In this document: in pieces, positions 1 to 63,122 of the stretch | Layout of the letters: every line of letters starts with the position of its first letter | How positions within the stretch are numbered: the first letter of the stretch is position 1 | Origin: Carpediemonas membranifera BICM | Lineage: Eukaryota > Protista > Fornicata | Reading direction: 5' to 3' | Assembly (NCBI GenBank): GCA_019828565.1 | Contig: JAHDYR010000015.1 | Coordinates: 1 to 63,122 of the forward strand | Length of the DNA stretch: 63,122 nucleotides | Notes under the pieces: generated by a model | The model's database searches: none | What the model was told of the DNA's origin: nothing | What the model saw: the letters and a program-made list of their open reading frames with translations, nothing else | Program-made: the position numbers and the translations under genes

Positions 1-129
1 TCCATCCTTCCATTCCTTCTCCTTCATCCACTCCTCCTGCTCCACCTCCATTCCTCGATCCACCTAAAGATCAATCAACAACATCAAGAAAGGAACAAAA
101 GATAGATACTATAGACGTCCGTTACCTAT

Positions 130-601
130 TCAGCCAGGCGCAGGTACTGACGCGCCGTCTCTCGGAGCAGAAGATATACCATGGAGGGATGCGTTCTGGG
201 CAAGGCGCTTGAACGACACAACGAACAGCGGAAGTCGCTCCCACTCTCCTTGGGCCCAGTAGTGATGGTCGTACTCGAGTGATAAATATTCGTAGGGGGT
301 GAATTGTTCGAACGCACACGAAGAAGAGAAGCGGGAGCAGTTTCGTCTCATCAGCAGCAACACGAACAAGAACGTGACCAATGTGGCACTGCACATTGGT
401 CACGACCGGGTTGTCGTTGATGCGATGGACACCGATTGTTTCAGGGTTGGCGCTGACGCAAAACTGGGTTCCATCGATGAGGTAGTCGTAGTTACCATTT
501 GACTGGCGCTCATGGATGACCTCACCAGCATAGACACCGACCAGAGAACCGACGTCGATTCGGTGCGACGAGATGACCCCTTGGCCAACATCGGTGCCCA
601 T
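130..601 (-). pseudogene. SET-domain protein, frameshifted
   Basis: GQGVISSHRIDVGSLVGVYAGEVI ... RIND.P ... RTIHP, then in an adjacent frame YEYLSLEYDHHYW. These match the SET motifs GxG, YxG and I.PGEEL..DY; the N-terminus probably extends to ~890. Confidence 0.6.
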
Positions 602-914
602 GAGGGACTTCTGTGGCTCAAGAAGGATCCCATCTGCGGTCTTAGCGATGCCGTTCTCAAGTAGTTCTTCGCCTGCATGCTCAGAGTCCGCCTTCTTGCC
701 ACCTGCACCGAGGAACTGCTCTCTATCCTCCTTAGAGAGCTTTTTTTCAGAGACATCAATTTCTCGTAATCATCTAAAGACATTGTAATGTTCTCCTCTT
801 CCTCTGATCCATCTGTAGCAACATGCGGGATCATGATAGTGTGCATTCCTGTTGTCACTCACAATTGCGAAACTCGCTCTCTGTTCCATAACCCTGCACA
901 TCGGATTTTGAACG

Positions 915-1518
915 ATGACGACAGACAGCCAACAGTGGATCGCATTTGAGCATCTTGCGGCTCTATACACCACTATAAAGCGTGGTAAGATAGAGACCGC
1001 AAGTCAATGCATCAACATGATCGAGGATTCCTGTGTGGAACGATTTGTGATGTTCTGGCTAACTACAGAGAACGCGGCGACGATTTACAACGAGAAAAAC
1101 GGCTGCTCTGCAGGAGAGCTATGGAGACGGAGTTGTGCGGTGCTCGGGTACGGACAGCATCACGAGAACAATATCATCTTCCTCTCGTGGTGTCGAGCAT
1201 GTATCGAGCATTGAGCGAGCATCAAGCGTCATGCAGCGTCACTTGGAGTTCCTGCATTGGGGCAAGATCGCCCTTTCCTGTAGCGGCAGGACGCTAGCTG
1301 ACTTTGCGACTCAGCACTTCCCCTTCCGTGTCTCTGATATTGAACGCAAGATTGTCTTCGTGATGGTCACCGTTCCCAATGAGTTCATGGTTTGGTATAA
1401 GGCGCTTGTTGACGAGAAGATCGATGAAGAAGAGTTTACCTACTACATCATTTATCGTCTTAACTCCAGCGCGAAGGATCACATGGTTGTTAATGCCCTA
1501 ACCTTCAAATATGAATGA
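915..1518 (+). CDS. hypothetical protein (two overlapping ORFs, probably one frameshifted gene)
   Basis: ORFs 915..1214 and 1135..1518 have protein-like composition; no recognised motif. Confidence 0.3.
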
Positions 1519-1537
1519 TCAGAGAGAGTGATGTGGT

Positions 1538-2048
1538 TAAATGGATTGCAAATGAGTCTTTTTAATGTCTCACCACCTGTTTGGGCCTCAGCGCTGTCGT
1601 TCAGGCCAATCCACGTTTGTGGATCCGTGCAGTTTATGGCTTATCGACCGGACATCTCCTGAACTGAGCGCCAGGGGGCGGAGGTGGCGTTGGCGTGGGG
1701 CGTGGAGGCGCTGGGGGCGGGGGTGGCGTTGATATTGGGCAATTACATAAAGTGCACGGTGCTTGGAATTTCATTCCAACCTCAAAATGGCGGGAAAGCA
1801 TTATTGGAAGGAACTAGTGGCAGCTATGCGGTTCTTTATACTGCAAAAGCAACCAGCTGTCGTCAAAAGCGCGCCATCTACCATCAATAACCAACATCTG
1901 CGTTGCACTCCACTGTTCTCGGTCGTTAATGCACAAAATCACTAAACAACATCAAAAGGACTGTTCATACGTTATTAAACATTGCTTGCTACTTCTGTTT
2001 CATCTTATTGTCGTTTACAGCTGTGTTGTCCTCAACAAATGCCAAGAC
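1538..2048 (+). repeat. ~0.5-kb dispersed repeat, copy 1
   Basis: Near-identical to 3351-3810 (+), 10414-10886 (-) and 19908-20424 (-). Contains the hairpin ATCCAC-GTTT-GTGGAT and a G-rich tract. Confidence 0.95.
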
Positions 2049-2420
2049 AGATCAACGAGGCGTTCGCGGCTTCCCGTTGAAGACTTGCCATTGCCAGAGA
2101 GAGTGCCATGCCTGGCACGTCTCTCTTCTTGTCTGCCGCGTGAAGGAATCGACCAGGCTGGATTCATGTGCAGCTTATGCAGCAATGGACACTCTGGAGT
2201 CAGAACTGCATTTGCAGCAGCTTATTGCTGCTATTGAGCTTACTTGTGGCCCTGTCCCATCAGAAAGAAACAACAGACAGGCCCGAAAGATCGCCGCGGT
2301 CATTTCTGGTGAGTTTGACAGAGCATTCGACCGTTTCTTGCGCGATCTCTTCGCCGACAGCCCGTCTATCATGAAGAGCTAGATCTCCTGGCGGAGATTC
2401 CCCAAGAGCCCATTGAAGAT

Positions 2421-3353
2421 GTGCCTGTCGCGGTAGGAGAAACCGCCAAGCCTGCATCCAAGCTTCAGCCCAAGACCACCAAGTCTGCGAAGAAGAAGGT
2501 GCAGACAAAGAAGCTGAGACAGCTGGCGCCGCGACGCGCTGGTACGCCTGCCCCGACACAACAGCAGGTCATCGTACCACTCAAGAACCTCAGCCGCCAG
2601 GAAGAGACAAGCCTTGAAACGTGGATTCGCAGCGTGCCGAAAAACTCTGCCATTACCATCGATATCTCTGGGATGGATGGTTTCAACGCCAGTGAGTCGA
2701 CCCTTCACGAGCTGGAACACTCATTCCAGGAGAACAACGTCCGAGTTATTCGGGCCTGGATTGCTTACCAGCTTTGTCTCTACGACTGTTTGTCAAGCCA
2801 GAAGATTAAGTATAACGAAAACGTGGCCCCCAGCGACGCCCTGCTCTCAGTGGCTCTTCAGCAGCAGAGGATCTTTGTCCAGGCGAACAAGCAAGGTGCA
2901 CTTTCCACACGCCTTAACATAACGAAGACCCCCTTCTACAACAACGTTGTGGAGCGTCTGAAACTGATGGGTGAGACAGAAAGCATGATGTCAAAGTTCC
3001 ACAACATCATTGGTGTCATCATCATCCACTTCGCCGACTTCACTTCCTTGCTGAAGAACCGAATGATCCCGAAGGATAACGATACAGTCAGGGGCTTGAG
3101 CACCCTCATTGTTCACAGTCATCTGTGCATGGTTTACTCAACGGCGAAAGATATCCGTCCTGAGATCTACAATGCTCTGACGACAAGCAGTACATTCCCG
3201 CCAGACCTTATGGCGTTTGCAAGAATGGCATTTGGTCTCGGACAAACCGCGGCGGTGACCCATGAGTCGCCCGAAAAGCAGAAGCATGCGGACAACACAA
3301 TAGAGGATGATTCAGAGATCGAGACAAGTGGTAAGAGGGTGAGGACTGAGTAA
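2421..3353 (+). CDS. hypothetical protein, basic N-terminus
   Basis: 310-aa ORF; its stop codon TAA is the first codon of repeat copy 2. Confidence 0.6.
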   Translation: MPVAVGETAKPASKLQPKTTKSAKKKVQTKKLRQLAPRRAGTPAPTQQQVIVPLKNLSRQEETSLETWIRSVPKNSAITIDISGMDGFNASESTLHELEHSFQENNVRVIRAWIAYQLCLYDCLSSQKIKYNENVAPSDALLSVALQQQRIFVQANKQGALSTRLNITKTPFYNNVVERLKLMGETESMMSKFHNIIGVIIIHFADFTSLLKNRMIPKDNDTVRGLSTLIVHSHLCMVYSTAKDIRPEIYNALTTSSTFPPDLMAFARMAFGLGQTAAVTHESPEKQKHADNTIEDDSEIETSGKRVRTE

Positions 3354-3810
3354 ATGGATTGCAAATGAGTCTTTTTAATGTCTCACCACCTGTTTGGGCC
3401 TCAGCGCTGTCGTTCAGGCCAATCCACGTTTGTGGATCCGTGCAGTTTATGGCTTATCGACCGGACATCTCCTGAACTGAGCGCCAGGGGGCGGAGGTGG
3501 CGTTGGCGTGGGGCGTGGAGGCGCTGGGGCGGGGTGGCGTTGATATTGGGCAATTACATAAAGTGCACGGTGCTTGGAATTTCATTCCAACCTCAAAATG
3601 GCGGGAAAGCATTATTGGAAGGAACTAGTGGCAGCTATGCGGTTCTTTATACTGCAAAAGCAACCAGCTGTCGTCAAAAGCGCGCCATCTACCATCAATA
3701 ACCAACATCTGCGTTGCACTCCACTGTTCTCGGTCGTTAATGCACAAAATCACTAAACAACATCAAAAGGACTGTTCATACGTTATTAAACATTGCTTGC
3801 TACTTCTGTT
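3351..3810 (+). repeat. ~0.5-kb dispersed repeat, copy 2 (3'-truncated)
   Basis: Direct sequence identity with copy 1. Confidence 0.95.
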
Positions 3811-3924
3811 ACATCTCCTTAGGACATTTACTTCTGATTCTGTTTCTGCTCTCTCTTCTCCAGCACCTCTGCCATCTCGAGACCTGTCAGCAGCATTGAT
3901 CTCATTCCTGCATCACAGAAAGTA

Positions 3925-5229
3925 TCAATCTCTTTTCGTCCGCTCAATCATTGCAATAAACTGCCTGTGCAGTCTTCCGCGCACACCTTTTGCGCACTTA
4001 TTGGTGCTCACCTGCCTGTATCCCTTGTGGCATGTGTCACAGCTGACGTTCTCGCGTCCATGAAGGTCTCTACCACACACTATGCAGCGCCGATAGAAGA
4101 CTTGACCCTCAAACCCTCGCTGACAGCAGTCGGTCAGTCTCTTTCGCTGAGCTGCAGACAGGGTGACCTCTTCTGTATCATCTAACAGAAGCGGACTCGG
4201 CTTGGCGACGCATTCATGCACGCGCATGATGACCTTGAGCTTGTCAAGACATTCGGCAGCAGTGGGACGCTTCGCAGGGTCGAAGTGGAGCATCTGCATT
4301 GCCAGGTCGTACAGGCTGAGACAAGTAGGTGGCGTGGTGCCGCGAATCGGGAGCTCAGAGTTCACGTTGACACACTCGAGGCAATCTTTGAAATGTGTCT
4401 GTGCCTGAGGTGACAACTGCAACTGCCCACCATAGAATTGGCACCAGTTCAGCAAGCTACCAAGCTTCAGCATCTTCTTCTTCTTCTTGTTGTCGATCTG
4501 CGCCATGTTTGCACCCATGTCAGTCACCTTCGCGGCAAAGGGGGACTTAGAGAGACCGTTAACGAGCATCATAATGACAATACCGCAAGAGTAAATGTCC
4601 GATGCAGGTGTCACGACATAAGAAGTGACGGAAAGAGCCCCTGCCGTCATGCGCGCGAGCTTGGAGGTGTCGCGTGCAGCAGGAATCACTGAGCGCGAGA
4701 CAAGGTACTCGTAGAAAAGCTCTGGGGGCAAATATCCATGGGTGCCGCGATACTCGGATGCGAATCTCAGTTGTATGGCCCACCTGTCGTCGCCATTAGC
4801 CGGCTTCCTCATTGCAGACCCAAAATCAATGAGGTATCCCTTCTGACTCTTGCTGAAGAGGAAGTTGTCTGGCTTAATATCGCAATGGACAACCCCGTGG
4901 TCATGCATGTAGCATACTGCCTGCAGCAGATGCGAAACATAGCGGAACTGCACGCTGGAGTGAGCCTTGCAGATGCCAGCGAAGGGGGTACAGTTGACCA
5001 AAGGAGCCATGAAGGCTGGATCACGGTCGACAAAACCTGTATCGACGACAGGGAGGACATGCGGACTGTCCTTGAGCGCTAGCAGGGTGGGAACCTCCAT
5101 ACCATAATGCTCATCAACTTTGATCACGACCTGCAGCTTTTCAGGTTCAAAGTCGTGCAGATATTGTCTACTATTACCAGGTAAGGAAGTAAGTCGCTCC
5201 AGCTTGTCGCTATCTAGCTCGAACACCAT
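3925..5229 (-). CDS. Ser/Thr protein kinase with C-terminal Cys-rich (Zn) module
   Basis: Motifs VVIK, HCDIKPDN, DFG, GTHGYLPPE, DIYSCG and DPAKRPTA; C-terminal RCIVCG...CDTC. Confidence 0.9.
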   Translation of the reverse strand: MVFELDSDKLERLTSLPGNSRQYLHDFEPEKLQVVIKVDEHYGMEVPTLLALKDSPHVLPVVDTGFVDRDPAFMAPLVNCTPFAGICKAHSSVQFRYVSHLLQAVCYMHDHGVVHCDIKPDNFLFSKSQKGYLIDFGSAMRKPANGDDRWAIQLRFASEYRGTHGYLPPELFYEYLVSRSVIPAARDTSKLARMTAGALSVTSYVVTPASDIYSCGIVIMMLVNGLSKSPFAAKVTDMGANMAQIDNKKKKKMLKLGSLLNWCQFYGGQLQLSPQAQTHFKDCLECVNVNSELPIRGTTPPTCLSLYDLAMQMLHFDPAKRPTAAECLDKLKVIMRVHECVAKPSPLLLDDTEEVTLSAAQRKRLTDCCQRGFEGQVFYRRCIVCGRDLHGRENVSCDTCHKGYRQVSTNKCAKGVRGRLHRQFIAMIERTKRD

Positions 5230-5393
5230 GCACAGGTAGCTGTGTGAAATTCGGTCTTAAAGTGCATTTCGCGACAGCTAGCTGTGCGTCGCAACGAGAG
5301 AAGTAGCAGTAGAAAACAAGCCAGGACTGGCTTATGAATGGTGTTTATGGACATCAGCTATGCTCCAATCATAAACTCTTCCTCTTTACAATG

Positions 5394-6623
5394 TCAGATG
5401 AAGGAAAAGACGATACTGTCGGCAGTATCGCTCTCTGAGCGCTCCTCATCAATCACATTCTCTTGAATCTCCCCATCACCATCTCTGCCCGCCACCTCCC
5501 CGCCATGCTCGTCGTGGTCGATCTTTGGTTCCTCATCGGCACTCTTGCATAAGTCCACCTCCTCACCAAAGGCGCCCTCCTCGCTCTCCTCGCGAGCTGG
5601 CACCTCGTAGTGCATCCACTCTGCCTGGTAAGCTGGCTCGTCGGACACCGCCTCCTCGTCAGTATCGCCCTCTCTCTCGCCCTCTGGCATCTCTGTCTCG
5701 CGAGTCAGCGAGCCGAACTCCGCCTCCTTGTCAGCCTCGCTCTGCCTCTCTTTCTTCTTAGTATCGTGAAGCTCGATCATTCTGGCCTTGAGCCTGTTGT
5801 AAAGCCAGCCATCGAGCATCGGCGGCACCAGGTCGGCAGAGCTTGTGATCTCCGGGTTGAGATCAAAGATCGTCGGGCGCTGCAGGGTCGTCAGGTGGCT
5901 GTTTGCCAGCTGGTGGCGGAACTGATCATCGGTGAGGCTGATGCGCTTGTCCATAATGACCTTCCGAACCTTGGTCAAGTCTCTGGGCCTGCCAGTCCGT
6001 CTCTCTCTCTCAATCTCCCGCGTCTTAAGCTGGTTGACATCGACATGCACCGGGGGCGCATAGCGAAGCTGGTTGACACTGAGCCCGACCTGCTTGAGAG
6101 CCTCCGAGAAGGTGCTCGGCGCTACATGAGACAGTGCGGATGAGGCCTTGGAGAATACTATCCAGGCAGCGAGCTCTTCGGGAAGCTGAAGAGCTCGCTC
6201 ACTGATGTCAATATCGCGGGCGGAAATAGCTGTCATGCCCGTGTGGCTGATGATAAGAGCCAGCGCATTGTAGGGGAAGACTAGTCGGACAATAGCTTCC
6301 GATGCGACAGGCTCAAACTGCCCAAGCGGCTTGACATTGTCTCTGCCGGAGTTTCGGAATGAGTTGACGGCACTGAGAGTGACAGCAGCGGTTGCCTTGT
6401 TCAATGATGCAGCAAAACCGGGCACAAGCGATCTAACATCCTCGGACCGGATCACGGAGAGCGCTTCGTCCTCGGTACTCCCTCGCTCACGTTGTACGAA
6501 TTGAACGAACCGCGAAAGGTTGTTTGCGACCGCTTTCCGGGAAGATTTCTTACTGATGGTGCACAACCAAGCATTCTTCACAGCTTCCATGGTTGTTTCC
6601 ATCTCCTGCGGGCTTCCTTCCAT
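5394..6623 (-). CDS. hypothetical protein with acidic tail; possibly a degenerate tyrosine-recombinase fold
   Basis: 409-aa ORF. The N-terminus resembles an integrase core-binding domain; the catalytic residues are not canonical. Confidence 0.45.
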   Translation of the reverse strand: MEGSPQEMETTMEAVKNAWLCTISKKSSRKAVANNLSRFVQFVQRERGSTEDEALSVIRSEDVRSLVPGFAASLNKATAAVTLSAVNSFRNSGRDNVKPLGQFEPVASEAIVRLVFPYNALALIISHTGMTAISARDIDISERALQLPEELAAWIVFSKASSALSHVAPSTFSEALKQVGLSVNQLRYAPPVHVDVNQLKTREIERERRTGRPRDLTKVRKVIMDKRISLTDDQFRHQLANSHLTTLQRPTIFDLNPEITSSADLVPPMLDGWLYNRLKARMIELHDTKKKERQSEADKEAEFGSLTRETEMPEGEREGDTDEEAVSDEPAYQAEWMHYEVPAREESEEGAFGEEVDLCKSADEEPKIDHDEHGGEVAGRDGDGEIQENVIDEERSESDTADSIVFSFI

Positions 6624-7849
6624 CGATATACGGATTTCAGACTTTCGTCATGCACAAAAATTCGAATCTCTCCAAATGCCCAAAACAGTGGTCAAACCGT
6701 GTTCAGGGGTACAAAAGAGTGCCATAGGCACGTTCTTGCATTTCAAAATATTCTAGAGGTCGTTCATAAATTCTCAGATGGCCAACAGTACGAAAGTCTG
6801 AAATCCATTTATCATGAGACCCGACAAATTTGAAATCCATTTATCGGGTGGATACATCACTGTAGAGGGTATTCATGGATATAGGTGCCTTTTCGGTGCC
6901 GAGGGGAGTCAAAATTTGAGGTCGTGCAGGCAGAAAGTCTGAATTCCGTTTATCTCACCACTGCTTAGTGTTCATGGCAGACAACGGCTTCCTGGCGACG
7001 CCTGGGGTGTAAGGATTCGCTTGCCTCTGTGTTGTCGCATCAGCTTCGCTGAAAACGGGGGAACTGACCCGCGCATTCGCGCACTTTATGCTCGCAACGA
7101 GATTGAAATGGCGAACTTAAGAATAGAAAGAATACTGGCGGCTTTAACGTAGTAGGCATGTGCACAACATTAAGAATCATCAGTAAGCGGGCGCAGAGCA
7201 TCATTAAAGCAACAATAATCCCTAAACAACATCAAGTACCATAAGTCCACCACGTCCATACGATATGAACTATAAATGGAGCATAGATCAGTACAGATGA
7301 TTTGAAAGTACCAGGCATGGCCAGAATACCGCAATTATCGTCCGTTGATCCACGTGACCTCCATCTTGGTCGGTATCCAGAGAACCTCCGTCAGACGCTT
7401 GCAACGGAACATTTAGGGGGTGCATCCTGAATAGGGCCAGATTTGAGGGACCCTTGGTCTGACATGCCATGACCGAGTACTCTAGGGGCCTCCACAGTGC
7501 GTCCCGAGGTACGTTAGAGCACCACAGACCTTCCCCCAAAAGCTGACTCCTGGACCCCTTGGCCGGAGCTCGCCGAAACGTGAAAATCGGCGATGATTTC
7601 TCCGTATAACTTCATAGGGGGTTATATGGGGCTCGTTTCAGCCGCAGATAACGTCTCTTGGCCATATTAAATTTGCGAAAGGCCCCGGCTCGCTGGCCGG
7701 ACGATTTAATCAGCATCGGCGAGAATGGACGTGTGGGTAGGGCTAGGGGTGTGATGACGGCTGGTGGTAGTCACGGTGTGAGTGCTTACAAGCCGCAGGC
7801 GATATACATAAACTTTTAGTAACCATTTAACGTCTCTTGGCGATATACG

Positions 7850-8914
7850 ATGCTAGACTTGTTCACTTGGCTGGAAGAAGCCACTGAGTTCGAGAAGAAG
7901 GAGCTAATGACCAAGATCAATGCAGCTGCAAGCGCTAAAGGCAAATGCGACGTCCTTCGCGCGCTTTTGCTGCCTAGGCGCGATTTACTCGCTACTGTGA
8001 TCAAGGAACGTACGTTACTGAGCGAAATTGTTTACACAGGTGTTAATCTCAAGCGTATTGCCACGTTCTTCCGCCTCACGCGCCAGGAGACGGAAGATAT
8101 GAAGAAGGACCTTAAGGCGCAGTTTATGGCGACGATGAAATTGAATGAGGGTGAAAGGGTCACAGGGGAACACAAGAAAACACTGAAGCAGGTCCTCGGC
8201 GGGGATACCTTCACGCACCTGTACGACGGCGAGGTGGAGAGCGCGCGTATTCGGGTGAAGAAGAGCATTCGTGAGGCTAGAATGAAGACAAACGCTAGGC
8301 TTGAGTGTGAACTCGCGAAGGAGGAGGACGAGGACATCAGGGATTGTACTCGGGTTCAGATGATGAAGCTGGCCGATGAGGAAGACCGAAAGGAGTTGGA
8401 AAAGGAGATGGAATACACGCGCGAGTCCAAGTATGACGTGGTATGGGAGCGAGTGTACGATGAGATCTGCGGTACTCGTCGTGTGCGGGCCCGCAGGGAT
8501 AACGCCCCCTGTCCCGGCGAGGATCACGCCGACCACGTGCTTCAGCGCTATCTCTGGGCCGACCAGATCGATACTCAGGCGCTTACTGGCGAGAAGACGT
8601 TGACCACGAGACTCCCTGCTGAAGCTCGAGTCGTACGTCGCGTGACAGCCAGTCTGATCTCTGCTCAGAAGACGGAGATCCAATCTCTCAAGGAGCAGGT
8701 CGAGCGGCTGAAGAAGCAGGTGACTGACGAGAGAAGAGACCATTTTCTTGAGTGCAGGCGTATCCATCATGAGCATGACGTTGGGTACCTTGCTTCCTGC
8801 GATGTTTCGTTCGCCGCCAGCCCCATGCCGCCACAGTCTGGCACGCTCTCCAGGACTTCCTGCCCCCGACGCGCAACGAACGAGCCCGAGGCCTCCATGT
8901 CTGTGAAGCGCTAG
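7850..8914 (+). CDS. coiled-coil hypothetical protein
   Basis: 354-aa, E/K/R-rich ORF. Confidence 0.6.
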   Translation: MLDLFTWLEEATEFEKKELMTKINAAASAKGKCDVLRALLLPRRDLLATVIKERTLLSEIVYTGVNLKRIATFFRLTRQETEDMKKDLKAQFMATMKLNEGERVTGEHKKTLKQVLGGDTFTHLYDGEVESARIRVKKSIREARMKTNARLECELAKEEDEDIRDCTRVQMMKLADEEDRKELEKEMEYTRESKYDVVWERVYDEICGTRRVRARRDNAPCPGEDHADHVLQRYLWADQIDTQALTGEKTLTTRLPAEARVVRRVTASLISAQKTEIQSLKEQVERLKKQVTDERRDHFLECRRIHHEHDVGYLASCDVSFAASPMPPQSGTLSRTSCPRRATNEPEASMSVKR

Positions 8915-9022
8915 GCCCTCTTCATCACGCCCGAGAAGGCCAGGCCTGAGGACTCAGAGGAGGAGACAGAGGAGGAGCAGGAGGAGGCGAAGGAGAAGAG
9001 GGGTGAGGCAGAAGAGGAGACG

Positions 9023-9568
9023 GTGAACACATGCGACGCCTGCATCCAGACTGAGCCGGAGACTCAGACTCGCATCACCTCTGAGGCCGCGGTGCAGACG
9101 TGCATCAACGTGGAGGCTCTCACGACTAACTGTACCGCGATTCATGTCAAGAGTGACGGCAACTGCGTTGCATATTGTCTCCAAGCCATTGAGTTGGGTG
9201 GCCGAGTTGATGGCGACTTCGAAAAGTGGCAGCGTGGCCTCTGCTAGTCAGTGAAGGCCAAGTACTGGTCTAAGAAGAATGTCACGGAGCGTAGCCTGAC
9301 AGATCCGGACTCCGGCTACTATAACTCGAACGCCATCCGAGTCTGGGCAAGGAAGCAGAAGCGGAACATCCTTGTTGTCCAGTCATACGACGGATACAAC
9401 GGCATGCAAGGCATCTCCGCCATCTTATACCTGTTTGATGGCACCACCATGCTTGCACCCGATGCAGACTTGTGGGGGTTGACAGATAATTTCGCTATTG
9501 TCATCGAAGGCGATCCGGCTCACGCCACGCTGTACCAGAAGAAGTGCGAGGTCGTTGAGATTGAATAA
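9023..9568 (+). pseudogene. OTU-like cysteine protease domain with in-frame TAG
   Basis: VKSDGNCVAYCL (D-G-N-C motif) and IVIEGDPAHATLY (His motif) lie in the same frame across one stop at 9245-9247. Confidence 0.55.
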
Positions 9569-9703
9569 AGATTTGGATATGCCTTTGTAGTGCGTTCGAC
9601 TGTGTACGTTTAGGAGAAGGCTGAGACGGAGAAGAAGGAGGACATGGAGGTGGAGACAGAGGAGAAGAAGGGTAAGTAGGCAGACGAGGAGGAGCCTGAC
9701 ACG

Positions 9704-10329
9704 GTGGTGCGTGGGCCGGAAGATGACGACAATATGTCAGTCGTGTCGATCAGTGACAACGAGCATGAGCCTGAGCTGGTCTTCGACGTACAAACCGCGA
9801 TCGACAGGATCCTGACCTGCCCTGCCAAGGAGATTCACCGTGACGGAGCCTGCATCGCTCATTCGCTCAACGACATTAAGCACGGCCAAGTACTGGGTAA
9901 GAATCGAATCAAACATTTCAAAAAAATCATCTGAGAGAACACACCGAGGAATCCATGGCCAAAAAGGCCGAGGGCCAGGTCAGGGGCACATGGTGGGACC
10001 CTTCCGAGCTGTTCAACGGCCAGGGCTGGCTGACAGGCACTGCTATCTCGGCTTGGACGCATCTTGAGAAGGAGAAGGTCATGGTCCTGCAGCGCAGAGA
10101 AGAGGAAGATGGTCGCATAGTCAACTCAGCGACTGTTTACGACAACGGAAGGGTCTACCCTCAGGATTTCAGAAGTCTGACTCAACTCAGTGATGCCATC
10201 AGGGAGATGGGCCACGAGAAGGTCATTGTCATTACGGGTAATCATGCCACGGTGTATCTCGTGGCGGAGCTTCTGTCAGATGGCACTGGTGAAGAGAGTG
10301 TGCCGAAGACAAGGAAGGGGAGGAAGTAA
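9704..10329 (+). pseudogene. second OTU-like domain, frameshifted
   Basis: IHRDGACIAHSL, then IVITGNHATVY in another frame; paralogous to 9023-9568. Confidence 0.45.
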
Positions 10330-10413
10330 ATGGTTTGATGTGTTCGGCTGTCTTTCATCTGTGAAATGAGAACAGGCGTGAGTGTCATGGACACAGATGG
10401 CCCGGACAGCGTT

Positions 10414-10886
10414 GCCTCCGTCTTGGCATTTGTTGAGGACAACACAGCTGTAAACGACAATAAGATGAAACAGAAGTAGCAAGCAATGTTTAATAACGTA
10501 TGAACAGTCCTTTTGATGTTGTTTAGTGATTTTGTGCATTAACGACCGAGAACAGTGGAGTGCAACGCAGATGTTGGTTATTGATGGTAGATGGCGCGCT
10601 TTTGACGACAGCTGGTTGCTTTTGCAGTATAAAGAACCGCATAGCTGCCACTAGTTCCTTCCAATAATGCTTTCCCGCCATTTTGAGGTTGGAATGAAAT
10701 TCCAAGCACCGTGCACTTTATGTAATTGCCCAATATCAACGCCACCCCCGCCCCCAGCGCCTCCACGCCCCACGCCAACGCCACCTCCGCCCCCTGGCGC
10801 TCAGTTCAGGAGATGTCCGGTCGATAAGCCATAAACTGCACGGATCCACAAACGTGGATTGGCCTGAACGACAGCGCTGAGGCCCA
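10414..10886 (-). repeat. ~0.5-kb dispersed repeat, copy 3
   Basis: Reverse-complement identity with copy 1. Confidence 0.95.
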
Positions 10887-10907
10887 GACATGCACATATA
10901 CATTCAT

Positions 10908-11492
10908 TTATTCCTGTCTCGCTCTCTTGCCTGTCTGATCGCGACGTTTGACCCACTCAAATGCCTCATCTGTGAGGTAGACAGAGACGTCGCGAGTATT
11001 CCCAGTCCTAACCTTCCGAATCAACGTTCGGCAAGGATCTTTGGGTGTCGTCGTTGAGGTACGACGGCAAGCCCACTCTGAGGTCTCGCATGAGCCCCCG
11101 CACACGATGCAACGTCCTGACAGGACAAGCGGGGGGTCATGCGTTCTGGCCATAGCTAGCTGGTCCACCTGGCTAGCAGTCAGTGTGCGGGACATGAGCG
11201 TACCGCGCGTCTTGCCCGTGTCTTCGGGCCTGGGCCTCGGCTCATCCAGGTCTCCGACGTCCGAAGTCGTCATCGTTGCCTGCTCCAAAGTGGTGGGCAC
11301 CGGCTGAGACCTGACACCTGGCAGCCTGAGCATGGTCTTACGGCCGCCGCTACGCAGCCTCTCAATCTCATCCTCAAGAATGCTGACCTTCTTCGTCAGA
11401 GCATGATGTTCACTTGTCGCAACGAGCGACACTGGCGACTTAAGCAGCGCGATGAACGCCCTGACGTTATCGTGCAATGGAACCGAGAAGGC
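10908..11492 (-). pseudogene. 3' half of a HEPN + Zn-module gene split by the LINE insertion
   Basis: Removing the LINE and one TSD copy joins ...LAQAFSV (from 18941-19382) in frame to PLHDNVRAF...; C-terminal RCIVCG module. Confidence 0.8.
11480..11492 (+). repeat. left target-site duplication GAACCGAGAAGGC
   Basis: Identical 13-mer at 18941-18953. Confidence 0.95.
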
Positions 11493-11510
11493 AAAAAAAT
11501 TTTCCGCACC

Positions 11511-23217: not shown

Positions 23218-24820
23218 ATAGATGGATAATCGGAGTATGTATATAAAGGGTTCTTTATGTTTACACTATCTTCACCAATCTACAGTCAATTACGTCTATT
23301 GCGAGCGAAGAACAGCTTTCAGTAAGAAATTTGAGGCAACTGTCAGGTAATTCTTAGTAAAGTCGTCGGCAATGGCGTAATAGTCATCAATTTCAGTCAA
23401 GTGACTCAGCTTAACGCGCATTTGCTTGATTTCGGCGATAAACTCGGCCCGCTTCATTCGTTTGTCATAAAGTGCATTCCGGCCATATCACAAGTTTTCT
23501 TCATCACAAGGCACGCACGGGGGTGTAAGCGGGACCGAGGCTACCACCACAGCCTCTTCTGAGCCGATGGATACCTTTTGTTGATTTGCCAGAATTGACC
23601 AAACGACGAGGAATGCTTGATATGCCGCGTATGGATGATTTGAAGAAGAACTGAAGGTGAAAGACAAAGATCATAGAAATACACATCATGCGGCTCACTT
23701 TTTGGAGACATTGGAGGTAAATTAGCTTTTAGGATCGTTTTTCGTTTGCCAGGCAAAGTTTTGAGTGTTTTCTCGAGAATACTCGATGCCGTATGCAATC
23801 TTGCTGCTATTTGATGCAGAACAAAGGTTGTTATGTGACACAGATGTTCTCACTTGCTTTCGGCCTTCTTTGTTGGCGAGCAAAAGCAAACTTCTTTGGG
23901 AGCAATTCCCAAAAATCGCATCTTTACGCACCCAGGAAATTTTATCTCGGCATACTGGACCAGTGGGGGAGGCACGGCAGTCTATCCCGACCCTAGATGA
24001 ACCATGAGACAGTTTTTCGACGAGAGTTTGTGCGATGCCACTGACTTCGCGAGTGAAGGTCTTCAGCATGTTGTACGGATGTCTAAACGATGCCTTGAGC
24101 AAGTGCAAGGCGTAATACGCTGTAGTTTAATTGTTTGAGCGCGTTCATTTTTTCTTGCAATCGTCCTTTTTTCATGTATTCCGGGACTTATTCCGGGACT
24201 TTAAGTCCCGGTTAAAGTACCAGAAAAAACAGCATGAGGGCGCTGCGTCCGAGCTTGCAGTCTCTGGTACACCCCTTGAGGCTCTTCTTGCCATGGGGAC
24301 GTTGTGGGAGGTCCGGAGTCTCCGCGCTTACATCGGACAGGCTATAAGGACAGATGAAACATTTGTTCGTCGCACCTCCGAGCGACTACTTCAATAGCCC
24401 ACGAGGCGAGTGATTCGCCGTGGAAAGACATACAACTACTACAAAATTGCGTTCATCGAAGCAGGCTAGAGCCGCTGATGCCATGATCCGCGAAGTTCTA
24501 ACGACGAAGGACTCGTTCTGAAAGAAAATATAACCGTAACTCCTGAACGAAGCCGTTTTGGGAGCTGTTATTGTTGATTTTGGACCAATTATCTGAGGTA
24601 CTCCAACCGAATTCGTTCCGTCACTTGAGTTTGTGGCCGCACTCCCGATGCCTAATCAGATGATGAAAATAGGTTTCCGAATGCTTCTGGAGTGAGTGAG
24701 CACCTTTGGATTATGATGTGACATGATGAGGAGATGATGGATGAACTGTTTACATAAAGTGCACCGCAGGGTGACTGTGCGGAGTCAAGGGGACACCACA
24801 CTTCCCCTCCAGAGGACGAA

Positions 24821-25300
24821 CTACCGGCGTCCGTGAGGGCGGAAGTTGCGCTTGTAACGGGCGAACAGGGGGCGCAAGGTAGGGTTGTCCTCGAGGTACG
24901 AGTCGAGTGCGGCGAGTTGGTCATAGTAGGCGTTGTACGGGATAAAGGAGTCTTCCGAGTCCTCGAGACCTTGCCAGTGGATAAGCATCTCGAGTTTGCC
25001 GTTACGCTCGCGATGACCGACGATAGAGTCGACAGGCTGCTCGTTCTGCTCGAACCCGACGAGGGTCTCGAGATCCTTGAGCGACGTGTTATGGGCACGT
25101 TTAAACGGCACAAGGCGATCAGCGTGTACGAGCAGCTCAGCCTTCGTGACCAGATCCTGAAGGCGATAGGAATTGGGGCTCTTCCCTTCCCCCAGCATGC
25201 GAACAGGGCCGCGGATCGGGGCGAGAATCTTGGAAGGGCTCTTGGTTGGGTAGCGGACGAGCACGAGTTCCTGATCTTTCCAGGGGAACCCGGGCGCGGT
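24821..25300 (-). pseudogene. Ty3/gypsy integrase C-terminal fragment (GPY/F + chromodomain)
   Basis: VLVRYPTKSPSKILAPIRGP ... VDSIVGHR...LIHWQGLEDSEDSF; homologous to the end of 40646..41872. Confidence 0.8.
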
Positions 25301-25314
25301 GTAAAGAAAGAAAG

Positions 25315-25671
25315 AAAATGCGGGCTTACGATTGTGCCGATGCCTTCTCTGGTCCCGTGCCACTTGGGTGTAGGGGGGTCGTCACCTGTGATTCCCAGTT
25401 GTCTGTTCACGCGATGCTGGCACCTGGTCTCTCTTTTCCGCTTTTCGTTCGTTGTTGCTAGTGTTTCCTCTGTTTCTCTGCCTGCTAAAGCGTACTGGAA
25501 GTCTATGAAGCTGTGGACTCTTGTGTTTGCTGTTCTCCATGTCTCTTGTATACAAACCGCTTCAATGTCTCTGAGTTTGGTTTGAATTGCTGTTGCTATT
25601 GATGCCGTGAAGTCCTTTCCTCGTCCTATGTGCCCCTGAGTGTTCAGGCTTAAGATCTTGAACGTTTCCAT
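25315..25671 (-). pseudogene. N-terminus of a LINE apurinic endonuclease (ORF2), truncated
   Basis: FKILSLNTQG, VCIQETW and EGIGTIV; ends abruptly at the gypsy fragment. Confidence 0.8.
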
Positions 25672-26004
25672 GTTGTACTATGCTCTGATCCTTATCCTGC
25701 GAATTCTGAGAATTTCTGCAGGGGCTAAGGGTTCACTGTGTCACTGTCCCGTCAAGGGGCCTCGATGCCGGTCTTGGTAACCCTTGGCGGGCCAGCCTCC
25801 GTGCTTCTTGGTGACCGATTCGCCCTCGGGCATGGATACTTAGGAGGGGGCGCAGTGGCGTGACCCCCCCTTTGGCTGCCGCCTGCAACCTACTGGCAGT
25901 GCCCGTGGGCTAATGCCAGGCCCTGGGTGGGAGCCAGGGTTATATAAAGAAAGAAAGTCTGATACACTAGTTTCTGAAATAATACTGCTTTATCTCTGAT
26001 CCAC

Positions 26005-28596
26005 TTACTCCTCCGAGACCTCACTTTCACTGGCATCATCATACGGTTCAGGGTCGCGGGCCTGACCACCTTGCATGTTGGCCATGAAGGACATGAACTG
26101 TGTCATCATCTCCATGGGGTCCATCTGTCTGGTGGTCCTGGTTCTCCTGCTCTTGTTCCTGCGACGGGGCACTACCGCGGCGTCTCTGTTCTTGACCATC
26201 TCAATCGGTGGTCTGACAAGGGGGTCGGGTTCAGTGCCTGCCAGGTCTGCGGGTCTCTGCCGGGCGGCCTTGAGGGCTGAGATTTCTCGCTGTGCCTCTG
26301 CCAGTTGAAGTAGGAGCCTCTGTTTCTCGGCGTCCTGCTGGTCCGGTAGTCTGCTTCTTACCGTCCCAGCGGTGTCGTCACTGTGTCTGCTCCTCTTTCC
26401 TGACTCGGATAGGTCGTCTCTGCCTTGGCTGCCTCGCTTGCCGGCTGCTGAGGAGTGGTTGCCTCTGCGGTTGTCTCTGGCTGTTCCAAGATGTTCTCTA
26501 AGCCACTCGTTTCTCTCCCGCTGGCGCCTCTCTGCCTCTTCGAAGTCGGGTCTGATCCGGAGACCGCCCTGTTCTGCTCTGTTGGCCCTGGCTTCCAGAC
26601 GTTCGAGCTCCGTGTCGCGTTCATAGATTTCAGGACGTCTGATTTCTCTGTCGATGAGGCGCCCAGCCTCTCTGTCGTCAGGGTGTCTGATGTCTCTTTC
26701 GGTGGGTTGGTCAGCTTCTCTGGCGATGGGGCGTCTGACCTCATAGTCAGCCGGACGTCTGGCCTCTCTGTCGGCCAGGTGTATGGCTTCTCTGTGGGTG
26801 GGATGTCCGATCTCTCTGCCAGTAGGGCGCCTGACTTCCTGGTCGACCGACCGTCTGGCCTCTCTGTCAACTTGGTGACCCACCTCTCTGTCGTGGTGTC
26901 TCTCATCTCTGATGTCCGGGCGCCTGATCTCTTTGTGGTCACGGCGCTCGTCCTCGCGGCGTCTGTCCACCCGGGTTGCAGGGTCCAGGATGTCTCTGAA
27001 GTTCCTGCCTACCACTTGGTGCTCGACTTCGCCGACTGCCATCTGGAGGTGAGTGTCTCTGTACGTGACCCTGAAGGGCATCTCGTCCTTGCCGTCCACG
27101 TCGGGTTTGTATCCGCTGGGTGGGATGCCCCCCATTCTGACTCTGGCCTCTTCCGGGATCACTGTGGTGACCATGCGTCGGCCTTCCCAGCGCATGCGCT
27201 TCAGGATAGACCCCGCGTCTCTGGTTCTGATCAGTCCCCAGTCTCTGGGGATGAATGCGACTCTGATGGAGGCTCTGGCGTTCGGGGGGGCTTTGACATT
27301 GGCTATGCGCCCTTCAAACTCTCTGAGTGCCTCTGCTAGCTCTTCGCATCCCCAGGTCTCTTGCCGGGCGATGCGCTCTCTGCTGGGCCACCAGTTGACG
27401 AGCTGTGACAGTGTGACCATGTTCTCTTCGTTGTGCGCTCCAAGGCCGGCTCGGCCCTGGACCGCTCTGAGTTGCTCTGGGTTGTCTAGCTCCTCTTCCA
27501 GTGTCCAGATAGGGTTCCTAGTGACTCTGTTGTCTCTGTCAGTGAAGGCGTCAGGGGATAGGAGCAGGCCCTTCATCCCCATCGCTACCTCTGCAAATCC
27601 GAAGCCAATGCCGAACCTGTGTTCTCTGTCTGGCACTACAAGGAACCTGTTGCCCTGGTGCCCGTCTCTGATCTCTCTGAACGCTGGGTGGGGGCCAAAC
27701 TCCTGGAACGCTGTGTGCCTCGGCTGGAACCCCAGCCCTGCTATGATGTCACTGCTTTCTCTGGCTGCTCTGACCTCTTCCTCAATGGCTGGCTGCAGCA
27801 GTCTGAGGGCGTCCTCTAACTCACCGATGCCGTTGGTGCCTCTGAATAGTGCTAGAACTCTGATTGCGAACAGTGTGCTGTCCGCCAGTGCGCAGTGATA
27901 GCACCCCGCCGTGTGGCTGTGGTAGGGGCATACTCTCTTGGGTGCTTCCCGTGATTGCCACCGGCTGGTCCACAGGTCTAGCCACTCCATGCTCTGCGCG
28001 TTGTTGTAATTGACTCTGAATCTCTGTTCGAGGTCGGGTCTAGCCCTGACCAGCAGCGTTGGCAGCTCGTTTTCGTCCACTAGTCTCTGTGCGAAGTAGT
28101 CTCTGCTCTCTGCGGCTAAGCCGTTCGCTGCGTCTGTGAGGAGGAACATCTCCATGTGCTTTCCCTTGGCGAACAGGTGGACTTTGCAGCCTTCTCTTCT
28201 CTCATACGCTTTGAGCTCCGTCGCTAGACGGTCGCCCCACGCCTGGAAGGTGTGGACGTGCTGCTCTAGGTCTCTGGGGGGTCTTCCTGTCGCTATGTCT
28301 ACGAAGGTCGCTGGTGGTAGGCCTGTGACAGCCCATGATGTGTGCCTTGACTGCTCGACTCTGTTGAGCGGCATGTCCTGGTAGAACATACCGTGGCCGT
28401 GGCCGACCACTTCACTGCTATCCACATCTATCATGACAATGCCTCCTTCGACCGGGATCGCTGGTGTGCCTTGTCTTGAGCTGCCCGTGTAGCTGCACTC
28501 AAAGTCAATGGCTGCTAGGACAAGTCTCTGGTTCGGCTGGGTCTCTGATAAGGGCAGGCTGCTGGTCTCGTGCTGGCTCCTCCCTTCGCCTGCCAT
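26005..28596 (-). CDS. MAEL/arenavirus-NP-like DEDDh exonuclease protein with 8-aa charged repeats (probable LINE ORF1)
   Basis: IDFEC, PVEGG, GHG, TGLPP, FAKG...E, CPYH and YHCALAD, in the same motif order as the domain at 13763-14400. Confidence 0.8.
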   Translation of the reverse strand: MAGEGRSQHETSSLPLSETQPNQRLVLAAIDFECSYTGSSRQGTPAIPVEGGIVMIDVDSSEVVGHGHGMFYQDMPLNRVEQSRHTSWAVTGLPPATFVDIATGRPPRDLEQHVHTFQAWGDRLATELKAYERREGCKVHLFAKGKHMEMFLLTDAANGLAAESRDYFAQRLVDENELPTLLVRARPDLEQRFRVNYNNAQSMEWLDLWTSRWQSREAPKRVCPYHSHTAGCYHCALADSTLFAIRVLALFRGTNGIGELEDALRLLQPAIEEEVRAARESSDIIAGLGFQPRHTAFQEFGPHPAFREIRDGHQGNRFLVVPDREHRFGIGFGFAEVAMGMKGLLLSPDAFTDRDNRVTRNPIWTLEEELDNPEQLRAVQGRAGLGAHNEENMVTLSQLVNWWPSRERIARQETWGCEELAEALREFEGRIANVKAPPNARASIRVAFIPRDWGLIRTRDAGSILKRMRWEGRRMVTTVIPEEARVRMGGIPPSGYKPDVDGKDEMPFRVTYRDTHLQMAVGEVEHQVVGRNFRDILDPATRVDRRREDERRDHKEIRRPDIRDERHHDREVGHQVDREARRSVDQEVRRPTGREIGHPTHREAIHLADREARRPADYEVRRPIAREADQPTERDIRHPDDREAGRLIDREIRRPEIYERDTELERLEARANRAEQGGLRIRPDFEEAERRQRERNEWLREHLGTARDNRRGNHSSAAGKRGSQGRDDLSESGKRSRHSDDTAGTVRSRLPDQQDAEKQRLLLQLAEAQREISALKAARQRPADLAGTEPDPLVRPPIEMVKNRDAAVVPRRRNKSRRTRTTRQMDPMEMMTQFMSFMANMQGGQARDPEPYDDASESEVSEE

Positions 28597-29782
28597 CCTT
28601 CTGGCCTCCTGCTGATCTCTGATATGCTCTTGGGACGATGTCTTCCAGGCTAATCCTCGGCGGCACCTCCTTGTCTCTGTTCACACTGTCTATAGGAAGC
28701 TGAGTGCGCTTGCCTGATGCCTCGCCCCCCAGCACCTGCCGCTTGGGGGTTCTTGTGGTTCTCTTGTTGGCACTGACTCTGTTTATCCTCTGAGACGCTG
28801 GGGTTGCCGGGGCTTGGCTACCACAGATACTGTCCGGCCTCGTCATTTCTACGTCGCTGTCGATGTCCGTGCTAGCAGACCTGTCCTCCTGGGAGGCATG
28901 TTCGGCTCTCTTGTCACGGCTGATCTCTGCTCCGATGATTTCGGCTCTGACTACTGCAAACTGCGGCTTGCCACTGAGCGGCGTCTCTTCCCCTCGCTTC
29001 CGGATACCGCTACGGCCGCTGGTGTCTACTCCTGAGCTATTCCATGCCGCTTGCCACACCACTGGTGCCTCTGGTGCCTGCAGTCTCAGGATGTCTCTTG
29101 CCTCTTCCATGTACCTGGTGATGGGCCATGCCTCCGTGTCTTCCAGGTCCAGTAGAACTCTGAAGGTGCCATCCTCTTGCTCTATGGCTACTCTGGTGAT
29201 GGGTCCTCTGTTGGACGGGTCCCACACTTGCTCGCCGCTGAGGCACTCGGGGGCTTCATCCTCTGCTGTCCCTGTGATGACCGAGTACATGCCAGTCTCT
29301 CTGTTTTCGACGCTGTCTCTGACGTTGTCCCACTGAATGGGGTTCTGGCCTCTGGGTTGCAGGACTGCTTGTTCGATGGACTGCTCCTTGGGCCATCTGG
29401 CCATGTCCTTGTGCCCTGGTCTCACTGATGTGGGCTCGTTAGAGCTGGCGATGCGCTGAATCTCTGCTTCTCTGGGGTCTAGGGCCTCTGTGACCATGAT
29501 GAAGAGGTCGCGAAGCCCGTGGATGCCGTTCGGATGTCTGAGGATGGTTTCCCTGTTGTCGGTCACTCCTGAGGCTGTGAGGATCCTTCTGACGTTGGTT
29601 AGTACTTCCTTGCGGGCTGTGGAGCTTGCGCCGAAGGACTTTTCGGAAAAGTCGTCACTTCTGCGCAGTAGTAAGGTCCGGGCGTTTCCTTCCTTGATCA
29701 GGTAGCTGTCTAGTAGTTCTCTGATGGTACTCCACTGTTTTTGCGTAGATTCTCTGGTTTTCTCTGATATTTCTACCTGCAT
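28505..29782 (-). CDS. upstream ORF, probably the N-terminal part of the same ORF1 (frameshift)
   Basis: 425-aa ORF overlapping 26005..28596, with the same AG-rich sense-strand composition. Confidence 0.5.
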   Translation of the reverse strand: MQVEISEKTRESTQKQWSTIRELLDSYLIKEGNARTLLLRRSDDFSEKSFGASSTARKEVLTNVRRILTASGVTDNRETILRHPNGIHGLRDLFIMVTEALDPREAEIQRIASSNEPTSVRPGHKDMARWPKEQSIEQAVLQPRGQNPIQWDNVRDSVENRETGMYSVITGTAEDEAPECLSGEQVWDPSNRGPITRVAIEQEDGTFRVLLDLEDTEAWPITRYMEEARDILRLQAPEAPVVWQAAWNSSGVDTSGRSGIRKRGEETPLSGKPQFAVVRAEIIGAEISRDKRAEHASQEDRSASTDIDSDVEMTRPDSICGSQAPATPASQRINRVSANKRTTRTPKRQVLGGEASGKRTQLPIDSVNRDKEVPPRISLEDIVPRAYQRSAGGQKDGRRREEPARDQQPALIRDPAEPETCPSSH

Positions 29783-30623
29783 TCACTGTGCCGTTTTTGT
29801 GCGTATGAAAAAGGTTGGCGAATGCATCGTCCTGAAAATCGGTCAGCGTGGCCTTGTGCGGCTCCTGTAACTGTGTAGGGGTCTCGGTTTTCTTCTTTTT
29901 CTCTGGTTCGGCCGTAAACTGCGTTACGGCGAAATGGCGCACTGTCCAAAAATGCACGCTGATTTTCTCGCTGGGTGGTCTCTGGATTTTAGGACTGACT
30001 TCGCCCTAGGTAGTGCCTACATGAGGGCTATCTTTGGTCTCTGTGCCTCTGCTTGATCACTCCTCCTTCACCGTGAACATGCCAAAAACCAAAAGTGGTC
30101 GCGGCTTCTCGGTGTTCTCTGTGGGTTTCCCTGCTTTCTCTGTTAAATCTCTGTTCATTGTACTCTTGTATTGTCTCTGTGTTGGGCGTGGAGCTCCCAC
30201 TCGCGCCCGGCGGGGATCCATGAATGCACCTTTGAGTTTGGCGGACAGGAAGCTGAGGCCGCTCCTTCTGAGCTGATGGGGGCGCTGTACCAGTTTACTG
30301 GGACAGGCCGTTGGCCTTTTGTCCGTCCCCGAACATAGTCTTTCGACTTAGCTGAATTCGATGGCGGCCTGACCATGTCCCCCCATACCTGTGGCCAGTC
30401 CCTACAGTTCCCTTAGGTTCACAGTGGCTGGTGCAACCACATATGTGGATTTGTCCCTGCTTGTGGTTAGTCTGGGTTCCTGTACCCTGTTTGCGTTCTC
30501 ATTTGTTGTTCTCTCTGTCGTACTATGGTCTGGTGCTACCGGGATATGAGGGGTTCCCCCTCCGATCCCAGGAGCTCTGGATCCCTGTAGATGTGATTAC
30601 CTGACCTTACCCTGTTGCCCTTC

Positions 30624-30900
30624 CTACTTTACCCTGTAACTGTCGTAGACCTTCCCTAGCTCTCTGAGCCCGGCTCTTAGCCCCTCCCATATATCGTCGG
30701 ATCCCCATACCATGAGTTGTTGGAGCTCTAGTAGTGGCCTTTCCCTGTACCATTCGCCGTGTGGTCCTGATCTGACCTCGAGGTCCCTTGTGCTCCTTAC
30801 GGCCTTCCTCCATATCTCGCTCCAGCCTTCTCCTCTGTCTACCTCTGGACATTCACACTCGTGAGCGGAGTGTCCTCTGCGTCTGCACACCGTGCAGAAC
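30624..30900 (-). pseudogene. Zn-knuckle-containing fragment (CTVCRRRGHSAHECECP)
   Basis: CCHC-type motif. It could be a gag knuckle or a LINE ORF2 C-terminus; the composition matches the LINE-like block 25300-30900. Confidence 0.35.
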
Positions 30901-31321
30901 TTAGAGCTACCGCCGTGAGGTCTCTTGGTGATCGGTCTGGCGTTGAGGTTCTTGGCGGCCTTCATCGCGGCACGCGCGAAGTCCTTCTTGCCTGTCAGAC
31001 CTCGGTCTCGACAAGGTACACTGCAGCCACAGCATCTCCGAAAGTGTCGACTGTTTTCAGGTACTCGAGGCGCTTGTTGATCATCGCCTTAGCGGTGTCG
31101 AATACGTCTCCAACAGACGGTTTCTCTGTACGGCCCTTAATATCCGCCTTAAAATCAGCAAAGAACTGCTTCCAAGCGCGGTACTCCTTGATAACACCAT
31201 CAAGTCTCTTAGGTTCTCTTAGATCTTCTTGCTTCTCCTCCTGCTCCGCCATTCTGGCGGTTAAAGCTTTAATAAGCTTGTCCTGCTTGTCAATCTTCGC
31301 AATAAGCTCCTCGTTGGCCAT
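30900..31321 (-). pseudogene. gag remnant of a YR retrotransposon
   Basis: LREPKRLDGVIKEY...NKRLEYLKTVD...AAVYL aligns with the gag ORFs at 47194-47733 and 55508-56027. Confidence 0.7.
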
Positions 31322-32158
31322 TTTGGCGCGAATTCTGAGGCGTTTTAAGGCCTCGCATTTTAAGGCACCAGATGGCCAACACCAGGATGGCGCGCCTCCG
31401 AGACAGATGCGCGTCCATCGGGCTGGGAAACGGGGCTCCAAGCCCCAAGTGCTCCCGCACGTCCGGGCACCCTTGCCCGCTTCTTGGACAGTGGTCCGCC
31501 GTGCTAGGCACGACTACCACGATCAGATTACAAAGCGAAAGGATGTTTAAAGAGGGTCAGACATCGGCCAAACCTGGGGATTGGGCGGGGAAATTGATCC
31601 GCTCAAATTTCCCCCTCCGAATTGGTCCACCTGGCCGGGCGTCGTCCGACCGCCGGGGCGCCCCGGTGGGGTCGTAGGACCCGCACAACCGGGGGGCGGG
31701 ATCGCATGATGGGAGCGCCGGGCCGCGGACGCCCGTGTCCGGAGCCGTACGGCATGTCAGACAGGCTGACGATCCGGTAGACTCCGTCCATTCCCACAGG
31801 GAACCAGTCGCCGCCCAAGCAATTGCAGCCGATCGGTGCACTTTAAGACACTCTCGATGTCTTTCATGCAAGTTGTGCCCCGGCTGCAATTCATTGCATA
31901 TGCTAACACAAAGAGCTCAAAAACGAGGTCTATAGCCCTCAACGGCGCTTCGTTGAGGAGTTCTAGCGATTTTTCACTTTTGTTGCGCAATTTCTTCATC
32001 TGATGCGCAATTATTGAACCATCGAGCCTAAAAGAGACTCTAAAGCCTTAACGGCTTCCAAATAGCCAATATCACCTTGTCCATCAAGGTTTATGATTAG
32101 CCTCACTAAGGCCCACAATCATACCCCTCGCAGCCACTCCTCAATGGCTTTGAGGGGC

Positions 32159-33025
32159 TTATCTCTTCTTATCCTTCTCTAATAAGGCTCTGAACGGGGC
32201 TACGGACGTGCTGTAGTCCAGGCGAAGCACGTCTTCCACATAACGGATCAATGAGTTCTGGTCAGCCCATGTGCCCTTCGCCGCAACAACCGGGATAGGG
32301 ATACCCATCAGAACCAGGTCAGCCGCGCTCCCGCGGCGCAGACCGTGCAGCCGAGCCTGCGTGGAGATGATGCCCTTCACCTGGTCCTCAATGACTGAGT
32401 AGGGGTGCGACCAGAGAGGGTCTTCGGCCACCGCGCCTGCATCTATCCTATTGACTAGGACCTCAGATAGCCAGTGAGCCGGGTCTAGCTCCCCGTCGAC
32501 TCTCGGGACGAGCTTCTCAACGACCACTCGCCGGGTCTTAGTGCCGTGGATGGCGATTCTTAGCCCGCGGCGCGCGCTCTCCGCTCTAACGTCACCAACA
32601 TGCAGGGCATAGATCTCTCCTGGCCTGGAGGTCGTGGCGTAGGTGGTCAGTGCAAAGGCGAAAGCCTCCTTCCAAAGGTCGTCGTCTCGAGACTGAGGGT
32701 GGGCAGCCCGAAGCCTGTCAACCAGAGTGTGCGCGCGAATCGGGAGAGCAGGCCCTCTAAGCTTCCCAAGAGCGTTCCTTGCCTGCTCTTTGATGACTGC
32801 GTCGGCGTCCAGCGGTGGTTCCCATGATGACACCCGGCCGAAGAAGCGACGGATTAGGCTCCACTTCGAGGTGATTGTATCCTTGGTGACCCTCGAGGCT
32901 TGGTCCTTGGCCCATGCTCTTATGACTTCGATGCTGCTAGTGTCAGGTGGAAGGGCACCCCAGAAACCCGAGAACTGTTGGAGCACACCCGCGACGTGGC
33001 GCTTGTCTACGAATCCACTTAACAT
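32159..33025 (-). CDS. tyrosine recombinase (element A)
   Basis: SRPGEI, TKT, HGLRRG, GTW, RY. Confidence 0.92.
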   Translation of the reverse strand: MLSGFVDKRHVAGVLQQFSGFWGALPPDTSSIEVIRAWAKDQASRVTKDTITSKWSLIRRFFGRVSSWEPPLDADAVIKEQARNALGKLRGPALPIRAHTLVDRLRAAHPQSRDDDLWKEAFAFALTTYATTSRPGEIYALHVGDVRAESARRGLRIAIHGTKTRRVVVEKLVPRVDGELDPAHWLSEVLVNRIDAGAVAEDPLWSHPYSVIEDQVKGIISTQARLHGLRRGSAADLVLMGIPIPVVAAKGTWADQNSLIRYVEDVLRLDYSTSVAPFRALLEKDKKR

Positions 33026-33053
33026 GTCACCCTCGAGGGAGATGGTGAAGATG

Positions 33054-34882
33054 TCACTCCCACAAACAGGGCCGCCAATCGGTATGTGCCGTCCGCCTGC
33101 AGGGGGTGATCGCTGATAGGTCCGCGTCCTCCGCTTTGACTCTGAAGAACATGCGGTGCGGAGTCAGCTCTCTCAGCGCAACTGCCGTCGGCGATCTGCA
33201 GTCGGACACTAGCAGGACGAGGGCACTTGGTAGGGATCTCGGCTGTGTGGTCCTTGCAATGTGGAGGTGGCACAGCTTTGCATATACTGCTGATAGGAGC
33301 GCGAAGGGTGTCACTGCTAGCCACCTTCCTGTCGACCAGTCCATGTCTATGAACCTGCTGTCGTCGACCGTCGACGGGCTGCGTTCTACTCGAGCTCCAA
33401 GCCACTCGGAGGGCCAGATCTCTTTCTGCATGGGACCCCCACTCGGCTGTGATCCTGTCGATGATCCGACGAGGCGCTGAGAGCGTTTCGGACCTCGACA
33501 ATGCGTCGGCTTGGACGTTCAAGTGACCAGAGACGTGAAGGAGCCTTATCCTGATGGCCCTTTCGCTCAGTGTGGGTAGCAGGTCCCGTATGACTGAGTC
33601 TACAAACTGCGGAGCCTTGGTTGAGCCTTGCTTGTTCCACCAGCTGACTGCTGCCACCGAGTCGGAGTAGATGGTGACCTCCGCGTCTGTCAACGGCTCT
33701 GCTAGGATCAGTCTCACTGCTTGTTCCACTGCTCGGAACTCGAGCAATGTGATGTGCTCGTCCATCGGGGCCGGCCTGGTGAAGGTGAAGGGTTGACGGC
33801 CCGGGATTGTGATCACTCCGCCGAGTCCTGAGTGAGAGGCGTCTGTCATCGCTGTGATGTGGAGCGTCGGAGACAGACCCCACAGGTGAAGCAGCTCTTG
33901 GAAGGACCTTATCGGAGATGGCCGTGATAAGCGGCGCTCCCATTGGATCAGTGCTTCTCTCGCTTCGCCGGATATGAGTGTGCGGTAGCGGTCCTTCAGT
34001 TGGGCTCTCTGGAGGGGTCTGATAGCGGCTCGGCCCTCCGGCCAAATGATGGCTGCAAAGCCGAGATTGCCCAACAACCGCTGCATGCTGTGTGTCGTGG
34101 CCCCCGATGCCAAGGCCTCCCTGACTCGTGAGAGGTACTTCTGCCGCTTGCTGTCCTGCAGAGCGATCCCCCGCCGGCCAGAGTCCATGACGAAGCCAAG
34201 GAAGTCGGTCTGCTGCGTGGGTGAGAGCTGCGATTTCTTCCCTGTTGATGACCAGGCCGAGGTTCTCTAGGAGCTGTAGTATGCCGGGCATCGCAGCGGT
34301 CAGTGTCTTCTTGTCCCCGGACAGGAGCCAGTCGTCGAGATAGATGGTCAAGTTGATGCCTGGGAACATCCGTGCTACGATCTGCGCTGCTGTCAGCATC
34401 ACCCTTTGGAAGAAGAATGGCGCTGGGCCCCAGCCGAAGGGTAGGACGTTGAAGGCATAGGGTCTCCCGTCGACCACGAAACCCAGCAGCGGGCTGTCCG
34501 AGGCCCTGACCCCTAACTGGTAGTAGCCCTTGACTAGGTCCAAGCGTGCCATGTAGTCTCCTTCGCGAAGCTGGGCCATCGCTTGCTTGACTCCCTTCAG
34601 CCGAAAGGTTCGATGTTCCGTTGACACTGCGTTCAATGCCCTTAGGTCGTGGATCAGACGCGTCTCTGGTGGCGTCTTCGGCACAGTGAAGATAGGTGAG
34701 ATCAAGCTGGGAGACCGGCATGGGCTTGCCGCGCCCAGGCTCAGGAGGGTTTTCAGGTGGTCGCGGAATGCCTTGCGGTCCTTGGCGCGAGTTGGTGGTA
34801 GGCGCGGATGACGAGGGTGCGCTCTTAGGGATATCGGGACGCCCTCGCGTAGCCACGTAACCACCTCTGATGGCGCGCCCAA
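33054..34882 (-). CDS. RT-RNaseH-MT-like (element A), frameshifted
   Basis: Motifs are spread over ORFs 33386..34882, 33019..34188 and 33054..33431. Confidence 0.88.
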
Positions 34883-35697
34883 GTGCCTCCATAGGCGCCA
34901 CTGCCTGTTGATGCAGGGAAATGGTGGAACTGACGGGGGAGGAGGTGCTGTGGACGGGGGAGGAGGAGGCGTCGGTGACAGGGGAGGAGATTGAGGAGTA
35001 GTGGGATTTGTGGTTGGATGAGGAGTTAGGACCTGTGGACCGGGGCGAGGATCCTTGATGGGTGGTTTCTTTTGGCTTAGTTTGAGTTCTTCGTGCCGGC
35101 GCGCTTCGGCTTCTTCCCGTGAAAACCCCGGTTGCCGCCGTCATGTCCGGTGCCGGGCTTGGTGTTCTTCTCGGTCAGGCGGGGGATCTTGGACAGGGTG
35201 CGGAGGACGAGAGTCTCGATCTCCGTCTCGTTCATCTCGTGGCGCTCGGCAAGGGCGGCCATGCCCGCGGTGGAGACAGCAGAGGCGGCTAGGTAGCCGT
35301 AGCGGTCCTTCACCCATAGGACTCGGTGACGGAGGAAGATGCGAGCGAGTACGGCGAAGCCACTGATTCGATTGAACTTGAAGCTGCGGTAGATCTCCTC
35401 GAGGAACTCCGCCTCTTCGCGCATAGTGGATGAAGCAGGACGCTTCCAAGTCATGGTGGTCTCTTGCCGAAGCAGATCTACTGTCTCTCGGACGTTGCCG
35501 CCGGCAGTAAATGCGTCTTGAAGCTGTTGAACGGTGGCTTTGAGCTCTGCGATCTCTTGGGCGGCGTCTCCCATCTGTTTCAGTTCGCTCTTGAACAACT
35601 GAACCGCCCTTATGAGACGCACGATCCCGTCTTTGAGATCGTATCGAATCATTCTCGACCTCTCGCGCCGAAGTTTTGGCTCCGCTGGCCTTGCCAA

Positions 35698-35933
35698 CGA
35701 CCATTTGGTCGACGATAATCGACTATTCCAAATTGATTAGATCAAATTTGTATTCCGTTTGGCGGCCTTGGCCCGTCATCCGTGTCGCCTTCGGCCATCC
35801 TCACGGTTTCTGCTGGAGGGATACGATCTGCTCGCGATCGGGACGGATCAAGACCGTATCCACAATCATATCTTTCGAGATTTTCTAAATATTTTGGCCA
35901 TCTTTCTCGTGTCCCCGGAATCCTGTTCTGACA
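35698..35933 (-). repeat. orphaned 3' terminus (partial A2 + B2) of element B type
   Basis: 35778-35933 matches 47713-47868; 35698-35750 resembles the B2 plus spacer of element D (...AATTGATTAGATCAAATTT). Confidence 0.85.
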
Positions 35934-36653
35934 TCCACCAAGACGTCCACGAACTCACAGTTGACATCGTCAGGGCTGTGGTTAATCAGGTGGACACCCG
36001 CTGCGGCCGACATGGCATCGACGGCGACCTGACTGTCAGCGAATGACATGCTGTGTAATGGTAATGGAATATGCGAAACAAACACCATCTGGCCGTTGTT
36101 GCTGGCCGTCTCAGCATCGGGAATCAGCTTCCCGAAGTATATGCCGAGACATGTGCCAGCTGAGATATCCTCAGTGGCAATCATGCCTCGGCCGACGCTC
36201 TGCGTCCGATTGAGGGCCGGATGGTCGGGCTCCTGGGTCAGACGGGGGTCGCAACGGGTCTCGGATGAGATCCAGGCCGGAGCAGGAATGGCCTGAAGGC
36301 TTATCTCATCCGAAATCAGCCGCTTGACGTCCTGCAGGTCTGAACCCGGGTAGAACATGCGTCCACCTAGGGTGGACGTGCATGACGGACCCCTCGACGG
36401 AGTCCTCCTCGGCTTCAGACGAGCTGGATGAATGGGAAGGCGACTCGGGAGGCGGAGGAGGAGGAGAATCTTGCTCCTTACCATCCTCGGGCGACTCGGG
36501 AGGCGGAGGAGGAGGTGATGCTGCCGTTACAGTCGTTTCCGCAGGACGTTGATCCTGCGGAGAAGCAGATGACTCAAAAGTCTTGTTGGGTGGATTTTGA
36601 GTCCTTCTCTTACCTACCGGTTGCTGCTTCCTTGCGGACATCTTTCTTCTCGC
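35934..36653 (-). pseudogene. SET-domain protein, C-terminally truncated and frameshifted
   Basis: VGRGMIATEDISAGTCLGIYFG ... LINHS..VNC; the reading is cut at the retroelement repeat at 35933. Confidence 0.75.
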
Positions 36654-36780
36654 CATATCTTCGTTCTCTTTTTTTTTCTCGCAACTCCCGATCCGAAGAA
36701 CAGGCGCATCGCTGATCAGATCCGAACAATACTGCAGTAGCATGCATAAATAGTGTAGCAATGAAGGTATACCTCTTTAC

Positions 36781-37857
36781 TTGGATCAAAAGCTTGTCCT
36801 TTGCTTCAAATCAAAATGTGCCATTCATGAAAAAAAAAATGGCACATTGCAAATGGACGAGAAATACGGAGAATTCGGCACGCGACGCATCAGTAAGGAC
36901 CAAGAAGTCTTTGAATGTGTCTGTGGTAAGGTTCAGCTCAGGCGTGGACATCGCGGGATCGGTTTCAAGTCTTCTTCCTCTCACGAGTGTCCTTTTACAA
37001 CAGAGAAGTTGATTAACCGACGGGTGCTAATCACCATCGAGCCGCTGCATGGTTTCGAGACCCCGACTCAGCCCTACCCCGTCTTCCGCGTGGAAAGTCT
37101 TGCCAACTCATCTGGCTATCATTTCAAGCTCAAGACGGCTCTAGAGCTCGTTGATGATGAGTGGCTGACTGCCGTTGCCCGCACCTTTAAGTCTACGTCC
37201 CATCTGGCCGAGGTACTTGAGGAGTTGGCGTCGCAGTACTCTAACTTCGACACTTACTGGGTGATATCGGGTCATTCTGATACAGAAACGTCGCGTATGA
37301 TCATTGATACGTCTACGAACGAGTTTCTGTATCACCATGATCTGGTCCAGCTCATCCTCAGGTCATTCGAGAGCCCTTCCTTGGTGAGATCGACGCGTGT
37401 GCGTCTGATTTACTTTGCCACCTGCTCCGGACTCGACAGATCTGAGGAGTCTCAGCTGTGCAGTGCTATTTCGACAGCCAATTACAAGAACACATGCATT
37501 ATCCTCACTCCTGAGAAGGTTCTGGCACATGAGCTTGTTCTCCAGGACGCCTATTGGCTCTACCGCGTGACATGCCTCGACAATCCTCTTTTCTTTCTGA
37601 CGAAGTACTTCTCTGGCTATCGTTTCGCGCCTGGCTCAGCAGGAAGACGGATTATAGCCAATGGTTCCTTGTCATTTCCCAACGAGGCCAGGGTCATCAT
37701 GTCTGAGACTAGCTATGCCCGGCCCATTCCTCTTCCTGAAATGCAAGACATCGTTTCTGATGTCAACGAGTATGACCCGTTAAGAACCGACCAGAGAAGA
37801 CTTATGAATGATCGATACATAAGCATGATGACCCGTGCGCTTGAGAGAGACGTGTAG
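36781..37857 (+). CDS. hypothetical protein, possibly a caspase/CHAT-fold (clan CD) peptidase
   Basis: WVISGHS ... LIYFATCS gives a His/Cys dyad pattern; Cys/His-rich N-terminus. Confidence 0.45.
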   Translation: MDQKLVLCFKSKCAIHEKKNGTLQMDEKYGEFGTRRISKDQEVFECVCGKVQLRRGHRGIGFKSSSSHECPFTTEKLINRRVLITIEPLHGFETPTQPYPVFRVESLANSSGYHFKLKTALELVDDEWLTAVARTFKSTSHLAEVLEELASQYSNFDTYWVISGHSDTETSRMIIDTSTNEFLYHHDLVQLILRSFESPSLVRSTRVRLIYFATCSGLDRSEESQLCSAISTANYKNTCIILTPEKVLAHELVLQDAYWLYRVTCLDNPLFFLTKYFSGYRFAPGSAGRRIIANGSLSFPNEARVIMSETSYARPIPLPEMQDIVSDVNEYDPLRTDQRRLMNDRYISMMTRALERDV

Positions 37858-37900
37858 TAAACAGATATATATACAATTTATGATCATCTCTCACTAAACA

Positions 37901-39118
37901 CTAAACAATCGGTCTCATGCCCTCTACTCGCTTATAGACAACCTTACATTTGCTGCAGAGGGGAACGATGTACAACTTGCCATCAATGGTGTACTGCACT
38001 TCCTCAGAGCAATGCTCACAGTACCACCAGTGACAGCCTCGGCAGCAAAGAAGAGTAGAAGCCTGTTCTTCTGCTTTCTTCGTGTTCTTGGATCTTAGGC
38101 CCTTTTTGCACGCCTGGCACTTGTTGCTAGAGCCGGTAATATAGCACGCGGGACAGTAGTCCTTCTTGCCCTTCGTCCTGACACATTGCTCGTGCAGGAA
38201 ACCTTTGCAAGCACAGCATCTCCTGAACGTAGTGCCGTCTGGATTGAAGAACCACTCGGGGGTACCACACACAAGACATCCAAATAGCATTTTGCGCTGA
38301 TGAAGGCTAAGGAAAGTCGTCTTACATGTCTCGGGTTCGGTAGGCGGGTCTCTCACACGGGTCTCTGAGACAACGTCGTTGATCAGGACCTTAATACGGT
38401 CAACAACAGCATCGGACACGTTGTTAGACACCTGCTGCAGATCGTCGTCACCAAGCCTGGGTCGCTTGGCTTCCTCGTCGTCAAAGACGATCTTCTTCCG
38501 AACCGGCACCGATCGATCTGTCGTTGACTGAGGTGTGTCTGCTTCATCACCAAGTGAAGACAGTTGCGTAGTCGACCGTATCGGTGGGATCTCTGCATTG
38601 ATCATCGTAGTCGGGGTCGATTTGACCGTTGCCTTTTGCTTGACAGGCTTATATCTCACCCGGTTGATCACAGGCAAGTTCTCAAGGCTGATTGAGTCGG
38701 AAACATCGTTCAGTCCAGCATCTGAGAGAACTTCTGAGAGCATCTGGCGGAACTCGGCATGGCAGGGCTGACTACGGACAGCAATGTGCTGCATGACAGA
38801 GCCATTGTACTCCGCAGAGGGTCTAACTGCTGTTATAAACGTAGTAACGCCGACAACAGTCGTCCGCCTGACCTGTTCCCGGAGTTCAATTGACTTGAAC
38901 CCAGGGCATTCGGCGGCGACCCTGCGCTGGACCTCCAGAAGTACCTTATGGATGTCGCGTGCACTCAAGCCGAGGTCAGTTGCCTCGTCGTCCTCAAATA
39001 CTGAAGAAACAACGGCTGTAACAAATTAACGACGGAGATTTGCGAGCTTACTGTTGCCATACTGTCTGATGGGGGGCGTAGCAGCAATAGGTTCTGGTAC
39101 AGACACTTCTGAATTCAT
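37901..39118 (-). CDS. PHD-finger protein (two exons; intron 39016-39051)
   Basis: C4HC3 finger CLVC...CCAC...H..C...CPAC plus a second Cys-rich finger. Splicing GTAAGC...TTACAG (36 nt) joins the ATG at 39118 in frame. Confidence 0.75.
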
Positions 39119-39798
39119 GAGAATTTCTATCCAAGCTGTTTACGTTGTTACATTTGTCTATTTACGTAGACTCCTGGCATTGACAATACCTAAAACTGCG
39201 ACATTTGTCGATCATGATTCGAGCAACTAGCCACCAAAAAGGTAGAAACGGTAACGTCAGGGCTCGTGGAAGTTGCCAAAGTACAAGATTCTTACAAAAT
39301 AATCCGAAAAACTGCTCAGGGCTTGCGAAAGGAAGAAGAAATCAACAAAAGGGTGAATGACACAGAGTTTCTGCTGCAAGAGATACGCGATTTGTTTATA
39401 GATGCCATACAGACGATGAGGGACAAGTAAAAATGACATTCACTAGCTTTGCTTCTCATTTCACATATTCTTGTGAAATATGTGAAATGTGAAACAGATT
39501 CTAGTGAATCTCATTTTTTCTTGCACTTTTTGGAGTATCTCCAGGGTATCTCCCGGGAGACTCTAGCCATTCTTACAGTATGAACCGTCGTCGGCGATTC
39601 GCGTCCGTCTCGCCGTGCTAGAGGCAAGCGCCGTATCGGCGTCCGTGATCGAGTTCTCCCGCCGGCAGTCACGGGCGCGGACGTGGTGTTCGAGCCTCCC
39701 CGCATTGATCGCGCCACACGCTGCGGGGTGAGCTCGATCACGTCATCTCGACGGTCACGGCGACGTTATCGACATTCTCATCGCATCTAGAGCTGTCA

Positions 39799-40583
39799 GT
39801 GCAGCCGTTCCTCGATGTGTTGATGAGCGGTGCGCTTAACCAGGCATCGCTGACCTCCGTTCAGCGCCTCGACGGTGGCGTCATCGCTCTGTCTGGGGCA
39901 GTCGATGACTACTATCTGCTTGTCGGCTTCCGCAAGTACTTCGATCTTGGCTCCGGTGTCAGCGACCGGGAGATCATGAACCAGGTATTCAACGGTCGCC
40001 GTGCCGGCGATATCCGCCGGGAGGTCCTGGATGAGGCGGCACGCCTTCTTGCCGTTGGGGTCGACACGGCACGTAGCCACGTCCGCCGGCTCTATCTTCT
40101 TACGCATCATGTTCCGTATTATGCAGTGCTACAGCACGCGATCTGGAGCCGGGTGCTGCAGGGCCGGCAGTGCCTGTATCGATTTGCCAATGACTGCTAC
40201 GCCCTTGCCTGCGCCGAGGAGCTGCCGACCCTCAGCCTCCCCCCCGGTAGGTACCCCGGTTTCTTCGTCTTACACAGGATATGACCCGCTTTCAGGTCTA
40301 CGAGCGCGACCGGTATTATCGCGTGCTGGCTGTGCGTGGTCACTGGTGGCTGTTCGTTGAGCAGGCCTACCGTGGTCGCGCTGGCTCCTTCTTGCTCCTT
40401 GTCGCCTACGACGGGTTCCCTGAAGCAAGTCTGACGCCGGTTAACGCAGACCTTGTCCGCGTGGCTGTGGTCAATCAGTACCTCAGGGCTCATTCCGAGC
40501 TCTGGGACGTTCTGCCTGAGTCCCTGCAGGTAGAGTTGGAAGAAGTGGTGACCAGTGACGAGGAGTCTGCCGGTGACGAGTAA
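39799..40583 (+). CDS. two tandem hypothetical ORFs antisense to the gypsy pol
   Basis: ORFs 39799..40284 and 40281..40583 overlap by ATGA; no recognised motif. Confidence 0.4.
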
Positions 40584-40645
40584 ATGTTCTGATGATCTTG
40601 GTTAGCGCCTTGATAGTCCGTTATTTACACGGCTATGTACAAGGG

Positions 40646-43600
40646 CTATCCGTCTGTATTGTTCGCCAGGAAGATGTCGAGAGCTGCGCAGTCCTTAACG
40701 TTCTTATATGGTTCCCACGTGGATTCTTCGTCCTCAAATCCGGCCCAGTGCACGAGGTACTTCTTCTGCGACATGGTACCTGACCCGCGTGCTGCTGAAA
40801 TGCGGTCGACCAACCACTCGTCCCTGCTAGTTGCAGCGAGTTGCTGGATCTGGTCGTCAGTTAGTGTACCGGGGTTGAACCTTCGCACTCGTGCGGCATC
40901 GACCTTGATGGTCTTACCATTCGTGGGTGACTCTGCCATGTCTTGGACTTCATATGCCACGGTGACGCCTGATTGCTTGATGCTCTTAACGCGCCTCATC
41001 GGGCCTCTCCACCCTGGTGATAGTTTGTCAGGTGGGCGAGAGGGGTACTTGACCAAGACGTAACGACTCAGGATCTCCGTACGCGACGAGACGGCCTTCG
41101 ACCACGCGTCCTCCTTCATCGCTTGGATGCGAGCCTTCGCCAGCTGAATTGCCGCGTCGGCGGCTGCCCGGTGTGATTGCTTGGCGCTCGCTGACGCTTG
41201 CTTGGTAACGTATATTGAGCTAGGCACGGTGAGGTTATATCCCAGGACGATCTCAGCCGGTGATAGGCGGGTTGGGACTCGCGGCGTGGCGTTGATGATA
41301 AAGCTCGCGACAGGCAGGTGATGTATCCAGTTAGAGTCTCTTATGTGGAACTTGCGTGCCTTCAAGATGCGTAACACCTCCTTGTTGGCTCGCTCCACCA
41401 TCCCGTTTGACTGTGGATGGTGGGCCGTAGTGATGTGCGTATCAAAGCCCAACTCCTTGGACAACCGTTGGAATAGCTTGTTGTTAAACTCTGGCCCTCC
41501 ATCGGACTGTAACACCTCTGGGCACCCGAAGCGCAGTACCCAGTTGTTGACGAATGCGTCAGCTGCTGCTTCGGCTGTGGTCCCGGAGACGGCAACCAGC
41601 TCGGTCCACCGTGAGCACATGTCGACCATGACCGTAATGTGCGTCATACCGTCCCGCGTTGGGAATGGCCCCATAGTGTCGATCGCTACGCGTTTGAACG
41701 GGGTCTCTACAGCCGTATGTAATCCGGCCACAGTCTGCTCGGGTGGTCGTTCTAGCACTTGGCACGTGGGGCAATGAGAGATGAACTCGTCCACAGCTGA
41801 GCGGGATACGCTCAACCCGTCGGCTCTCAGTCTGTCGATTGTCTGTCTTCTCGAGAAATGAGCGCCTGCCATCTCGTGTGCCTTCTTAATCTGATCAGTG
41901 GTCGCCTGGGGAGCGTACGGTGAAAACTCTCGATAGTCCGTCGGCTCCGGCGTTGTCTAAACCTGCAACGTGCTCAATACCGAAGTCTAAGTCGGACAGG
42001 GTGTCAGCCCATCGCTTGACCTTGGCGTTAACGCTCCGGAACATGAACAGGAGGTTCCTGTGGTCGGTCAGGATTGTGAAATGGCCCCAACTGAGGAACT
42101 TGCGCCAGCGTTGCACGGCAGCTATAATGGCGTACGCCTCCTTCTCACTGGTAGACCATCTCGACTGCACCTCATTAAAGGCCTTACTCATATAGCATAC
42201 TGGCCTGCCCTCTTGGAGGAGTACTGCACCGTAGCCGAGCCCTGAGGCATCAGTCATAATAGTGTGCTCCTTAGTCGCGTCGAAGATGGCGAGTGCGTCC
42301 GCCGATGTGAGAGCATCCTTGATCTTCTTCAGCGCTGCGTCCTGTTCAGGCTGGCCGATAGGCCTGCGCCCGGCCATTGCCTCAGTCAAGGGGAGGGCGA
42401 TCTCGGCGAAACGGTCCACGTGATCTCTGAAATAGTTCAGAAAGCCTACTAAGCCCTGCATCCCACGGACGCTCTTGGGCAACTGGAGCTCTGCAATGTC
42501 GGCTACCCGGTCGGGGGCGATGTGTTTCTTCCCCTCGGAGATTACCCAACCTAGGAACTCGACCTCGGCACGGCCAAACTGGCACTTCTCCCTATTGAGC
42601 TGTAACTTTGTCTCGCGTGCGCGAAGGAGGACCTTGCGGAGATTCTGGAGATATTCCTCTTCGCTTGCCCCGAAGATGATGATGTCGTCAATGTATATAT
42701 AACAGGCTGTGCCGACCAGCCCCCGGAAGGCGGACTCCATAGCCCGCTGGAAATGGGCTCCAGCATTGCGTAGCCCAAAGGGCATCCGGCAGTACTCGTA
42801 CTGCCCCAGAGCCGTAGTAAATGCGGTGTACTGGCGGCAGCGCTCGGTCAGCTCGACTTGGTGGTAACCGGCGGAGAGGTCGAGGGTTGCGAAGACCTTC
42901 TTCCCCGCTAGCTGGGGAGATAACCTCGTCAATACGAGGTATGGGGTAGTTGAAAGGTTCGGTGATGTCGTTAATTTGTCTGAAGTCAACTACGAATCGG
43001 GACTTACCCCCTTTCTTGGGTACTGTCATCGCGGGCGAAGCGTAAGGCGATTGACAGGCACGGATAAATCTCTTCGCCAGGAGAGCGTCAATGTGCTCCT
43101 TGACGACGGCTACCTTCGCCGGGGGGATGTAGTATGGTCGCGCGTTCACGACCCTGTCACTCTTCAGGATCAAGTCGTACGGTTCGAGCTTGCTTGGCTC
43201 GTTGCGATCTTCGAACACTGCGCTGAACTCCTTGAGAATCTTGGCCTGTGTATCGCTCGTAGTGGGGTTCAACTGGTAGACGGCAGCGTCGAACTTGGCG
43301 GGCGACGGAATGTCCAGCTCGTCGCTACCCTCCTTGTTCCACTCAGCCTGAGGGAGTATACCCAACTCAACCATATGGGGGTACCCTAGGATCAGGTCGA
43401 AGTCGGTGTCGAGTAGAAGTAGCTCGGCGTTAAATGTACAAGTGCGCGGGGTGAACGATGATGGTTGCAGCTTAATCGTAGCGTTGACTCGACCCTGTGA
43501 CTGTTTCTCGCCGCCTGCTGTTGCGACACGCTCCTGCGTGGTGGATATGACCTCGAGCTTGGCTGCGTGGCGAGGGTGGATGCTTGACACGTTAGCTCCC

Positions 43601-44579
43601 GAGTCTAATAACGCTGTCAGCTTCTGCTTGCCTACTGAAACCGGAACGAGTGGTAGGTTGATCTTGGACTTGGACTGATCTGCACTGATAGAGAGAGAAT
43701 ATTGCGGAGATTTATCCCGACAATATCTCTCCAGGTGACCAGTCTTCTTGCAGATCGAGCACGTGTGCTTCGGCTTGGGGCACTTGTGCCATGCGTGCTT
43801 GCCGCCGCAGTTCCAGCAGGTGTAGTCGCGCTTCTTGTCAGTGCTACTGGGATGGGGCTTACGCTCTGACTTATCCCGGTTCAGCGTCTTGTTGCTTCCC
43901 TCCTCAGACGGCAGCGGCTGGCGATAAGGATGGCCGTTGCGGCCTGCTCTCTTCTGTTACCGCTAGGATGGCCGCCTGTCGGGTGAATGCTCTTGGGGTG
44001 CTTCTGTCCGTCTCCTAGGTACGCTTCTCTCAGCTCTTCGCCGTCCCGCAGCTCGGTGCTAATGGCGAGTACCTGAGGCATGGCATCACTCAGAGTGGAA
44101 TCTTCGATCAACTCTTGAATGCGGTACATAGTTCTGCCTGTTCCCTGCTTGAAGCAGCGGGCGTACGTCTTACACAGTGTCTCCTGTGATGACTCGGGTT
44201 GCAGAATAGCCAGCAATGTCTGAAAGCGCTTGTTGATGCGTACCACCTCGCTAGGCGTGAAGGATGTGGCGTTCAAGCGGAAGTATTCAAGCCTTGCTAC
44301 CTCGTGGCGTGGTCTAAAGGCCTTGCCGAGACGCTTGACACAAGCGATGTCTTGTTCGCGCCGGCGTGTAGTCTTGGTCTTGATGAGCGCCACGGGAGGA
44401 TCGTTGTCGTCCGTGCCGAGTACTCCGTCAACGTAGTCACGGACGCAGCTGTCTATTAGGCGGTCTGAGCGCTGTTTTCCGCCGAGTGCTCGATAATCTT
44501 GGAGCGCTTCCACGAACGTGACTAATTCAGCCACGGACGTGCCCTTTAGTATCGGCGCTTTGGCCTTCCCGTATACCAT
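40646..44579 (-). mobile_element. Ty3/gypsy chromovirus coding region (gag-PR-RT-RH-IN-chromo), frameshifted; no LTRs seen
   Basis: gag 43881..44579; two Zn knuckles CWNCGGKH...C and CSICKKTGHLERYC (~43700-43830); PR LLDSGA; RT YIDD; RH TDAS; IN HHCC, D,D-35-E, GP motif and chromodomain YLVHWAGF...STWEP. Confidence 0.95.
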
Positions 44580-44749
44580 GTTGGTGGGATTAGTACTAAT
44601 GTAGCCTTATGGCTAGGGAAAGATTGTTTAATATAAGAAAACCCATGATGTGGTGAATATGGTCAATACTATATAAATCTATGAAATGGTAATCCTATGT
44701 AACATTGGGTAAGACCCACTGCAGAGCTCTCCAGACCATGGTTGATCGA

Positions 44750-47700
44750 CTCTAGGCCAGTCCTGATATTTGCTTCCTTGACGAGGAATGTGTCCTTGGC
44801 AATGAAAGGGATCTCTTGTATCATGTAGTGTAGGAGGTAGTCGTCATCAGGCGCCATCTGTGCGATCTCTTCGACTTCTGCTCTCCAGTCTGCGTCCCTA
44901 ATGCGTTGTGCCATCTCGCCCAGGAAAACGGCTGTTTCTGCCCTTGCTCCTACCGTGTCTCTGTTCTCTCCAGCTTCCTCCTCTTCCTCCATCATACGTT
45001 CTGCAAAACTGATGTACTTTGCCGTCTCCACGGCTATGCGCTCTCGGGTGCTCCGTTCCCGGTCCCTGATGAGTGCTGCTCCGAGTATCTGATCTCTGAG
45101 GCCTGTCTCGAACTCTCTGGGGCTTCTTCGCCACCTGTGCTCCTCCTGTCTTCCGCTGGCGATACGTTCTCTCGCTCTCTGTTGCAGGACTCCCCCGGCT
45201 GTGAGGACGAGGTCTCTGTGGCGATCGGGATCCAGTAGGCTATGAACGTCGCTCTCTGCTTGCCTGTGAAGAGGCTCCCTATCTCCGTGTGGGCCCACCA
45301 GCTGGTCGGGAACGCTGCCTCGAACCAGTCCTGTGCTATGGCTGCCAGTCTGGCGTTGGAGTTCGTCCTGCGTTGTGGTGCGATGACTAATAGGCCTCTC
45401 TGCTGCAGTGCGGGGTGCGTCTCGTCTGACGTGGCGATCTCCTCCGCCCTGGCGATGACCTTGTCCAGTAGGCTGACTGGTGGGACCGCCAATGACCTCA
45501 TCTCTGACCAATTGCATGTAAATGCGTCCGTCTGGAAGTCGTGGTCCTCCGGCAGGAATCTCTCCGCGCAGAAGAGTGATCGGTCTACTGACCCCCATCG
45601 TTCCAGCGCGCTCTGGAGCATCGCCGCGGGTGAGTTCCAGTCCAGCTTCCGGTACCTGGACAGCCCGTCGGCAGTCGTGTTGTATCTCCTGGAATGTGCT
45701 TGGTTCTTATCCTGCAGCCAATCTCGAACAAGTAGTCGTGAAGCTTCACAATCGTCCTTCTGATGTGTCGGGGGGCTGGTGCTTGACTTCAGGACCCATG
45801 AAAGCGCTGATGTGTTGTCCCCGGCTAGGAGTAGGTCCCTCTCCTGAATGTCGCGCGTCCATCTCCGCAGGCCTTCCTCCATTGCCCATAGCTCCTTCGC
45901 GTTGATGCTCTTGGAGCATTGTGCCTCTGAGAACCTGCCCTGGATGTTGAGGGACGTGTCTTCGACAAACAGCGTCGCGCCGAACGCATAGTCCGACGCG
46001 TCGGTCTCCATACGAAGTACCTGGCCTCTTGGGCCGAAGTACCATGCCGGATCGGATGATAGCTGTCTGGCCCACCACCGCAGGTCCGTTCGTAGGTCCT
46101 GGGGCAGGCTGGACTTTGGGTACCGCACTCGGTCGTCGCAGCCAGCGATCCTGACCTGCAGCTCTCTGAGCCGGACAAGTGCCCGCGTCCCTAGTGCGAA
46201 CCGGCAGAAGAGTAGCTTTCCGTGAAGGGTCTGAAGGTCCCGCTTTGTGTGTCTCTTGAGTTGCAGGTTGGCTATGAGACTGCTGTACTGAGCCCTCTTC
46301 TCCTCTGGCAGCGACATCGTCATCTCGCGCAAGTCGACTATCACGCCCAAGTAAGTTACCCTCTGGGACGGGGTCAAGTGGCACTTCTCTCTCGATAGGA
46401 CGACTCCAAGTGAGTCCAAGATCTCTAAGATCCGTGGGACCTGGGCGCTCAACGACACTCTCGAGCGACTGATTATGAGCAGATCGTCCAGATACACGTA
46501 TATTATCAGTCCTTCGAGAAGTGAGCGCAAGATCTTCGCCATCTGTGACGTAACCGACTGAAACTGCCGTGGCGCCGTTGAGAGGCCGAAAGGGAGTCCT
46601 CTCCATCTGTATTGTTCTCCCTCGAACGAGAATCCGAGTTCCTGTCGTGAGTTCTCCTCCACTAGGAGCTGGTAGTACCCGGACTTCATGTCCAATGTTA
46701 TTCCCCACGAGTTTCTCGGAACGCCATGCTGTATCTCTGCTAGGCCCCTCAGCCTGAATGTTAGGTCCTCTTGGTATGCATTGACCGGTCTCAGGTCGTG
46801 TATCAGACGGTAGCTGCCTGCGATCTTCTTCTCTAATGCAAACAGGGGGCATATTGTCGTCGCCTCGCCCTTCTCTATTGCTTTCTGTTGCAGTAGCTCC
46901 TCTAGTAGAGCCTTCATCGTGTCTGTCTCCTTCTGGAGGTGCGCATTGAGCGCCGGTGCTGCCGGGGTGACCTTCACTCCCTCTCGTAACAGTTGCACCA
47001 CCTCCCTGCTGGCCCCGAGGGCCTCCCACCTCATCCACCGACGGCTCATCGAGCCCGTCAGCCCCTGTATACACTGGGTGGAGGTGTCTTGCTGATCTTC
47101 TTGTGCTTCTTCTCTTTCCATTGCAAACAAACTCTTCGAAGTATATCGAGCCTTTTATAGTCATCGGGTTCAGGCTTAACCCTTCTCTGGCCTCTACTGG
47201 GCCCGCCCCGGTCCGAGGTCGGTTGCCGGGGCACGACGGTTGTTGTTGTTGAAGCGGGGAGAGTTGCGGCTGAAGCCGCCGAAGCCTCTCTGGAACCGCT
47301 TGGGTCGAGGAGGCGGTGGGGTGGCCTTGGCCGCCTTGGCGGCCAGCACTACGAAGCGTTGCGCGTCTCGTTCTTCTCTCGAAATAGCCATGAAGTAGCG
47401 CGCAGCGGTGTCGGAGTGGCTGTCATATAGCCGTAGGAACTCGAGTCTGCGCTCGAAGACCGCCTCGATCGCGGCTTCGATCTGGTTGACGCGCGTCATC
47501 TCCGGGTTGTTGAGGATACCTCTGATGTCGGCAAGTGTCTCGCGGAGGTGGTCGTACTCCTTAGCAACGGCTCCTATCCGAGACGGGCGTCTCGGGTCCC
47601 GTGTACTGTCCTTAACCGATGAAACCTCCGAACGGAGTGCCGTAATGACGTTCTGCTGCTGTTGTATGAGCTCAGCAAGGCTCTCCATGGTGACAGGCGG

Positions 47701-47938
47701 CGGATCAGCGTTATCCGTGTCGCCTTCGGCCATCCTCACGGTTTCTGCTGGAGGGATACGATCTGCTCGCGATCGGGACGGATCAAGACCGTATCCACAA
47801 TCATATCTTTCGAGATTTTCTAAATATTTTGGCCATCTTTCTCGTGTCCCCGGAATCCTGTTCTGACACACCCTGACCCAGCAGTGTCAGGGCGTGAGCC
47901 ACGCCCGAGGCGTGATAGCTTACATATCGATGATATGC
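44750..47938 (-). mobile_element. YR retrotransposon B, YR truncated
   Basis: gag 47194..~47733; RT-RH-MT 45034..47121 (YLDD, TDAS, DAF..W...VPP). The YR N-terminal half ends near 44750. Confidence 0.9.
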
Positions 47939-50900
47939 CGACTGTTAGTCGACAACAGTCGAAGTCTCCAATTGATGTATCCCGCCATCAAATAAATATA
48001 ATTGAGACACCCCTTACCGAGTTCTATAGACCCTATATGGTCATCCGCCCCTCCTCTTCTGACGTTAGTTTTTTCACCATGACCTTGACTTTGCAACTGG
48101 GCATAATGGTTCTTTGGTCTCTGTCTTCGCTTCTGTTCTTATTTTAACACTCATTTGTACACATTGTGCTCTTCTTATCTTCTATATCTTCTATCTACAG
48201 TTAGCTCAGCTCCATGCGCTTCTGGACAGTCGTATTGCTTCACTGATGTACGTTTGTACTGAGTCTTGCGCCCGCCATCCCCCCAAGGCTTGCACCACTT
48301 CCATTGGAGTTCCAGATTCAACCAGATGTACTGCGGCGCCGCGGCGGAAGGAATGTCCGGTGGCCTTGAATACTTCCTCGAGGTCCATCATCATTTCGAA
48401 TCGCGCCCACGGCTCCTGCGCCCCCTTCAACGCGGACCGGCTCTCTCGTAGTGTTGCCTGGCTATGGGTGTACGAACGCCACAAGGGGCCTTCATCTGGT
48501 AGGTTACTCATGTGCATGGCGAGCCACCAGGCTGGTGACCGCAGCTGGTCGTCGGCTGAGGGAACCAACTTCAGCGTCGCTTCATCCCTTGTCTTTGTGT
48601 GTCGTATCGTAATCTCCAGCGCGCCGTCTGCTCCGCCGTGCCTCACATCCTCTGTCTTGAGTGCCCGGATCTCGCCTGCTCGCGACACTGTCGCAAACGT
48701 CACCAGGCCAAAGGCAATTGCCTGAGTGAGGGGCGGGGTCGCGTGTGCCCCGGCTGACCTAGCCGCAGCCTCCAGCGTCTCACGCCTGATTGGCCAAGCC
48801 TTCCCAGTCTTACGTCCGGGCGTTAGCTCGCATCGGCCTGCTAGCCTCGCACCTGCCCTGGTCAGGGCCCGATGCAACCTTGTCGTCTCAGCGCTCTCGC
48901 CCAGTGCCTCCAGTCCCATCCTGATGTTCGCCTCCTTCGTGATGAATGTGTCTCTGGCGACGAAGGGGATTTCGGAAAATAGATACAACATCAGTGTGTC
49001 TGCCGGCTCAATGGCGTCAAGGAGCTCGGCGAACTCGTGCAACCACTCGCGGTCTGTGAGTTCCTGCCTTGCTCGGTCCAGCGTCGCCTGTGCCGTGTCC
49101 CTGGCCGTCGGGGCAGGGTCGTCCTGAGGTAAGTCACAGTCAGAGTCACAGTCGGGGTCATGCCGGACTGATGATCGGAAAAACGTGAATTTGGCTGTCT
49201 CTGCGGCGATGCGCTGCCTGGTAGATACTTCCTTGTCCATGAGGAGGGGGTTATTCGTGAGCTGGGCCTCTATTTGACTACTCTTGACTCTTGGCTCGCG
49301 TGTCCATTGACACGAGAGGTGGCCTCTCTCTGGGGTCTGACCTGCGGCTCGCATGGCCCTGTGTCTTGCCATCACCCATGGGGCGGACAAAGCTGTGCCA
49401 ATGTCGACCTCACCGGCACCCAGTAAGCCACGAAAGGGATACGATCCTTCCCGGCGAACAAGTTCTCTATCTCTGTGCCGGTCCACCAGTGTGCCGGCAG
49501 TGTGACTTCGATTTTGTCCTGGGACATCCGGTTCAGGTCCAGGTCCACGTTGGAGCCTCTCTGCGGTGCGATTACTACCACTCCCCTGGGCTGCTGGGCT
49601 GGGGTGACCTCTGACTGTTGCCATATCTCTCTCAATCTGGCGGTCACGCGGGGTAAGAGCGCAACTGGTGGGACTGCGATTGACCTGCACTCGGTCCAGT
49701 CCGCCGTGAAGGCGTCTTCTACATAGCCCAAGTCCTCTGGCAGGAAAGTTCGTGTTGCGAACAGCGATCTGTCGGTTGTGCCCCACTGCTCTGCTGCCCT
49801 CGCCGCTAGTGATGCCGGCATCGCCCAGTCGAGCTTCTTTTGAATCTCGAGAGGTCGTCCGCTGTGGTGTTGAGCAGACCCGGGACGTGCTTTGTTCGCA
49901 CCCTCGCCCCGATCGCGTGTAAGAAGTCGTGGAGCTCCTTCACCTCTCGTCGCATGTGGGCCGGTGCCTTCGTACTGCTCTTCCCGATCCAGGCCAGTGC
50001 TGACGTGTTGTCGCCGACTAATAAGACGTCCCTGCCGGCTATCCTCCGCTCCCAGCGGCGCAGCGCTATGTCCATGGCCTTCGCCTCCTTGCAGTTGATT
50101 GATTTGCCTACGAATGTCTGGTCGAACGTGTCCTGAAACGAGTCGGTCCCGAACTCTGTCCAGATGGCGCCGCCGTAAGCATGGTCGCTCGCGTCCGTCT
50201 CGATCCGAATCTCTCTCCCGTTCGTGAGAAAGCACCACCAGTGCGGGTCTCTCCTCAGTGTTCTCGCCCACCACCGCAGGTCTGTCCTCGCTTCCTGTGG
50301 GATGTCCTTCTTCGTGCCCCGTAACTTTCCTGCGAGTGAGTCCGCCGCACATTGAAGCTCGCGTAGCCTGGGCAGGGCCCGAGCTCCCACGGCGAACCGT
50401 GCGAACAGCAGCTTCCCGATGAGGGCTTGGAGGTCCTTGACTAGGAACCGTCTCTCCTTCTGCAGTCTGTCGATCAAGCTGATCATGTCTGTGGCCTTTC
50501 TCTCTGTCAGGTACATGCATCCCTCTGCTGAGTTGATCACCACCCCGAGGTACTCGAGCTCCTGCGTTGGCACAGCAACAGACTTCTCCTGCGAGATTAC
50601 CATGCCGAGTCTTCTCATCAGCGCGAGTATGCCTGGCATCTTCTCCGCGAGTGATGCGCGTGAGTGGTCTGCGAACAGCAGGTCGTCTAGGTATACGAAC
50701 ACCTGCACGCCAAACTCTCTTCGAATAATCTTTGCCGCCTGGGCGGTGACCCTCTGGAATGCCTCTGGTGCTGTGTTGAGGCCGAAGGGCAGGGCTCTCC
50801 ACCGATATGTTGTTCCTTCGTGGGTAATCCCCAGGTACTCCTTGGCCTCCTCCGCCATGAGCACCTGGTAGTAGCCGGACTTCAGGTCGACGCTCGTCAA

Positions 50901-51576
50901 CCATGCCCCCTGTGCCAGATTGGCCGCCACCTCCATCAACCCCTTCAACCGAAACTTGCGGACCTGTTGGAAAAAGTTGACCGGCCGGAGGTCGTGTATG
51001 AGTCTCCAATCCGATGGTTTCTTCGGAATCAGGAAGACCGGGGATATGTTGCTCGCCGTTGCTACTTCTAAGGCTTGAATGTTCACTAGCTCCTTCAGCA
51101 TCTCGCTTATTGGGCCTTCCCTCCCGTTCGCTCTCGGGGTGCTGGGCGTTGCCGGGGCTACCTTCACCCCGTCTCTCAGTGTGCTCACGACCTCCTTGCT
51201 GGCCCCCAAGGCCTCCCACTCCCTCCAGGCGCGGCTCATCGAGCCCACCACCTGTGCCCGGGACACCGGGCAAGAGTCGGGCGGAGCGTCGTACGACTTG
51301 CGTGACTGCGCAGCTTTGATCGGTTGCTTGTCTGTTGATGTCTCTTGCTCTTGTACTTGCTTTCTTGCTTCTTCTCGTCTCATAGTGCTCGTAAACGTAG
51401 ATACTGCCTTTTATTGTCTTCGAGGTGGGCATAACCTCTTCTTGGCCGAATATTTTCCCCGAATCTAGAAGATTCTCCCGAATCTTTTGGGTTTGGGTCC
51501 GGGTGATCGGCACCCCACTCGGACCCTTGTGGACCGCGCCCCAAGGCGCACTGTGTCTACGTCTACGACAGTACGC
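47939..51576 (-). mobile_element. YR retrotransposon C, gag-less
   Basis: RT-RH 49806..51383; MT-like domain in the adjacent frame; YR ending at 48206 (SRAGEI, HSFRRG, GGW, TY). Only ~190 bp separate the 5' end from the RT ATG. Confidence 0.9.
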
Positions 51577-54500
51577 CGACTTGCAGTCGACTACGGTCGA
51601 AGTCTCCAATTGATTAGATCAAATTTATACCCGAGATTGATGGGAAACATGCTCTGACCTCCAGGCTCTCCAGTGTCACGGGGGGCTGTGCGTCGCCCAT
51701 CTTCTCGGAACTACCGGGGAATGGGGTTTTAACCCCTTGGTAAAATTGGTCTGAACTGGACCGTAGATTTGATTCGAATATTTGGTTAATATTCGATCTC
51801 TCTCGAATATTTGTACCAGATGGCCGGTAGTCCATCTGGGCCTGTACCACGCCCCGAGGCGTACTTACGCATCGCGTCTACGACGGTATGCCGACTTGCA
51901 GTCGACTACGGTCGAAGTCTCCAATTGATGTATCCCGCCATCATATAATAAAAATTTTCTCTTCAGAAATTATTTCTCTGGTCTCCTGTGCCTCCAAGCA
52001 TGCCATTGATGCCCATCTCTCAGGCACATATTTTCACAGCCTGATAGTCATTCTTTGTGCGCGGTTTTGGCCATTTCCATTCGCCGGCATTTTCTCACTC
52101 TCTCCGGCCAATTCTTCGATAGTCTTCGATATATCGATCTTATTAACCATTAGTGACAATCTGCTGCGGTTTCTCCTTTCTCCCGCCTTCTCTTCTGCTC
52201 TCTATCATATCTTTAACTCTTACATGGCCTATTGTACAGTCTAATGGGGCCTTATGCAATCATATTCTATGTATTATCCGTCTTTCTCGTCCTTCTACAC
52301 CCAAGCGCTCGTGGAGAGGCGCACGGCTTCACTGACGTAGGTCTGCATCGAGTCGAGCTGTTTCCAGCCCCCGATTGCTTGGATCACTGCTGGGGCTACA
52401 CCTAGCTTCATCATGTGGACTGCGCCTCCTCTCCGGAATGAGTGGCCCGACGCGCGCAGCACCTCCTCTAGGTCCATGGACATCTCCCATCTTCTCCAAG
52501 GGTGGTCTCTGTTCATCAGGGAGGACCTGTTGTCCTTGATCAGCGCGTCCCTGGCCTCGAATGAGCGCCACAGGGGTCCTTCATCTGGGAGGTTTTCCAT
52601 ATGTCTCGCAAGCCAGTCTGCCGGGTTGTCGTCTCCGGGGACGTTAGGGACCAGCTTTAGCATGGGTTCATCCGATGTCTTGGAGCGTCGTATGGTGATG
52701 GTGATGTCCCTGCCGTGTCGTTCGACGTCTGATGTTGAGAGCCCCCGTATCTCCCCCGACCGAGATATTGTCGCGAACCCGACCAGCCCGAAAGCTATTG
52801 CTTGAGTCAATGCTGGTGTGGCGCTCTTGCCTGCTTGCACCGCGGCCTGTGACAGGGTCTCCCTGGCTATTGGCCATGCTTTCCCTGTTCGACGCTGGCT
52901 TGACGTTGGGCACCTTCCAGCCAATCTGCCACAAGCCTTGATCAGGGCCCGGTGGAGTGGTGGGCATTCTATGGGTTCGCCCAATGCGGTCATTCCATCT
53001 CTGATGTTTGCCTCCTTCGTTAGCAGTGAGTCTTTGGCGAGGAAGGGCACCTCCCCTATAATGAACCATAGCAGTGTGTCGTCATCATCCCCCGCGATTG
53101 CCACCTCCTCGAACTCTTGCACCCACTTCTGGTCATGGATTTTCTCGTGGGCTTGTCGTACGATCTCCCATGCAGCTTCCCGTGGGGTTGGTGCCGGGTC
53201 GTCATTTTGTCCGAGGTAGGCCTCGAAGTCCGAGTCATCTGGTTCTCTGGTCATGTTGCGGAAGAATGTGAACTTTGCGGTCTCTGTTGCAATTCGATCA
53301 CGCGTCACCTTCTCGAGGCGGAGCAGGAGCGGGCTGGACGCGACCTTTCTCTCGACGTCCTCGTTCTTAGGACGGCTAGCCCGGGACCATATTATCTGCG
53401 TTCTGGTTCTGTCGGGTGTCACGCCTGCGGCTCTTAGTGCTCGGTGTCGCGCTTGCACTGCTGATGCTGATAGGAAGATTCCGAGGCTGACGTCATCACC
53501 GGGACCCAGTACGCCCTGAAGGGAATGTGTGTCTTGCCCTCGAACAGTACCGCCAACTCCGTGTCTGCCCACCAGTGGGCTGGTAGCGATGCGTTGACTG
53601 TCTCCTGTGCGACTCGGATAAGGCGCAAGTCGATGTTCGTCTGCCTGACTGGGGCGATAACTAGGATTCCTGACTGTTGTTGACTGGGATGTCTCTCTTC
53701 TCGTTGGTCTACGATTGCCTCCAGTCGTTCGGCCACTCGGTCGAGCATGGCCACCGGGGGGACCGCCACTGACCGGCACTCTGTCCAGTTCGCTGTGAAC
53801 GCGTCTCTGCAGTAGTCGTAGTCCTGGGGTAAGAACCTTTCGGCCGCGAACAGCGCTCGGTCCACTGCTCCCCCACCTCTCTATCGCAGCTGCCAGCAGG
53901 GCTGCTGGCATGGCCCAATCGAGCTTCTTGTACCTCGACAGAGCATCGGCCGTTGTGTTGAATACACCTGCGATATGTTTGACTCTCAAGCGGCAACCGT
54001 TGGCATGCAGGAAGTCGTGTAGGTCGGCGATCTCCCGGCGAATGTGGGCTGGGGCCTTCGTCGAACTCTTCGCAACCCACGCGAGTGACGAGGTGTTGTC
54101 TCCCGCGATCAGGACATCTCTGTCTCGGATCACATGTGCCCAGTGTCGCAGCGCCGTGGTTATGGCCCTCGTCTCTTTGCAGTTGATCGACTTGTGTATG
54201 AATGACTGCTTGAACCGGCCCTGGATCTCCATCCTCTCGCTGTCTGTCCATATTGTCGCGCCGTAAGCTACGTCCGAGGCGTCTGTCTCGACCCTGATCT
54301 CCGGTCGCGGTGACCCCTGCATTGCGTACTGCGGGTCTGTCGCGATCACACGCGCCCACCATCTGAGGTCTGTGCGGGCGTCTCGGGGCATGGAGGCTCT
54401 CGTAAATCGCTGACTCGGCGCAGTCACCATTAACTGGAGTTCTCTCAGTCGAGGAAGCGTTCTTGCTCCTACTGCGAATCTGGCGAAAAGGAGTTTGCCA

Positions 54501-56218
54501 ATGAGTCGCTGGAGTTCTATCTTCGTTGTTCTTCGTTCTTTGAGCACCTGATCGATCATTCTTCTCAGCTCCACGCGCTTGTCGTTCGGAAGAGACATTG
54601 TGTTCTTGCGCGTATCGATAACTATTCCCAGGTACTCGATTCGTCGTGTCGGTGTAAGAACGCACTTGTTTCTCGAGATTATCATTCCTAGCCGCTCCAT
54701 TATCTTCAGGACTTCGGGCATCTTTCGTGCTAGCTCTTGCTGTGATGGGTCGGCGAACAACAGGTCGTCTAGGTAGACGAACACTGTGAGAGAGCTCTCG
54801 GCGGATGATCTTCGCCGCCTGCGCCGTGATCGATTGAAATGCTTCCGGGGCCGTGTTGAGGCCGAAAGGAAGCGCGTTCCAGCGGTACGTGTTCCCTTCG
54901 TGCTGGAAGCCTAGCCATTTCCGACCCGTCTGTTCGACCAGGACTTGGTAATATCCGCTCTTCAGGTCCACGCTGGCGAGCCACGCCCCCTTGGTCAGTG
55001 CATTCGCTATCTCGGTCAATCCCTTCAGTCGGAATCGCCTGGTTGTCTGGTACCAGTTCACCGGCCTCAGGTCGTGGATGAGGCGCCAGTCTATGTGGTT
55101 CTTCTTCAGCGTCATGAAGATTGGGCAGACTTGCGCTACCTCTGTCGGTGCACACTGCTCCACTGCTTGCAGCTCCATTAGCTCGTTGATTGTGTCTGTG
55201 ATCGGGCCCTGTGACCCGTTGGGCGACGAGTTCGTCGTCTGCCCGTCCTGTACTGGGACTCCCTGCCGGAGTAAGTCCACGACACTCGTGCTGGCCCCCA
55301 TGGCCTCCCACTCTTTCCACGCTCGACTCATTGAGCCAACCACGTGTGTCCGTTGACCTGGACCAGAGACGGGCTGAGCGTCGGACAATAGGTGCCATGT
55401 GTCCTGGCTTGTTTCGCTTCTTGCTTGCTCTTGTGACATTCTTCTCTGTATTCAAAACGTAGACGGTGCCTTTTATATCTGAGGATGGCATAACCTCACT
55501 TGGGCAACTACTGCTGCCCCGGGGCCGCATTGCGGTTGCCCGAGGCTTTCTGGAATCTGTGGTTGTTGTATCCGTGGTTTCGGAAGGGACGCTTGGCGAA
55601 CCGGTGTGATGTGTGAGCCCGCGTGGCAGGGATGGCCTTCTTGGCCTTGGCGGCGACCTTGACGAGGTCCTTGACGTTGGATATGTCCTCGGCGGTGACG
55701 ATAAAGTAGGCGGCCGCTTCTTCGTTGGCAGAGTCGAGGACTCGGAGGAACTCGAGGCGCTTTTCAACGGCAAGATTAATGGCTGTGGTTATGTCAGCAA
55801 TCGTCTCCCTTGCTGGGGTCAGCCAGGATTGACTTGATTTCTCCGTGTAGGGCGCGCAGGTGTTGGAATTCTTTGAGCACTGCTGGGATTTTGGTGGGTT
55901 TGCGTACATCCTCAGCATTCGTGCGGACATCGTCAAGATTCTCGCTCAGTGATGCTATTGTAGCAGCCTGTGACCGCACCAGGGCCTCCAGGCTCTCCAG
56001 TGTCACGGGGGGCTGTGCGTCGCCCATCTTCTCGGAACTACCGGGGAATGGGGTTTTAACCCCTTGGTAAAATTGGTCTGAACTGGACCGTAGATTTGAT
56101 TCGAATATTTGGTCAATATTCGATCTCTCTCGAATATTTGTACCAGATGGCCGGTAGTCCATCTGGGCCTGTACCACGCCCCGAGGCGTACTTACGCATC
56201 GCGTCTACGACGGTATGC
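51577..56218 (-). mobile_element. YR retrotransposon D, complete, with split direct repeats
   Basis: A1 55985-56218 matches A2 51658-51891 (234 bp, 1 mismatch); B1 51892-51929 matches B2 51577-51614 (38 bp). Contains gag, RT-RH-MT and YR (stop at 52295), with a few frameshifts. Confidence 0.95.
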
Positions 56219-56220
56219 AA

Positions 56221-56294
56221 GCCCCTATAGCTCAGTCGGTACGAGCGATAGTCTCATAAGCTATAGGTCGTGAGTTCGAGCCTCACTGGGGGCA
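56221..56294 (+). tRNA. tRNA-Met (CAT), elongator type
   Basis: Acceptor stem GCCCCTA/TGGGGGC, anticodon loop CTCATAA, T-arm GTGAG-TTCGAGC-CTCAC, followed by TTTT (Pol III terminator) at 56298-56301. Confidence 0.96.
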
Positions 56295-56849
56295 TCCTTT
56301 TACTAGATCTTGAGATTGAGGGTAGCGCTAGCTGTCCTAGCCTCTAGACATACTTGCTCTACCCAACGGGGGGGCGATCGTTTATTAAAGAAGAGAGCTA
56401 GTGTAAACGATCAGGGGACTCCGGCCAGCTTACCTACTGGGCGGATATACCGGTCTTGACCAGTATCGTGCCGTCGGATCTGGATGTTCCGAATTTTCTA
56501 CCATTCTGCCCGCATAAACTGCGCGGCTCGCCTGGTCGGCGCATCACCATGCCGGAGCGAGGCGATCTCATTGCCCTCCGCTCACGGCCCGTTACCCGAG
56601 GTAACCTGTCAGCGCGATGTAACGCCAGCTAGCTGTCCTAGCCTCTAGACATACTTGCTCTACCCAACGGGGATATCCCACCGGCAACGAGCATAGTGGA
56701 ATGGCTTGCAGGCACGCTTGCGAGCCCAAACCGACCGTCTCCTCGAGAGACCGCGTCAAAGAATGTCTGTTGTGGCTTACATCTGCCGTTGTAACGCGTG
56801 TCAGCCCCACCCTACCTAGCTCTCCCAGCCACTAGCTCCCGTCAGAGAT

Positions 56850-59753
56850 TTAAAGTGGTGGTTGGAGAAGGATGGAGGCCAGGTGTCCCTGGACCCCCGG
56901 GTGTGTGCGGACCCCGTTGCCCATATATCTCAGCATGCTTTTCGTGGAGGCCCACGTCCCCATGGACAGGAGGACTTCGGTACTCGTGTGGGCTACCGCC
57001 AACTCCGTGGTGGCGCCCTTGCGGAATGAGTGCCACGAAATGTCGGTGCCGTACGCCTGGTGGATCCAGTGGCGGAGGGTTGACGCCGGTAGCGGCTTCG
57101 ATAGTGAAATACCACCGGTTGAGGTGATCGCCCGCCAGATGAGGTCGTCGTCGCGGCGCGTTGCCGTGGGGACCCATGCCTTCAGGGCCCTTGCTGGGTT
57201 AAAGCGGGCCCACGATTGGTTTGGTACCAGCTTGCGGACGCCTGTGGCAGTCTTAGTTCTCGCGAACAGAAGGAGGGCATTGCCATCAGCGTCGAACTCG
57301 ACGTCTCTTCGTCTGAGCCCAAAGATCTCTGCGCCTCTACTCACGGTGATAAAGCAGAGAGCAGAAAAGAGGGCGGCCTGGAAGGCTTGGGGTGACTTCC
57401 GACGTCTGTCTATGACCCTGCGGACTCTCGCGGACGTGACAGGCTTCGCGCCCCCGGTCAGGCCTTCTACAGAGGCGACGTTCCGGGCGGCGGCGATTAT
57501 CTGCTTGGCAGCGGTCGGGGGGCGCCAGTCAGACACGAGTGGGGCGGCCTCGCAGATCCAGTAGCCTTTCCTGTGTATCGACTGTGGGCCCGACGTGGTA
57601 CCCTCGGTCAGAAGGAACTCTTTGAGCTGTTGCGCGTGTGAGTGGCTCGCGTTGCGGGATTGGAGGAATTTGGCGACCCAGCCCGCTGCTGTGCGGCGCG
57701 ACGATTCGTTTCTGAAATGTGATAGTCGGTCGTCAGCGAGGAGGGCTTGGAACGGGTCCTCAGGATAAGCGCCACGAAGCGGATCTTGCCCTTGTCTGTC
57801 GCTGTCCAGGCTAGCTCGGACTGCAGGAGGTGTTTCGCCTGGACTCTGAGGTACAACTTGAGGGGTGTCAAACGTTTGATGGCTCGGACCTCGGGCGAGT
57901 TGAGGTCCGGGCACAGGACTATCGCCGCTGATCTCCAGTGTCGAGGGTTCCCAGTCTGGGTCGAGGCGCGTATTGTCTGGAGGCGACGACACGTCACTCC
58001 AAGAAGGGCTATAGGAGGAGCTATATAAATCCTGACTCCCCTCCAGTCCATCTGGAAGCCGTTGTCGTGGATTGACCAGGCTAGTTCTGCAAAGCCTGGT
58101 AAGGCCAGAACCTTGTCGGGGCGTGCTGTGACGTCGATCTCGACCGGCCCCCACTTGCGCATGATGGTTTCCAAGACTTCTCGGGGTGACGACCAGTCGA
58201 GCTTGGCGAACCTGGAGAGCCTGTCCGCCTGGACATTCAGGTGTCCGGCAATATGGAAGCAGTGGACGTCGAGGCGCTTGGTTTCTGCCGTGTTGTAGAT
58301 GTCCTGTAGGATCTGGTGTGCGGCTGGGGGGAGGTTCGGCGATCCCCGTCTGTTTACCCAGCTGATGGCAGCTGAGTTGTCGGCAAAGACTGTGAGAGAG
58401 GAGCGTGACTCCTGCTGGGGCACGAGATTGATCGCCTGAGCGATCGCGAAGAGCTCCTTGACGCCAATGTGTTCCCCCTTGAGATGAGGGGGGAAGGCAC
58501 CCTGTGATGCCGCTCCCTTCTCCCCATTGAACAGGCATGCTCCCCAGCCGGACGTTGATGCGTCTGAGGTGACAGAAATCTGGAGCGTATCGCGTATTTC
58601 CCAGTCCGCTCTTGCTTCGGCGAACCTCTTGGGTGGGCGATCGCGGAGGAGGACTTGCCACGCCGCCAGCTGCCTGCGGATTTGGCTGGAGAGGTGGACG
58701 GTCTCCGTCGTAGGGGTGGCCTGCAGTGGTCTGAGTGCGAGGCGGGCGAACTGTGTGGTCCCTGCGAAGAATGACAGACGGCCTAGGAGCTTCTGCCAGT
58801 CTGAAGCTGTGATGGACCCGACCCGGAGGGCCTTGGAGATCGTGGCCGTGTAGGCCTCGGCCTTGTCTTTTGAGATTCTTAGGGACTCGCTTGCGGTGTC
58901 TATGTGGACACCTAGGTAGTCTACCTGCTGGGTCGGCGTGAGGACGCACTTGTTGAGGCCCGGTATCGCCCCCAGCGATAGCATGAGGTCGATGATCTGC
59001 GGGGTGACCGAAGCTAGGTACGATGGGGAGGCATGGGACACTAAGAAGTCGTCGAGATAGACCGCGATGGTCACCCCGAACCTGTGTGCGATGATCTTTG
59101 CAAGCTGTATGGTCGTGCTCTGGAACACGTACGGCGCCGCTGTCCATCCGAAGCCGAGTGTGTTGTACCTGAATGCGCGGCCGTCCGGTAGGACCACGCC
59201 TAGGAGGGGGGAGTCTCGCGAGGCGACGCCAAGTTGGTGGTATCCCGATGCTAGGTCTATCTTGATCATGTAGTCGTTCTTGTGCAGATTGCGGACCGCC
59301 CGTCTGATGCCGAACAGACGAAACACCCTCAGCTCTGCTGTCAACTCGTTCAGGGCTCGGAGGTCGTGCACGGGGCGGACATCGTCTTTGCCCTTCGACA
59401 CCGCGAACAGGGGTGCGCTGTGACGCAGTTCGTCTATCGGGCACGGGGAGAGGACGCCCTTGGCGACTAGCTCTTCGATCTTCGGGAGTAGGCGGGGGTC
59501 CACTCGCCTTTGCGGTTCTGGTGGAGGGGGCGCAGAGGTGAGGTGGATAGGGACGCCATCCCGCAGCCAGCTTACTACCTCGGGGGAGGCACCGAGTCTT
59601 GCCCACACCGGCCACTTTTTGTTCATTGACGGGAACTGAACATCTGTGGCAAGGGCTACTTCTTGTGCTTCTTGTGAAACCCCCCTTTGTTCTGGGGCTG
59701 GTCCTTTCTCTTACCCTTGGCTCTGGCTTTGGCTGCGCAGTAGGAGATGGCAC
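56850..59753 (-). CDS. tyrosine recombinase ORF (element E), overlapping pol
   Basis: SRGAEI, RTKT, HSFRKG, GTW and RY in the last ~300 aa; true start uncertain. Confidence 0.85.
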   Translation of the reverse strand: MPSPTAQPKPEPRVRERTSPRTKGGFTRSTRSSPCHRCSVPVNEQKVAGVGKTRCLPRGSKLAAGWRPYPPHLCAPSTRTAKASGPPPTPEDRRASRQGRPLPVPDRRTASQRTPVRGVEGQRRCPPRARPPSPERVDSRAEGVSSVRHQTGGPQSAQERLHDQDRPSIGIPPTWRRLARLPPPRRGPTGRPRIQVQHTRLRMDSGAVRVPEHDHTACKDHRTQVRGDHRGLSRRLLSVPCLPIVPSFGHPADHRPHAIAGGDTGPQQVRPHADPAGRLPRCPHRHRKRVPKNLKRQGRGLHGHDLQGPPGRVHHSFRLAEAPRPSVILRRDHTVRPPRTQTTAGHPYDGDRPPLQPNPQAAGGVASPPPRSPTQEVRRSKSGLGNTRYAPDFCHLRRINVRLGSMPVQWGEGSGITGCLPPSSQGGTHWRQGALRDRSGDQSRAPAGVTLLSHSLCRQLSCHQLGKQTGIAEPPPSRTPDPTGHLQHGRNQAPRRPLLPYCRTPECPGGQALQVRQARLVVTPRSLGNHHAQVGAGRDRRHSTPRQGSGLTRLCRTSLVNPRQRLPDGLEGSQDLYSSSYSPSWSDVSSPPDNTRLDPDWEPSTLEISGDSPVPGPQLARGPSHQTFDTPQVVPQSPGETPPAVRASLDSDRQGQDPLRGAYPEDPFQALLADDRLSHFRNESSRRTAAGWVAKFLQSRNASHSHAQQLKEFLLTEGTTSGPQSIHRKGYWICEAAPLVSDWRPPTAAKQIIAAARNVASVEGLTGGAKPVTSARVRRVIDRRRKSPQAFQAALFSALCFITVSRGAEIFGLRRRDVEFDADGNALLLFARTKTATGVRKLVPNQSWARFNPARALKAWVPTATRRDDDLIWRAITSTGGISLSKPLPASTLRHWIHQAYGTDISWHSFRKGATTELAVAHTSTEVLLSMGTWASTKSMLRYMGNGVRTHPGVQGHLASILLQPPL
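57608..59626 (-). CDS. RT-RNaseH-MT-like (element E)
   Basis: VHDLR, DLASGYHQ, LGFGW, YLDD, SDAS, N.QADRLSR, F.MDW...YIAPP. Confidence 0.93.
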   Translation of the reverse strand: MNKKWPVWARLGASPEVVSWLRDGVPIHLTSAPPPPEPQRRVDPRLLPKIEELVAKGVLSPCPIDELRHSAPLFAVSKGKDDVRPVHDLRALNELTAELRVFRLFGIRRAVRNLHKNDYMIKIDLASGYHQLGVASRDSPLLGVVLPDGRAFRYNTLGFGWTAAPYVFQSTTIQLAKIIAHRFGVTIAVYLDDFLVSHASPSYLASVTPQIIDLMLSLGAIPGLNKCVLTPTQQVDYLGVHIDTASESLRISKDKAEAYTATISKALRVGSITASDWQKLLGRLSFFAGTTQFARLALRPLQATPTTETVHLSSQIRRQLAAWQVLLRDRPPKRFAEARADWEIRDTLQISVTSDASTSGWGACLFNGEKGAASQGAFPPHLKGEHIGVKELFAIAQAINLVPQQESRSSLTVFADNSAAISWVNRRGSPNLPPAAHQILQDIYNTAETKRLDVHCFHIAGHLNVQADRLSRFAKLDWSSPREVLETIMRKWGPVEIDVTARPDKVLALPGFAELAWSIHDNGFQMDWRGVRIYIAPPIALLGVTCRRLQTIRASTQTGNPRHWRSAAIVLCPDLNSPEVRAIKRLTPLKLYLRVQAKHLLQSELAWTATDKGKIRFVALILRTRSKPSSLTTDYHISETNRRAAQQRAGSPNSSNPATRATHTRNSSKSSF

Positions 59754-60183
59754 GGGGGGTTTTGGTCTGGGACGTGTTGAACAAGTCGAGAAACAGTTCG
59801 CAGGTTGCGTCCGACCAGTTGTCGTCCTTGAGGTCCAGAAGGGTACGGCGTGCTTGGAGTTCCACCAGGAGTCTTGCTTTGAGCGGCTCGTCGTCGAGGG
59901 CGTTGACGATCACCATCACGCGGCGAAGCCACTTTGCTTCCGCCTTAAGTGGTCTCTTTGTCGGAAGCTCGCCGTATGCATCCATCTCTGCCAGTGTTTG
60001 GTCAATATCCGCTTCATCTTGTTCAGGGAAGAAATCAATTTGAGATTCCTTCGGCGGCTCGGTCTCGGGCGGCGGAGGAGGCGGATTAAGCTTTGCAAGC
60101 TGTTGCGAGATGGTAGCGATTGAGGCTTCTAGGTTATTGAGCCTCGTTGCCGTCGGATCTGGATGTTCCGAATTTTCTACCAT
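59656..60183 (-). CDS. gag-like ORF1 (element E)
   Basis: 175-aa ORF with a coiled N-terminus and basic C-terminus, starting within repeat A1. Confidence 0.75.
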   Translation of the reverse strand: MVENSEHPDPTATRLNNLEASIATISQQLAKLNPPPPPPETEPPKESQIDFFPEQDEADIDQTLAEMDAYGELPTKRPLKAEAKWLRRVMVIVNALDDEPLKARLLVELQARRTLLDLKDDNWSDATCELFLDLFNTSQTKTPRAISYCAAKARAKGKRKDQPQNKGGFHKKHKK

Positions 60184-60306
60184 TCTGCCCGCATAAACTG
60201 CGCGGCTCGCCTGGTCGGCGCATCACCATGCCGGAGCGAGGCGATCTCATTGCCCTCCGCTCACGGCCCGTTACCCGAGGTAACCTGTCAGCGCGATGTA
60301 ACGCCA

Positions 60307-63122
60307 CTATAACAGAGAGCCCTCCTCTTAAATCCAACCAAAATGGGGGCGAGTATTTACTTCGGGTGGCTTCCCCGAGCTCTTATGACAGACCCGGGTA
60401 AATCCTCGTCTCGCGATCCGGTCAGGTCCGAAACGGCTCCGACACCTGCCGATGCGTTTCGAAGTGTGACCTAAAGTGCACATTGATCGGCGCGCGCAGG
60501 TGCCAGTGATGGTCCTGTGACAGGATCCACAAAGTGTGGCTCTATAACAGAGAGCCCTCCTCTTAAATCCAACCAAAATGGGACAATCCCGCAAGACGTC
60601 CCTGTGGGACTAAAGCTTTGGGCCGGCGAGTCTATCTCGCCTCGACCAGAGTTAAGAATTAATGATGAATCCAGGCCGGCGAGTCCGTCTCGCCTCGGCC
60701 GTTCCCCTCGAACGCGGATGTTTAATGGAGGGGGTGGTTAAAAGTGGGGCCCGAGAAGGCTGAGGTTCATCCTCCTGGTGAGGTCCTCGTTTGTTCTGAT
60801 GGCGTCAGCGACATAGCTGCGGAGGGAGGTGACGTCCTTCCATGTGCCCATTGAGAGGATCACCTCCAGCGGGACTCCTGATAGAGCCATCTCCGACGCT
60901 GCCCCCTTACGGAAGCTGTGGAGACCCGTCCGTGGACCGAACAACGCCTTCACGACTCGTCGGAGGTGTGCGGCTGTGAGCGGTTTGTCTCTGCTCAGGC
61001 GCCCGTTGACTATGACTCGCCAGATGGGGGTGTCATCAGCCAGGTAGTGTGTGCCCTCGACCCAGCGTCTAAGTGCCAAGGCCGGGTTGAAGGCGGCTGA
61101 TAGCCATACGTATGGTACGCGCTTCTTAACTCCCGTTAGGATGGTCTTGGTCCGCTGAATGTGTAGGAGAATGTCGCCGTTCTTGAGTAGCTCCAGGTCG
61201 GCCGGGCATAGGGAGAGTATCTCGATGCCTCTGGACACCGTCAGATAGGCGACTGCCCCAAAGAGACATGCCTGATATGACTCAAAGTCGTCACTCCGGC
61301 GCCCCAGTGCCTCGATCATCTCAGCCTTGGTGATGGCGCGCGAGCCGCCGGTAGTTCCCGCCGTGCTGGCGCCCTTAGCCGCCTGCTTAACGATGTACTT
61401 GGAGTTGGCGGGCGGATGCCAGTCTTTGAGGAACTCCTGTAGCTGAACAATCCAGTAGCCCTTCCTCGCCACGTTCGATGGCCCGCAGAAGGAGCCTTCG
61501 TCCTTGAGGAAGGCTACAAGCTGGTCTCGATCCGACAGGCTGCGATCGCGAGAGCCTTCGAACCTGGCCACCCAGCCGGCCACCGTCCGAGCAGACGCGT
61601 GATTAAGGTGAATCACTCTGTCCGACCTGAGGACTCTGTGGAAAACGTCCTGAACGCCATCACATTGAACCGTAGGCGTCCTCTGTCCTGTAGGTGAAGT
61701 AGGTGGGCCAGATCTGAGCTCGAAGCCGGGACGGAGAGACGGAGTTTCCAGGACGTCCAACTCTTGAGGAGTCTCATCTCCGGCGCTTGAACCTCTGGGT
61801 AGAGGAGAAAGACTGCTGAGGTCCAAGACCTCGGGTGTCCAGTCTGAGTCTGAACTCTCGCTGTCGCTATCTTCTGGACTATGGCTGCCATAGACGAATT
61901 GGGGGCCCAGAGGACGCGACATCCAAGCCTTACGTCTACGTCCGTTGAGACTGTCTGGACTGGACCCCACTCCGCGAGGACAGATTCCATGCTGGACTCC
62001 AGAGAGGAAGGGAGTCGTGAGAAGCCTCTGGACAGCCGATCTGCTGCCAGGTTGATGATGCCCGGAGTGTGTAGTCCACGGAGTGTCAGGTTCCGGTCCT
62101 CCGCCTCCTTCTGGATCTGGGCTAGAATGTGCAGGGCCTGAGGTGGAGCCTTCGTAGACCCCGCCTTGTTGAGCCAGGCCAGAGCTGATGTGTTGTCTGA
62201 GAAGATCGATAGCTCGCGTTGGGAACTCTGTCTGCCGATCAGACGGATGCCCTGTAGGATTCCCATGAGCTCCTTCACGTTGATAGATTCTGCTCTTAGT
62301 TCTGGAGTGAACGTGCCCGAGGCTGAGGTCCCATACTCGCCGTGCACGGCTGCTCCCCACTTGACTCCAGATGCGTCTGTCGATACGACGAGGTCTAAGG
62401 AGGGGTGAGCGCCCCAAAGCGACTGAAGTTCTCTGATGTCTCGGACTGGGCGCTCTCTTAGCAGTAGCAGCCACTCTTGCAGTAGCTCCTTGGAGAGTGG
62501 GTCCTGTTGAAGGTGTCTCAGCCGGAGGAAAGCCCCGTGGGCGGTTGTAGCGAAGTAAGTCAGTCTCCCGAGGATCTTGGCCCAAGTCTCCTGATCGATG
62601 GTCTTGCCTGCCAGAGCCTGATGAATGTGAGAGGAGTAACGTTTGGCCTTGTCCGCCGGGAGGCGTATTGTAAAACTCGCGGAGTCTATCACGAGCCCCA
62701 GATAGACCAATGACTGAGTCGGTGCCCATTCTGACTTCTCCTCTGAGGTGAGGACACAGAGGTCGGCTAGAGTCCGCCTGATGCGCGGCACCGCCCTCCT
62801 CAGGATTTCTCGGTCGCGGTGAAATAAGAGGAAGTCGTCGAGGTAGACAACGATGGTAAGACCCGTCCGAAGGGCTAGTATCTTGGCGAGTTGGTTGGTG
62901 ATCGTCTGAAACACGAACGGCGATGCGCGCCAGCCGAAGCCTAGCACTCTGTACTGAAACGCTCGTCCGTCTGGAAGATAGACTCCTAGCAGCTTGCGGT
63001 CCTCCTTCCGTACCGGTACTTGATGGTACCCGGACTTGAGGTCGAACTTGACCATCCAGTCGCTCTGGAGAAGGGAGAGAGGTGTTGCTTTTGTCTTGCG
63101 CTTCGTGTAACTTTCAACCTTT
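60307..63122 (-). mobile_element. YR retrotransposon F (5' part runs off the window)
   Basis: B1 60542-60582 matches B2 60307-60347 (41 bp); YR ends at 60738 (SRGIEI, HSFRKG, GTW, SY); RT-RH 61613..>63055 (YLDD, TDAS). Confidence 0.93.

Follow-up and report, generated by a model that had tools for sequence, protein, structure and literature searches.

A LINE of Carpediemonas membranifera with a predicted Maelstrom-type exonuclease domain in ORF1

Organization of the element

The window (the whole stretch of 63,122 nucleotides that was analysed) carries what, from its sequence, is the 5′ part of a two-ORF, APE-type LINE of Carpediemonas membranifera, a free-living protist, with all parts of the copy on the minus strand (Table 1). 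Six other copies of this family, which we call family A, are 99.4–99.9% identical to the window copy and share its 5′ end, indicating a young, recently active family. All seven near-identical copies have the 5′ end, ORF1, the spacer and the APE region in common, and their 3′ stopping points differ from copy to copy. Homology of the window copy to every sibling stops at 25318, where it ends 354 nt into APE; a (TTTC)n tail comes next, then a Ty3/gypsy fragment, and the copy as a whole is embedded in a mosaic of unrelated fragments. The 3′ end of the sister families reads ...CACCATAAA(TTTC)n, and a sister-family insertion carries both the (TTTC)n tail and an 11-bp target-site duplication. No target-site duplication was found at the window copy.

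Table 1. Features of the family-A LINE copy in the window
Feature	Position	Strand	Basis or remark
5′ part of family-A LINE copy	30371..25318	minus	first 5.05 kb of a ~9.5-kb element
5′ end and 5′ UTR	29783..30371	minus	homology in copies C56, C6 and C14 starts at the identical base; upstream flanks unrelated
N-terminal part of ORF1, 425-aa ORF	28505..29782	minus	in five other copies, shares a frame with the ORF that follows
Rest of ORF1, 863-aa ORF	26005..28596	minus	with the MAEL-type domain, a conserved stretch in the middle, R/E-rich repeats, a short coiled coil and an acidic tail
MAEL-type DEDDh exonuclease domain (predicted), ORF residues ~24–252	27841..28527	minus	alignments, profile search, hhalign, structure models and searches
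96-bp tandem repeat, 2.1 copies, coding the R/E-rich part of ORF1	26666..26868	minus	Tandem Repeats Finder; self-matches
Coiled coil (predicted, short) close to the C-terminus of ORF1, QQDAEKQRLLLQLAEAQREISALKAARQ	26251..26340	minus	read from the sequence
ORF1–ORF2 spacer, 333 nt	25672..26004	minus	ORF coordinates
Start of ORF2, first 118 aa: N-terminal APE endonuclease, copy cut off here	25318..25671	minus	matches positions 1–104 of an APE profile for which sibling ORF2s were used
(TTTC)3TTT immediately past the truncation point	25303..25317	minus	resembles the usual tail of these LINEs

ORF1 of family A is ~1,260 aa long. The 863-aa ORF is not a gene by itself but its back part, continuous in one frame with the upstream 425-aa ORF in five of the six family copies; the split is peculiar to the window copy, in which a C run near 28634 is longer by one C. 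In the assembly, ORF1 is interrupted in every one of the six family-A copies. The series of motifs that the earlier note had read in the 863-aa ORF is present in order (IDFEC with D31 and E33, IPVEGG with E50, GHGHG, TGLPP, FAKGKHME with E149, and CPYH...HCALAD with C223, H226, H234, C235 and D239), except that the spacer in the last of them is seven residues rather than six, giving C-x2-H-x8-C. No known domain was detected in the N-terminal part by Pfam or Atlas. Compared with sister family B, ORF1 is 46% identical over 837 aa, and the ORF1 of L039 has a far longer coiled coil in the equivalent position. The ORF1 product thus reads as the gag-like protein of the element, built around a putative 3′–5′ exonuclease domain of 230 aa.

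Linkage of the MAEL-type domain, APE and RT

Some 330 bp downstream of ORF1, the earlier note had placed an APE ORF. A 339-aa ORF with the motifs SLNTQG, CIQETW and GIG does start at 25671, but only 25671..25318 is APE, and beyond 25318 the frame reads through (TTTC)n into the Ty3/gypsy fragment. ORF2 of family A begins 333 nt past the ORF1 stop and codes for APE, RT and a CCHC knuckle. The absence of RT from the window copy had left the linkage in doubt; in the sibling copies C23, C7, C14 and C56 the same ORF1 is followed by APE and RVT_1. Pfam matches of the sibling ORF2s are RVT_1 (E 2.5e-28) and, short of the Pfam cut-off, Exo_endo_phos_2 (E 6.8e-5).

The order MAEL, APE, RT is kept in 24 of the 26 sampled loci that could be evaluated; these represent no fewer than five subfamilies and also a second assembly, probably of C. 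frisia. Both layouts proposed earlier, one fused and one with a separate ORF1, were recovered. In the fused form, MAEL and APE lie in one frame; the first LINE of the window (13124..16723) is of this type, with a 693-aa MAEL–APE stretch that is unbroken in at least 11 near-identical copies and lies within open frames that reach 1,748 aa. Between ORF1 and ORF2, family A and its relatives have a stop and then 330–490 nt of spacer. The similarity between the window's two LINEs, described before as little, is low, though real (23% identity over 237 columns, BLASTP E 2e-6).

Since the window lacks RT and the copy is surrounded by unrelated fragments, the MAEL ORF could also be read as a host gene that lies by chance beside a LINE fragment, the layout being a local accident. 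The copy and linkage data refute this, and we regard its probability as negligible. The seven near-identical copies share everything from the 5′ end to APE, and the identical order recurs across subfamilies and in another assembly. Furthermore, the domain is not single-copy: within the 24-Mb genome it has matches at over 150 places, far from chance, in subfamilies at 100, 51, 47, 33 and 23% identity, and the APE of this family always follows the MAEL ORF in the sampled loci.

Sequence identity of the domain

The set of DEDDh motifs in the domain is complete, comprising D31-x-E33, the acidic E149 and H234-x4-D239, all of them invariant or nearly so. These five residues would form the catalytic site. 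The third acidic residue, E149, is Glu instead of Asp and lies four residues past AKG at a helix start. A second set, E50, C223, H226 and C235, has the E + C-x2-H-x8-C pattern of the MAEL/arenavirus type, with E50 on the second strand, the Cys/His run close to the last helix and the final Cys adjoining the catalytic His, and is predicted from this signature to bind zinc. Among 19 TE and cellular sequences, D34, E36, E53, E152 and D242 are invariant and H229, H237 and C238 nearly so. Of the predicted zinc residues, E50 is present in every one of the same 19 sequences, H226 and C235 occur in at least 90% of them, and only two lack C223.

A profile from 11 TE domains, run against 1.84 billion (1.84e9) proteins, gave only 20 matches, six of which lie outside these TEs. 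Five of the six pass the cut-off of Pfam Maelstrom (PF13017) and the remaining one has no Pfam match; no other DEDDh exonuclease family appeared among the six. In hhalign, the TE domains align with the Pfam-Maelstrom-positive proteins at a probability of 99.4% (E 1.3e-21, 191 columns). When the search was reversed, with cellular MAELs as the profile, only these TE domains were recovered from the genome, at E down to 1e-11; the match to the family-A domain is weak (E 0.03) and covers the C-terminal motif alone. The PF13017 model itself matched neither the ORF (E up to 1) nor any place in the genome in six frames. The data support assignment of the domain to the Maelstrom branch of the DEDDh superfamily, as the earlier note had suspected, in so far as profiles and structure models can place it.

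Structure comparison

The better structure model of the domain has a pLDDT of 83.8, with cellular MAELs included in its input alignment. In an exhaustive structure search with this model, MAEL structures rank 1–3 (Z 13.3, 12.9 and 12.6, with 204–212 residues aligned), first both by Z and by coverage; 3′hExo follows at Z 12.4 with 180 residues aligned, so that by Z alone the lead of less than one unit is a tie. A sequence profile of the domain gave no match against solved structures.

These comparisons bear on whether the domain could instead be a generic DEDDh exonuclease, e.g. from an ERI-1/3′hExo, TREX or RNase T-like host gene, its Cys/His likeness to Maelstrom being convergent. Foldseek with the domain models placed TREX1, 3′hExo and REXO2 at the top, with TREX1 and 3′hExo ahead of MAEL; the first model scored 3′hExo (Z 10.5) above MAEL (9.2), and the Pfam Maelstrom model gives the domain no score. 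However, the protein library is rich in DEDDh exonucleases, yet the profile reached MAELs and none of the other families, and hhalign agrees. The motifs PxE-G, AKG-x3-E and CP[YF]H-x7-HCAL-D line up column by column between the TE domains and cellular MAELs, and the longest structural alignments are those with MAEL structures. We consider a generic origin very improbable.

Selection and descent

The MAEL tree and the RT tree contain the same major clades and are congruent at that level. The MAEL-type domain evolves about three times faster than RT, with a dN/dS of about 0.38. Because the trees agree, the catalytic and zinc residues hardly vary and dN/dS is ~0.38, the sequence data support an old association of the domain with these LINEs that is under selection, in line with the original suggestion. 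The domain would have been acquired once, before these LINE lineages split, and then inherited with RT, either within ORF1 or fused in frame to APE–RT.

Cellular MAELs form one clade with 100% support. The tree is unrooted, and with a root inside the LINE clade the LINE sequences would be paraphyletic around them. It is conceivable, though improbable, that a LINE ORF1 nuclease was domesticated and gave rise to cellular Maelstrom, the piRNA-pathway factor of animals, and not the reverse, the nuclease being an old replication component or anti-silencing weapon of the retrotransposon.

Proposed function

We propose that the domain may be an active Mg/Mn-dependent 3′–5′ exoribonuclease that works inside the element's own RNP during target-primed reverse transcription. 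It might trail RT along the template in the equal 3′-to-5′ direction, removing the copied RNA, or it might trim the 3′ ends of RNA or primer; we hold this more specific role tentatively, at slightly less than an even chance. ORF2 contains no RNase H, and PF00075 has only three matches genome-wide. Since these LINEs are without RNase H, the MAEL-type exonuclease would stand in for it. Many LINEs manage without an RNase H of their own, however, and thus its absence here proves nothing.

Alternatively, the domain could be a MAEL relative that acts as an anti-silencing factor, degrading dsRNA or small-RNA precursors directed against the element and blunting Argonaute-based silencing in the manner of arenavirus NP. 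The genome has two Piwi-domain genes, the Lassa and LCMV NP exonuclease structures score Z 10.1 and 9.8 with 18–20% identity, the highest in the list, and ERI-1-type siRNA nucleases are among the best structural matches. The Lassa and LCMV NP domains also have the H-C-x3-D arrangement of the LINE domain. In one old lineage, though, the domain is fused in frame to APE–RT, which suits a role in replication over a diffusible suppressor because fusion sets one domain per RT, at the integration site. We view the anti-silencing role as a serious but rather unlikely alternative.

That the domain serves mainly as an RNA-binding module is unlikely, and its stricter version, a catalytically silent domain that solely binds RNA within ORF1p like the MAEL domain of animals, is quite unlikely. 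LINE ORF1 proteins are usually RNA chaperones, and the rapid change of the domain relative to RT would fit such a role. Animal MAEL binds ssRNA without cutting it (PMC4408791). In contrast, the five catalytic positions that animal MAELs have lost are invariant or nearly so across subfamilies at 22–50% identity and in cellular protist MAELs, and exoribonuclease activity is known for the Entamoeba MAEL protein, in which both motif sets are present (PMC4408791).

In summary, we consider it probable that this is a LINE with a MAEL-branch exonuclease in ORF1, acquired a single time, passed down jointly with RT and perhaps acting as a replication-linked exoribonuclease. RNA chaperones and esterases are the known kinds of LINE ORF1 protein; with an exonuclease ORF1 whose active site is complete, the LINE life cycle would gain a new enzymatic step. 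The zinc-bearing MAEL type is rare and has so far been tied to host transposon defence (animal Maelstrom) and viral immune evasion (arenavirus NP). Purifying selection on such a domain in a transposon raises the question of what use a retroelement has for a 3′–5′ exoribonuclease, the candidates being substitution for RNase H, 3′-end processing and anti-silencing. These LINEs would offer a natural system for a catalytically active ancestor of Maelstrom, with the fused and unfused layouts as a ready-made comparison.

Comparison with known systems

Protist MAEL-domain proteins (PF13017, e.g. Entamoeba histolytica EHI_192630) resemble the LINE domain in the DEDDh-type fold and in both motif sets, the catalytic acids and His and the E/C/H/C site, and have PxE-G, AKG-x3-E and C-x2-H-x8-C/HCAL-D in common with it. 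They are cellular proteins of 280–520 aa, some with an RRM, whereas the LINE domain sits in a 1,260-aa ORF1 or an APE–RT fusion, occurs at more than 150 genomic places and falls under the Pfam threshold. Animal Maelstrom (4YBG, 5AF0 and 9NHC chain F) provides the top structural matches and has equal zinc-site spacing. Unlike the transposon-encoded LINE domain with its full catalytic set, it is a host factor against transposons that has an HMG box and no longer keeps the catalytic residues.

The C-terminal exonuclease of arenavirus NP (Lassa 3R3L, LCMV 4O6H) likewise combines DEDDh with a zinc site whose last Cys comes right after the catalytic His, and is carried by a selfish RNA-based replicon. 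In its zinc site the His and the last Cys lie further apart, and it belongs to a viral nucleoprotein rather than a retrotransposon. No arenavirus protein appeared in the TE-domain profile searches of solved structures and of the 1.84e9 proteins, and the likeness is structural only (Z ~10).

Among retroelements, no description of a MAEL or other exonuclease ORF1 in LINEs was found in the literature searched. Bdelloid rotifer LTR retrotransposons and Athena/Terminon elements encode in ORF3 a DEDDy (RNase D-like) 3′–5′ exonuclease of the same superfamily, an accessory gene common to several element lineages (PMC5408684). That enzyme is of the DEDDy branch and follows pol in LTR or Penelope-like elements, whereas the LINE domain is of the DEDDh/MAEL type and its ORF1 precedes APE–RT. 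The esterase ORF1 of CR1/L2/RTEX LINEs is similar in layout, with an enzyme domain and a coiled coil in a position like that of gag, upstream of APE–RT, as here; the enzyme is an SGNH esterase in those elements, whereas in family A it is the MAEL-type exonuclease.

ORF1 of family A carries a divergent MAEL-type domain

The feature under study lies on the minus strand and belongs to family A, a LINE family consisting of the window copy (30371..25318) and its near-identical siblings. ORF1, of about 1,260 aa, carries the MAEL-type domain, and ORF2 encodes the APE-RT. All MAEL-like motifs that the earlier note had read in its ORF were found in the stated order in the 863-aa minus-strand frame, whose residue numbers are used here; the CPYH and HCALAD pair is likewise present, with a spacer of seven residues and not the six originally counted. 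The sole match to this ORF in a word-index protein search was a 99%-identical hypothetical protein of C. membranifera.

Features of the window copy of family A and of its surroundings
Feature	Position	Strand	Details
N-terminal ORF of ORF1	29782..28505	minus	425 aa
MAEL-type-domain ORF (ORF of the earlier note)	28596..26005	minus	863 aa
Tandem repeat in ORF1	26666-26868	minus	96 bp, 2.1 copies, 75% matches; encodes R/E-rich 32-residue units
APE ORF	25671..24652	minus	339 aa; opens METFKILSLNTQGH...CIQETW
(TTTC)3TTT	25303-25317	minus	directly after 25318
Ty3/gypsy integrase C-terminal fragment and chromodomain	24821-25302	minus	Pfam Chromo, E 6e-5
Related LINE: ORF2 C-terminus (CCHC knuckle) and 3' UTR	30965..30372	minus	
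Hairpin CUGGGAUC...GAUAUCCCGG	30540-30575		
DIRS-like element	32159-34882	minus	tyrosine recombinase 32159-33025; RNase H 33019-34188; RT 33386-34882

Alignment A1 comprises 11 transposon-borne domains of diverged subfamilies, each 23-48% identical to the window copy; in it D-x-E, P-x-E-G, H-G, G-x-P-P, A-K-G-x3-E, C-P-Y-H and H-C-x-L-x-D are invariant or nearly so. Searched against a whole library of 1.84 billion representative proteins at E up to 1e-3, the A1 profile retrieved only 20 proteins, 14 of them strong matches and six weaker (E 4e-5 to 8e-4). The source was established for five strong matches, one from C. membranifera (P0007) and four from assembly GCA_002919055.1. Five of the weaker matches score above the Pfam Maelstrom cut-off, among them proteins of Mastigamoeba balamuthi and Rhizamoeba saxonica; the sixth (P0017) comes from GCA_002919055.1. 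Profile-profile comparison of A1 with five cellular MAELs gave 99.4% probability and E 1.3e-21 over 191 columns, with all motifs aligned. In a joint alignment of 19 transposon and cellular sequences (numbering = ORF numbering + 3), D34, E36, E53, G95, E152 and D242 are invariant and A146, H229, H237, C238 and L240 nearly invariant.

In the reverse direction, a cellular-MAEL profile run over the genome matched transposon copies only. The family of the first LINE (13124..16723 of the window) was recovered at E 3.6e-10 and sister family B at 2e-7, whereas family A gave a weak match (E 0.03) confined to the C-terminal motif. This marks family A as the more divergent family, which bears out the earlier description of its ORF as highly divergent. 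With a profile of protist MAELs, no cellular, non-transposon MAEL gene was found in the C. membranifera genome; a word-index search queried with an alignment of cellular MAELs retrieved no animal MAELs, and a PDB sequence-profile search no solved structure.

Predicted structure and catalytic residues

A first model, built from A1 (pLDDT 72), adopts a DEDDh/DnaQ fold, and matches 3'hExo, ERI2, RNase T and Pol III epsilon at Z of about 10 and MAEL at 9.2. The second model, built from the 19-sequence alignment, reached pLDDT 83.8 and pTM 0.82, and an exhaustive search with it returned MAEL (9NHC chain F, Z 13.3, 204 residues aligned; 5AF0, Z 12.9, 211 residues; 4YBG, Z 12.6, 212 residues), 3'hExo (Z 12.4, 180 residues), Lassa NP (Z 10.1, 155 residues) and LCMV NP (Z 9.8, 158 residues). 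On this predicted structure MAEL and 3'hExo are tied by Z and MAEL covers more of the domain, a comparison to be read with the cellular MAELs in the input alignment in mind, as they may bias the model towards MAEL. Foldseek on the same model ranked TREX1 and 3'hExo first.

In the motif pattern, D31-x-E33 is Exo I and H234-x4-D239 Exo III. In the predicted model E149, the fourth residue past A-K-G, stands where the helix following strand 141-146 starts; this is the position of the DEDDh Exo II Asp, which makes it a conservative D-to-E change, shared by cellular protist MAELs. E50, C223, H226 and C235 reproduce the MAEL E...C-x2-H-x8-C zinc site, which is putative here. The cysteines of the Drosophila MAEL site are C288 and C300, and in Lassa NP the last zinc cysteine stands directly after the catalytic histidine (H528, C529, D533). 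The family-A domain resembles Lassa NP in that its last cysteine also directly follows the catalytic histidine. The remaining ligands of the Drosophila MAEL site are E131 and H291 (PMC4408791). The MAEL protein of Entamoeba keeps both motif sets and is an active Mg/Mn-dependent exoribonuclease; MAELs of animals, in which the acids are lost, bind RNA only (PMC4408791).

Sibling copies join ORF1 to an APE-RT ORF2

Across the C. membranifera genome (24.2 Mb, 69 contigs), the domain (ORF residues 1-259) matches more than 150 places, which group at about 100, 51, 47, 33 and 23% identity. Copies on contigs C56, C23, C7, C6, C14 and C67 are 99.2-99.6% identical to the window copy, and family-A copies are 99.4-99.9% identical to one another. 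Three of them begin at the window copy's first base and have unrelated upstream flanks, which places the 5' end of the element at 30371. The alignments of all siblings to the window end at 25318, and the siblings themselves continue. The C23 copy extends for another 1.77 kb, across the remaining APE and into the RT (RVT_1 E 2.5e-28), and breaks off at the YxDD box; the C7 and C14 copies pass through the RT to the ORF2 C-terminus with its CCHC knuckle. Parts of the family-A 3' region occur only on C14, C7, C54 and C67. The linkage, which had been held less certain because the window copy lacks an RT, is therefore secured by siblings that carry the same ORF1 and an APE-RT ORF2 together. We also considered whether a nested insertion had left the rest of the APE-RT elsewhere in the window, and this is ruled out, as it is not there.

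The 425-aa and 863-aa ORFs form a single reading frame in five of six family-A copies. All three frame-changing differences among the six are single-base changes in the length of C runs: near 28634 the window copy alone has one extra C, which splits ORF1; near 27290 the window and C14 copies are one C longer than the other four; and near 25378, in the APE, the window copy alone is one C longer. They may reflect true mutation or homopolymer miscounts in the long reads. In the assembly ORF1 is interrupted in every one of the six copies; in sister family B, unbroken 1,172-aa frames are present on C4 and C27. The ORF1s of families A and B are homologous over their full length (46% over 837 aa), and between deeper lineages the nuclease domain alone still aligns by BLASTP. 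Towards its C-terminus ORF1 has an R/E-rich repeat, a short coiled coil, a basic stretch and an acidic tail. Pfam searches of all local ORFs gave no match for ORF1, and neither Pfam, the ESM Atlas nor any other source gave a lead for its N-terminal 400 aa or the region after the domain.

The window copy lies in a mosaic of fragments

The frame of the Ty3/gypsy fragment that follows the (TTTC)3TTT tract differs from that of the APE ORF reading into it. The 3' ends of sister LINE families read ...CACCATAAA(TTTC)n, and the C14 copy has, inside its MAEL domain, a 1-kb 5'-truncated 3' end of a sister-family LINE (locus L020, 5798-6797) that carries (TTTC)5 as its tail and is flanked by an 11-bp target-site duplication (GCACTGGCGGA). 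Given the tract after 25318 and the sister-family tails, the window copy looks 3'-truncated yet tailed. At its other end, the related LINE fragment joins family A exactly at its 5' end, with no tail between them. Template jumps by the RT would be expected to produce this kind of pattern, with a full 5' end abutting the 3' end of another RNA and a tail after an internal position. No target-site duplication was found for the window mosaic.

The hairpin in the upstream fragment is also present in the 3' UTRs of related LINEs, with two occurrences in the C14 copy, and could be an RT recognition element; a globally stable fold of that 3' UTR was rejected (z = -0.85, not unusual). A piece similar to the DIRS-like element lies downstream of the C14 LINE copy. 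Downstream of the C14 copy's ORF2 stop, at a distance of a few hundred bases, are genes for tRNA-Met and tRNA-Leu (locus L017, 6560-6755); since none are near the other copies, tRNA genes are not a general target.

The architecture recurs and is under selection

We mapped MAEL, APE and RT by profiles in 26 loci picked solely for holding a MAEL-type domain. The APE lies downstream on the same strand in 24 of them, usually 2.4-3.0 kb and up to 4.6 kb from the domain, the exceptions being a rearranged C67 copy and locus L024. The RT follows the APE in every sampled locus of sufficient length, and Pfam confirmed APE and RVT_1 in four subfamilies. The same order is found in GCA_002919055.1, probably a second organism, Carpediemonas frisia, where an intact 1,250-aa ORF1, containing the domain plus a long coiled coil, precedes an intact 1,177-aa ORF2 for APE and RT on one contig (L039, 1244-9015). 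The architecture proposed earlier, with MAEL upstream of APE, is thus recurrent. The MAEL-type domains of this assembly have no close match in the C. membranifera genome, and with its ORF2 as query no LINE clade could be assigned. A chromodomain ORF adjoins the LINE of this assembly (L039, L038).

Among copies of the first LINE, at least 11 that are nearly identical keep the 693-aa MAEL-to-APE stretch uninterrupted, inside reading frames that reach up to 1,748 aa, confirming at the family level the fusion read from the window. The annotated protein J8273_6114 has the same fused arrangement.

MAEL-domain and RT trees of the same 13 elements both recover the subfamily groups {A, B/C, D/I/H, E} and {F, K, J, L}, and the first LINE and the foreign element (GCA_002919055.1) are distant in both. 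When cellular MAELs of protists were added, they formed one clade with 100% support in an unrooted tree, with the first LINE as the nearest transposon branch. For family A against an 88%-identical relative, dN/dS is 0.38 (dN 0.086, dS 0.228); between subfamilies dS is saturated, and dN is 0.41-0.47 for MAEL versus 0.14-0.17 for RT in the same pairs. These values indicate that the domain is under purifying selection and changes at roughly three times the rate of the RT. The shared major groups and the dN/dS of 0.38 support the suggestion of an old, selected association.

Possible role and comparison with known systems

The MAEL-type domain of ORF1 carries a complete catalytic and zinc signature, is co-inherited with the APE-RT and is under selection. 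We infer that it would be an active 3'-5' exoribonuclease in the RNP of the element. The presence of two Piwi-domain (Argonaute-type) genes in the genome (C7:87108-88037 and C65:23790-24737) makes an anti-silencing role the main alternative to a function at reverse transcription. We favour reverse transcription, as the domain is fused to the APE-RT in one old lineage, no RNase H was found in the ORF2s and PF00075 has only three matches in the C. membranifera genome. At reverse transcription the domain would either remove the copied RNA behind the RT or trim 3' ends; the RT travels 3'-to-5' on its template, in the same direction as a 3'-5' exonuclease.

In the literature on Maelstrom, MAEL-like domains, non-LTR exonuclease ORF1s and Carpediemonas transposons, we found no report of a MAEL-type domain in a retrotransposon. 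Enzymatic ORF1s are known, esterases being an example. Retroelements with an exonuclease are on record too: bdelloid LTR and Athena elements carry a DEDDy ORF3 (PMC5408684).
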